Shown here: positions 1 to 14,557 of the stretch, one piece after another
Position numbering within the stretch: position 1 is the first letter of the stretch
How the letters are laid out: each line of letters begins with the position of its first letter
DNA from: a virus
Virus genome (UHGV): UHGV-1341758
Reading direction: 5' to 3' (one strand)
Length of the DNA stretch: 14,557 nucleotides
Made by a program: the position numbers and the translations under genes
The notes under the pieces: model-generated
Told to the model about the DNA's origin: nothing
What the model saw: the letters and a program-made list of their open reading frames with translations, nothing else
Databases searched by the model: none

Positions 1-203
1 GGTCGTTTACCTCCGGCCATGTACTCGTCCGTTTCAGCCAGCATCCCGGGAGCATCAAGCTGTACCTGCTGTTGCGGTACCGAAAGACTTGCTGCCCCCA
101 TCTCGCGCCCCAGCGCGCAAAAGAAAACCCGCGCATAGGCGGGCTCCAGAAGCAGCGGTTCATTGAATGCTGCTGCAATAATGTGTGAAAGATTACGTCT
201 CAC
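1..203 (-). CDS. C: Minor capsid protein C / prohead protease (lambda C-like), N-terminal fragment running off the window edge
   Basis: Minus-strand translation of 1-203 reads ...RRNLSHIIAAAFNEPLLLEPAYARVFFCAL..., matching the recalled N-terminus of lambda gpC. It lies directly downstream of the portal gene, as in lambda. No in-frame ATG; the only candidate start is GTG at 203-201, overlapping the end of B. Start is uncertain. Confidence 0.6.
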   Translation of the reverse strand, partial: MRRNLSHIIAAAFNEPLLLEPAYARVFFCALGREMGAASLSVPQQQVQLDAPGMLAETDEYMAGGKR

Positions 204-1785
204 GTGGTGTTGTCTCCTCTTCCGGCCTGCGACTCTCCGCTATCTGCTGCTGATACGCCTGCGCTATCCACACCGGACGTGAGAGTCCGGCTTTTTCCCG
301 CTCTGCAGATTCCCTGACCTGCTGGCGGAAAATGTCCTGATAATCCTCGCCCATCAGCGCCAGCTCTTTCTCATACGTGCTCAGTCCGGCCTCAATGCGC
401 ATCACTGATTCCTGAACCTCCTTGAGCCCGTCAATGGCCATTCTTCCGGCTCCAATCCACTCAGCCCGTGACCAGGCTGATCGCGCCTGATAAAAATCAA
501 ACCGTGCCCGTGGCGGACGAATAATCCCCCGAAGAAGTGCCTCTTCCAGCCAGCAGGAAAACATCTGCGTGGCCAGCCGGGACGCAATAAATTTTCGCCG
601 CCCCATAAAATAGCGCCACGACTCATTGGCGGATGCGCGGGCACTTGAGTAACTGACCTTCGAGTAATCACGGGACAACTGTTCGTAGGAAACGCCAAGA
701 CCGGCGGCGATATACCGCAGCAGCGCCTGTTCAAGCGCCGAAAATCCATTGTCTGAATCCTGCGCGGTCTGAAGTTTCAGATCATCACCGGGGAAAAGGT
801 GCGGAATTTTGACACCGCCCAGCGTCACGCTATTCGTGTCATACCAGGTGGAGAACTTATCCAGAATATTAATAAGCGGATTATCCTTCTGCCCCTGCGG
901 CGCACCGGCGATATATTCAAAGGCCTTTTCGGTATCAAGGTCACTTTCAATCGTCGCTGCATACATCGCCTTCACTATGGCCGACTGAAGCTGTGTTGCC
1001 TGCAGGGAATCCAGCATCTTCAGCCGTTCCATAACGCTGTAAAACTGATTGGCTCCACGGGTCTGCCCGTCCTCCACCGGCTCGAAAATATGCAGCATGG
1101 CCGGACGCCCGGTGGGTAGTTCACGCGGGATCCGTTCCCATCGTCCACTCCCGGAGCGAGGAAAATCATCCTCACAGATATGGTACGCAACGGCACGGCC
1201 ATATCGATCAACCTCCACACCGGCCCGCAGAAAACGGTTCCCGATACCGTGTCCTGGCGTGTCCACCCGTTTCGGACTCACGGCTTTAAAACGCGTACGA
1301 AACAGTTGCGTACTCTCCGTATCCCAGACCGGCTGCACAAAGATTTCGCCGTTAAACGCATGAACGCCCACACCTTCACGGATAAATTCCGTAAACGTGC
1401 GTTTCCCTTCCACGTCGATCTCACCAAACATCCCTTCTGCGTATTCTGACCAGGCCGCCTCCACCTCATCGACAAAACTTTTTGCCGCGGTCTCCCGCAT
1501 CCCCAGCCAGCGCCAGTTCGGACGGTAGCTAATCAGAAACATATGCCCGACAATGTGATCCTTATGCAGGGCCACCGCATTGGCCGCTATTCCGTTATTG
1601 CGCACCAGATCATCTGCACGGGCATTCCCCAGACGCAACGCGGGCAGCAGGGCCGCATCGGCACTCTGCGAGGGTGGCAACCACTCTGCCATTTGCCCGC
1701 CAAATCCTGCACCGCCACCGGTGTAGCTGAGGCTCTCCCGAAGCGGAACGCCGTTCACATCAATCAGGACAGGCGTTCGTTTCAT
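193..1785 (-). CDS. B: Portal protein (lambda gpB-like)
   Basis: 530-aa ORF, near-identical over its full length to recalled lambda B (MKRTPVLIDVNGVPLRESLSY...). ATGA start/stop overlap with upstream W. Confidence 0.95.
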   Translation of the reverse strand: MKRTPVLIDVNGVPLRESLSYTGGGAGFGGQMAEWLPPSQSADAALLPALRLGNARADDLVRNNGIAANAVALHKDHIVGHMFLISYRPNWRWLGMRETAAKSFVDEVEAAWSEYAEGMFGEIDVEGKRTFTEFIREGVGVHAFNGEIFVQPVWDTESTQLFRTRFKAVSPKRVDTPGHGIGNRFLRAGVEVDRYGRAVAYHICEDDFPRSGSGRWERIPRELPTGRPAMLHIFEPVEDGQTRGANQFYSVMERLKMLDSLQATQLQSAIVKAMYAATIESDLDTEKAFEYIAGAPQGQKDNPLINILDKFSTWYDTNSVTLGGVKIPHLFPGDDLKLQTAQDSDNGFSALEQALLRYIAAGLGVSYEQLSRDYSKVSYSSARASANESWRYFMGRRKFIASRLATQMFSCWLEEALLRGIIRPPRARFDFYQARSAWSRAEWIGAGRMAIDGLKEVQESVMRIEAGLSTYEKELALMGEDYQDIFRQQVRESAEREKAGLSRPVWIAQAYQQQIAESRRPEEETTPRET

Positions 1786-1988
1786 AACCTCACTCCCAGC
1801 GGACGACGGCGACGGCGGGTTGTCCCCAGTACCGACTCCGCATCATTGATCGCCCGGTTAAGCTCATCCAGAGAAGCTGCCGTATATTCAATTCTGCGAC
1901 CATCTTTCTGGACAGACACCACCCGTTTACCGGTTAATAAATCAAGGCGCGCCTGACGCAGCGCCTGCAGTTCAGCGACTGTAACCAT
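1782..1988 (-). CDS. W: Head-tail joining / DNA stabilisation protein W (gpW-like)
   Basis: 68-aa ORF between terminase A and portal B, same length as lambda W, with similar core (LTGKRVVSVQKDGRRIEYTA vs lambda [20 protein letters not shown]). Confidence 0.85.
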   Translation of the reverse strand: MVTVAELQALRQARLDLLTGKRVVSVQKDGRRIEYTAASLDELNRAINDAESVLGTTRRRRRPLGVRL

Positions 1989-3900
1989 TCACTCCTCCGG
2001 ACAGCTTCGCTGCCAGTTCTTTAAGGGTTGGCCGGGTCGTCTCTTCTTCCCGGGATTTTGCCAGTACAGCCAGATCAAGCTGCCAGCGTTGCACGGACAC
2101 ACGTAATGCCGCGTAGGCATACACCAGGCAGTCCAGCGCTTCGTTACGCCGCTTTTTGTTATCCCACAGCAGACGCATCTTTCCTTTTTCCCACTTCTCC
2201 ACAAGCTCTTCCGCCACCAGTTGCTGCGCCTCTGTCTGCGAAAAAATCTCCGGATCATCAGGAAAACGGATGGCATACGACGTGGCTTCATCCGCAGGCG
2301 TGGGATCGGCTTTCATACGGGCATAGAGAATTTCTTTTGCGGTGTCCGTCCCCACTTCGCACAGATACACGCCCCGCTGATTGCGGGTTTTTGGCATGGT
2401 GATCACCGGCTTGCCATAAACAGATGCACCTTTTACCGGCAGCACCCGGAAAACACCGTGTTTTTTTGACCTCTGATAGACAATTTCGCCATCGATCCCC
2501 CCGGTGTCCCAGCAGACACGGGAAATGGTCATTTCGGTTCCGTCTGCATGGCGGTATTTTTTGTTGATCGCCACATCCACACGTAACAGCGTCTCTTCCT
2601 CATCGGGACGCCCCATAATGATGATTTTATCCACCAGAAAGGCTTCCTCTCCCGGAGCCCATCCCCAGACATACATCTCAAAACGGTTTCGCTGCGAGTC
2701 AATGCCCGCCGTCAGATAAACCACCCGGGAAGGCACCGCAGCCGTGTAACGCACAACCTTATCCATCAGCACCTGGTGATCGAGTTTTTCGCCCACGGCC
2801 TCTTCCCAGGTCTCGCCCAGCGTGGTGTTCACAAAGGTTTTCAGGCCGTTGGGATCTTTCAGTGCATCCAGCCAGTCATAGACAATCTGTACCCAGGTGG
2901 TGAACGGACTGTACGCCGTCCAGATATGGAATGTGATGGAGCGCGGCGGCGGAATTTCATTATCCGCGGCGCTGAAAAATGTCAGACCGTCACGAGTCCA
3001 CATGCCCGTGTTTTCACAGATCCACCGCCCGTTACTCTGGTCAAGCTCAGACTGATGGATCACACAGCCATGATGCTCACAAAGGTAGAAAACACTTTCT
3101 GGCTTATTCTTCTCCCACTTAAGACCGAAAGGCGAGGCATCATCGCCAAATTTCAGATACTGCTCCTCCCCACAGTGCGGACAGGGCACATAAAAACGCA
3201 TGAAATGTGCCGACTCGTTAGCGGCTTTTTCGATCTGGCAGGAGCCTTTGATTTTAGGCGTCGAGCCGCGAATGGATTTTGGCCATACAGAGCCCTCAAT
3301 ACGTTTATCCCCCAGCAGGGTTGGCGAACCCTCTTTTTCAACATCCGGTTCGAACGAGGAAAGCTCGTCATAACAAACCACATCCACGGATTTTTCACGG
3401 TAGTTTTTTGCTGCCGCTCCCCCCAGACACCAGAAACCCACACCGGAGGAAAAACGCTTCAGGGTGAGCGTATTATCGCGGTGTTTTCTTCCGAACCATG
3501 GAGCCAGCTCCAGCAATGCAGGAACATCCCTTATCGTTGGCTCAACATGAGATTTCATAAAATCTTCAGCAGCTGAGTCCGTGGGCTGAAAAAGAAGGCT
3601 GTTGCGTGATTTATGCTCAATAAAATAAGCCTCCACTCCCAGCAACATCTTTGTATAACCAACACGGGCAGATTTAATCAGGTTAACAGTGCGAATCAAA
3701 TCGTTGCCCATACAGTTCATGATGCCAACCTGAAACGGCAGTGTTTCCCACCGCCCCGGGGTATAAGACGACTCTTTAGGAAGGTAATAATGTTTATTGG
3801 CCCACTGAACTGTCGTCAGTGGAACAGGAATAATGAGAGATAAAAGCCCTGTAGCTATCGCACCGGCTGCATTAGCTGCCTTCTGTGCGTCTGAAATCAT
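1972..3900 (-). CDS. A: Terminase large subunit (lambda gpA-like)
   Basis: Strong full-length similarity to lambda A ([23 protein letters not shown](S/T)[34 protein letters not shown]). The ORF track begins at 3942, but ATG at 3900-3898 gives the same 37-residue spacing before YYLPKE as lambda and a 29-nt overlap with the Nu1 stop. Start could be 3942. Confidence 0.92.
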
Positions 3901-4420
3901 CGATCCACCCGCCCACGTTTTCACCGGCCTTAGCTGCAACATTGGAGGCTTTCGCGATTTCAGTTTTCACCACATCAAGGTGTGATGGTGAAATGTCCGG
4001 ATATTTACGCTGTAATGTCAACGGCACACGCACAAGTATCCCCGAAATCTCCTGTGCCACACGTTGCAGAATGAAGGTAAACAGTTCAGTTTCCAGCACC
4101 ACTCCGTCTTCACGGGCATTTTTCAGTTCCTGCGCATCTGCCTGCGCTTTTGTGAGCCGGTAGCGTTCATAGTCAATGGTGCCGGGTTGTAAATCTGACT
4201 CCGCTGCCGCACGCAAATCGGCCAGTTCTTTGCGGAGCTTTTCGTTTTCGATATCAGTTTCCCTCTGCGCATACCACTGAATTGCCATGGCAGTATCAAA
4301 TACAGATTCAATGCCCTTACTGCCTTTGGAGACGCAAGGGAGCCCCTGAGACTGCCAGCGTTCAATCGTCCGCGGGTCCACGTTAAAAATTTCGGCAAGC
4401 CTCTTTTTATTAACCTTCAT
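3872..4420 (-). CDS. nu1: Terminase small subunit (lambda gpNu1-like), N-terminal winged-HTH cosB-binding domain
   Basis: From ATG at 4420-4418 the protein reads [28 protein letters not shown]..., which aligns with lambda Nu1 (MEVNKKQLADIFGASIRTIQNWQEQGMP...); C-terminal DLQPGTI(D/E)YERYRLT(K/R)[12 protein letters not shown] is conserved. The ORF-track extension to 4660 reads through the AT-rich cos region (MIIIIIL...) and is not real. Confidence 0.9.
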
Positions 4421-4660
4421 AGAACAACCCATTATCAAATACAAGGCCCGACATGAAAACGCCAGAAAAAGGCATTTTCGGACACTTTCATGTCGGACAT
4501 TTATGAATGCAATATTAAAAAAAAACAAAAAGTTATATTCGAGAAGTACCGACACGATTTTCCCTGAAAAATTTTCATAAATAGTGAAAAACCGCGAGGT
4601 CGCCGCCCCGTAACCTGTCGGATCGCCGGAAAGGACCCGCAAAATGATAATAATTATCAT
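4421..4660 (-). other. cos packaging site: cosB (R-like sites plus AT-rich IHF-like spacer), cosN, and a putative cosQ side
   Basis: Minus-strand sequence upstream of Nu1 reads GGGCGGCGACCTCGCGGTTTTTCACTATTTATGAAAATTTT, almost identical to the lambda left end/cosN as recalled. Between cosN and Nu1 are repeated TGTCGG/TGTCCGA motifs (about 4446-4457, 4472-4502, 4541-4557) flanking an AT-rich block (about 4501-4540), the R3-I1-R2-R1 layout of lambda cosB. Confidence 0.8.
4597..4608 (-). other. cosN 12-nt cohesive-end sequence (GGGCGGCGACCT on the minus strand)
   Basis: Exact match to the lambda 12-nt cohesive end (recalled), in the expected position and orientation relative to Nu1. Confidence 0.8.
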
Positions 4661-4807
4661 CTACATGTCACAACGTGCATCTACGCCATCAAACCACGTC
4701 AAATAATCAATTATGACGCAGGTATCGTATTAATTGATCTGCATCAACTTAACGTAAAAACAACTTCAGACAATACAAATCAGCGACACTGAATACGGGA
4801 CAACCTC

Positions 4808-5041
4808 ATGTCAACGAAGAACAGAACCCGCAGAACAACAACCCGCAACATCCGCTTTCCTAACCAAATGATTGAACAAATTAACATCGCTCTTGATCAA
4901 AAAGGGTCCGGGAATTTCTCAGCCTGGGTCATTGAAGCCTGCCGCCGGAGACTGTGCTCAGAAAAAAGAGTTTCTCCTGAAGCAAACAAAGAAAAGAGTG
5001 ACATTACTGAATTGCTCAGAAAACAGATCAGACCAGATTGA
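4808..5041 (+). CDS. Small basic protein with ribbon-helix-helix-like N-terminus (possibly DUF3950/YlcI-like); accessory gene on the strand opposite the late operon
   Basis: 77-aa ORF with RNIRFPNQMIEQINIAL, a beta-strand-then-helix pattern typical of RHH DNA-binding proteins. It sits between cos and the lysis genes, opposite in orientation to the late operon. Family assignment is from memory only. Confidence 0.55.
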   Translation: MSTKNRTRRTTTRNIRFPNQMIEQINIALDQKGSGNFSAWVIEACRRRLCSEKRVSPEANKEKSDITELLRKQIRPD

Positions 5042-5097
5042 AGCAATTTAGATAATCGTGCAGACTACGCCCCTCATATCACATGGAAGGTACTACA

Positions 5098-5508
5098 ATG
5101 GCTCAGGTTGCCATTTTTAAACAAATATTCGATAAAGTGCGAAATAATTTAAACTATCACTGGTTTTATTCTGAACTAAAACGTCACAATGTCTCACATT
5201 ACATTTACTATTTAGCTACAGAGAATATTCATCTTGTTCTTGAAAACGATAATACGGTTTTAATAAAAGGACAGGGTAAGGTTGTAAATGTAAGATTTTC
5301 AAAAAATAAATGCCTTATAGAAGCCACCTTAAAAGGATTCAAATCAGGAGAGTTATCATTTTACGAATACAGGAAAAATCTTGCTACAGCAGGGGTTTTC
5401 AGATGGATTACAAATATCCACGAAAACAAAAGGTATTACTATACCTTTGATAATTCATTACTCTTTACTGAGAACATTCAGAACACTACACAAATATTTC
5501 CGCACTAA
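5098..5508 (+). CDS. AT-rich moron protein, possibly DUF1398 (YbcV/YdfO-like); function unknown
   Basis: Coding region is visibly AT-rich (roughly 30-35% GC by eye) against about 50% in the flanks. GGAAGG sits 7 nt upstream of ATG at 5098, favouring this start (136 aa) over the ORF-track start at 5083. Opposite strand to the late genes. Family assignment is from memory. Confidence 0.6.
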
Positions 5509-5764
5509 ATCATAACGTCCGGTTTCTTCCGTGCCAGAACCGGACTCGCTGGCATGATGAAATATGTGTACCCGGTAACCCCGGTGTGCATCGTTTTTGA
5601 TTATTCCCGCACACTCGCGCAGAAGGAGTTCCCCGTCGGGCTACGGTCTCTGTTAATACGGGAATACGGCGACGATACAGCGCATGATGTGTCAGGCTTG
5701 AATACCTTTATCCTTTAAAAGGGATATCAGTTAAGTTATCCCGTGTAGGGTATAAACCATTATC

Positions 5765-5796
5765 AAAGCCACTCTGTAGGAAGTGGCTTTTGTAAT
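5765..5796 (+). terminator. Putative intrinsic terminator for the plus-strand moron transcript
   Basis: Perfect 9-bp inverted repeat AAAGCCACT (5765-5773) / AGTGGCTTT (5782-5790) with an 8-nt loop, followed by TTTTGT. Confidence 0.45.
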
Positions 5797-5800
5797 GGCA

Positions 5801-5825
5801 ATAAAAAGCCCCGCGAATGCGAGGC
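5801..5825 (-). terminator. Putative intrinsic terminator on the minus strand downstream of Rz
   Basis: Minus-strand GCCTCGC-ATTC-GCGGGGC (7-bp stem with one G-U pair) followed by TTTTTAT. It is convergent with the plus-strand hairpin at 5765-5796. Confidence 0.4.
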
Positions 5826-5999
5826 TAAATCCTGGTATTTGTAATGACTGGCTCTTATCTCAACGCAGCCCCTTACCGCGCGCAAAATGCTCAATATCAA
5901 GCATCAGCAATGAGATGTTTAATCTGGATTCACTCCAGAAGTGAGCACCACCCTGTCTACAGAGCCAGATGTGAAGGATGATGAGTAAAATTATCGCTA

Positions 6000-6467
6000 T
6001 CATCGAAGGCATTGCGTCCTGATGTATTCCTGAAGCGTTCTCAGTGCTGTTTGGTCGCGGATAATTCCGTCCCGGATACCGAGAACGTTTCGTCCAGCAA
6101 CTGGAGAGAGTTCGACGGTGGCATCATTGCCCATGCCGGAGGCGCTGGAGGTTTCAGCTGAGGATGGCACAGGGCATTTTCCTTTGACGAGCACCCGACC
6201 ACCATTATCAAGCTTGCGCCGAAGAGCATCATTTTCAGCTTTCGCATCAGCTAACTCCTTCGTGTATTTTGCATCGAGCGCAGCAACATCACGCTGACGC
6301 ATCTGCATGTCAGTAATTGCCGCGTTCGCCAGCTTCAGTTCTCTGGCATTTTTGTCGCGCTGGGCTTTGTAGGTAATGGCGTTATCGCGGTAATGATTAA
6401 CAGCCCATGACAAGCAAACGATGATGCAGATAACCAGAGCGGAAATAATCGCGGTTACTCTGCTCAT
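6000..6467 (-). CDS. Rz: Spanin inner-membrane subunit Rz (i-spanin)
   Basis: First ~83 residues look identical to recalled lambda Rz ([83 protein letters not shown]); the C-terminal half diverges. ATGA overlap with R. Confidence 0.9.
6041..6247 (-). CDS. Rz1: Spanin outer-membrane lipoprotein subunit Rz1 (o-spanin), embedded in Rz in another frame
   Basis: ORF wholly inside Rz in a different frame, with lipobox-like LIMVVGC and a proline-rich segment KPPAPPAW (lambda Rz1 has VVGC and KPPPPPAW). The true start may be an internal Met. Confidence 0.8.
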
Positions 6468-6940
6468 ACCTCAATCTCTCTGACCGTTCCGCCTGCTTCT
6501 TTGAATTTTGCAATCAGGCTGTCAGCCTTATGCTCGAACTGACCGTAACCAGCGCCCGGCAACGAAGCCCAGATATTGCTGCAACGGTCGATAGCCTGAC
6601 GAATATCACCACGATCAATCATCGGTAAAGCGCCACGTTCTTTAATCTGCTGCAATGCCACAGCGTCCTGGCTTTTGGGGGAGAAGTCTTTCAAACCAAG
6701 CTGTTTACGGTAAGCATCCCACCAACGGGAAAGAAGCTGGTAGCGTCCGGCGGCTGTTGATTTGAGTTTGGGGTTTAGCGTGACAAGTTTGCGAGGGTGA
6801 TCGGAGTAATCAGTGAATAGCTCTCCGCCAACAATGACGTCATAACCATGATTTCTGGTTTTCTGCCGTCCGTTATCAGTTCCCTCTGACCACGCCAGCA
6901 TATCGAGGAACGCCTTACGTTGATTATTGATTTCCACCAT
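6464..6940 (-). CDS. R: Endolysin R (lambda-type lytic transglycosylase)
   Basis: 158-aa ORF matching recalled lambda R throughout ([51 protein letters not shown]...). Confidence 0.95.
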
Positions 6941-7247
6941 CTTCTACTCCAGCTTTTTTAGCAGCGAAGCGTTTGATAAGCGAACCAATCGAGTCAGTAC
7001 CGATGTAGCCGATGAACACGCTCGTTATATAAGCGAGATTGCTACTTAGTCCGGCGAAGTCGAGAAGGTCACGAATGAACCAGGCGATAATGGCGCACAT
7101 CGTTGCGTCGATTACTGTTTTTGTAAACGCACCGCCATTATATCTGCCGCGAAGGTACGCCATTGCAAACGCAAGGATTGCCCCGATGCCTTGTTCCTTT
7201 GCCGCAAGAATGGCGGCTAACAGGTCATGTTTTTCTGGCATCTTCAT
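6924..7247 (-). CDS. S: Holin S (class I holin with dual-start S107 antiholin / S105 holin)
   Basis: 107-aa ORF matching recalled lambda S; begins Met-Lys-Met ([10 protein letters not shown]...), the dual-start motif. Confidence 0.95.
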
Positions 7248-7472
7248 GTCTTAGCCCCAATAAGGGGATTTGCTCTATTTAATTAGGAATAAGGGCAAAA
7301 CGGCAGGAGGTTGTTAGCGCAACCTCTTGCCACCCGCTTTCACGAAGCCAGCCATTGCGCTGGTTTTCTTTTATGCAAAGCACACCGCACCGTAGCCACA
7401 GCGGATAAGGTGATTATTTTTGTCTGTCTGGTATTTGGTTTGATGTGCTTTCAGAAAGGTCGTGATTAAAAC

Positions 7473-7502
7473 GCAAAAAGCCCCGAGCTATTAACTCAGG
7501 GC
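7473..7502 (-). terminator. tR'-like intrinsic terminator downstream of the late promoter
   Basis: Minus-strand hairpin GCCCTGAG-TTAATAG-CTCGGGGC (8-bp stem with one G-U pair) followed by TTTTTGC, about 30-60 nt downstream of the pR' -10. Confidence 0.6.
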
Positions 7503-7530
7503 TTTATTTAACGAGTGCATTTATCCATCG

Positions 7531-7570
7531 TTGAGTCAAATTTACCCAACTTTATTCAAAAAGTCAATAT
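7531..7570 (-). promoter_or_regulatory. Late promoter pR' with overlapping Q-utilisation (qut) site
   Basis: Minus strand reads TTGACT-TTTTGAATAAAGTTGGG-TAAATT-TGACTCAACGATGG. This is -35 TTGACT (7567-7562), 17-bp spacer, -10 TAAATT (7544-7539), nearly identical to the lambda pR'/qut region as recalled, and sits just downstream of Q. Confidence 0.75.
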
Positions 7571-7609
7571 CATGCCGTTAATATGTTGCCATCCGTGGAA
7601 ATCATGCTG

Positions 7610-8233
7610 CTAACGTGTGACCGCATTCAAAATGTTGTCTGCGATTGACTCTTCTTTGTGGCATTGCACCACCAGAGCGTCATACAGCGGCTTAACAGTG
7701 CGTGACCAGGTGGGTTGAGTAAGGTTTGGGATTAGCATCGTTACAGCGCGATATGCGGCGCTTGCTGGCATTCTTGAATAGCCGACACCTTTGCATCTTC
7801 CGCACTCTTTCTCAACAACTCTCCCCCACTGCTCCGTTTTGGCTATATCAACCGCACGGCCTGTACCGTGGCAATCTCTGCATCTTGCCCCCGGCGTCGC
7901 GGCACTACGGCAATAATCTGCATAAGCGAATGTTGCGAGCACTTGCAGTACCTTTGCCTTAGTATTTCCTTCAAGCTTTGCCACACCACGGTATTTCCCC
8001 GATACCTTGTGTGCAAATTGCATCAGATAGTTGATAGCCTTTTGTTTGTCGTTCTGGCTGAGTTCATGCTTACCGCAGAATGCAGCCATTCCGAATCCGG
8101 CTTGTGATTGCGCCATCCCCATAGCAGCCATCACATCAGTACCGGAAAGAGAGTCAGAAGCCGTAGCCCGTGGTGAGTCGCTCATCATCGGGCTTTTTGG
8201 CGAATGAAATTTAGCTACGCTTTCGAGTCTCAT
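7610..8233 (-). CDS. Q: Late-gene antiterminator Q (lambda Q type)
   Basis: 207-aa ORF matching recalled lambda Q ([31 protein letters not shown]...; zinc-finger cysteines CRDCHGTG...CGRCKG). ATGA overlap with the upstream phosphatase gene. Confidence 0.95.
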
Positions 8234-8895
8234 GCGCCTTCTCCCTGTACCTGAATCAATGTGAGGTTTCCGCAGAACACTGCGCCGGTATCGATATACA
8301 TCTGGTTGGCAAATTTGAGTGGTTTCACTGCTGGCGTATGACCAAAGATGAACGTGTCCGCGCCTTTGATTTCTTTCACGATCCCGTCTTGTGAGTTGCC
8401 GATTCGTTCGCGGTTCCAGATTACCTGCTGATGATCAACTGGCTTTCCAAACTCGTATTCATCACAAGGATAATCGGCGTGGCAAATGACATATTTTTTA
8501 CCTTTGCTCACCAGTTCGATGATTAACGGAAGTTCATCTGCTTTATGGGCAAGAGCTTTAGCCAGAATTTCTTTGTCGTAATCGAGATTAAAGAACCAGC
8601 CACCGCCATTAAGCAGCCAGTGATTAACGTTTCCACGCTCTGATAAGCCATCAATCATCATTTGCTCATGGTTTCCACGTACAGCTCTGAACCAGGGGAA
8701 TGTGATTAATTCCAGGCATTCAACGTTCTCTGCACCACGATCAACCAAATCGCCCACCGAGATAAGCAGGTCTTTTTTGTTGTCGAATCCAATCGTATCC
8801 AGTTTGTTCATCAGGTTCGTGTAGCATTCGTGCAGATCGCCAACTACCCAAATATTTCGGTATTTGCTGCCATCAATTTTTTCGTAATAGCGCAT
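8230..8895 (-). CDS. ninI: Ser/Thr protein phosphatase (lambda PPase, NinI/orf221), PPP-family metallophosphatase
   Basis: From ATG at 8895 the protein is 221 aa ([22 protein letters not shown]...), matching recalled lambda phosphatase, with GDxVDRG and GNHE motifs present. The ORF-track start at 8970 is an upstream extension. Residue 23 is E where G is expected in GDLHG. Confidence 0.93.
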
Positions 8896-9079
8896 CTCTT
8901 TCACTCCATCCGCGATGAACCATGAGAACGTCGTTGACGATGGCGTGCATTTTCCCGTCTTTATCATCAACGTATTTTCTGACCGTACCGCGACTACATT
9001 TCAGTCTGCGTGCTACTTCTGTCTGGTTTCCGTATGCTTCAACGAGCATGTCTGGAATGGTTTTTACTGAGAACGTCAT
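8873..9079 (-). CDS. ninH: NinH (small Fis-like HTH protein)
   Basis: 68-aa ORF matching recalled lambda NinH ([37 protein letters not shown]...). ATGA overlap with NinG. Confidence 0.85.
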
Positions 9080-9696
9080 GCGGCCTCACTTCTGCTATTT
9101 CGCAGGTCTTTGAGTTTCTGCTGATACTCCGCCTTGATGGCCCTGCACTCTTCGACAGTCCAGCGATGGCGGTTATGGTTTGATTCGATTTCGTCTACTG
9201 CTTCCTGCCCGATGCGATTAATCAGTTCGACGCGATACGGAACGAGATTTCCGCTTTTGTGCTGGTTGCACACCACGCATTGCTTGTGAATATTGCGTTC
9301 ATCAAATCGGAGTTGAGGTGCCGCAGCAGTTGTCCGGTAATGTCCGGCATCCCACTGAGCAGACGTGAGCGTTCCGCACGAGATACATGGTAAGTCGCGG
9401 TCTCTTTCTCTGATGAAGGCGTTTACGGCTTGTTGGGCTTGTTGGGCTTGTTTAATCCAGTAACTGCGGGGCTTTAAGGCGAGTTTTCGAATCTTAAGTT
9501 TATCTTTCTGTTTCTGCTCCTCTCGTCGTCGTTTCTTCTCTGCTGCTTTTTCCGCTTTTTCGCGTTCTTTGCTTCGTCGTTCGAGTGCTATCTTGGTTCC
9601 ACACTCTGGAGAGCACCACCACTGATTAGCGAATGCAGGGTGAAACCATTCCCGGCATTCATCGTTTTTACATCGTCTTCGCGCTGGTTTAGCCAT
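9076..9696 (-). CDS. ninG: NinG / Rap recombination endonuclease (Holliday-junction-resolving)
   Basis: 206-aa ORF matching recalled lambda NinG ([33 protein letters not shown]...). Confidence 0.9.
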
Positions 9697-9865
9697 CGTC
9701 TTCTTCCTCGTACATTGAGCTATTCGGATCGCTCATCAGTTCTGCGCAGCAGTGCTCACACACGTGAACTTCCAGCACATGCAGCTTCTGACCGCAGTTA
9801 GCGCACGTTAAAGCCCGCTCGACGCTTTCTTTCTGGTATTGAAGGGATTGGGATGGGCTAAGCAT
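9689..9865 (-). CDS. ninF: NinF (small zinc-ribbon protein); absent from the ORF track because it is under the length cutoff
   Basis: Manual minus-strand translation gives a 58-aa protein, [58 protein letters not shown], close to recalled lambda NinF. CxxC...CxxCC cysteine pattern. TAATG overlap with the upstream gene and an 8-nt overlap with NinG. Confidence 0.75.
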
Positions 9866-10230
9866 TATTGGATTCTCTGCATCATGAGAAAGACAATCAT
9901 GGCGGCGCGGAGGGGATTTTCATGTATAGCTCGCTTAGATTTACAGTAGTCCACACCGCGTGCACCCCACTCGTCTTCATCGAGATTGATAATGCTAATC
10001 CTGTATTTTTCAATAATCGGCCATGCGTCTGCTGGGTTTGCGCATGGGTTAAAGGATCCGCGCTCAACTTCTACTTCAACTGCGTCTCCGTTTACAATGT
10101 CTCCCTCAAATGAGACAAACACCATATCGCCATTCTCACCTTCTTTGTAATCCGGTGATCCGTTATGAATGGCTTCGAATACCGCCACGTTAATTTCAAA
10201 ATCACTTAACTGTGAATAATCCATTGTCAT
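9865..10230 (-). CDS. Acidic hypothetical protein between NinE and NinF (position matches P22 NinX)
   Basis: ORF 9865-10266 in the track. ATG at 10230-10228 forms an ATGA overlap with the NinE stop, so [15 protein letters not shown]... (121 aa) is the likely product. No recognisable motif; the NinX label is by gene order only. Confidence 0.5.
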
Positions 10231-10403
10231 TTCCTCGCACGATATCTTAGCCACCGGATATCCCACAGGTGAGCTGTGTAATTGAAGGTTTTTACGTCAG
10301 ATTCTTTTGGGATTGGCTTGCGTTTATTTCTGGAGCGTTTCGTTGGAAGGTATTTGCAGTTTTCGCAGATGATGTCGGTGAAACTTCGTCGCTGTCGCCT
10401 CAT
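10227..10403 (-). CDS. ninE: NinE
   Basis: From the internal Met at 10403 the 58-aa product [58 protein letters not shown] matches recalled lambda NinE. ATGA overlap with the methyltransferase stop. Confidence 0.8.
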
Positions 10404-10927
10404 GCCGCCCTCCTGACGCCCTGCCCGATCGCCATCAATGCCGCTTTGGATACGGTAGTAAACATCCGTCGAGGACTGATGAACGGTCGCCAAATCAGCA
10501 GCATGGAGCCTTTGCTGTTTCCCTTCTTCTCCAGCCCTGTCGATGGTTCGATAAAATTAATCCGTCCATCAGTGATAATGCGAACTTCGTCGACACTCTC
10601 CAGAGCCTTGCTGAACCATCCGACTGACATATCCTCTGGCACAAGCATAACTACCGTCTGTCGCTGTTGTATGCACTGCTCAGCGGCTTTTTCCACCCAC
10701 GGCCTGATATTGCTGTACGGTGGGTTATTCCAGATTGCACCGTGGCTTACCCACTCAGAATTGAGCGCGTCGTCGGCCTCAGTTAGCCAGTGAGCACACA
10801 GAGCATTTTTGTCGCTCGCTGCCGAATCCAGCCAGAATCCAAACTCAATATCCAGTGCATCAAAAAGCCAAAGCGGCGTTTGCCAGCAGTCCTTGTCGTG
10901 TGCTGGCGTATTTGATTTGATAGTCAT
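10400..10927 (-). CDS. Phage orphan N6-adenine DNA methyltransferase (Dam-like)
   Basis: Contains WNNPPYS (motif IV, (D/N)PP(Y/F), of N6-adenine methyltransferases) and an N-terminal [13 protein letters not shown]...FWLDSAAS segment typical of small phage adenine MTases. ATG at 10927 gives ATGA coupling to NinB (175 aa); the track start at 10987 is an alternative. Confidence 0.85.
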
Positions 10928-11367
10928 GCAGCCCGATATCCCCATCGCGCTTTCCATTCGAGAGCCAGTCGCGCTTCGTCTGACCACTTAACGCCACGTT
11001 CTGTACCGAATGCCTGTATAAGCTCTAATAGCTCCGCAAATTCGCCTACCCGCATCCTGCTGGTTGACTGGCCTATTACCACAAAGCCATTCCCGGCAAG
11101 GTTAGGAACAACGTCCTGCTGCTTTAAGGCTGCGGTAAACACACACTTCCAGCTTTCTGCATCCAGCCAGCGACCATGCCATTCAACCTGACGCGAGACG
11201 TCACCTAAGCAGGCCCATAGCTTTCTGTTTTGGTCTAAGCTGCGGTTGCGTTCCTGAATGGTTACTACGATTGGCTTGGTTGGGTCTGGAAGGATTTGCT
11301 GGATAGCTTGAATGGCGTTCTGCTGATGAATGGGGCTTCTTAGTTCAAACGTTAGTTTCCTCACCAT
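10924..11367 (-). CDS. ninB: NinB (Orf-family recombination mediator)
   Basis: 147-aa ORF matching recalled lambda NinB (..KLTFE(L/I)RSP.HQQNAI.A.QQILPDPTKPIVVTIQERNRSLDQNRKLWACLGDVSRQVEWHGRWLDAESWKC...). Confidence 0.9.
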   Translation of the reverse strand: MVRKLTFELRSPIHQQNAIQAIQQILPDPTKPIVVTIQERNRSLDQNRKLWACLGDVSRQVEWHGRWLDAESWKCVFTAALKQQDVVPNLAGNGFVVIGQSTSRMRVGEFAELLELIQAFGTERGVKWSDEARLALEWKARWGYRAA

Positions 11368-11509
11368 TTACGCTCCTGTAATCGTCAAGTGCAGCTGCAA
11401 TAGTCCCTATCGGGTCATGGTCTTGCCCGATAATCTCATTTACGTTTTCATCTTCTTCCACACCGAAAAAGAATCGCAGGGCTAACATGATTTCTTCGTA
11501 TGCGCTCAT
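11345..11509 (-). CDS. Small acidic hypothetical protein (54 aa), not in the ORF track
   Basis: Manual translation from ATG at 11509: MSAYEEIMLALRFFFGVEEDENVNEIIGQDHDPIGTIAAALDDYRSVNGEETNV. AAGGAG sits about 8 nt upstream; the gene fills the gap between the 110-aa ORF and NinB and overlaps the NinB start by about 23 nt. Confidence 0.4.
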   Translation of the reverse strand: MSAYEEIMLALRFFFGVEEDENVNEIIGQDHDPIGTIAAALDDYRSVNGEETNV

Positions 11510-11511
11510 AC

Positions 11512-11844
11512 TCACTCCTTCACTTTGACTCCAGCAGCGCGGATGTTTTCCTCATAAGCATCCATTGCATCGCCGAAGCCATTGGAATAATCAACAGTAA
11601 ACCCTTTGGTTAATGCTTCTCTGCTGTCGATAAACTTTGGCGCGGTTATTTCAATAGCTGCTCGCGATGCCTGCCACGTTTGCCAGTGGCCTTGAACATC
11701 GTCCATCACGTATTGACCACCAATATTACCGCTGCCAATTTCATGGTGATTTTCAGGGTAACGGATAAGGTCTGAGGATTCGCCTCCACGTCGCAACCAA
11801 CTTTCTTCAAACTGCTTTCTTGATTCGTCCATATTCCTCTCCAT
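11512..11844 (-). CDS. Hypothetical protein (110 aa)
   Basis: ORF in the track (11512-11850, GTG). ATG at 11844-11842 overlaps the stop of the upstream 66-aa gene (TGATG), suggesting the coupled start. No recognisable motifs. Confidence 0.6.
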   Translation of the reverse strand: MERNMDESRKQFEESWLRRGGESSDLIRYPENHHEIGSGNIGGQYVMDDVQGHWQTWQASRAAIEITAPKFIDSREALTKGFTVDYSNGFGDAMDAYEENIRAAGVKVKE

Positions 11845-12044
11845 CACCACTCATTTTTAAGTAAGCGCCACACAGCCTTTCCGCGCGGGAATATCCTGTC
11901 GATATTCTTCTGCATGTTATTTGCCATCACCTTTCGATAGTCATTGCGATAGGGCTTGTTGCGAATAACTTTTGCCATCTTGTAATGACGTCTTAATCGT
12001 TCTTTTGTCCACCCGTCGTAAAGAACAACAATCGTTGTCATCAT
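11844..12044 (-). CDS. Small basic hypothetical protein (66 aa)
   Basis: ORF with GGAGAG Shine-Dalgarno-like sequence just upstream of its ATG; very K/R-rich. Compactly placed between two other small genes. Confidence 0.55.
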   Translation of the reverse strand: MMTTIVVLYDGWTKERLRRHYKMAKVIRNKPYRNDYRKVMANNMQKNIDRIFPRGKAVWRLLKNEW

Positions 12045-12069
12045 TTCTCTCCATTAGTGTGCTGGGGTG

Positions 12070-12258
12070 TTAGGCCTGTACGATTTCACATTTTCTTATG
12101 CGGAGACCGTTCTCATCATCTTGTAAATCAATAGCTCTCTGAGCATCCTCTTTAGTGCGGAATACCGCCTTAACTTCACCGTATTTTTCATGCGCTACTG
12201 AAACAAGCCCATCTTCATCGTCGATGATTGCGTAAAACATATATTCGCTGTTACTCAT
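12070..12258 (-). CDS. Small hypothetical protein (62 aa)
   Basis: ORF preceded by GAGGTGA and located 27 nt downstream of the terminator that follows the helicase gene; no recognisable motifs. Confidence 0.55.
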   Translation of the reverse strand: MSNSEYMFYAIIDDEDGLVSVAHEKYGEVKAVFRTKEDAQRAIDLQDDENGLRIRKCEIVQA

Positions 12259-12284
12259 GCTCTCACCTCACTCTGTTTCTGATG

Positions 12285-12317
12285 CAAATAAAAAGGCCTG
12301 CGATTACCAGCAGGCCT
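12285..12317 (-). terminator. Strong intrinsic terminator downstream of the helicase gene (tR2-equivalent position)
   Basis: Minus strand: AGGCCTGC-TGGTAATC-GCAGGCCT, a perfect 8-bp GC-rich stem with 8-nt loop, followed by TTTTTATTT. Confidence 0.65.
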
Positions 12318-12345
12318 GTTACAAGCTCAGTGATGTAGATGGTCA

Positions 12346-13608
12346 TCAGAATCCTCCTTTCTTCTTGGACTGCGGTTCCTCGCGTTCACGGCGGCGCATT
12401 TCAGCAGACTGTTGGTCTGTGTCATAAATAGCGCCATTTGCCTGAATGCAATACACCGTGCCGGTATTGCCATGACGATTGAGGCGAAGGATTAGTTCGG
12501 TTTCACCAGGAGGAACGCTGTCATCAAAAGCACCTTCCCGATGGATCCCAACCCAATAATCGCAATCCTGTTCAATCTGCCCTGTATCTCGTGAGTCACT
12601 TGGTAATGGGCGTTTATTGGTTCGGCTTTCCAGTGCGCGGTTAAGCTGCGTCAGAAGCACAACAACGCAATCAAGCTCTTTGGCAAGGTTCTTCAGTCCT
12701 TTGGTGATCATGCCGTAAGCAAGGTCGTTACGATCGGCCTTCTCAGCGGTCATTAGTGTCAGGTAATCGACCAGAATCATCCCAACACATCCTTTTTCTC
12801 GCTTGATTCGACGGCTTTCGCTGACGATTTGAGCCAGAGATAATCCCGGCGTGTCGTCGATGTAAAGCAGGTCGATTTCACTCAAGCGATTGGCTGTTTC
12901 GATCGCCCTGTTGAAGTCACCATCGTAATCACCCTGATAGCCGTCATCGGCGTCATTTGTCGCCGGAAGGTAAAAAATATTCGGGTTAACACCAGACTTC
13001 TGCCCTACCAGTTTTTCCAGTATCTGGTCACCGGGCATTTCAAGGCTGAACATCAGAGCGGGCTTTTTCTCATGCACTGCGCAGTTGATTGCCATCTGGC
13101 TGTATAGCGTCGTTTTCCCCATCTTAGGGCGAGCGCCAATGACAAACAGAGAGCCTTTCACCAGACCTTTCGGTGACAGCATCCTGTCCAGAGATGGGAT
13201 CCCTGTGCTCATTCCTCGTTGTTCGCCTGACGGGTCAAATCGCTTCTCAAGGTCGCTAACCCAGTCTTCCATGACCTCACCAAATGAGCGAAGGCCGCGA
13301 CGCGATCCGGTTTTTGCATGGTCTGTCAGTTGCGTGAAAATCGCCTGAATAGCTTCGTACTTCTGCGTTGCAGTCATTCCGTTGCGGGAATAGAGCAATT
13401 CCGTCGCTTCAGTCATGCGGTTGATGGCGTAGCGTTCCATTGCGGTTTCACGAACCTGCATTGCATAGGCAACGATGTTTGCTGCGCTTGGCGTGTTCTT
13501 TGCGATCTCAGCGATATAAGCAAAACCGCCAACAGACGCCGTTAACGATTTGCGCTCCAGTTCATCGAAAAGCGTCAGCCCATCTACTGGCTTTTGCTCC
13601 CGGTGCAT
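12346..13608 (-). CDS. DnaB-family replicative helicase, C-terminal ~420 residues (gene appears frameshifted; see 13614-13778)
   Basis: Walker A GARPKMGKT, Walker B-like ILVDYLTLM, and DnaB-like SVGGFAYIAEIAKNTPSAANI and LTQLNRALESR..RP..SD(L/S)R(E/D)(S/T)G.IEQD.D motifs, compared with recalled E. coli DnaB. Confidence 0.9.
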   Translation of the reverse strand: MHREQKPVDGLTLFDELERKSLTASVGGFAYIAEIAKNTPSAANIVAYAMQVRETAMERYAINRMTEATELLYSRNGMTATQKYEAIQAIFTQLTDHAKTGSRRGLRSFGEVMEDWVSDLEKRFDPSGEQRGMSTGIPSLDRMLSPKGLVKGSLFVIGARPKMGKTTLYSQMAINCAVHEKKPALMFSLEMPGDQILEKLVGQKSGVNPNIFYLPATNDADDGYQGDYDGDFNRAIETANRLSEIDLLYIDDTPGLSLAQIVSESRRIKREKGCVGMILVDYLTLMTAEKADRNDLAYGMITKGLKNLAKELDCVVVLLTQLNRALESRTNKRPLPSDSRDTGQIEQDCDYWVGIHREGAFDDSVPPGETELILRLNRHGNTGTVYCIQANGAIYDTDQQSAEMRRREREEPQSKKKGGF

Positions 13609-13613
13609 TCTGG

Positions 13614-13778
13614 TTATTTCTTCGAAAAGGATTGTGGTCGGCTGTAAAATGAATCAGGCTTCAGCATCGCCAGAACTTTCCGGACGCGCTCACTGCTGTC
13701 ATCATCCAGAAGCAATCCACCAATAACCGCCTGCTCTGCCTCGATGCTATGGGGCGGCGCATAAAAATTATCGGTCAT
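13614..13778 (-). CDS. DnaB-family helicase N-terminal fragment (54 codons), in a different frame from the main helicase ORF
   Basis: Manual translation from ATG at 13778: MTDNFYAPPHSIEAEQAVIGGLLLDDDSSERVRKVLAMLKPDSFYSRPQSFSKK*. PPHSIEAEQ.V.GGL.LD and DDFYTRP match the recalled DnaB N-terminus. Start overlaps the O-like gene stop. Confidence 0.7.
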   Translation of the reverse strand: MTDNFYAPPHSIEAEQAVIGGLLLDDDSSERVRKVLAMLKPDSFYSRPQSFSKK

Positions 13779-14529
13779 CGTGTTCACCCTCACGAACTTT
13801 CAGGTAGGTATTGTCGTTAAGCAGGAAATCAAATCCCTTTTTGTGCCAGACGGTTCCGCGTTGATGGTTTGGGCGTTCTTCGAACATCCATCGGCAATTT
13901 TCGCCTACGTAGCTCAAATAATTTCTCCAGTCCTGCATCGTGAACCCATGCCCGTCAAGCTGGCGGGTTATCACTCCGGCTTTGCGCCAGAACGTTCGGA
14001 TCTGGTTTTTACGCTTGTCATTCAGTGCGCGGATTCTTGGCGCTTCAGGAAGGATTTCGTGGTAAGCATCGACAACATCCTGACAGCTAACGGAAGGTTT
14101 TTTCTTGTCAGACTTTTTGTCTGCTGCGGTACTCTCTAATACGTCAGTATTAGAGATAATATTATTATATTCTTTATCTGTGGTAATTTGCTGGTAATCT
14201 GCTGGTACAGTATTGCTTGCAGGCATTGGTATTGCTGGCTTTGAGGTGGTAATTTGCTGGTAATCTGCTGGTACAAAATTTGACTGATAATCGTCATATT
14301 TCTCTACCGAGAAAACTGAGAATTTACCGTGTGAAACCCAGTCAATCATGCCGAGTTTTTTGAACTTTCTAAGCAGGTACTGAACGCGATCTGGTTTGAG
14401 TCCTGTTTCAAACGCCAGAGAGTTTCTACCGCCAAGTAGCTTCCCTCTGCCTACCAGAATTTCTCCTGCGTCAGTCATTACATACTCAGGCGTATGCTTT
14501 GCTTGAATCGCCACGGGTTTAACAGACAC
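13768..14529 (-). CDS. Replication initiator (lambda O-like / iteron-binding origin protein)
   Basis: 253-aa ORF immediately upstream of the helicase, overlapping its start. Contains in-frame DNA direct repeats (iterons) encoding VPADYQQITT twice, followed by an AT-rich stretch, as in lambda ori inside O. The start codon in the ORF track is GTG at 14529; the first ATG is at 14478. Confidence 0.65.
   Translation of the reverse strand: MSVKPVAIQAKHTPEYVMTDAGEILVGRGKLLGGRNSLAFETGLKPDRVQYLLRKFKKLGMIDWVSHGKFSVFSVEKYDDYQSNFVPADYQQITTSKPAIPMPASNTVPADYQQITTDKEYNNIISNTDVLESTAADKKSDKKKPSVSCQDVVDAYHEILPEAPRIRALNDKRKNQIRTFWRKAGVITRQLDGHGFTMQDWRNYLSYVGENCRWMFEERPNHQRGTVWHKKGFDFLLNDNTYLKVREGEHDDR
14180..14275 (-). 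repeat. Putative phage replication origin iterons inside the O-like gene
   Basis: Perfect 30-bp direct repeat GTGGTAATTTGCTGGTAATCTGCTGGTACA at 14180-14209 and 14246-14275, each made of tandem ~11-bp TGGTAAT(T/C)TGC units, with related GGTATTGCTGGC between. AT-rich block (about 14140-14179) lies on the downstream side. Confidence 0.65.
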
Positions 14530-14557
14530 CTCAGAGTCATTTAAGATGGCTTAAAGA

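Follow-up and report, generated by a model that had tools for sequence, protein, structure and literature searches.

The closest described counterparts of the site analysed here are the cos sites of the lambdoid phages 21 and lambda, which are served by the gp1/gp2 and Nu1/A terminases, respectively; the primary genetics paper on the lambda/21 contacts is reportedly that of Sippy et al. 2015. Lambda and 21 discriminate against each other in packaging more than 1000-fold, and this discrimination is due to differences in the recognition helix of the small terminase subunit (TerS) and in the R sites (PMC4669245). The contacts and clashes have been defined genetically as TerS residues 20 and 24 and base pairs 56 and 59 of R3; for instance, Glu24 of lambda clashes with the G:C pair at bp 56 of phage 21 R3 (PMC4669245). 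Termination at the downstream cos is independent of cosB specificity (Feiss et al., PMC4669245). A docking model has IHF bend the DNA by 180 degrees at I1, with a dimer of TerS DNA-binding domains spanning the bend on R3 and R2; this arrangement puts TerL on cosN (PMC9026076). As references for the phage 21 site with its cosB-21 we used GenBank records M81255 and OL657228, which annotate R4/cosQ, cosN, I2, R3, I1, R2, R1 and I0.

A complete lambdoid cos site was identified on the minus strand within positions 4421-4660 of the window, by which we mean the whole stretch of DNA that was analysed (14,557 nucleotides, 14.5 kb). Its subsites are arranged in the order cosQ, cosN, I2, R3, I1, R2 (inverted) and R1, followed by the TerS gene (Table 1). 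The subsite order in phage 21 is the same, with the ATG also at bp 189. A megablast search of the region against phage records returned phage 21 as the best named match, with 95-97% identity over the aligned part. Counted from the cohesive end, the first 82 bp show no difference from phage 21, and over the 188 bp from cosN to the ATG the two sequences differ at only six positions. These comprise one extra T in the T-run between I1 and R2 (T9 versus T8), three substitutions on the outer edge of R2 or adjacent to it, including one inside R2, and two differences between the ribosome-binding site and the ATG (one substitution and one deletion of 1 nt). The substitution inside R2 replaces C by A at R position 14 (window position 4499), where each of the three R sites of phage 21 has C. 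From centre to centre, R3 and R2 are 58 bp apart in the window versus 57 bp in phage 21. The cohesive end GGGCGGCGACCT is present only once in the 14.5 kb of the window. I1, read as AAACAAAAAGTTA, has one mismatch to the IHF consensus WATCAANNNNTTR; matches to this consensus were not above chance in the window, so that the assignment of I1 rests on its positional identity with phage 21.

Table 1. Subsites of the cos site and the adjoining terminase genes. Base pairs (bp) are counted with the initial base of the cohesive end GGGCGGCGACCT as bp 1; coordinates are those of the window.
Feature	bp	Window position (strand)	Sequence	Remarks
cosQ heptamer, packaging-termination subsite	-30..-24	4638..4632 (-)	GGGTCCT	sequence and distance from cohesive end as for cosQ annotated in phage 21 OL657228; conserved in lambda
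cosN nicking site	~-5..+17	4592..4613 (-)		contains the 12-nt cohesive end; extent as established for lambda
5' cohesive end, 12 nt		4608..4597 (-)	GGGCGGCGACCT	12/12 versus lambda, 21 and phi80
I2, between cosN and cosB	29-43	4580..4566 (-)	TTATGAAAATTTTTC	equals I2 annotated in phage 21 M81255
cosB R3, putative critical TerS binding site	50-65	4559..4544 (-)	AATCGTGTCGGTACTT	16/16 versus annotated phage 21 R3, at the same bp
I1, IHF-like site	74-86	4523-4535	TAACTTTTTGTTT (minus strand) / AAACAAAAAGTTA (plus strand)	placed as I1 annotated in phage 21
A/T run beyond I1, 9 nt		4517-4525	T9 (minus strand)	
cosB R2	108-123	4486..4501 (+)	TTTCATGTCGGACATT	inverted relative to R3 and R1; 15/16 versus phage 21 R2
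Partial R2-like copy		4487..4473 (-)	AAGTGTCCGAAAATG	direct repeat directly after R2; also in phage 21, unannotated there
cosB R1	151-166	4458..4443 (-)	TTTCATGTCGGGCCTT	16/16 versus annotated phage 21 R1
ATG of TerS gene (gene 1)	189	4420 (-)		
Gene 1, TerS, 182 aa		3872..4420 (-)		Pfam PF07471 Phage_Nu1, 271.9 bits (gathering cutoff 30), model positions 1-163 of 164
Winged-HTH recognition region of TerS		4343-4378 (-)		
Gene 2, TerL, 642 aa		1972..3900 (-)		Pfam GpA_ATPase and GpA_nuclease

The genes next to the site are likewise of the phage 21 type. Over their full length, TerS is 98.4% identical to phage 21 gp1, from which it differs by A30V, D67A and A179T, and TerL has 98.8% amino acid identity to gp2. 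Gene 2 overlaps the end of gene 1 by 29 nt, as in phage 21, and the W-like gene and the portal gene that follow TerL encode proteins with 98.5 and 97.5% identity to their phage 21 counterparts. Identity of TerS to lambda Nu1 is 52%. The recognition helix of TerS is identical to that of phage 21 gp1, and within the 54-residue small-terminase chain whose structure has been solved (PDB 7lwr_A, equal to residues 1-54 of phage 21 gp1) the only difference is A30V. At the positions that have been defined genetically, TerS has E20 and S24, the state of phage 21 (Q20 and E24 in lambda), and R3 has G at both bp 56 (4553) and bp 59 (4550), again the state of phage 21 (T56 and C59 in lambda). All four determinants of discrimination between lambda and 21 are thus of the 21 type here. 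We conclude that the region is almost certainly the cos site of a lambdoid (pro)phage with the DNA-packaging specificity module of phage 21, working in the way published for that module. An earlier note on this DNA, made from the sequence alone, had proposed that the repeats and the recognition helix reflect co-evolution of packaging specificity of the kind that separates lambda from phage 21. The mechanism it had in mind was right, but the analogy understates the case, as the pair present here is the phage 21 pair itself; the packaging specificity is one that is already known, and nothing here points to a new one.

Between cosN and the ATG at 4420, a 16-bp unit with TGTCGG as its core occurs three times. 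The only perfect matches to the 16-mer of R1 and R2, TTTCATGTCGGRCMTT, in the 14.5 kb were R1 and R2 themselves, which form the core of an imperfect inverted repeat of 27 nt. When up to three mismatches were allowed, the window contained three matches against 0.45 expected. R3 is more diverged than R1 and R2, and the pattern common to all three is TC-TGTCGG---CTT. The 8-mer core CATGTCGG, with one mismatch allowed, was not enriched over chance in the window, so that the evidence for the repeats lies in the full 16-mer, its arrangement and its conservation. A second motif listed in the earlier note, TGTCCGA, is present and has two sources: R2, which is inverted and shows the motif when the minus strand is read, and the partial R2-like copy next to it. 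A search for a pattern of R3 and R2 separated by 30 to 55 nt (CGTGTCGGTACTT and GTCCGACATGAAA) gave no match in a collection of genome contigs, probably because that collection holds one genome per species.

Compared with lambda, the cohesive end, cosQ and the overall architecture of the site are the same. The distance from cosN is the same for lambda R3 and R3 of the window, and in register the two share 11 of 16 positions; differences include bp 56 (T in lambda, G here), bp 59 (C in lambda, G here) and bp 62. The two are homologous sites that have diverged, and not unrelated repeats. The core of the lambda R sites is CGTTTCC versus CGTGTCGG here, and the lambda TerS helix, RTIQNWQEQG, differs from that of the window; the two small subunits are members of one family, Phage_Nu1. 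The cos site of phi80 has the same cohesive end and the same architecture with three R sites; its R sites are, however, of the CGTTTCC type and its helix is RTIQNWQDQG, which places phi80 in the group of lambda and not in that of the window. Alignment of the cos regions of lambda, 21 and phi80, the comparison that the earlier note had recommended, accordingly paired the window with 21. It also bore out what the note had described: a cohesive end and cosN like those of lambda (GGGCGGCGACCT is identical in lambda, 21 and phi80), followed by repeats of a non-lambda kind between cosN and the Nu1 homolog. The CGTTTCC-type sequence that it gave for lambda was correct against the lambda locus, and the 14-residue stretch of the recognition helix that it set against SIRTIQNWQEQGMP of lambda was exact. 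The repeats are not lambda R sites, as no site of the lambda type (CTGTCGTTTCCTTTCT type) was found in the window with up to three mismatches.

Two further systems combine a lambda-like cosQ and cosN with other arrangements. Phage N15 has only one R site and lacks an IHF site, whereas the window contains a full complex cosB (PMC4669245, PMC9026076). The cos sites of PICI lack R repeats and Rpp redirects TerS, in contrast to the window with its R repeats (PMC4669245, PMC9026076). A cos site of the PICI/Rpp type was rejected because both R repeats and a TerS gene are present.

By analogy with the published work on lambda and 21, dimers of gp1 would bind the R sequences through their winged helix-turn-helix, and an IHF-induced bend at I1 would bring R3 and the inverted R2 face to face, with R1 as an accessory site. 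Bound to the R sites, gp1 would anchor gp2 at the adjacent cosN, where gp2 is expected to make the staggered nicks that generate the 12-nt cohesive end GGGCGGCGACCT. Packaging would then run leftward in window coordinates, and termination would be served by cosQ, cosN and I2 of the next cos. Since cosN and cosQ are common to lambda, discrimination, expected here at the published level of more than 1000-fold, would rest on cosB and the TerS recognition helix, with E20 and S24 set against G56 and G59 here and Q20 and E24 set against T56 and C59 in lambda. In terms of annotation, the (pro)phage joins the packaging-specificity group of phage 21, and from this membership it can be predicted whether a given helper phage or co-resident prophage could package its DNA or not. 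As the earlier note shows, sequence alone is enough to recover the logic of lambda/21 specificity.

The region is widespread. It matched 4001 of 5426 complete Escherichia coli genomes, with a coverage of at least 80% in 806 of them. The best of these matches were 98% identical; the exact sequence of the window is therefore absent from that collection, while the type is commonplace. A protein-guided scan of IMG/VR identified 404 contigs encoding a relative of gp1, of which 80 were analysed. The TerS recognition helix was invariant in all 80 loci, and V30 was found in 25 of them. The exact lambda cohesive end was present in 73 loci, in which the stretch from cosN to cosB occurred as 20 variants. 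The commonest variant was the canonical phage 21 sequence (26 of 73), and another, found in locus L006, was identical to the window. The R2 allele of the window, with A at R position 14, was present in at least 14 of the 73 loci, and the length of the T-run in relatives varied from T7 to T10. In one relative (L044) the cohesive end carried the change T12C, and in another (L052) unrelated DNA replaced cosN and half of R3, leaving a cos site that is truncated and defective.

Five more distant relatives (L081-L085) have other cohesive ends as well as diverged cosN and spacer sequences. In these loci I2, R3, the core of I1, R2 and R1 are invariant or nearly so, a pattern that, at the level of sequence, reads as a phylogenetic footprint of exactly the subsites annotated as functional. 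The partial R2-like copy at 4487..4473 is unconserved in the same five loci, in which R3, R2 and R1 are kept, and for this reason it is probably not a functional R site. Four of the five (L082-L085, at about positions 385-603) combine a Gifsy-like cohesive end, GGGCGGCAGCGG, with R sites of the 21 type and an identical recognition helix. In the fifth, L081, the cosN region is very different.

As R sites and recognition helix are both unlike those of lambda, R2 has an A where all three R sites of phage 21 keep a C, and gp1 has the change A30V, the locus could be taken for a packaging specificity that is undescribed and distinct from both lambda and phage 21. We rejected this explanation, to which we give virtually no credence, because the critical site R3 does not differ from that of phage 21, nor does R1, and because the helix and all four published determinants are of the 21 type. 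The R2 allele and V30 both occur commonly as natural polymorphisms, and each is also found apart from the other states; the five more distant relatives, for example, pair V30 with an R2 of the phage 21 type. It is also very improbable that the site is a non-functional relic in a cryptic prophage that has decayed. Defective lambdoid prophages are numerous, E. coli chromosomes very often carry the module, and the relative L052, with both R3 and cosN destroyed, provides an example of such decay. Here, however, every cos subsite is intact and has the correct spacing, the open reading frames of genes 1, 2, W and B are full-length and their products 97.5-98.8% identical to those of a viable phage, phage 21, and, within the 14.5-kb window, the adjoining Q, lysis and nin genes are intact too.

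Compatible with a phage 21 module, and rather unlikely, is a site of the 21 type in which the extra T and the change at R2 position 14 have altered IHF dependence or affinity. In its favour are the spacing of R3 and R2, 58 bp versus 57 bp, and the A at a position that is C in all phage 21 R sites. Against this, T-runs ranging from T7 to T10 among natural relatives indicate that spacing changes of a single bp appear to be tolerated, and in lambda genetics alterations of R2 have milder effects than those of R3. The explanation that we prefer remains that of a phage 21 packaging module working as published.

The module is joined to a right arm of different origin. The last informative site of the lambda type is at bp -11 (4619) and the first of the 21 type at bp +18 (4591). 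The switch from lambda-type to 21-type sequence thus falls between 4619 and 4591, which locates the crossover within 28 bp that contain cosN. Head genes of the left arm are like those of phage 21, whereas the sequence to the right of cos, at higher coordinates, resembles lambda and HK630 and not phage 21. Phage 21 is accordingly unlike the window to the right of cosQ; its lysis genes encode a pinholin and a SAR endolysin, in contrast to the lambda-type S/R/Rz genes of the window, and its late region has tRNAs, whereas no tRNAs were found in the window. In the 80 relatives, the same cosQ-cosN-cosB-21 segment adjoins some eight right-end sequences (taken as the 120 bp left of the cohesive end) that are unrelated to one another, which suggests repeated exchange at the conserved cosQ-cosN sequence. 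This variety of right arms fits the established mosaicism of lambdoid phages, in which conserved segments are points of exchange. Based on the 28-bp crossover, the number of right ends and the occurrence of the same cosB and helix together with a Gifsy-like cohesive end, we tentatively consider cosQ-cosN as a possible preferred recombination joint, by which the 21-type module, consisting of cosB, terminase and head genes, would be moved onto unrelated lambdoid right arms, though the balance is against it. If this were the case, the identity of the nicking site and that of the recognition site would assort independently. In a minor variant of this idea, the allele with A at R2 position 14 and T9 may tune IHF dependence. 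Beyond correct annotation the importance of the locus is slight. Many right arms on one packaging module, joined within about 30 bp of cosN, are an example of lambdoid mosaicism that agrees with established ideas.

The right arm encodes DUF3950 and DUF1398 proteins, a lambda-type Rz/R/S lysis cassette, Q, a NinI-like phosphatase, NinG, NinX, Dam and a DnaB-like helicase. A protein of 158 amino acids encoded at 6464-6940 (-), which from its sequence we take to be a lambda R-type endolysin, had no Pfam match at E ≤ 0.001, unlike the neighbouring S and Rz; the likely reason is a library gap or the threshold and not a biological oddity. The nin region contains genes for a Dam-family N6-adenine methyltransferase and a P22 NinX-like protein, at 10400-10987 (-) and 9865-10266 (-), respectively, which are accessory genes absent from lambda.

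Follow-up and report, generated by a model that had tools for sequence, protein, structure and literature searches.

The slot between cosN and the lysis genes

The window (the whole 14,557-nt stretch of the virus genome UHGV-1341758 that was analysed) is a lambdoid phage or prophage whose late genes lie on the minus strand. As the sequence-only reading had proposed, two genes of the opposite strand stand between cos and the lysis cassette, and both open reading frames were confirmed. The features of this slot and its surroundings are the following:

193-1785, minus strand: portal gene
1972-3942, minus strand: large terminase gene (TerL)
ending near 4417, minus strand: Nu1 (Pfam Phage_Nu1)
4597-4608: 12-nt cohesive end of cosN, AGGTCGCCGCCC, the packaging-side border of the slot
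4706-4738, plus strand: imperfect palindrome ATCAATTATGACG-N7-CGTATTAATTGAT, 70 nt upstream of the ylcI-like start
4808-5041, plus strand: gene of the ylcI/ynfO family (DUF3950), 77 aa, pI 10.6, with Pfam, NCBIfam and PHROG matches
5098-5508, plus strand: DUF1398 gene (YdfO/YbcV/YcgX family), 136 aa, 31.1% GC, pI 9.4
5757-5798, plus strand: hairpin with 17-nt arms, CCATTATCAAAGCCACT / AGTGGCTTTTGTAATGG, then TTTTG; inverted repeat, 88% complementary
5807-5826, minus strand: terminator-like hairpin AGCCTCGCATTCGCGGGGCT, then TTTTATT, downstream of Rz, from the terminator scan
6000-6467, minus strand: Rz (Pfam Phage_lysis)
6464-6940, minus strand: endolysin gene (R)
6924-7247, minus strand: holin gene (S)
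7610-8233, minus strand: Q

The end of Nu1 was placed near 4417 because the Phage_Nu1 match begins at residue 81 of the listed ORF. Beyond Q follow NinG, NinX, Dam, NinB, a DnaB-like helicase and a replication gene. All the neighbouring late genes (Nu1, TerL, portal, Rz, R, S and Q) are on the minus strand, and the pair, separated from cosN by 200 bp, is oriented against the late operon. The cosN sequence AGGTCGCCGCCC is the reverse complement of the lambda cos sequence GGGCGGCGACCT; an alignment of 362 nt at 95% identity pairs window position 4609 with lambda position 48502, at the right end of the phage. For the DUF1398 gene we prefer the ATG at 5098 over the alternative ATG at 5083, since GGAAGG lies 7 nt before the former and the RefSeq form of the gene is 411 nt long. 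The gap between the two genes is about 56-57 nt. Downstream of the DUF1398 gene there is a stretch of 490 nt with no recognised genes; tblastn found neither bor nor lambdap79 in the window, and an Rfam scan of positions 4300 to 6100 returned nothing near the gathering score.

The sharp AT-richness that had been noticed in 5098-5508 was borne out when GC content was computed. The DUF1398 gene has 31.1% GC (GC3 29.9%), against 44.0% in the ylcI-like gene, 49.2% in the whole window and 48-52% in the flanking genes; the window's lowest-GC stretch of 411 nt starts at 5105, and only 0.22% of all its 411-nt stretches are equally low. The same reading had taken this composition as a sign of separate horizontal acquisition, a conclusion that does not follow, as low GC runs through the whole DUF1398 family: among 31 chromosomal copies, the gene has 40.9% GC versus 49.3% in the flanks. 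The low GC of the gene is therefore no evidence of its recent separate acquisition by the window phage. By contrast, the description of the lysis-to-cos slot as a hotspot for accessory (moron) genes was well founded, the cargo of the slot being variable, with bor in lambda and DLP12 and other genes in Qin and the Stx phages. The locus has the attributes of a moron, namely a position between Rz and cos, opposite orientation, deviant GC, a variable slot and a non-essential homologue in lambda. The statement that the pair sits where lambda carries bor needs correcting, since lambda has homologues of both genes plus bor.

Judged by its sequence, the palindrome at 4706-4738 is a candidate operator or promoter-region element. 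We also considered it as the operator of YlcI and rejected this assignment for want of covariation: lambda, Qin and DLP12-type loci have the palindrome unchanged, one locus (L078) has lost part of it and HNH-type loci do not have it. All the DNA from cos to ylcI is near-invariant among lambda-type phages, which need not be due to regulation, since constraints of packaging or recombination could also account for it. On the other side of the pair, the hairpin at 5757-5798 is a plausible candidate for the terminator of the plus-strand unit; it was not among the plus-strand calls of the consensus terminator scan, and no plus-strand sigma-70-like promoter passed the consensus scan. The minus-strand hairpin at 5807-5826 marks the lysis-side border of the slot.

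The YlcI/YnfO and DUF1398 proteins

The 77-aa product of 4808-5041 is a member of the YlcI/YnfO family, as had been guessed. It matches the whole 30-position model of Pfam DUF3950 (PF13132) with an E-value of 4.9e-21 and 74.8 bits (cutoff 25), the NCBIfam family YlcI_YnfO_N (NF041551) with 35.7 bits (cutoff 30) and PHROG 949 with an E-value of 7.9e-34, and it is 96% identical to K-12 YnfO. The architecture of the family comprises an Arg-rich N-terminal arm, a conserved domain of 50 aa and a variable C-terminal tail; in the window protein residues 4-16 hold five Arg and one Lys, and there is no hydrophobic segment. The residues that are invariant in the alignment (I22, E23, Q24, I25, L29, K32, G33, S38, A39 and W40) are all present, as are the NFS motif and the core IEQI...KG..NFSAW. 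When codons 1-50 are compared with those of a distant copy, 18 codons are changed synonymously and 5 non-synonymously, and third positions account for 21 of the 28 base differences. ylcI is thus a real coding gene, and strong purifying selection acts on this part of it.

The sequence-only reading had called this protein RHH-like, which fits its sequence pattern but falls short of statistical significance. A basic arm, the strand NIRFP, a helix, the turn KGSGNFS and a second helix follow each other as in ribbon-helix-helix regulators (Arc, Mnt, CopG, ParD, the C-terminal domain of HicB), which are like YlcI in size, in their basic N-terminal arm and in the succession of strand, helix, Gly turn and helix, but with which no significant sequence relationship was found. 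An hhalign comparison with seven RHH sequences gave the expected register, setting YlcI NIRFPNQMIEQINIALDQKG on Arc NLRWPREVLDLVRKVAEENG, with an E-value of 0.09 and a probability of 0.6%. A Pfam scan down to an E-value of 10 yielded DUF3950 alone and no RHH family, a profile search of the PDB gave no match, and the PHROG family of HicB-like antitoxins was matched weakly (E 0.007). YlcI is a small, very basic protein that probably binds DNA, and the pattern suggests that it may be a dimer of the ribbon-helix-helix type.

The guess that 5098-5508 encodes a DUF1398/YbcV-like protein was confirmed over the full domain. The 136-aa product matches positions 1-119 of the 119 of Pfam DUF1398 (PF07166) with an E-value of 3.3e-43 and 147 bits (cutoff 22), and phmmer relates it, with an E-value of 2.9e-67, to PDB 2HH8, which is the NMR structure of E. 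coli YdfO. It is 75% identical to K-12 YdfO and 100% identical to the allele of phages Kati, Chlobot, ev099 and PhiR49_1. Both window proteins are thus 96-100% identical to catalogued proteins of named families, for one of which a structure has been solved.

The DUF1398 protein is basic, and 16% of its residues are aromatic; it lacks a signal peptide and any hydrophobic or transmembrane segment (maximum hydropathy over 19 residues, 0.39). An AF2 model built on the single sequence was unusable (pLDDT 50.7), whereas an alignment of 23 sequences gave a model with a pLDDT of 88.8, made of two helix-helix-three-strand units. An hhalign comparison of the two halves of the protein brings them into register (E 0.0065), and the window protein has the fold of YdfO, a duplicated helix-helix-three-strand unit. 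In a search for structural relatives 2HH8 was the sole match, with no toxin or capsid protein fold, and no toxin-like catalytic motif was found in the proteins of the locus. Overall dN/dS is 0.2-0.35; residues 55-95 are relaxed, reaching 0.6-0.7, and the ratio never exceeds 1. The gene is therefore a real coding gene under purifying selection. The family is very small, accounting for 189 of 1.84 billion clusters formed at 50% identity, and is confined to Enterobacteriaceae; occurrences in Pseudomonas, Actinobacteria, Bacteroidetes and other groups were rejected as contamination with lambda DNA. We picture the DUF1398 protein as a non-catalytic, basic, aromatic-rich binding protein with an orphan duplicated fold. 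Its target is probably a host component, given that chromosomal paralogues, YcgX among them, are found far from any phage context.

Two independent genes

Since the sequence-only reading had raised an antitoxin/toxin or regulator/effector pair, the association of the two genes deserves attention. We scanned 66 genomic loci of DUF1398 relatives with HMMs of both families. In phage-type copies of DUF1398 (at least 70% identity) with enough upstream DNA, ylcI lies upstream on the same strand in all cases but one (L035). In contrast, YlcI is absent from all 35 divergent chromosomal DUF1398 loci (29-53% identical), which are of the YcgX type in Escherichia and Shigella and occur also in Citrobacter, Klebsiella, Kluyvera, Pseudocitrobacter and Salmonella diarizonae. 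Inspection of nine loci (eight divergent ones and L035) revealed no conserved neighbour or alternative small partner. DUF1398 also occurs without YlcI in L005, as it does in L035, and one distant copy lies between Q and the holin gene on the late strand. Conversely, among 50,697 phage records the N-terminal domain of YlcI is present in 155 and DUF1398 in 43, and in phages of the HNH/TerS/TerL type YlcI is the sole gene of the opposite strand in the interval from Rz to the HNH endonuclease gene. The two genes are not inherited jointly as a unit across genomes. They are independent genes and not an obligate pair, a reading that fails because each of them is common without the other.

These data bear directly on a type II toxin-antitoxin-like system, in which YlcI would be both an RHH antitoxin and an autorepressor, and the DUF1398 protein the toxin that it neutralises. 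Such a system is suggested by the arrangement itself, a small basic putative DNA-binding gene followed, about 56 nt further on, by a larger gene of the same strand, by the weak match of YlcI to HicB-like antitoxins and by the presence of ylcI upstream of every phage-type DUF1398 locus with enough upstream DNA, except L035. We nevertheless consider it very improbable, given the solo YlcI of the Stx and HNH-type phages, the unequal counts of phage records and the 35 loci devoid of YlcI, to which must be added that in lambda and DLP12 some 540 nt, which include a gene of the opposite strand, separate the two genes, and that no toxin-like catalytic motif or fold was found. Further, a clone overexpressing ybcV must be viable, because it was scored in a glycogen screen (PMC2853380).

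A 233-aa fusion of DUF3950 and DUF1398 (P0014), considered as Rosetta-stone evidence for a joint function, was rejected as a rare variant, found on six short contigs, of a cluster whose members are mostly 136 aa long. The Qin arrangement can readily give rise to such fusions, as its two ORFs are in one frame with just a single TGA codon between them.

YlcI and DUF1398 are therefore best studied separately rather than as a toxin-antitoxin pair. Of the two, YlcI is found more widely and is the one whose position is conserved; what appears to be conserved in YlcI is this position beside the start of the packaging module rather than a partner gene.

Expression, role and comparison with known loci

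We found no paper assigning a function to these families. Homology led to catalogued and uncharacterised proteins, not to characterised ones with known roles. In a genome-wide CRISPRi screen of lambda, knock-down of lambdap78 gave an efficiency of plating of 1.3-1.9, classed as non-essential (PMC10695390); the lambda homologue of DUF1398 is dispensable for plaque formation. The neighbouring lambdap79 scored as essential in the same screen, whose table cites earlier work as finding it non-essential (PMC10695390), and we read the score as a polar effect on the late transcript, since lambdap79 is on the late strand. Expression data refer to the K-12 homologues rather than to the window allele. 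Overexpression of T4 MotB, which alters H-NS-dependent repression, raised ybcV and ybcW of DLP12 more than 1000-fold (PMC7827196), deletion of pdhR lowered both about 10-fold (PMC7660256), and a membrane-active ionic liquid induced ydfO 12- to 116-fold (PMC4077768). Expression of ydfO also changes on induction of DicC. Overexpression of ybcV results in a glycogen-deficient phenotype (PMC2853380), and a ybcV::kan strain of the Keio collection is in use (PMC3945230).

The reading that we prefer, at about even chances, is that the pair represents, in its Qin-type form (ydfO coming directly after ynfO), a widespread lambdoid accessory module, consisting of two independent, non-essential genes that share an opposite-strand slot. 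Within it, the identity of the genes, their mutual independence, the purifying selection, the composition and the non-essentiality are established; the proposals on expression are conditional. The cassette would be transcribed from a weak dedicated promoter, placed within the 200 bp that separate ylcI from cosN, as far as the hairpin at 5757-5798. Given such a promoter and terminator, it would be expressed, if at all, from the prophage and not within late transcription, and convergent late transcription would shut it off in lytic growth. Silencing of the cassette by H-NS is probable: the AT-rich DUF1398 gene would be kept largely silent and be de-repressed under particular conditions. Matches to the high-affinity motif of H-NS, TCGWTWAATT, are not enriched (4, against 3.99 expected).

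Several other roles have to be weighed against this preferred reading. The DUF1398 protein could modulate host physiology, so that its de-repression would alter the stress response or metabolism of the lysogen, as other cryptic-prophage genes do, with YlcI as an unrelated neighbour. This proposal, which overlaps the preferred reading, is in line with the glycogen phenotype of ybcV, its dependence on PdhR and the responses of ydfO to the ionic liquid and to DicC, and with the location of the chromosomal paralogue ycgX, which adjoins the bluR-bluF-ycgZ-ymgAB stress and biofilm locus. All these observations are at the level of screens or expression, without a mechanism, and the oxidative-stress phenotype often quoted for YdfO is that of YfdO and was set aside as a mis-citation; we regard the proposal as unlikely, though by no means far-fetched. 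Quite unlikely, in our estimate, is a role of one or both proteins in anti-phage defence or superinfection exclusion, blocking competing phages from the lysogen. YlcI might bind near the cos site or the packaging start of incoming lambdoid phages, for example, and DUF1398 might inhibit a phage or host factor. The accessory-gene hotspot adjoining bor, the fixed position of YlcI beside the packaging module across two unrelated terminase types and the faster evolution of DUF1398 residues 55-95 would all suit such a role. However, dN/dS never exceeds 1, the PADLOC models were unmatched (YlcI gave no match and DUF1398 only Csx23, with an E-value of 0.023 and 12.7 bits), the chromosomal DUF1398 orphans lie outside contexts resembling defence islands, and no phenotype of this kind is reported in the papers found.

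Defence is also brought to mind by the neighbouring gene of lambda, as lambdap79 activates the NADase defence system Vulcan and was lost in all seven escape phages sequenced (7/7), probably, according to the authors, by recombination with Qin (bioRxiv 10.64898/2026.09.04.749371). Recombination of this kind between lambda and Qin would give the arrangement found in the window. Having no lambdap79, the window phage should escape Vulcan if Vulcan senses nothing else in it; the system reportedly blocks other phages that have no lambdap79.

A more specific proposal, which we see as improbable, makes YlcI a position-specific regulator of the junction: a DNA-binding protein expressed from the prophage at the boundary between lysis and packaging genes, where it would, for instance, gate late read-through into the packaging genes or hinder the cos site and terminase of superinfecting relatives, being shut off by convergent late transcription during the phage's own lytic growth. 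DUF1398 would then be a separate, H-NS-silenced effector with a new fold and a target in the host or in rival phages. A virion or packaging role, with DUF1398 as a 'head' or 'envelope' protein and YlcI as a cos-proximal packaging accessory factor, has been largely refuted and is extremely improbable. It derives from the label 'head protein' of PHROG 413, from the names 'head protein' and 'putative envelope protein' in RefSeq/GenBank and from the proximity of both genes to cos and the terminase genes. Yet the basis given in the lambda record is solely 'Predicted by GeneMark', both genes run opposite to the late operon, lambdap78 is not needed for plaques, DUF1398 has no transmembrane segment or signal peptide and a fold unlike that of any capsid protein, and its paralogues reside at non-phage chromosomal sites. 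DUF1398 does not belong to the late structural operon, its lambda homologue is dispensable, and the 'head protein' and 'envelope protein' labels are unfounded.

The value of the locus as a discovery is small, the module being already present in phage lambda and in K-12. Part of its residual value is as a reminder that DUF1398 has a fold with no structural relatives, and that the best-studied phage still contains two conserved genes, maintained by purifying selection, to which no function has been assigned.

The pair corresponds to the catalogued YlcI/YnfO and YdfO/YbcV genes, a common lambdoid accessory module that is already known. The 1.6-kb region finds matches in 4583 of 5426 complete E. 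coli genomes, at a median of 2 places per genome, and in 259 phage records, including lambda. In lambda, the slot between Rz and cos holds bor (lambdap77), the DUF1398 gene lambdap78, the ybcW-like lambdap79 on the late strand and an unannotated ylcI-like ORF, and DLP12 has the same order (borD, ybcV, ybcW, ylcI). These two share with the window the slot and the strand of ylcI and DUF1398, on which their bor also lies. Between lambda and the window, identity is 94.5% over the first 55 residues of YlcI, 76% for the DUF1398 protein and 95% for the DNA from cos to ylcI. They differ from the window in carrying bor and in an insert of about 540 nt (lambdap79/ybcW, late strand) that splits the two genes and alters the C-terminal tail of YlcI.

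Stx phages carry Ant, KilA-N or TonB-like genes in the lysis-to-cos slot. In Stx and HNH/TerS/TerL-type phages (BP-4795 ORF52, JLK-2012 gp69) YlcI is solo, with an N-terminal domain 88-92% identical to that of the window. As in the window, its place is between Rz and the first packaging gene, and its orientation is opposite to theirs; these phages lack DUF1398, and the HNH endonuclease gene is 41 nt away. The upstream DNA and the palindrome are missing in them because ylcI abuts the HNH gene.

The closest counterpart of the layout is the ynfO-ydfO pair of K-12 Qin (b4533, b1549), with the same order, gene lengths and spacing of about 57 nt. In Qin the two genes are in the same frame, with 291 nt from start to start, versus 290 nt in the window, and YdfO differs from the window allele by about 25%, mostly in residues 55-95. 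Downstream, Qin carries gnsB, ynfN and cspI where the window has its 490 nt with no recognised genes. Apart from this Qin-type layout, with neither bor nor lambdap79, the window copy is not unusual.

Names and phenotypes attached to the gene pair

The product of the DUF1398 gene (5098-5508, plus strand; lambdap78 in lambda) is called a 'head protein' in RefSeq lambda, PHROG 413 and phage Kati, and a 'putative envelope protein' in older lambda-derived records. The sole basis given for lambdap78 in the lambda record NC_001416 is 'Predicted by GeneMark'. The gene lies on the non-late strand and is non-essential, its product has no hydrophobic segment, and both labels look unfounded. The ylcI-like ORF of lambda (NC_001416 about 48139-48303, complement; 2740-2904 in L074, our lambda locus) is unannotated in the reference record; it is under purifying selection and, across 55 residues, shares 94.5% identity with the protein encoded at window 4808-5041 (plus strand).

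Overexpression of YdfO, the family member of the K-12 prophage Qin, has been described as raising resistance to oxidative stress (PMC4077768), with Wang et al. 2010 (PMC3105296) cited as the source. The proteins named there are YfdK, YfdO and YfdS of prophage CPS-53, and 'ydfO' is absent from the paper. We therefore rejected the phenotype, since the cited work concerns YfdO and not YdfO; the two gene names appear to have been mixed up, an error since passed into later tables. K-12 ydfO also appears in a table of genes scored 'essential only by TraDIS' (PMC5821084), although its home prophage, Qin, is dispensable. For such a gene, at 31% GC and likely bound by H-NS, the listing is probably artefactual, reflecting a lack of transposon insertions and not a real requirement.

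Matches in assemblies with unexpected host labels

Database searches returned DUF1398 and YlcI 'homologues' (76% identity) in assemblies labelled Pseudomonas, Kitasatospora, Brevibacillus, Flavobacterium, Bradyrhizobium and others (genome-contig loci L014-L034, L036 and L045-L048). These contigs are either about 3.5 kb long or about 48.5 kb with the homologues close to the contig ends, and their gene order is lambda's own, ylcI-ybcW-ybcV. The matches look like contamination with lambda DNA, from control or spike-in material. The same appears to hold for a phage record, MW057783.1 ('Campylobacter phage CJLB-4'), and for YlcI proteins labelled Staphylococcus aureus, Bacillus sp. and the spider Caerostris extrusa.

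Comparison with Qin and the absence of lambdap79

In Qin (locus L084, 3757-4458), ynfO and ydfO share one reading frame with a single TGA between them, so that one base substitution is sufficient to produce a 233-aa fusion of the kind seen in P0014, a DUF3950-DUF1398 protein present on a few short contigs. Unlike in Qin, the two genes at 4808-5508 of the window are out of frame with each other.

A tblastn search found neither the ybcW-like lambdap79 nor bor in the window; the stretches concerned are window 5042-5097 and 5509-5999, against lambda 46459-47944. A 2026 preprint (bioRxiv 10.64898/2026.09.04.749371) reports that lambdap79 triggers Vulcan, an NADase defence system, and attributes the loss of lambdap79 in escape phages to probable recombination with Qin. 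Such recombination would yield the same arrangement as that of the window. Since the window lacks lambdap79 and has the arrangement expected from recombination with Qin, its phage may be naturally insensitive to Vulcan.

Small neighbouring ORFs and a repeat array

Further ORFs of the window are as follows.

5554-5718, plus strand: 54-aa ORF that follows the DUF1398 gene
5860-6012, minus strand: 50-aa ORF with a 13-nt overlap with the end of Rz
13768-14529: 253-aa ORF of the replication region, containing direct repeats

The 50-aa ORF falls in no Pfam family; its match is to PHROG 11822 (unknown function; E 1.8e-36), and RefSeq genomes list its product as a hypothetical protein. The 54-aa ORF is annotated in phage Kati and not in RefSeq, had no match in Pfam, NCBIfam, PHROGs or PADLOC, and is probably not a gene.

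The direct repeats at 14180-14280 have a unit of about 11 nt (TGCTGGTAAT, part of GTGGTAATTTGCTGGTAATCTGCTGGTAC), and the peptide repeated through them is VPADYQQITT. They look like origin iterons within an initiator gene, an arrangement known from lambda O.

Follow-up and report, generated by a model that had tools for sequence, protein, structure and literature searches.

Small phage-encoded DNA methyltransferases (MTases) that carry an NPP(Y/F/W) motif and lie beside replication genes copy the orphan regulatory MTase of their host: such copies act on GANTC in Alphaproteobacteria and on GATC in Gammaproteobacteria, by convergence (PMC5537653). In E. coli, the orphan MTase M.EcoVT2Dam of prophage VT2-Sa is known to target 5'-GATC-3', as stated in PMC6602927, which cites Radlinska and Bujnicki (2001). 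Here we describe a nin-region gene in a 14,557-nt stretch of DNA from the UHGV virus genome UHGV-1341758; the whole of this stretch is referred to below as the window. We consider it very probable that the gene encodes an intact orphan GATC N6-adenine MTase that is M.EcoVT2Dam itself, carried on a delayed-early nin cassette and most likely supplementing host Dam.

Besides M.EcoVT2Dam, three groups of described enzymes provide close comparisons. Members of PF05869 and TIGR01712 of the HP1 Dam and T1 Dam type belong to the same family as the window MTase by HMM and resemble it in length (about 170–180 aa), in the NPPY motif, in being orphans and in lacking a target-recognition domain, but are only 30–45% identical to it. 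HP1 Dam and T1 Dam, both placed in the PF05869 family, are said to act on GATC, in work attributed to Piekarowicz and Bujnicki in 1999 and to Bujnicki and colleagues in 2001. The alphaproteobacterial phage MTases (about 179 aa, NPPW/F/Y) are likewise small orphans encoded near replication genes, by description, but they mimic CcrM at GANTC, whereas the window MTase would mimic Dam at GATC (PMC5537653). E. coli Dam and T4 Dam, the alpha-class enzymes of PF02086, possess a DNA-recognition domain that the window MTase lacks, and the GATC specificity shared with Dam is described as convergent (PMC5537653).

The gene, its family and its predicted fold

The gene lies at 10400–10927 on the minus strand and is read from an ATG at 10927 to a TGA at 10402–10400 as an uninterrupted ORF of 175 codons plus stop. 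The translation and two full-length HMM matches bear out the original prediction of a 175-aa adenine MTase with an NPPY motif. The HMM search that had been proposed as a check places the protein in the phage N6-adenine MTase family, matching PF05869 of Pfam, “DNA N-6-adenine-methyltransferase (Dam)” (E 6e-65; 218 bits, cutoff 28; model positions 1–167 of 169), and TIGR01712, the equivalog model of NCBIfam, “phage N-6-adenine-methyltransferase” (E 1e-79; 265.9 bits, cutoff 97; positions 1–165 of 165). Judged from sequence, with a Pfam match so far above chance expectation, this is a real gene. PHROG 111, “DNA methyltransferase”, also matches, and the best PADLOC models are “orphan methyltransferase” (oMTase). 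The neighbourhood agrees with the orphan status proposed earlier: no cognate restriction endonuclease lies beside the gene, and its neighbours NinB, NinE and NinX, none of them an endonuclease, have no PADLOC defence-model match.

The family is large and widespread. A search of 1.84 billion cluster representatives returned 8784 relatives at E up to 0.001, and tblastn located family members in 1908 phage records, with hosts that include Escherichia, Klebsiella, Vibrio, Lactococcus, Gordonia, Campylobacter and Staphylococcus. T1-like phages are among the carriers; in these and many other phages the homologues are annotated dam and are 30–43% identical to the window MTase.

Conservation was assessed on an alignment of 41 homologues with 59–86% identity to the window MTase. 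About 42 columns are invariant, with N68-P69-P70-Y71, the catalytic motif IV (codons at 10715–10726, minus strand), invariant besides or among them. The canonical glycine-rich FxGxG AdoMet motif is missing; in its place the family has EFGFxLDxAA, located on strand 1, where motif I sits in other enzymes. Within this segment E28, F29, F31, L33, D34 and A36 are invariant and G30 nearly so. From its position at the place of motif I, we infer that residues 28–36 (EFGFWLDSA, codons at 10820–10846, minus strand) form a putative AdoMet site. Lack of an AdoMet-binding motif had been named as grounds for rejecting the original prediction; the canonical form is lacking, but this family-specific stretch takes up its structural place.

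Searches of the PDB with the protein and with the 41-sequence profile detected no relative with a solved structure. An AlphaFold2 model built on the 41-homologue alignment (pLDDT 88.5, pTM 0.86) displays alternating strands and helices, with strand 31–36 beneath the invariant segment and strand 64–68 running into NPPY. In a fold comparison the model scored highest with PCIF1, a cap adenosine methyltransferase (10.4), followed by M.TaqI (9.5), M.BseCI (9.1), MmeI (8.9), CamA (8.7), E. coli Dam (8.0) and T4 Dam (7.4), the last two over about 105 aligned residues each; Type I M subunits also scored high, and Foldseek ranked PCIF1 first as well. Only 104–107 residues superpose on EcoDam, T4 Dam and DpnM. 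By this comparison, the 175 residues are nearly all catalytic core, with no inserted DNA-recognition domain.

As modelled, then, the window MTase is a class I (Rossmann-like) N6-adenine MTase core with essentially no extra domain, and its predicted fold resembles that of E. coli Dam less than those of PCIF1 and the M.TaqI-type enzymes. Its motif order, too, resembles that of gamma-type enzymes such as M.TaqI, unlike that of the alpha-class E. coli Dam and T4 Dam, and PF02086 does not match it, PF05869 being the only Pfam family reported at E up to 0.01. The earlier description of the protein as Dam-like is thus apt for its reported target and its Pfam name, but not as membership of the E. coli Dam family, whose PF02086 match and target-recognition domain it lacks.

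The ninB–ninE slot

The MTase gene lies between ninB and ninE with an ATGA at each end, as had been predicted: the MTase start codon overlaps the NinB stop codon at 10927–10924 and the NinE start codon overlaps the MTase stop codon at 10403–10400. Upstream, ninB (10924–11367, minus strand; PF05772, E 4e-54), encoding the Orf recombination mediator, has 92.9% DNA identity to lambda ninB; downstream, ninE (10227–10403, minus strand; PF05322, E 3e-42) matches lambda ninE at 95% DNA identity, starting with its 8th nucleotide. A P22-type ninX (9865–10230, minus strand; PF10765, E 4e-19), absent from lambda, follows as a second mosaic insert and is joined to ninE by an ATGA at 10230–10227. The lambda record carries ninC and ninD between ninB and ninE, again as the original prediction had it. 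The two cassettes occupy the same slot and have the same limits, the ninB stop (ATGA) and the ninE start, but their contents are unrelated: lambda has the PAPS-reductase-like NinC together with NinD in 1012 bp, against 527 bp in the window. The match to lambda breaks off precisely with the stop codon of NinB (window 10924, lambda 41084) and restarts 7 nt into ninE (window 10396, lambda 42097), so the exchanged segment is bounded by gene ends.

The two junctions differ in how far they match those of lambda. On the ninB side, the window phage and lambda both have GGGCTGCATGA, with the same ATGA that stands at the lambda ninB/ninC junction. At the start of ninE, ATGA is lacking in lambda: ninD and ninE overlap by 34 nt, and ninE starts at a GTG behind AAGGAGG. 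In the window the overlap is 4 nt, and an AGGAGG Shine-Dalgarno for ninE (10409–10414, minus strand), encoded by the last MTase codons, stands six bases before the ATG. Each cassette thus brings its own ninE ribosome-binding site. The view that putative translational coupling passed through the exchange unbroken therefore fits the ninB side, where the overlap is shared; on the ninE side the arrangement is a new one rather than one that was kept. Counting from ninB through Q there are eight junctions, and five are ATGA (ninB/MTase, MTase/ninE, ninE/ninX, ninG/ninH and ninI/Q); PMC8022706, with reference to Kroger and Hobom 1982 and Cheng et al. 1995, describes such overlaps as characteristic of lambdoid nin regions in general. 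Because they are a general hallmark of the region, the precise overlap at ATGA, while real, is to be expected. The sequence upstream of the MTase offers only a weak GGG, and with so weak a ribosome-binding site of its own, coupling to ninB through re-initiation at the ATGA is plausible.

Some versions of the gene in public data are altered. Proteins P0002, P0013 and P0117 comprise an MTase–NinE fusion (233 aa, that is 175 + 58, with 41 member sequences) and NinB–MTase fusions, and an MTase pseudogene is annotated in Stx2 phage H60 (AP012530.1). Frameshifting or loss of a stop codon at the ATGA junctions may lie behind these forms, as may errors of assembly. Its occasional occurrence as a pseudogene in Stx phages (H60) makes the gene dispensable.

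The original prediction had described the MTase as inserted in the slot that ninC and ninD occupy in lambda. Its frequency shows that this is no noteworthy insertion. At 80% or more of the query covered, the MTase cassette is present in 1540 complete E. coli genomes and 244 phage records, against 149 and 17 for lambda ninC, making the MTase allele about ten times commoner; an unusual insertion was accordingly rejected. Among 5426 complete E. coli genomes, 1566 (about a quarter) carry the gene with 95% identity or better, in up to five copies per genome, and the 528-nt gene reaches the same identity in 244 phage records, many of them Stx1- or Stx2-converting phages; in a series of wild lambda-like phages it is 100% identical. 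Among the matches listed, where annotated, the flanking gene is ninB, and in most ninE is present as well. The MTase is thus the common allele of a mosaic slot in which laboratory lambda carries the minority allele, and the gene is already known and ordinary: a common phage enzyme in its usual place.

Expression and the surrounding window

The window is a segment of a lambdoid prophage. On the minus strand, an O-like replication gene is followed by a DnaB-like helicase gene, a tR2-like terminator, three small ORFs and ninB, and then by the MTase gene, ninE, ninX, ninF, ninG, ninH, the gene for the NinI phosphatase, and Q. The terminator (12294–12317, minus strand), a lambda tR2-type intrinsic terminator consisting of a stem-loop and a T tract, lies inside a block of 63 nt sharing 95% identity with lambda 40566–40628, in the gap between ren and ninB where lambda has tR2. 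The MTase gene is therefore a lambdoid nin-region gene by position, lying between the replication genes and Q, 3' of the terminator and within a tightly overlapping run. No promoter-like site was found on the coding strand between the terminator and the MTase gene. Farther on, a promoter-like site at 7567–7539 and a strong terminator at 7505–7477, both on the minus strand, are positioned as lambda pR' and the lambda 6S terminator.

In lambda, genes beyond tR2 are delayed-early: they are transcribed from pR, need N antitermination and are off in a repressed lysogen. By analogy, the window MTase should be a delayed-early lytic gene, dependent on N and silent in the repressed lysogen. MTases of E. 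coli ST131 prophages are transcriptionally silent in lysogens (PMC4659465). The methylomes of a lysogen and a cured strain, a comparison proposed with the original prediction, would probably show no difference, because the operon to which the gene belongs, behind tR2, is under repression of pR and because GATC is methylated by host Dam in any case.

Several other features of the window were recorded. The DnaB-like replicative helicase gene (12346–13793, minus strand) is frameshifted relative to VT2-Sakai P, with the break near 13634: residues 1–56 match frame -3 (13793–13626) and residues 49–483 match frame -2 (13653–12349). The shift is a 4-bp deletion (ACAA) that leaves a 420-aa ORF from 13608; the prophage may be replication-defective, or the frameshift may be a sequencing error. 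Between the tR2-like terminator and ninB, the three small ORFs (62, 66 and 112 aa; 11512–12258, minus strand) have no counterpart in lambda, and only the 112-aa ORF has a family match, to phrog_343, to which no function is assigned.

The late genes S, R and Rz are followed by an exact lambda cosN (GGGCGGCGACCT) at 4608–4597 on the minus strand, between the lysis genes and Nu1, and then by Nu1, the large terminase subunit A and the portal protein. The window is continuous across cos, as expected of a prophage or a circle and not of virion DNA in linear form. Three plus-strand ORFs (4808–5041, 5083–5508 and 5554–5718), placed between Rz and cos like bor in lambda, run against the late operon; one belongs to DUF1398 (PF07166, E 3e-43; the PHROGs label “head protein” is doubtful), one matches phrog_949, again with no function assigned, and one is matchless, and together they look like morons. 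A tRNA scan found none. The helicase and O-like replication module resembles those of Stx phages; for cos, terminase, portal, Q and most nin genes the resemblance is to lambda. No record among phage records or complete E. coli genomes covers at least 80% of the window, which, going by its sequence, is a new combination of known modules.

Target site, rival readings and role

The window MTase is identical at 175 of 175 positions to orf32 of VT2-Sakai (NP_050531.1), the sole annotated MTase of that phage. The two loci are also alike in arrangement, VT2-Sakai having ninB at 15892–16437, the MTase at 16434–16961 and ninE at 16958–17140 with the same 4-nt overlaps; the window phage differs in its lambda-type cos, Nu1/A/portal and Q and in having no stx genes. 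Since orf32 encodes the only recognisable MTase in VT2-Sakai, it is by elimination M.EcoVT2Dam. Other VT2-Sakai genes, the larger unannotated ORFs among them, were considered for this role and rejected: orf4 encodes a DUF551 protein, Pfam yields nothing for four further small ORFs, and the product of orf71, 2806 aa long, contains only LPD and MuF domains. Identity to an enzyme reported to be GATC-specific (PMC6602927) gives the window MTase its candidate target, which the original prediction had held not to be deducible; methylation of GATC adenine by the window MTase is thus derived from the literature through orf32. The GATC sites of the window itself (43 observed, 56 expected from base composition) display neither clear enrichment nor avoidance and are uninformative.

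The target might nevertheless be broader than GATC, or another site, as in the prophage-borne M.EcoGI and M.EcoGII. This would suit a protein that has no target-recognition domain and only 175 aa, against 243–550 aa for the DNA MTases among its top structural neighbours; E. coli prophage MTases are, moreover, often promiscuous as well as silent (PMC4659465), and the GANTC target of the alphaproteobacterial phage members, placed in the family by description, indicates that specificity can change within it (PMC5537653). We regard such a departure from GATC as unlikely, given that the identical protein is reported as GATC-specific (PMC6602927), and that M.EcoGI and M.EcoGII are listed as a homologue group apart from M.EcoVT2. 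Still less probable, to the point of being scarcely credible, is that the true substrate is RNA or single-stranded DNA rather than double-stranded phage DNA. Sequence identity to PCIF1, the cap-adenosine RNA methyltransferase that provides the closest solved fold, is only 14–17%; rRNA m6A methyltransferases are also among the fold matches, but the DNA enzymes M.TaqI, M.BseCI, MmeI and CamA score almost equally with PCIF1, and the identical protein is reported to have been characterised as a GATC DNA enzyme (PMC6602927).

A different kind of alternative concerns function as such: the gene could be a passenger, an inactive or never-expressed remnant of nin mosaicism with no effect on the phage. 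The nin genes are non-essential in lambda (PMC8022706), pseudogene (H60) and fusion (P0002, P0013, P0117) versions of the gene exist, and the prophage, with its frameshifted helicase gene, may itself be defective. Against this, the ORF is intact and keeps every invariant residue of the family, and in 244 phages and 1566 genomes the gene has stayed at 95% identity or above, with 8784 cluster representatives in the family as a whole. The intact ORF, the kept residues and the wide distribution at such identity indicate purifying selection for function, and we hold the passenger reading to be very unlikely. The fold ranking of the model also invites a more speculative proposal, in which GATC would be read in a novel way (for example through a flexible hairpin at residues 121–141 or a dimer) by an enzyme tied through PCIF1 to the eukaryotic cap m6Am writer and in which, separately, the role would be escape from SeqA or MutH on hemimethylated phage DNA and not evasion of restriction; this we consider doubtful.

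The preferred reading, an orphan GATC MTase supplementing host Dam, has led us to propose the following model. The enzyme is an AdoMet-dependent member of the small phage family that lacks a target-recognition domain (PF05869, TIGR01712, HP1-Dam type); it would methylate adenine within GATC and so share its site with host Dam. Its cassette is one of several alternatives for the lambdoid ninB–ninE slot. Transcription would start at pR and reach the gene only after N-mediated readthrough of tR2; translation would take place within the tightly packed, overlapping nin genes, plausibly by re-initiation at the ATGA after ninB. The MTase would then most likely top up limiting host Dam, so that fast-replicating phage DNA is packaged fully GATC-methylated. 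Indeed, lambda and P22 virion DNA is under-methylated at GATC by host Dam, possibly because replication outruns Dam (PMC8022706). A GATC MTase of the phage's own, produced together with its replication and recombination proteins, would make up the shortfall. The phage could gain protection from GATC-cutting enzymes that are sensitive to methylation, could become independent of the Dam status of its host, with an advantage where Dam is scarce, or could benefit by avoiding host proteins that act on hemimethylated GATC; the biological role is deduced, and the benefit is conjecture.

If the GATC reading is true, the gene enables the prophage to methylate GATC sites in its own DNA when it grows lytically. 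The locus is also an example of cassettes being swapped cleanly at gene ends within lambdoid nin regions. Its importance beyond correct annotation is small, and what it bears on are questions that concern the whole family: how GATC is read by an enzyme with no recognition domain, and what a phage gains from duplicating Dam.

Follow-up and report, generated by a model that had tools for sequence, protein, structure and literature searches.

Bacteriophage lambda's nin region, reportedly described by Kroger and Hobom in 1982 as a 'chain of interlinked genes', lies in the early operon between the replication genes and Q, and its equivalents in P22, HK022 and HK97 hold the same position. In all lambdoid phages these genes are 'exceptionally tightly packed' and show ATGA overlaps (PMC8022706). 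In lambda the region is delayed-early, comes under N antitermination and can be deleted entirely (PMC10695390). Lambda Ren and P22 NinA are also encoded by small genes beside the tR2 terminator of this operon. In both phages ninB comes directly after tR2/ninA, with no gene between them.

The window analyzed here, a 14,557-nucleotide stretch of viral DNA (UHGV-1341758), has the same operon position, from replication genes to Q, but carries four genes where lambda and P22 have none. The region is 99.8% identical to a prophage of E. coli strain ET665, whose annotation covers O, helicase, NinB, Dam, NinE, NinX and Q. Together with Pfam matches this gives the order O, helicase, tR2/ninA, four ORFs, NinB, Dam, NinE, NinX and, further on, Q. 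We read the 914-bp interval, with a probability of roughly three in four, as a mosaic insert made of four small accessory genes that are independent of one another; it would belong to the delayed-early rightward (PR-type) operon of a lambda-like prophage of E. coli and is placed exactly between tR2/ninA and ninB. Four slots in a row make up the insert: A follows tR2, B immediately precedes the PF26207 gene, C is that gene itself and D lies between it and ninB. The features, in the order in which they are read, are as follows.

12346–13793, minus strand: DnaB-like replicative helicase (Pfam DnaB_C and DnaB), upstream of the terminator
12263–12346, minus strand: NinA-like 27-aa hydrophobic ORF, MTIYITELVTGLLVIAGLFICIRNRVR, found by translation and spanning the terminator
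12284–12317, minus strand: tR2-type intrinsic terminator (hairpin 12317–12294, then a T-run), found by terminator scan; upstream boundary of the insert
12070–12258, minus strand: orf62, acidic 62-aa protein, pI 4.5; slot A cassette
11844–12044, minus strand: orf66, very basic 66-aa protein, pI 10.8, 17 K+R; slot B cassette
11512–11832, minus strand: orf106, acidic protein, Pfam PF26207 (Phage_phiTE_015) and PHROG 343; slot C
11345–11509, minus strand: orf54, acidic 54-aa protein, pI 4.05, PHROG 1603; slot D cassette
10924–11364, minus strand: ninB, recombination mediator (Pfam NinB, E 4e-54; PGAP annotation in ET665); downstream boundary of the insert

The four ORFs of 11345–12258 share the minus strand, and each follows a Shine-Dalgarno site: GAGGTGA for orf62, GGAGAG for orf66, GGAGAGG for orf106 and AAGGAG for orf54. 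They occupy 876 of the 914 nt (96%). The gaps from orf62 through orf66 and orf106 to orf54 are 25, 11 and 2 nt in that order, and orf54 overlaps ninB by 20–23 nt, its last seven codons covering the ninB start. The original prediction, made from the sequence alone, of four tightly packed small genes between a helicase terminator and NinB was correct, including the limits of the ORFs. Three of the four proteins are acidic and orf66, as had been predicted, is strongly basic. The GC content of the block is 0.42–0.47, as compared to about 0.51 in the flanks.

The upstream boundary is sharply defined. The terminator proposed behind the helicase is present as a lambda tR2-type hairpin with an 8-bp GC-rich stem, an 8-nt loop and a T-run. 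Its sequence is nearly identical to that of tR2/ninA in lambda, P22 and Lahn2, and the matching site is annotated as tR2 in Lahn2 and as a terminator in P22; homology stops just past the T-run. The 27-aa ORF that spans it is 84% identical to P22 NinA over 25 aa, and its ATG overlaps the helicase stop codon (TGATG). Because this separate NinA ORF spans tR2, the four genes constitute an insert between tR2/ninA and ninB. The suggestion that they fill the slot of lambda ren or P22 ninA was not borne out: the prophage has its own NinA ORF, lambda ren ends at lambda position 40570, before tR2, whereas the four ORFs lie past the tR2 homologue, and the junction that they occupy is empty in lambda and P22. 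A short hydrophobic terminator-spanning ORF like MTIYITELVTGLLVIAGLFI, the form taken by P22 NinA, was found only as the separate ORF at 12263–12346, and none of the four has this form. Identity with lambda Ren was likewise rejected, the best blastp match for any of the four having an E value of 3.9 (in a set of 23 proteins).

All four ORFs are genuine protein-coding genes. PGAP calls each of them in ET665, annotated 'hypothetical protein', and the number of public contigs with the exact protein runs from 20 to at least 1000. Where divergence suffices, pN/pS ranges from 0.06 to 0.16. Loss of the reading frames in related prophages had been named beforehand as the observation that would count against the original prediction; the frames are kept in other prophages and phages, so that objection falls away. 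The 54-aa ORF with its AAGGAG site, which had been proposed as a gene, is real, with a pN/pS of 0.145. A chance frame in non-coding spacer is most readily imagined for the narrowly distributed orf66, which forms only 5 clusters among 5.8 billion proteins, matched no PHROG or Pfam family and gave no tblastn match in 50,697 phage records. Nevertheless, its pN/pS is 0.08 against an 89%-identical E. coli copy (15 synonymous and 5 non-synonymous changes) and 0.16 against an Enterobacter copy, and both of its differences from ET665 are synonymous third-position changes. Its Shine-Dalgarno site is conserved, and 24 of the 25 loci preserve an unbroken frame, the remaining locus holding a 44-codon truncated copy. 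A spurious ORF is extremely improbable and was rejected on the pN/pS values.

One of the predicted sizes (62, 66, 110 and 54 aa) has to be revised. All four ORFs exist, but the third is more likely to encode 106 aa than 110 aa. The predicted TGATG joint near 11844 is real (11846–11842), and in-frame alternative starts of orf106 lie at 11844 (110 aa) and 11850 (112 aa). The shorter form is favored because GGAGAGG stands 5 nt before the ATG at 11832, the same start is used by PGAP, and most homologues begin MDESRK at this point.

The prediction that none of the four contains a recognizable motif was right in that no characterized function emerged; it did not hold at the level of families, since orf106 belongs to PF26207/PHROG 343 and orf54 to PHROG 1603. 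Searches of the four proteins against Pfam, NCBIfam, PADLOC and PHROGs returned only families of unknown function, and sequence and profile searches of the PDB gave nothing below E 0.02. Across the profile and structure searches, which had been proposed as a check, there was no match to Ren, to named Nin proteins, or to a known toxin, defence protein or solved fold. A literature search on PF26207, phiTE_015, DUF7336 and the BTP1 locus tags found nothing.

For orf106, the PF26207 match is precomputed for the identical 106-aa ET665 product and for a 97%-identical cluster representative. The family alignment of orf106 matched phiTE_015 by hhalign at 98.7% probability (E 1.8e-16, 31% identity over 91 columns), and the PHROG 343 HMM matched residues 2–112 of the 112-aa form at E 1.3e-32. 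Other members are HK022 gp59, to which orf106 is 75% identical, BTP1 gp47, Sf6 gene 48 and Pectobacterium phage phiTE_015, and no function is known for the family. In HK022, BTP1 and Sf6 the gene has the same position after the replication genes. Conserved motifs at the N-terminus (MDESRKQFE), center (WQASRAAIEI) and C-terminus (IRAAGVKVKE) stand around variable segments, and the N-terminal half has a pN/pS of 0.06. An AF2 model (pLDDT 73) matched only uncharacterized phage proteins when compared to BFVD with Foldseek, and no fold match was found in the PDB. The gene is full length in 51 and partial in 276 of 5426 complete E. coli genomes; its halves circulate separately in E. coli, and the window copy joins one N-terminal to one C-terminal variable segment. 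Because PF26207 is both widespread (376 protein clusters, at least 358 viral contigs) and uncharacterized, any phenotype would annotate many phages at once.

The orf54 protein matched positions 1–53 of the 54-position PHROG 1603 HMM at E 1.7e-32. Its family comprises 24 clusters, and 26 of the 5426 complete E. coli genomes carry orf54. BTP1 gp48, with 91% identity to orf54, has the same location immediately before ninB, whose start it too overlaps. The orf62 protein belongs to a small phage family (13 representative clusters) with the conserved motif FYAI..H.KY..KAVF. It scored 16.8 bits (E 0.006) against Pfam DUF7336, below the gathering threshold of 25 bits; 6 of 14 family members gave matches, all below threshold, the best with an E value of 0.00067. 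A distant kinship to DUF7336 is possible, judging by these scores. Weak TTHA0547/Tic22-like fold matches to its AF2 model (pLDDT 80) at E 0.3–0.6 were not relied on. Its exact protein occurs on 180 contigs, and the gene in 3 of the 5426 genomes.

Relatives of orf66 are confined to enterobacterial genomes and viral contigs: 10 of the 5426 complete genomes and 13 IMG/VR contigs carry it. An IMG label of 'predicted acetyltransferase' was judged spurious, the protein having only 66 aa and no acetyltransferase domain. PHROG 1785 (BTP1 gp46, Lahn2 ORF71) gave no profile match at E<=1; blastp found 34% identity over 38 aa, with an E value of 0.002 in a tiny database, and hhalign gave 43% probability, for the N-terminal 26 residues only.

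The block appears to depend on the surrounding operon for its expression. No promoter-like site was found on either strand of 10800–12700 using a simple sigma-70 consensus, from which weak or unusual promoters may escape, and by consensus patterns no terminator-like site lies on the coding (minus) strand between orf62 and ninB, tR2 being the only one. An Rfam scan of 10800–12800 found nothing relevant. Morons of the type described by Hendrix are autonomous inserts, equipped with a promoter and a terminator of their own. The block resembles them in consisting of optional extra genes of slightly lower GC at a lambdoid gene boundary, but differs in that the consensus scan found neither promoter-like nor terminator-like sites belonging to it and in being co-oriented within an early operon. 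Given this, and its position behind tR2, the block would be transcribed only in lytic development, when an N-type antiterminator carries RNA polymerase past tR2. The four genes would then be translated as a coupled chain. The window shares tight stop/start overlaps, the tR2 terminator and mosaic exchange with the nin region, and by analogy with the rest of that region the four genes may likewise be dispensable cargo. The original prediction named host-takeover or exclusion genes as the typical content of such a slot; for the same two reasons, no promoter-like site and a position behind tR2, exclusion from a repressed prophage is disfavored.

The architecture and evolution of the insert are well supported. 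In other prophages each slot is either vacant or taken up by unrelated alternatives. Only 1 of the 5426 complete E. coli genomes has all four ORFs together. Among the 80 closest PF26207 loci of viruses, the upstream neighbor is an HK022 gp58-like membrane protein in 67, PHROG 1785 in 4 and orf66 in 3, and downstream NinB follows directly in 45, a hydrophobic protein of about 61–63 aa in 22, an FlbD-like protein in 7 and orf54 in 5. Lar, DUF3850 and IS elements are also found in slot D or nearby. Many prophages have vacant slots, and in others IS100, IS66 or IS3-type elements break into them, which lends indirect support to dispensability. Short conserved linkers join the slots: the tR2 T-run, the 3' end of the PF26207 gene, in which the following gene has its AAGGAG site, and the initial codons of ninB; a further linker, ATGGAGAGRAAT, is a ribosome-binding cassette ahead of both orf66 and orf106. 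Unrelated slot-D proteins all end EETNV, EETNI or DEADNLP within the ninB overlap. This is nin-region mosaicism of the textbook kind, with no new system involved, and public annotation already lists the genes as hypothetical proteins.

The joint between slots B and C is conserved. In 25 of 25 loci a PF26207 gene directly follows orf66, including those in which its product shares no more than 30–40% identity with orf106, the TGATG stop/start is kept in both C-terminal variants of orf66, and orf62, orf66 and PF26207 follow one another in 8 of the 8 contexts read for the exact orf62 of the window. These linkages could reflect functional coupling besides shared recombination joints.

A stronger form of such coupling would have orf66 and the PF26207 protein, possibly with orf62, act as one functional module, be it a basic/acidic complex, a toxin-antitoxin-like pair or an exclusion pair. 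Besides the constant joint, the opposite charges (pI 10.8 as compared to 4.5–4.9) fit this reading, as does the analogous order in BTP1 of basic gp46, PF26207 gp47, the orf54-like gp48 and NinB. However, the dependence runs one way: orf66 precedes PF26207 in only the 3 viral loci mentioned, an unrelated membrane protein taking its place in 67 of the 80, and orf66 occurs without orf62 in 7 of its 10 complete genomes. The obligate co-occurrence expected of a type II toxin-antitoxin pair is therefore lacking, with PF26207 found apart from orf66 in 77 of the 80 loci. Pfam, PADLOC and NCBIfam gave no toxin, antitoxin or defence match for these proteins, the block shows no promoter-like site of its own, and the conserved joint could equally well be a recombination anchor in the 5' end of PF26207. 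A single module is therefore quite unlikely.

The location between a DnaB-like helicase and NinB raises the question of whether the gene products serve phage DNA replication or recombination as accessory factors, in concert with one of these neighbors, and are not directed at the host. In lambdoid phages, genes of the orf54 family always overlap the ninB start. Distant PHROG 1603 members lie between nrdD and nrdG in virulent Klebsiella myophages, as does the orf54 homologue of Klebsiella phage KP13-16, and phiTE_015 shares a gene cluster with the split DNA polymerase genes of phage phiTE. Against this, none of the four resembles any replication or recombination protein or fold, and lambda and P22 function without any of them. 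The cassettes also accompany unrelated replication modules (DnaB-type, Toprim primase-helicase and P-type loaders) and divergent NinB types (39–99% identity). Such a role is rather improbable, and the insert is better described as independent accessory genes.

What these accessory genes might act on is suggested, tentatively, by alternative occupants of slot D. In 3 related viral contigs that carry orf66, the Lar restriction-alleviation protein (PF14354, match above threshold) stands between PF26207 and ninB. In phage phiTE, the Lar-like phiTE_014 lies directly downstream of phiTE_015. The slot occupants might accordingly be counter-defence proteins, such as restriction-alleviation factors or DNA mimics, with orf54 and perhaps orf106 inhibiting a host immune system. 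The strong acidity of orf54 (13 D/E in 54 aa), the hypervariable middles of PF26207 proteins between conserved motifs, and the occurrence of these families in virulent phages are in keeping with this. Nevertheless, Lar is absent from slot D in all 80 of the closest PF26207 loci, so the association is a weak lead only. The link of orf54 to Lar is positional only: orf54 lacks cysteines and a zinc-ribbon motif, and its sequence shows no similarity to that of Lar. None of the four has homology to known anti-defence proteins, mosaic recombination also yields hypervariability, and the argument is one of guilt by association. We consider it doubtful that the slot occupants are counter-defence proteins. 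The broader proposal, that the tR2-ninB junction of lambdoid phages is a counter-defence hot-spot and that at least one of orf54, the PF26207 protein and orf66 inhibits a host immune or nuclease system, is likewise unlikely, but if true the inhibiting gene would define a new anti-defence family.

For the insert as read here, homologues of orf62, orf106 and orf54 in early small-gene arrays of virulent phages point to a role in the lytic cycle. The four genes seem to constitute neither a four-part machine nor an exclusion system expressed in the lysogen. Guessing from size, charge and context alone, each product would be a small binder that acts by itself and modulates a target in the host, in DNA metabolism or in defence at an early stage of lytic growth. 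A published accessory-gene screen (PMC12373910) contained no text match for ninB or 'accessory region'. The map, with its four slots, conserved joints and alternative occupants including Lar, provides a short candidate list for phage accessory-gene screens. Upstream of the insert, the helicase gene of the window is split by a 4-bp deletion near 13632, as compared to the intact gene of ET665.

The four small ORFs between a DnaB-like helicase and NinB (orf62, orf66, orf106 and orf54) are ordinary, already annotated accessory cargo of the lambdoid nin region. In this part of the window every gene is on the minus strand, in the following order of transcription.

About 14529 down to 13768, minus strand: O-like replication initiator, first in transcription order
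13793-12346, minus strand: DnaB-like helicase, downstream of the O-like gene
12346-12263, minus strand: NinA-like 27-aa hydrophobic ORF (MTIYITELVTGLLVIAGLFICIRNRVR), spanning the hairpin, its start overlapping the helicase stop (TGATG)
12317-12284, minus strand: GC-rich hairpin and T-run, after the helicase
12258-12070, minus strand: orf62, SD GAGGTGA
12043-12054 and 11833-11844, coding strand: ribosome-binding cassette ATGGAGAG(G/A)AAT, before orf66 and orf106, respectively
12044-11844, minus strand: orf66, SD GGAGAG
11832-11512, minus strand: orf106, SD GGAGAGG
11509-11345, minus strand: orf54, SD AAGGAG
11364-10924, minus strand: NinB, then a Dam-type methyltransferase

Gaps along the four-ORF block are 25, 11 and 2 nt, orf54 and ninB share about 20 nt, and 876 of the 914 nt in the interval are coding. 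Genes of the nin region have been described as 'exceptionally tightly packed', with ATGA overlaps (PMC8022706). The original prediction of four packed genes was confirmed as an observation and was right in part as an interpretation; its coordinates, ORF sizes, TGATG motif and basic orf66 (pI 10.8) were all correct. For the third ORF, however, a length of 106 aa is favoured over the predicted 110 aa because the SD lies 5 nt 5' of ATG 11832, PGAP picks this ATG, and most homologues start with MDESRK. The in-frame ATG further upstream, likewise conserved, is the less likely start.

The four ORFs are genes. orf66 differs from an 89%-identical E. coli copy by 15 synonymous and 5 non-synonymous changes (pN/pS 0.08), and its pN/pS against an Enterobacter copy is 0.16. 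Two differences, both synonymous and in third position, separate it from the copy in E. coli ET665, a strain with a near-identical annotated prophage. The ratio is 0.145 for orf54 against gp48 of phage BTP1 and 0.06 for the N-terminal half of orf106 against gp59 of phage HK022. Relatives of orf62 at 40–55% identity fall into 13 representative clusters, virulent Salmonella phages included, and the family conserves F8, H23, Y26, K30, F33 and A39. Chance reading frames are excluded, being contradicted by the substitution pattern.

Just past the helicase stop, the DNA matches lambda tR2, P22 ninA and the ninA/tR2 of phage Lahn2 almost base for base, and homology ends where the T-run does. Lambda and P22 have ninB directly after this point, whereas the window has four ORFs there. 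The four ORFs are thus an insert at a site that both of these reference phages leave unoccupied. The slot originally proposed, that of lambda ren or P22 ninA, did not hold up: the window has its own NinA ORF (12346-12263), which is 84% identical to P22 NinA; lambda ren lies upstream of tR2, whereas the four ORFs lie downstream of the tR2 homologue; and none of the four resembles Ren. The 27-aa NinA homologue was absent from the earlier gene list.

orf106 belongs to PHROG 343 (E 1e-32) and to Pfam family PF26207, named Phage_phiTE_015, and its profile (58 homologues) matched phiTE_015 itself with 98.7% probability. HK022 gp59, BTP1 gp47 and gene 48 of phage Sf6 are also members. The family keeps the motifs MDESRKQFE, W..WQASRAAIEI and IRAAGIKVKE, with the intervening segments freely exchanged; orf106 is full-length in 51 E. 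coli genomes, and its two halves occur apart in 276. Many PF26207 proteins (P0024, P0050, P0052 and similar) are called with a cysteine-rich N-terminal extension of about 32 aa (MSKCQKCNNTGMCDSGGSTPWGEPIFIECDC). The extension may be a zinc-ribbon-like segment fused to the protein, or start-codon choice may have merged an upstream gene into the call. orf54 falls in PHROG 1603, with 91% identity to BTP1 gp48, and orf62 scored 16.8 bits against DUF7336, below the 25-bit cut-off. orf66 forms 5 clusters among 5.8 billion proteins and occurs on 13 IMG/VR contigs, with no match in 50,697 phage records. Pfam, NCBIfam and PADLOC, sequence and profile searches of the PDB, AlphaFold with Foldseek on orf106 and orf62, and Rfam and literature searches gave no functional lead.

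Comparison of 25 orf66-bearing loci and 80 loci with close PF26207 relatives gave four successive slots. Slot A, after tR2, holds orf62, a 55-aa PHROG 36993 protein, an HD-domain protein or others. Slot B, just before PF26207, holds orf66 in the window; of the 80 PF26207 loci, 67 have an HK022 gp58-like membrane protein there, 4 a PHROG 1785 basic protein and 3 orf66. Slot C is PF26207. Slot D, before ninB, holds orf54 in the window and elsewhere a hydrophobic protein of about 61–63 aa, an FlbD-like protein (HK022 gp60), a Lar-family restriction-alleviation protein or a DUF3850/ASCH protein, or is empty. Short conserved sequences form the joints: the tR2 T-run; the ribosome-binding cassette ATGGAGAGRAAT, repeated 5' of orf66 and orf106, which looks like a reusable inter-cassette linker; the PF26207 3' end, coding for ...KVKE* and holding the AAGGAG site of the next gene; and the ninB 5' end, from which unrelated slot-D proteins take a common C-terminal tail, EETNV, EETNI or DEADNLP. 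This architecture is classic lambdoid mosaicism. IS100, IS66 and IS3-type elements lie in or next to the slots in three genomes (L006:3451-5252, L007:5311-7688, L017:3296-4443), and IS insertions in the small-gene block truncate orf62 or PF26207, consistent with a block that is dispensable in prophages. On one viral contig, a 68-aa ORF 5' of orf66 (L029:2269-2475, MTSRELFEEW...WRGWQGSR) appears to be a second PF26207 N-terminal module in truncated form.

The most serious rival is that orf66 and PF26207 act together. The PF26207 gene directly follows orf66 in 25/25 loci (L004-L007, L014-L021, L023-L035), even with a partner 30–40% identical to orf106, and their TGATG joint is conserved. However, the dependence is one-way, with orf66 in so few of the 80 PF26207 loci, and a recombination anchor inside the PF26207 5' end explains the linkage equally; joint action is quite unlikely. 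A counter-defence role is suggested by Lar-family proteins (PF14354, above threshold) in slot D, directly 3' of PF26207, in three lambdoid viral contigs (L033:953-1207, L034:2985-3185, L035:2982-3233), and by the virulent Pectobacterium phage phiTE, where the Lar-family phiTE_014 (L022:8969-9370; PF14354, above threshold) lies directly 3' of phiTE_015. Lar is nevertheless missing from slot D in all 80 closest PF26207 loci, and we regard this role as unlikely. Only position points to a replication or recombination accessory role, which seems distinctly improbable.

The accessory block runs in the same direction as the early rightward operon, downstream of the tR2 homologue. Neither of its strands has a sigma-70-like promoter match, and no terminator belonging to the block lies on the coding strand. 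In lambda, N-modified polymerase reads genes past cro; the nin region belongs to the delayed-early class and can be deleted (PMC10695390). The four genes would be transcribed in lytic development only, translated as a coupled chain, and silent in a repressed lysogen; such silence would disfavour a prophage-expressed exclusion function. Three of the four ORFs have homologues in virulent phages, within arrays of small early genes, which fits a lytic-phase role. The proteins are small, strongly charged and single-domain, three acidic (orf54 pI 4.05) and one very basic. As a guess, their most likely role is to bind some host or DNA-metabolism target and modulate it.

The region is 99.7–99.8% identical to the lambdoid prophage of ET665, where PGAP calls all four ORFs 'hypothetical protein', flanked by DNA replication protein O, DnaB-like helicase, NinB, N6-adenine methyltransferase, NinE, NinX, RusA and Q. 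Exact proteins occur on 20 (orf106), 69 (orf66), 180 (orf62) and at least 1000 (orf54) public contigs, all of them unnamed save for an IMG label on orf66. That JGI/IMG name, 'predicted acetyltransferase' for a cluster of 60–66 aa, is implausible, the domain being undetectable. Among 5426 complete E. coli genomes, orf62 was found in 3, orf66 in 10 and orf54 in 26, and the complete set in ET665 only. In practical terms, the four genes are useful as a defined set of candidates when accessory genes are screened.

Set against the ET665 prophage, to which it is otherwise 99.7% identical, the window is missing 4 bp (TTTG/TTGT) near 13632 (site 13609-13640). The loss breaks the helicase into an N-terminal ORF of 59 aa and a remainder of 420 aa, and reflects either a replication-defective prophage or an error in sequencing or assembly. 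Identity to ET665 ends at 14504 (window 14504-14557). The O-like frame runs into an in-frame TAA at 14551-14553, giving an initiator of at most about 253 aa from GTG 14529 compared to 299 aa in ET665. Either a mosaic joint or a truncation within the N-terminal part of O may explain this. Inside the O-like gene, a low-GC stretch (14180-14280, GC 0.40) holds iteron-like direct repeats (GGTAATTTGCTGGTAATCTGCTGGTAC), two 35-nt copies with 94% identity and one shifted copy, which encode the repeated peptide VPADYQQITT. This stretch is probably the replication origin.

What the first reader, a model, noticed from the sequence alone, without database searches (positions are those of the whole stretch)
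12346..13778. DnaB-like replicative helicase split into two ORFs by a frameshift near 13625-13640
A 54-codon ORF (13614-13778) encodes a clear DnaB N-terminus (PPHSIEAEQAVIGGLLLD...DSFYSRP) and stops at TAA. The continuation of the DnaB alignment (TILFEEITRMHREQKPVDGLTLFDELE, then SVGGFAYIAEI) is in the frame offset by -1, inside and just upstream of the 420-aa ORF. One missing nucleotide around the RP codons (plus-strand about 13630-13636) would restore a single helicase of about 475 aa. Possible explanations are prophage decay (replication-defective cryptic prophage), a sequencing or assembly indel, or, less likely, programmed frameshifting; I see no canonical X_XXY_YYZ slippery heptamer.
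Basis: partly seen in the sequence, partly recalled or inferred. Interest (0 to 1): 0.6.

Follow-up and report, generated by a model that had tools for sequence, protein, structure and literature searches.

The report
Prophage helicase gene broken by 4-base deletion
A lambda-like prophage from a gut Escherichia-type host has lost four bases from its own DNA-unwinding (DnaB-type) helicase gene. This splits the gene in two and most likely stops the phage copying its DNA, which is an ordinary, recent gene-killing mutation rather than a new mechanism.

Summary
On the minus strand a 54-aa ORF (13778..13614) carries the start of a DnaB N-terminal domain. A 420-aa ORF (13608..12346) in the -1 frame carries the rest of the helicase.

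The lesion is a 4-nt deletion (ACAA or CAAA, junction at 13635|13634), not one missing base. Putting the four bases back gives a 1437-nt, 478-aa gene. That gene is 100% identical in DNA to the intact helicase of E. coli ET245, and it passes the curated phage_DnaB model over its full length.

None of 408 copies in complete E. coli genomes or 87 phage records has the deletion. The same junction does occur in contigs from at least four other sequencing datasets built with different assembly pipelines, so an assembly error is unlikely.

I found no slippery heptamer, no stimulatory RNA structure and no Shine-Dalgarno sequence before ORF2. Every other gene in the window that matches a curated family (nin region, Q, holin, Rz, terminase, portal) is full length.

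Verdict: a young loss-of-function frameshift in an otherwise intact lambdoid prophage, probably making it replication-defective. Interest is low.

The parts
12346..13778 (-). Whole frameshifted helicase gene, the lambdoid 'P' gene of the DnaB type. It is 1433 nt here and 1437 nt (478 aa) in intact homologues.
   Evidence: After re-inserting ACAA the gene is 100% nt-identical to the E. coli ET245 gene for WP_016058954.1. TIGR03600 phage_DnaB scores 583 bits against a cutoff of 498.65, covering profile 1-420/421.
13614..13778 (-). ORF1: a 54-aa N-terminal fragment. The first 48 residues are native helicase sequence, followed by 6 out-of-frame residues (QSFSKK) and the stop TAA at 13616-13614.
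   Evidence: PF00772 profile positions 2-38, E=5e-9. The region before its ATG pairs with the anti-SD at -6.2 kcal/mol. Its start overlaps the end of O by 11 nt, as in HK620.
13634..13635 (.). Deletion junction. Four bases (ACAA, or equivalently CAAA) are missing between these two positions relative to all intact alleles. This removes His49/Lys50 codon sequence and shifts the frame by -1.
   Evidence: Alignment A1. An 81-nt junction probe found 0 of 408 E. coli places and 0 of 87 phage records with the deletion; best identity was 95.3%, i.e. 81/85.
12346..13608 (-). ORF2: 420 aa starting at the internal Met59 of the native protein. [quoted passage not shown]
   Evidence: (PF00772 50-103, PF03796 1-244/255), and the alignment to E. 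coli DnaB 6bbm. There is no SD (-1.0 kcal/mol). The ATG lies 5 nt after the ORF1 stop.
13768..14557 (-). 3' part of replication initiator gene O. It is cut by the end of the contig and is the upstream partner of the helicase in the replication module.
   Evidence: phrog_345 'replication initiation O-like' matches profile positions 64-292/297. It is identical to E. coli ET245 O over the shared stretch.
12294..12317 (-). Intrinsic-terminator-like hairpin followed by a T run, just downstream of the helicase stop. It corresponds to the feature annotated as tR2 in HK620.
   Evidence: 8-bp stem with 6 GC pairs, then TTTTATTT. HK620 annotates terminator tR2 at the homologous place.

Best explanation
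The window holds the replication, nin, lysis and packaging part of a lambdoid prophage whose replicative helicase belongs to the phage DnaB family (the 'P' gene of the HK620/Sf6 type). A recent spontaneous 4-nt deletion in codons 49-50, inside the globular head of the N-terminal domain, shifted the frame. Translation from the normal start now ends after 54 residues. The remaining 420 codons have no ribosome-binding site of their own. They can at most be read by inefficient termination-reinitiation at an ATG 5 nt past the stop, giving a helicase that lacks the first 58 residues. The inferred consequence is that the prophage no longer makes a functional replicative helicase. It would then fail to replicate after induction unless a co-resident related prophage supplies the helicase or recombination repairs the gene. 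The lesion itself is shown; the replication defect is inferred.
For: The 4-nt gap against intact HK620 and mEpX2 genes is shown. The intact gene is 1437 nt and a single CDS in all listed rows of the 110 phage records and 633 E. coli records matched. The repaired gene is 100% identical to the E. coli ET245 gene. The O-P block shows 0 mismatches and one 4-nt gap in 2224 nt, and ET665 shows 9 mismatches plus the same single gap in 4320 nt, so the lesion is young and derived. The same junction occurs in contigs from four other datasets built by three pipelines (ENA/MEGAHIT, JGI, Logan), so it is a real allele. The deletion is absent from 408 E. coli and 87 phage copies and from GTDB representatives, IMG/VR and JGI metagenome contigs. 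The N-terminal domain profile is cut into 2-38 and 50-103, and the lesion maps to the conserved RPH motif around residue 65 of E. coli DnaB. There is no SD before ORF2 (-1.0 kcal/mol against -6.2 for ORF1), no X_XXY_YYZ heptamer and no long homopolymer. The RNA downstream is less structured than shuffles (z=+1.75). The E. coli DnaB fragment lacking the N-terminal domain keeps ATPase but not helicase activity, as summarised in PMC4523182. That P22 gene 12 is a phage-encoded DnaB analogue essential for P22 replication is my own recollection, not something tested here.
Against: No reads were inspected, so I cannot show directly that the deletion is fixed in the population sampled. The four extra datasets may all contain one widespread strain, which argues against an artefact but says nothing about function. 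Some N-terminally truncated DnaB-family helicases keep helicase activity in vitro (mycobacteriophage Wildcat gp80 core, PMC4523182). The stop-5 nt-ATG arrangement allows some reinitiation, so a leaky phenotype is not excluded. Persistence of the allele across several samples is also compatible with residual function.
Confidence: 0.85

Rival explanations
1. The split gene is leaky. Ribosomes ending ORF1 at TAA reinitiate at the ATG 5 nt downstream and make a 420-aa helicase lacking 58 N-terminal residues, possibly complemented by the 54-aa peptide. This retains enough activity for the prophage to replicate.
For: The stop and the start are 5 nt apart. ORF2 keeps the complete ATPase domain and still scores above the phage_DnaB cutoff (517.9 against 498.65). 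An N-terminally truncated phage DnaB homologue was active in vitro (PMC4523182). The allele is seen in several datasets.
Against: There is no SD before the ATG (-1.0 kcal/mol, weaker than the average internal ATG of the gene). The cut falls in the middle of a folded domain rather than at a domain boundary, so misfolding is likely. The E. coli DnaB fragment without the N-terminal domain lacks helicase activity. None of about 495 other copies starts there. The allele is so young (0 substitutions) that its persistence says nothing about selection.
Confidence: 0.09
2. The deletion is a sequencing or assembly artefact and the real gene is intact.
For: The lesion is a single small indel in a sequence otherwise identical to an intact allele, and reads could not be examined.
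Against: The identical junction was recovered from four other runs or samples by different pipelines (MEGAHIT k127 at ENA, JGI, Logan). The context CCACACAAAATCC is not a long homopolymer, and a 4-nt loss is not a typical short-read error (my own knowledge).
Confidence: 0.04
3. Programmed -1 ribosomal frameshifting or transcriptional slippage fuses the two ORFs into a full-length helicase.
For: ORF2 is in the -1 frame, and a 40-nt overlap window (13653-13614) is open in both frames.
Against: There is no X_XXY_YYZ heptamer and no homopolymer of 6 or more in the overlap. No downstream structure was found (z=+1.75). The two-ORF state is a derived singleton among hundreds of single-ORF homologues, which is the opposite of the conservation expected for recoding.
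Confidence: 0.02

Closest known systems
DnaB-type replication protein 'P' of lambdoid phages HK620 (NP_112058), Sf6 gp44, mEpX2, HK75 and HK633, and the prophage allele WP_016058954.1 of E. coli ET245/ET665
   Same: It is the same gene in the same place: after O with an 11-nt overlap, and before the nin region and tR2. DNA identity is 97-100%, and it is identical to the ET245 allele apart from the deletion.
   Different: Those genes are single 1437-nt, 478-aa CDSs. Here four bases are missing in codons 49-50, giving 54-aa and 420-aa ORFs.
E. coli replicative helicase DnaB (PDB 6bbm and others)
   Same: It aligns over residues 25-451 at E=3.7e-83. [quoted passage not shown]
   Different: It is a phage paralogue family (TIGR03600) and scores below the cellular DnaB equivalog cutoff (329 against 385 bits). 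It has a shorter N-terminus, and in this window it is broken.
Frameshift and nonsense pseudogenes in prophages on the way to becoming cryptic
   Same: A single inactivating indel has hit an essential phage gene in an integrated element.
   Different: No other decay is visible in 14.5 kb, and there are no substitutions relative to an intact allele. This is the very first step rather than an eroded cryptic prophage. The named E. coli K-12 examples of eroded elements (DLP12, Rac, Qin) come from my own knowledge and were not compared here.
Programmed -1 frameshift genes (dnaX, lambda G/GT, IS3 transposases)
   Same: Two overlapping ORFs are offset by -1.
   Different: There is no slippery site, no stimulator and no conservation of the arrangement.

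Membership tests
Phage replicative helicase, DnaB family (NCBIfam TIGR03600; Pfam PF00772 + PF03796) | Score above the curated cutoff over the full-length profile | tested here: met
   The repaired 478-aa sequence scores 583.3 bits against a cutoff of 498.65, covering profile 1-420/421. ORF2 alone scores 517.9 bits over profile 46-420.
Phage replicative helicase, DnaB family (NCBIfam TIGR03600; Pfam PF00772 + PF03796) | N-terminal domain and RecA-type C-terminal domain encoded in one uninterrupted reading frame | tested here: not met
   In the window PF00772 is split into profile 2-38 (ORF1) and 50-103 (ORF2), in different frames. The locus is therefore a disrupted member (pseudogene) of the family.
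Phage replicative helicase, DnaB family (NCBIfam TIGR03600; Pfam PF00772 + PF03796) | Catalytic motifs present (Walker A GxxxxGKT, Walker B DYL, and the arginine-finger region SRDTGQIEQD) | tested here: met
   The alignment to E. coli DnaB 6bbm pairs ARPKMGKTT with ARPSMGKTT, ILVDYL with IMIDYL, and SDSRDTGQIEQDCD with SDLRESGSIEQDAD.
Phage replicative helicase, DnaB family (NCBIfam TIGR03600; Pfam PF00772 + PF03796) | Helicase activity and a requirement for it in phage replication | not testable with these tools
   This needs biochemistry or an induction experiment.
Programmed -1 ribosomal frameshift gene | Slippery heptamer X_XXY_YYZ in the overlap of the two frames | tested here: not met
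   All heptamers in the ORF1 frame from 13659 to 13620 were listed and none is slippery.
Programmed -1 ribosomal frameshift gene | Stimulatory downstream hairpin or pseudoknot, or an upstream SD-like element | tested here: not met
   The MFE is -18.4 kcal/mol against a shuffle mean of -24.2, z=+1.75. No SD-like element was found.
Programmed -1 ribosomal frameshift gene | The two-frame arrangement is conserved among homologues | tested here: not met
   None of 408 E. coli places or 87 phage records has it. Of the 15 members listed from the 4324-member 90% cluster, all complete ones other than the window's own 420-aa product are 474-483 aa.
Genuine frameshift pseudogene, as opposed to an assembly artefact | The same lesion is recovered independently from separate datasets | tested here: met
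   The junction CGACCAC|AATCC is present in ERZ917302/SRR413685, JGI 3300056502, SRR10692250 and SRR18189225.
Genuine frameshift pseudogene, as opposed to an assembly artefact | Read-level support at the junction | not testable with these tools
   No read data are available here.

The most novel reading that the evidence does not exclude
The two-piece gene is not dead. Termination-reinitiation would yield an N-terminally truncated helicase, possibly reassembling with the 54-aa peptide. Such a product could still support replication, or could poison or exclude related superinfecting lambdoid phages that use the same O-helicase pair. Either would explain why the allele is seen in several gut metagenomes.
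Probability: 0.06. Interest if true: 0.4.

Novelty: already known. Interest (0 to 1): 0.1.

Why it matters
It matters little beyond annotation. The locus should be labelled as a frameshifted pseudogene of a phage DnaB-family helicase, and the prophage should be flagged as probably replication-defective despite looking complete. It is a clean example of the first step of prophage inactivation, a single lesion with no other decay. The 4-nt junction also gives a specific marker for tracking this prophage clone in gut metagenomes. If the truncated product proved functional, it would bear on how much of the DnaB N-terminal domain is dispensable, but nothing here points that way.

Tried and rejected
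1. I scanned for the 25-nt junction in GTDB representative genomes, IMG/VR and JGI metagenome contigs and found 0 hits in each. The allele turned up only through exact protein look-up.

2. Several contigs carry the exact 420-aa product starting within 0-2 nt of the contig end (L010, L012-L015). I considered these as extra evidence and rejected them. They differ from the window by 17-32 SNPs and do not cover the junction. They are contigs that happen to start there and were picked out by the exact-match look-up.

3. L009 (GCA_001292545.1) and L011 also give a 420-aa call, but they do not have this deletion. L009 has a garbled stretch near its contig end. L011 is intact at this site and disrupted elsewhere.

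4. L006 carries the deletion plus 5 SNPs, 4 of which are common polymorphisms of other alleles. It is either a true recombinant or a chimeric metagenome contig, and I could not decide which.

5. I first took the helicase 'split by a 1-kb insertion' in five E. coli genomes for an IS insertion. It is an in-frame intein and is unrelated to this lesion.

6. Searching the paper library for the run accessions gave only the project-level identity of PRJNA422434, which the papers found use as a human gut metagenome dataset. The independence of the other samples could not be documented.

7. tRNA and Rfam scans of the window found nothing.

8. Structure prediction and large homology searches were not run, because the answer did not depend on them.

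Full report
**1. What is there**

Two ORFs lie on the minus strand. The first runs from ATG at 13778 to TAA at 13616-13614. It encodes 54 aa: MTDNFYAPPHSIEAEQAVIGGLLLDDDSSERVRKVLAMLKPDSFYSRPQSFSKK. Five bases further on, an ATG at 13608 opens a 420-aa ORF that ends at 12346.

The second ORF is in the -1 frame relative to the first, and that frame is open from 13653. Pfam places positions 2-38 of the 103-position DnaB N-terminal domain model in ORF1 (E=5e-9). It places positions 50-103, plus the whole DnaB_C/RecA-type domain (E=2e-60), in ORF2.

**2. The lesion**

Megablast against phage genomes finds 110 records at 95-99% identity or better. These include HK620, Sf6, HK75, HK633 and mEpX2. In every listed row that covers the query as one continuous piece, the 1551-nt query spans 1555 nt of the record. 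The homologous gene there is one 1437-nt, 478-aa CDS, annotated as 'DnaB-like replicative helicase' or 'replication protein P'.

A three-way alignment shows one gap. Intact genes read CCACACAAAATCC and the window reads CCACAATCC. Four bases are missing, ACAA or equivalently CAAA. The junction falls between window 13635 and 13634. It is one codon plus one base, in codons His49-Lys50 (SFYSRP|HK|ILFEE).

Re-inserting ACAA gives a 478-aa protein. It passes the curated NCBIfam model TIGR03600 'phage replicative helicase, DnaB family' at 583 bits (cutoff 498.65) over the whole profile. It aligns with E. coli DnaB (PDB 6bbm) at E=3.7e-83. The lesion falls in the conserved F-Y-x-R-P-H motif of the N-terminal globular head, around DnaB residue 65.

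**3. How old and how common**

- The repaired gene is 100% identical at the nucleotide level to the helicase gene of E. coli ET245.
- The whole O-P block (window 12285-14504) shows 0 mismatches and the single 4-nt gap in 2224 nt.
- E. coli ET665 matches 4320 nt (window 10189-14504) with 9 mismatches and the same single gap.
- An 81-nt probe across the junction finds 408 places in 376 complete E. coli genomes and 87 phage records. None reaches 99% identity, and the best is 95.3%, which is 81/85, i.e. the gap.
- The 25-nt junction is absent from the GTDB representative genomes, IMG/VR and the JGI metagenome contig set.

The deletion is therefore derived, rare and very young.

**4. Real or artefact**

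Both the 54-aa and the 420-aa products exist as exact sequences in the large protein collection. The longest contig carrying them is 14557 nt, the same length as this window, so the window is probably that whole contig.

The 54-aa product is called on 8 contigs. The four places shown are:
- ENA ERZ917302 (run SRR413685, project PRJNA422434, human gut metagenome, a MEGAHIT k127 contig)
- JGI 3300056502
- Logan SRR10692250
- Logan SRR18189225

All of them contain the same junction. The first three are 100% identical to the window over 2.2-5.2 kb, so they are the same prophage clone. The SRR18189225 contig has 5 SNPs, of which 4 are polymorphisms common in other alleles. It is either a recombinant or a chimeric contig.

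Recovery from separate runs by three assembly pipelines makes an assembly or sequencing artefact unlikely. I could not look at reads, and I could not document that the samples come from different hosts.

**5. Recoding or separate expression**

The overlap open in both frames is 13653-13614. No X_XXY_YYZ heptamer occurs in the ORF1 frame there, and the only homopolymer of 6 or more in the gene lies far away, at 12977. The 121 nt around and downstream of the site fold worse than shuffled sequence (z=+1.75).

The 20 nt before the ORF2 ATG pair with the anti-Shine-Dalgarno sequence at only -1.0 kcal/mol. The ORF1 start gives -6.2, most other genes in the window give -6 to -9.5, and the mean over all 34 ATG triplets in the gene is -2.5. 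No promoter-like site on the coding strand precedes ORF2.

The only plausible route to an ORF2 product is termination-reinitiation, since the stop and the ATG are 5 nt apart. That product would lack the first 58 residues and would carry half of a folded domain.

Published work summarised in PMC4523182 reports that the E. coli DnaB fragment without the N-terminal domain keeps ATPase but loses helicase activity. A thioredoxin-tagged RecA core of a mycobacteriophage DnaB homologue retained helicase activity in vitro. Residual function is therefore unlikely but not excluded.

**6. Surroundings**

The window is a typical mosaic lambdoid prophage segment, all on the minus strand except three small genes. 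The genes, in order, are:

| Gene or family | Coordinates | Note |
|---|---|---|
| O | 13768-14557 | cut by the contig end |
| Broken helicase | 12346-13778 | this finding |
| tR2-like terminator | 12317-12294 | |
| Small nin-region ORFs | between the terminator and NinB | |
| NinB | 10924-11367 | |
| Dam methylase | 10400-10987 | |
| NinX, NinF | 9865-10266 and 9689-9865 | |
| NinG | 9076-9696 | |
| NinH | 8873-9079 | |
| NinI-type phosphatase | 8230-8970 | |
| Q antiterminator | 7610-8233 | |
| Holin S | 6924-7247 | |
| Presumed endolysin | 6464-6940 | no Pfam hit |
| Rz | 6000-6467 | |
| Nu1 | 3872-4660 | |
| Terminase gpA | 1972-3942 | |
| gpW | 1782-1988 | |
| Lambda-type portal | 193-1785 | |

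Every one of these with a family model matches it essentially end to end. No tRNA or Rfam family was found. No record in the phage or complete E. coli collections covers more than 57% of the window, which is usual for mosaic lambdoid elements.

Among genomes that carry the identical 62-aa neighbour gene, 7 of the 10 places shown have the 478-aa helicase. There is thus no sign of wider decay, and the helicase lesion is the only defect visible in 14.5 kb.

**7. Mechanism and consequence**

Shown: a 4-nt deletion truncates the normal translation product after 48 native residues.

Inferred: the prophage lacks a working replicative helicase. This replication module consists of an O-type initiator with a phage-encoded DnaB-type helicase. 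From my own knowledge, not tested here, the same module type is found in P22, where gene 12 is essential for replication. On that basis the element should fail to amplify its DNA after induction, although its regulatory, lysis and packaging genes look intact.

Rescue is conceivable in two ways. A related co-resident prophage could complement the helicase in trans. Alternatively, recombination with one of the many near-identical intact alleles could repair the gene.

**8. Comparison and novelty**

This is a disrupted member of a well-known family: phage DnaB helicases, HK620 P/Sf6 gp44 type. The disruption is a well-known kind of event, a frameshift pseudogene in a prophage. It is not a programmed frameshift, since all three defining features tested were not met. 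Nothing here would surprise a specialist. Its only modest value is as a clean snapshot of the first inactivating hit in an otherwise intact prophage, and as a clone marker.

**9. Verdict**

Best explanation: a real, recent loss-of-function deletion (confidence 0.85). Rivals are leaky reinitiation with partial function (0.09), artefact (0.04) and programmed recoding (0.02). Interest is 0.1.

Noticed in passing
L027 (E. coli WCHEC115106, NZ_CP043334.1) 358-2838; also hits H61-H64: In five complete E. coli genomes the same helicase gene carries a 1029-nt in-frame insertion inside Walker A (GARPKMGK|AQPLNS...YILTHN|TTLYS), giving one continuous 826-aa ORF. The insert matches Hint and LAGLIDADG homing-endonuclease models, so it looks like an intein (Ala at position 1, HN at the end, +1 Thr). 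RefSeq annotates it as two pseudogene fragments, which is probably a mis-annotation.
   Followed up: partly
L006 (Logan SRR18189225 contig) against window 13058-13955: This contig has the same 4-nt deletion but 5 SNPs. Four of them (window 13231, 13216, 13192, 13084) are bases common in other helicase alleles. It is either a recombinant carrying the deletion or a chimeric metagenome contig.
   Followed up: partly
L009 (GCA_001292545.1, CYGL01001796.1) positions about 20-45: At almost the same site this draft assembly reads CCACAACAAATCATTTCGAAG instead of CCACACAAAATCCTTTTCGAAG. That is several changes and a net 1-nt loss within 35 nt of the contig end. It looks like poor sequence at a contig end rather than a second independent frameshift.
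   Followed up: no
window 4808-5718, + strand: Three small genes lie on the opposite strand between Rz and Nu1: 77 aa with DUF3950, 141 aa with DUF1398 (PHROGs labels this family 'head protein'), and a 54-aa ORF with no match. This looks like a moron-type insert near the cos/packaging boundary.
   Followed up: partly
window 1 and 14557 (contig ends); L003 and L004 ends: The window is the same length as the longest contig carrying these products and is probably that whole contig. This contig and the sister contigs from other datasets all end inside the O gene, within about 72 nt of each other. That fits assembly breaks at sequence shared with other lambdoid prophages in the same samples, which could supply an intact helicase in trans.
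   Followed up: no
window 3872-4660, minus strand: The longest ORF for the small terminase Nu1 is 262 aa, but the Nu1 models match only from residue 80 or 81 onward. The true start is probably an internal Met. The first 80 codons may be read-through of the upstream non-coding/cos region.
   Followed up: no

What the first reader, a model, noticed from the sequence alone, without database searches (positions are those of the whole stretch)
14140..14275. Replication origin embedded in the O-like gene: 30-bp perfect direct repeats of ~11-bp iterons plus an adjacent AT-rich block
Two perfect copies of GTGGTAATTTGCTGGTAATCTGCTGGTACA lie 66 bp apart, in frame (encoding VPADYQQITT twice), each built from tandem ~11-bp subunits, with an AT-rich stretch immediately downstream in the gene's orientation. 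This is the lambda ori arrangement (iterons within O, then an AT-rich unwinding element), but the iteron sequence is not lambda's, so initiator specificity differs.
Basis: partly seen in the sequence, partly recalled or inferred. Interest (0 to 1): 0.45.

Follow-up and report, generated by a model that had tools for sequence, protein, structure and literature searches.

The report
Known phage replication origin, orphaned

Summary
Observation confirmed. There are two perfect 30-bp direct repeats at 14180-14209 and 14246-14275, 66 bp apart and in frame. Each is built of phased 11-bp units. A 20%-GC block follows them in the gene's direction.

The region is 99% identical to phages HK620 and VT2-Sakai. 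GenBank already marks exactly these two 30-mers there as "rep_origin" and "ori iteron 1/2". A 2021 paper describes the same six 11-bp repeats in phage L gene 18 as its likely origin.

About 90 relatives show selection on the DNA itself:
- The iterons and the AT block are 90-98% conserved at third codon positions. The spacer and the N-domain are 57% conserved there.
- The iteron type follows the initiator's N-terminal domain, not its C-terminal domain.
- A 10-bp-stem palindrome after the AT block is kept by compensatory changes.

The layout matches ori lambda: iterons, then an AT-rich block, then a palindrome. The initiator is not a detectable lambda O homologue, and its partner is a DnaB-type helicase.

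In this window an IS3-family element removes about 55 N-terminal codons of O, and the helicase gene carries a 4-bp frameshift. The origin is therefore probably silent unless both proteins are supplied in trans. I found no biochemical proof of binding or initiation for this origin type.

The parts
14246..14275 (-). Iteron cluster 1, first in gene orientation. On the gene strand it reads TGTACCAGCAG ATTACCAGCAA ATTACCAC, about three phased 11-bp units.
   Evidence: It corresponds to 'ori iteron 1' of VT2-Sakai.
14210..14245 (-). 36-bp spacer between the clusters. It is coding and free to vary.
   Evidence: Mean pairwise identity among 12 diverged relatives is 0.60, against 0.95-0.98 for the clusters.
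14180..14209 (-). Iteron cluster 2, identical to cluster 1 and next to the AT-rich block.
   Evidence: It corresponds to 'ori iteron 2' of VT2-Sakai.
14157..14179 (.). AT-rich block, the presumed DNA-unwinding element. The 40 bp at 14140-14179 are 20% GC.
   Evidence: Third-position identity in relatives is 0.90. The block is present at 17-25% GC in all seven lineages examined.
14133..14156 (.). Perfect palindrome TCTCTAATAC-TGAC-GTATTAGAGA, with a 10-bp stem and a 4-nt loop.
   Evidence: As single-stranded DNA it folds at -7.5 kcal/mol, z = -4.8. Nine of 10 pairs show compensatory changes across 10 sequence versions.
13768..14503 (-). 5'-truncated HK022/HK620-type O-like initiator gene. About 55 N-terminal codons are missing. 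The longest remaining ORF (13768-14529) starts at a GTG inside the IS.
14504..14557 (+). Left end of an IS3-family insertion sequence. It starts TGAATCGCCACGGG, and its transposase orfA begins just beyond the window and reads away from O.
12346..13793 (-). P-like DnaB-type replicative helicase gene, split into 59-aa and 420-aa ORFs by a 4-bp deletion near 13633.

Best explanation
This is the replication origin of the HK022/HK620/VT2-Sakai/phage-L type of lambdoid replication module. It lies inside the linker-coding part of the initiator gene.

Inferred mechanism: the N-terminal domain of the O-like initiator binds six phased 11-bp sites. These form two clusters of three, 66 bp apart, which is six 11-bp repeat periods. 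The resulting nucleoprotein complex strains the adjacent AT-rich block, which opens. The initiator's C-terminal domain brings in the phage's own DnaB-type helicase (P/gp12). A strictly conserved 10-bp-stem hairpin or palindrome at the far edge of the AT block is part of the origin, and its role is unknown.

In this window the cis-acting origin is intact, but its initiator gene is truncated by an IS3-family element and its helicase gene is frameshifted. The origin should therefore be silent unless a related phage supplies both proteins in trans.

Shown here: the anatomy, identity to annotated origins, DNA-level selection, co-inheritance of iteron type with the N-domain, and both gene disruptions. 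Inferred: binding, unwinding, helicase recruitment and silence.
For: - The region is 99% identical to records that annotate these 30-mers as ori iterons or rep_origin.
- PMC8022706 calls the homologous six 11-bp repeats of phage L gene 18 its likely origin. It cites genetics showing that the replication region can be exchanged only as a whole.
- All relatives examined (7 phage records and 80 IMG/VR loci) have 11-bp units followed by an AT-rich block and a palindrome. Nearly all have two clusters 66 bp apart.
- The 11-bp period is not a multiple of 3, so it cannot be a peptide repeat.
- Third-codon-position identity among 12 diverged lineages is 0.935 and 0.983 in the clusters and 0.90 in the AT block. 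It is 0.57 in the spacer and the N-domain.
- Iteron type follows N-domain identity and ignores C-domain identity.
- Erwinia phage 59 joins this N-domain and its iterons to a lambda-O C-domain (70% identity, E = 6e-63) and pairs it with a lambda-P-like loader.
- Palindrome covariation: 98% of cells paired, 9 of 10 pairs with changes on both sides, no one-sided changes, and 0 of 500 shuffles reaching the observed score.
- Ori lambda has the same order of elements.
- Disruptions in the window.
Against: - I found no footprint, gel-shift, plasmid-replicon or initiation-mapping experiment for this origin type in the searchable literature. The database annotations look like inferences from the lambda analogy.
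- No usable structural model of the initiator was obtained (pLDDT 43.7), so DNA binding by the N-domain rests on comparative evidence only.
- Identity of the two clusters within a genome could partly reflect gene conversion or unequal crossing-over. Variants with 1, 3 and 4 clusters exist.
- The palindrome was located by searching each sequence for its best inverted repeat, which biases the pairing counts upward.
Confidence: 0.82

Rival explanations
1. The repeats are only a duplicated peptide module (VPADYQQITT) in a flexible linker of the protein, with no role as DNA.
For: The repeats are in frame, and the linker tolerates 1 to 4 copies of the 22-codon unit. The low-confidence model shows no secondary structure across residues 105-190.
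Against: The substructure has an 11-bp period, which is out of step with codons. Synonymous positions inside the clusters are 94-98% conserved while the coding spacer between them is 57%. The peptide itself changes between lineages (VPADYQQ, CPTDVQR, VPTECQQ) while the DNA architecture and the 66-bp spacing stay fixed.
Confidence: 0.04
2. The repeats do bind the initiator, but for control of O-P expression or copy number (handcuffing or a transcriptional roadblock), and replication starts elsewhere in the phage.
For: Nobody has mapped initiation in this group, and iterons serve control functions in plasmids (general knowledge).
Against: An AT-rich block and a palindrome lie immediately next to the sites in every lineage and are under DNA-level selection, as in ori lambda. 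The 11-mer occurs nowhere else in the 14.5-kb window. Genetics cited in PMC8022706 place the phage L origin within the replication-gene region.
Confidence: 0.07
3. The conserved AT-rich and palindrome stretch is a module-junction sequence kept because it promotes recombination between N-domain and C-domain cassettes. It is not an origin element.
For: The mosaic breakpoint between N-domain-plus-iteron types and C-domain types falls in this stretch. HK620, HK75 and ST64T share a near-identical sequence from here onward.
Against: A recombination linker would need sequence identity. The palindrome instead exists in at least 7 different sequence versions that all keep perfect pairing. Lambda has an unrelated palindrome at the same position.
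Confidence: 0.05

Closest known systems
Origins annotated in phages VT2-Sakai (AP000422, 'ori iteron 1/2'), HK620 (AF335538, 'rep_origin') and HK022, and the six 11-bp repeats in gene 18 of Salmonella phage L (PMC8022706)
   Same: The sequence is 99% identical to VT2-Sakai and HK620 over window 13700-14504, including both 30-mers, the AT block and the palindrome. The architecture is the same as in the phage L/ST64T type.
   Different: Here the O gene lacks its first ~55 codons because of an IS3-family element, and the helicase gene has a 4-bp deletion. Phage L and ST64T use a different 11-mer, TGTCCAACGGA.
Ori lambda inside gene O
   Same: The origin lies in the linker-coding middle of the initiator gene. 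The order in the direction of transcription is iterons, AT-rich block, then a palindrome with a 4-nt loop. The initiator has two domains, and its C-domain matches the helicase partner.
   Different: Lambda has four ~18-19-bp iterons with internal dyad symmetry. This origin has six head-to-tail 11-bp units in two clusters. The N-domain is not TIGR01610/PF04492, BLASTP gives E = 4.8, and hhalign gives probability 4%. The partner is a DnaB-type helicase rather than the lambda P loader.
P22 gene 18 / gene 12 replication module
   Same: The gene order is the same, the partner helicase is also DnaB-type, and the origin is thought to lie inside the initiator gene (PMC8022706).
   Different: The N-domain of P22 gp18 is lambda-O-like (48% identity). 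Its repeats are four ~20-bp units (PMC8022706), not 11-mers.

Membership tests
HK022/HK620/VT2-Sakai/phage-L type intragenic origin | Near-identity to sequences annotated as this origin | tested here: met
   99.1-99.5% identity. The annotated iterons map exactly to 14180-14209 and 14246-14275.
HK022/HK620/VT2-Sakai/phage-L type intragenic origin | Six phased 11-bp units in two clusters 66 bp apart, then an AT-rich block, then a 10-bp-stem palindrome | tested here: met
HK022/HK620/VT2-Sakai/phage-L type intragenic origin | Embedded in an intact cognate initiator gene (phrog_345) followed by an intact DnaB-type helicase gene | tested here: not met
   O is truncated at ~14504 by an IS. P is frameshifted by a 4-bp deletion. 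The cis element belongs to the family, but the module is defective.
HK022/HK620/VT2-Sakai/phage-L type intragenic origin | The initiator binds the 11-mers and replication starts here | not testable with these tools
   Only comparative support is available: third-position conservation and co-inheritance of iteron type with the N-domain. No experiment was found.
Lambda O / ori lambda family in the strict sense | Initiator N-domain of the phage_O_Nterm family (TIGR01610 / PF04492) | tested here: not met
   HK620 O has no hit, while lambda O scores 5e-39. BLASTP gives E = 4.8. hhalign gives probability 4% over a 30-residue helix-turn-helix-like stretch.
Lambda O / ori lambda family in the strict sense | Four ~19-bp iterons with internal dyad symmetry | tested here: not met
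   Lambda iterons pair as inverted repeats. The units here are head-to-tail 11-mers with no dyad.
Lambda O / ori lambda family in the strict sense | Lambda-P-type helicase loader as partner | tested here: not met
   The downstream gene has DnaB and DnaB_C domains.
Lambdoid 'origin inside the initiator gene' architecture (works-like class) | Iterons, AT-rich block and palindrome in that order within the inter-domain linker of the initiator gene | tested here: met
   compared with lambda.

The most novel reading that the evidence does not exclude
Two linked possibilities remain open. First, the 10-bp-stem, 4-nt-loop hairpin beside the AT block is kept by compensatory changes in at least 7 sequence versions and is paralleled by a palindrome at the same place in ori lambda. 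It may be a structural signal extruded on unwinding that positions the incoming helicase. Second, the intact but orphaned origin of this IS-disrupted prophage lineage may still be fired in trans by co-resident phages of the same O type, such as Stx phages. That would amplify a defective prophage whose ORFs for terminase, portal, lysis and Q are uninterrupted and match their families.
Probability: 0.15. Interest if true: 0.45.

Novelty: already known. Interest (0 to 1): 0.15.

Why it matters
The call itself adds little, because the origin is already annotated in near-identical phages. Three things are useful.

1. Evidence: the comparative data turn a 25-year-old annotation by analogy into a well-supported inference. 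The data are synonymous-site conservation, iteron type tracking the N-domain, and covariation in the palindrome.
2. Experiments: those data define which bases to mutate.
3. Annotation: this copy should be labelled as a defective replication module, not a working replicon. This matters when judging whether a prophage can be induced. The same O/P type is carried by Shiga-toxin phages.

Tried and rejected
- Structure prediction of full-length HK620-type O from a single sequence gave mean pLDDT 43.7. That is too poor for a fold search, so none was run.
- The large protein search returned only proteins at least 85% identical among those listed, so no deep alignment could be built for a second model.
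- A profile search of PDB sequences found nothing credible (best E = 0.82, ribosomal S19).
- An exact search for the IS/O junction found nothing in GTDB representative genomes or IMG/VR. No complete E. coli genome carries the junction. It was then found on metagenome contigs by looking up the frameshifted helicase product.
- Five literature searches found no binding or initiation experiment for this origin type. Miyamoto 1999 (DNA Res 6:235) is not held in the library.
- The match of lambda O to phrog_345 (E = 5e-17) was not taken as proof of homology, because that family may mix mosaic proteins. The direct profile-profile comparison was not significant.

Full report
**Observation.** The + strand carries two perfect copies of GTGGTAATTTGCTGGTAATCTGCTGGTACA at 14180-14209 and 14246-14275, 66 bp start to start. 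A perfect 30-bp repeat is not expected by chance in 14.5 kb. About 1e8 position pairs times 4^-30 gives roughly 1e-10. The minus-strand ORF 13768-14529 reads ...NFVPADYQQITTSKPAIPMPASNTVPADYQQITTDKEYNN..., so the repeat is in frame, 22 codons apart. Tandem Repeats Finder gives period 11 in both copies. On the gene strand each cluster reads TGTACCAGCAG ATTACCAGCAA ATTACCAC. The 11-mer TACCAGCARAT, allowing one mismatch, occurs four times in the window, all of them here, against 0.38 expected. The 40 bp that follow in gene orientation (14140-14179) are 20% GC, against 45% for the gene. Beyond them lies a perfect palindrome, TCTCTAATAC-TGAC-GTATTAGAGA, at 14133-14156. As single-stranded DNA it folds at -7.5 kcal/mol, z = -4.8.

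**What it is.** Window 13700-14504 is 99.1-99.5% identical to HK620, VT2-Sakai, mEp235, Stx2 phage 86, CP-1639 and many O157 Stx phages (alignment). In the VT2-Sakai record the two 30-mers are annotated as misc_binding 'ori iteron 1' and 'ori iteron 2', bound by O protein. In HK620 they form a two-part rep_origin. These map exactly to window 14246-14275 and 14180-14209. The gene is the HK022-type 'O' (phrog_345, 'replication initiation O-like', E = 9e-69). The gene downstream is a DnaB-type helicase (DnaB_C, E = 2e-60). The rest of the window is an ordinary lambdoid late region on the same strand: nin genes, Q, lysis genes, small and large terminase, and portal. Zaworski et al. (PMC8022706) describe six imprecise 11-bp repeats (TGTCCAACGGA) in gene 18 of Salmonella phage L as its likely origin. 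They cite genetics showing that the L and P22 replication regions can be exchanged only as a whole. That 11-mer is the one carried by the ST64T relative of this gene, which is 64% identical to HK620 O.

**Is the repeat selected as DNA?** I collected six diverged phage homologues and 80 IMG/VR loci.

- *Architecture.* Every lineage has clusters of three phased 11-bp units. Nearly all have two clusters exactly 66 bp apart. The exceptions are copy-number variants. Each has an AT-rich block (17-25% GC over 40 bp) and then a perfect 9-10-bp-arm palindrome with a 4-nt loop.
- *Period.* The 11-bp period is not a multiple of three, so the substructure cannot be a peptide repeat.
- *Synonymous sites.* Among 12 diverged lineages sharing the TACCAGCA iteron, third-codon-position identity is 0.57 in the N-domain, 0.57 in the 36-bp spacer, 0.935 and 0.983 in the two clusters, and 0.90 in the AT block.
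- *Co-inheritance.* Iteron type follows the N-terminal domain. Loci with N-domain identity of 0.82 or more to HK620 all carry TACCAGCA, whatever their C-domain identity (0.46-1.0). HK75 and ST64T have C-domain identity of 0.92-0.99 but N-domain identity near 0.5, and they carry TGTCCAACGG.
- *A natural chimera.* The O of Erwinia phage 59 has this N-domain and its iterons fused to a lambda-O C-domain (70% identity over 124 residues, E = 6e-63). It is followed by a lambda-P-like loader.

This is the division of labour known for lambda O, in which the N-domain reads the origin and the C-domain matches the helicase partner.

**The palindrome.** Ten distinct versions exist, with seven different stems. 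Ninety-eight percent of cells pair, and 9 of 10 pairs show changes on both sides. There are no one-sided (G-T type) changes. None of 500 shuffles reaches the observed score, and pairing falls to 31-52% when partners are slid by 1-3 columns. The absence of wobble intermediates fits a DNA palindrome or hairpin better than an RNA one. One caveat applies: I located the stem by searching each sequence for its best inverted repeat, which favours pairing. Lambda has an unrelated palindrome with 12-nt arms and a 4-nt loop at the same position, after its AT-rich block.

**Relation to lambda.** The order of elements is the same. The iterons differ. Lambda has four ~18-bp units with internal dyad symmetry, and this origin has six head-to-tail 11-mers.

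The initiator is not a detectable lambda O homologue:

- It has no Pfam PF04492 or TIGR01610 hit, while lambda O scores 5e-39.
- BLASTP gives E = 4.8.
- hhalign of N-domain profiles gives probability 4%, aligning only a 30-residue helix-turn-helix-like stretch.
- The N-domain of P22 gp18, by contrast, is lambda-like.

So the origin works like ori lambda but is not a member of the lambda O/ori family in the strict sense.

**This particular copy.** Homology to O stops at about 14504. Positions 14504-14557 are the left end of an IS3-family element, starting TGAATCGCCACGGG. It is multi-copy in E. coli chromosomes and plasmids. Its orfA (HTH_Tnp_1, E = 1e-19) begins about 10 nt beyond the window and reads away from O. 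In one genome a fragment downstream of an IS30 insertion in this element is annotated ISEc52-like, so I infer that the element may be ISEc52-like.

About 55 N-terminal codons of O are missing, including the conserved GKGxALxHRxxMDxxxYKDxxAxHLWxHLIL block. The helicase gene has a 4-bp deletion near 13633 that splits it into 59-aa and 420-aa ORFs. None of the 92 loci fetched up to that point has this deletion, and 61 carry the intact sequence. It is probably not a sequencing error: the same 420-aa product is called on 15 contigs from at least four independent sources. Two of those contigs share the identical IS/O junction. The junction is absent from 5,426 complete E. coli genomes, from GTDB representative genomes and from IMG/VR.

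The origin DNA itself is intact. The module is defective and should be silent unless O and P are supplied in trans.

**Limits.** I found no footprint, replicon or initiation-mapping experiment for this origin type. The single-sequence structure model was unusable, and no solved relative exists by sequence. Binding, unwinding and helicase recruitment are therefore inferences from anatomy, comparative genomics and the lambda model as summarised in PMC12663957 and PMC7466680.

**Verdict.** The finding is already known, so interest is low.

Noticed in passing
window 14504-14557: The left end of an IS3-family insertion sequence truncates the O-like gene. The longest remaining ORF starts at a GTG inside the IS, and gene callers report it as a 253-aa product on a metagenome contig.
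   Followed up: yes
window ~13633 (P gene 12346-13793, minus strand): A 4-bp deletion frameshifts the DnaB-type helicase gene. It is absent from the 92 loci fetched up to that point (61 carry the intact sequence), but the same product occurs on 15 contigs from independent samples. This points to a circulating defective prophage lineage.
   Followed up: yes
window 14133-14156, and the same position in L006-L091: A 10-bp-stem, 4-nt-loop palindrome after the AT-rich block is kept by compensatory changes in at least 7 stem versions. Ori lambda has an unrelated palindrome at the same position. Its function is unknown.
   Followed up: yes
L054, L055 (three clusters), L057 (one cluster), P0002 (321 aa), P0001 (343 aa, four copies): The 66-bp unit (one iteron cluster plus spacer) varies from 1 to 4 copies among near-identical O genes, presumably through unequal recombination between the 30-mers. 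Whether the one-cluster form still replicates is unknown.
   Followed up: partly
L011:586-1536 (Erwinia phage vB_EhrS_59): A natural chimeric initiator has an HK022-type N-domain and iterons fused to a lambda-O-type C-domain. It is paired with a lambda-P-like loader instead of a DnaB-type helicase.
   Followed up: partly
L008 (Salmonella phage ST-29, CP051288.1): The O-like gene in this deposited phage genome is broken into several ORFs by frameshifts (102 aa, 117 aa and others). This is either a sequencing error or a defective gene.
   Followed up: no
window 4660-6000: Between the lysis genes and the small terminase gene lie ORFs on the opposite (+) strand. They include a 141-aa product matching phrog_413 and a 77-aa product matching phrog_949. 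This looks like a moron-like insertion.
   Followed up: no
L003, L004, L005: In three unrelated E. coli replicons the same IS3-family element is itself interrupted by IS30 about 250 bp into orfA.
   Followed up: no
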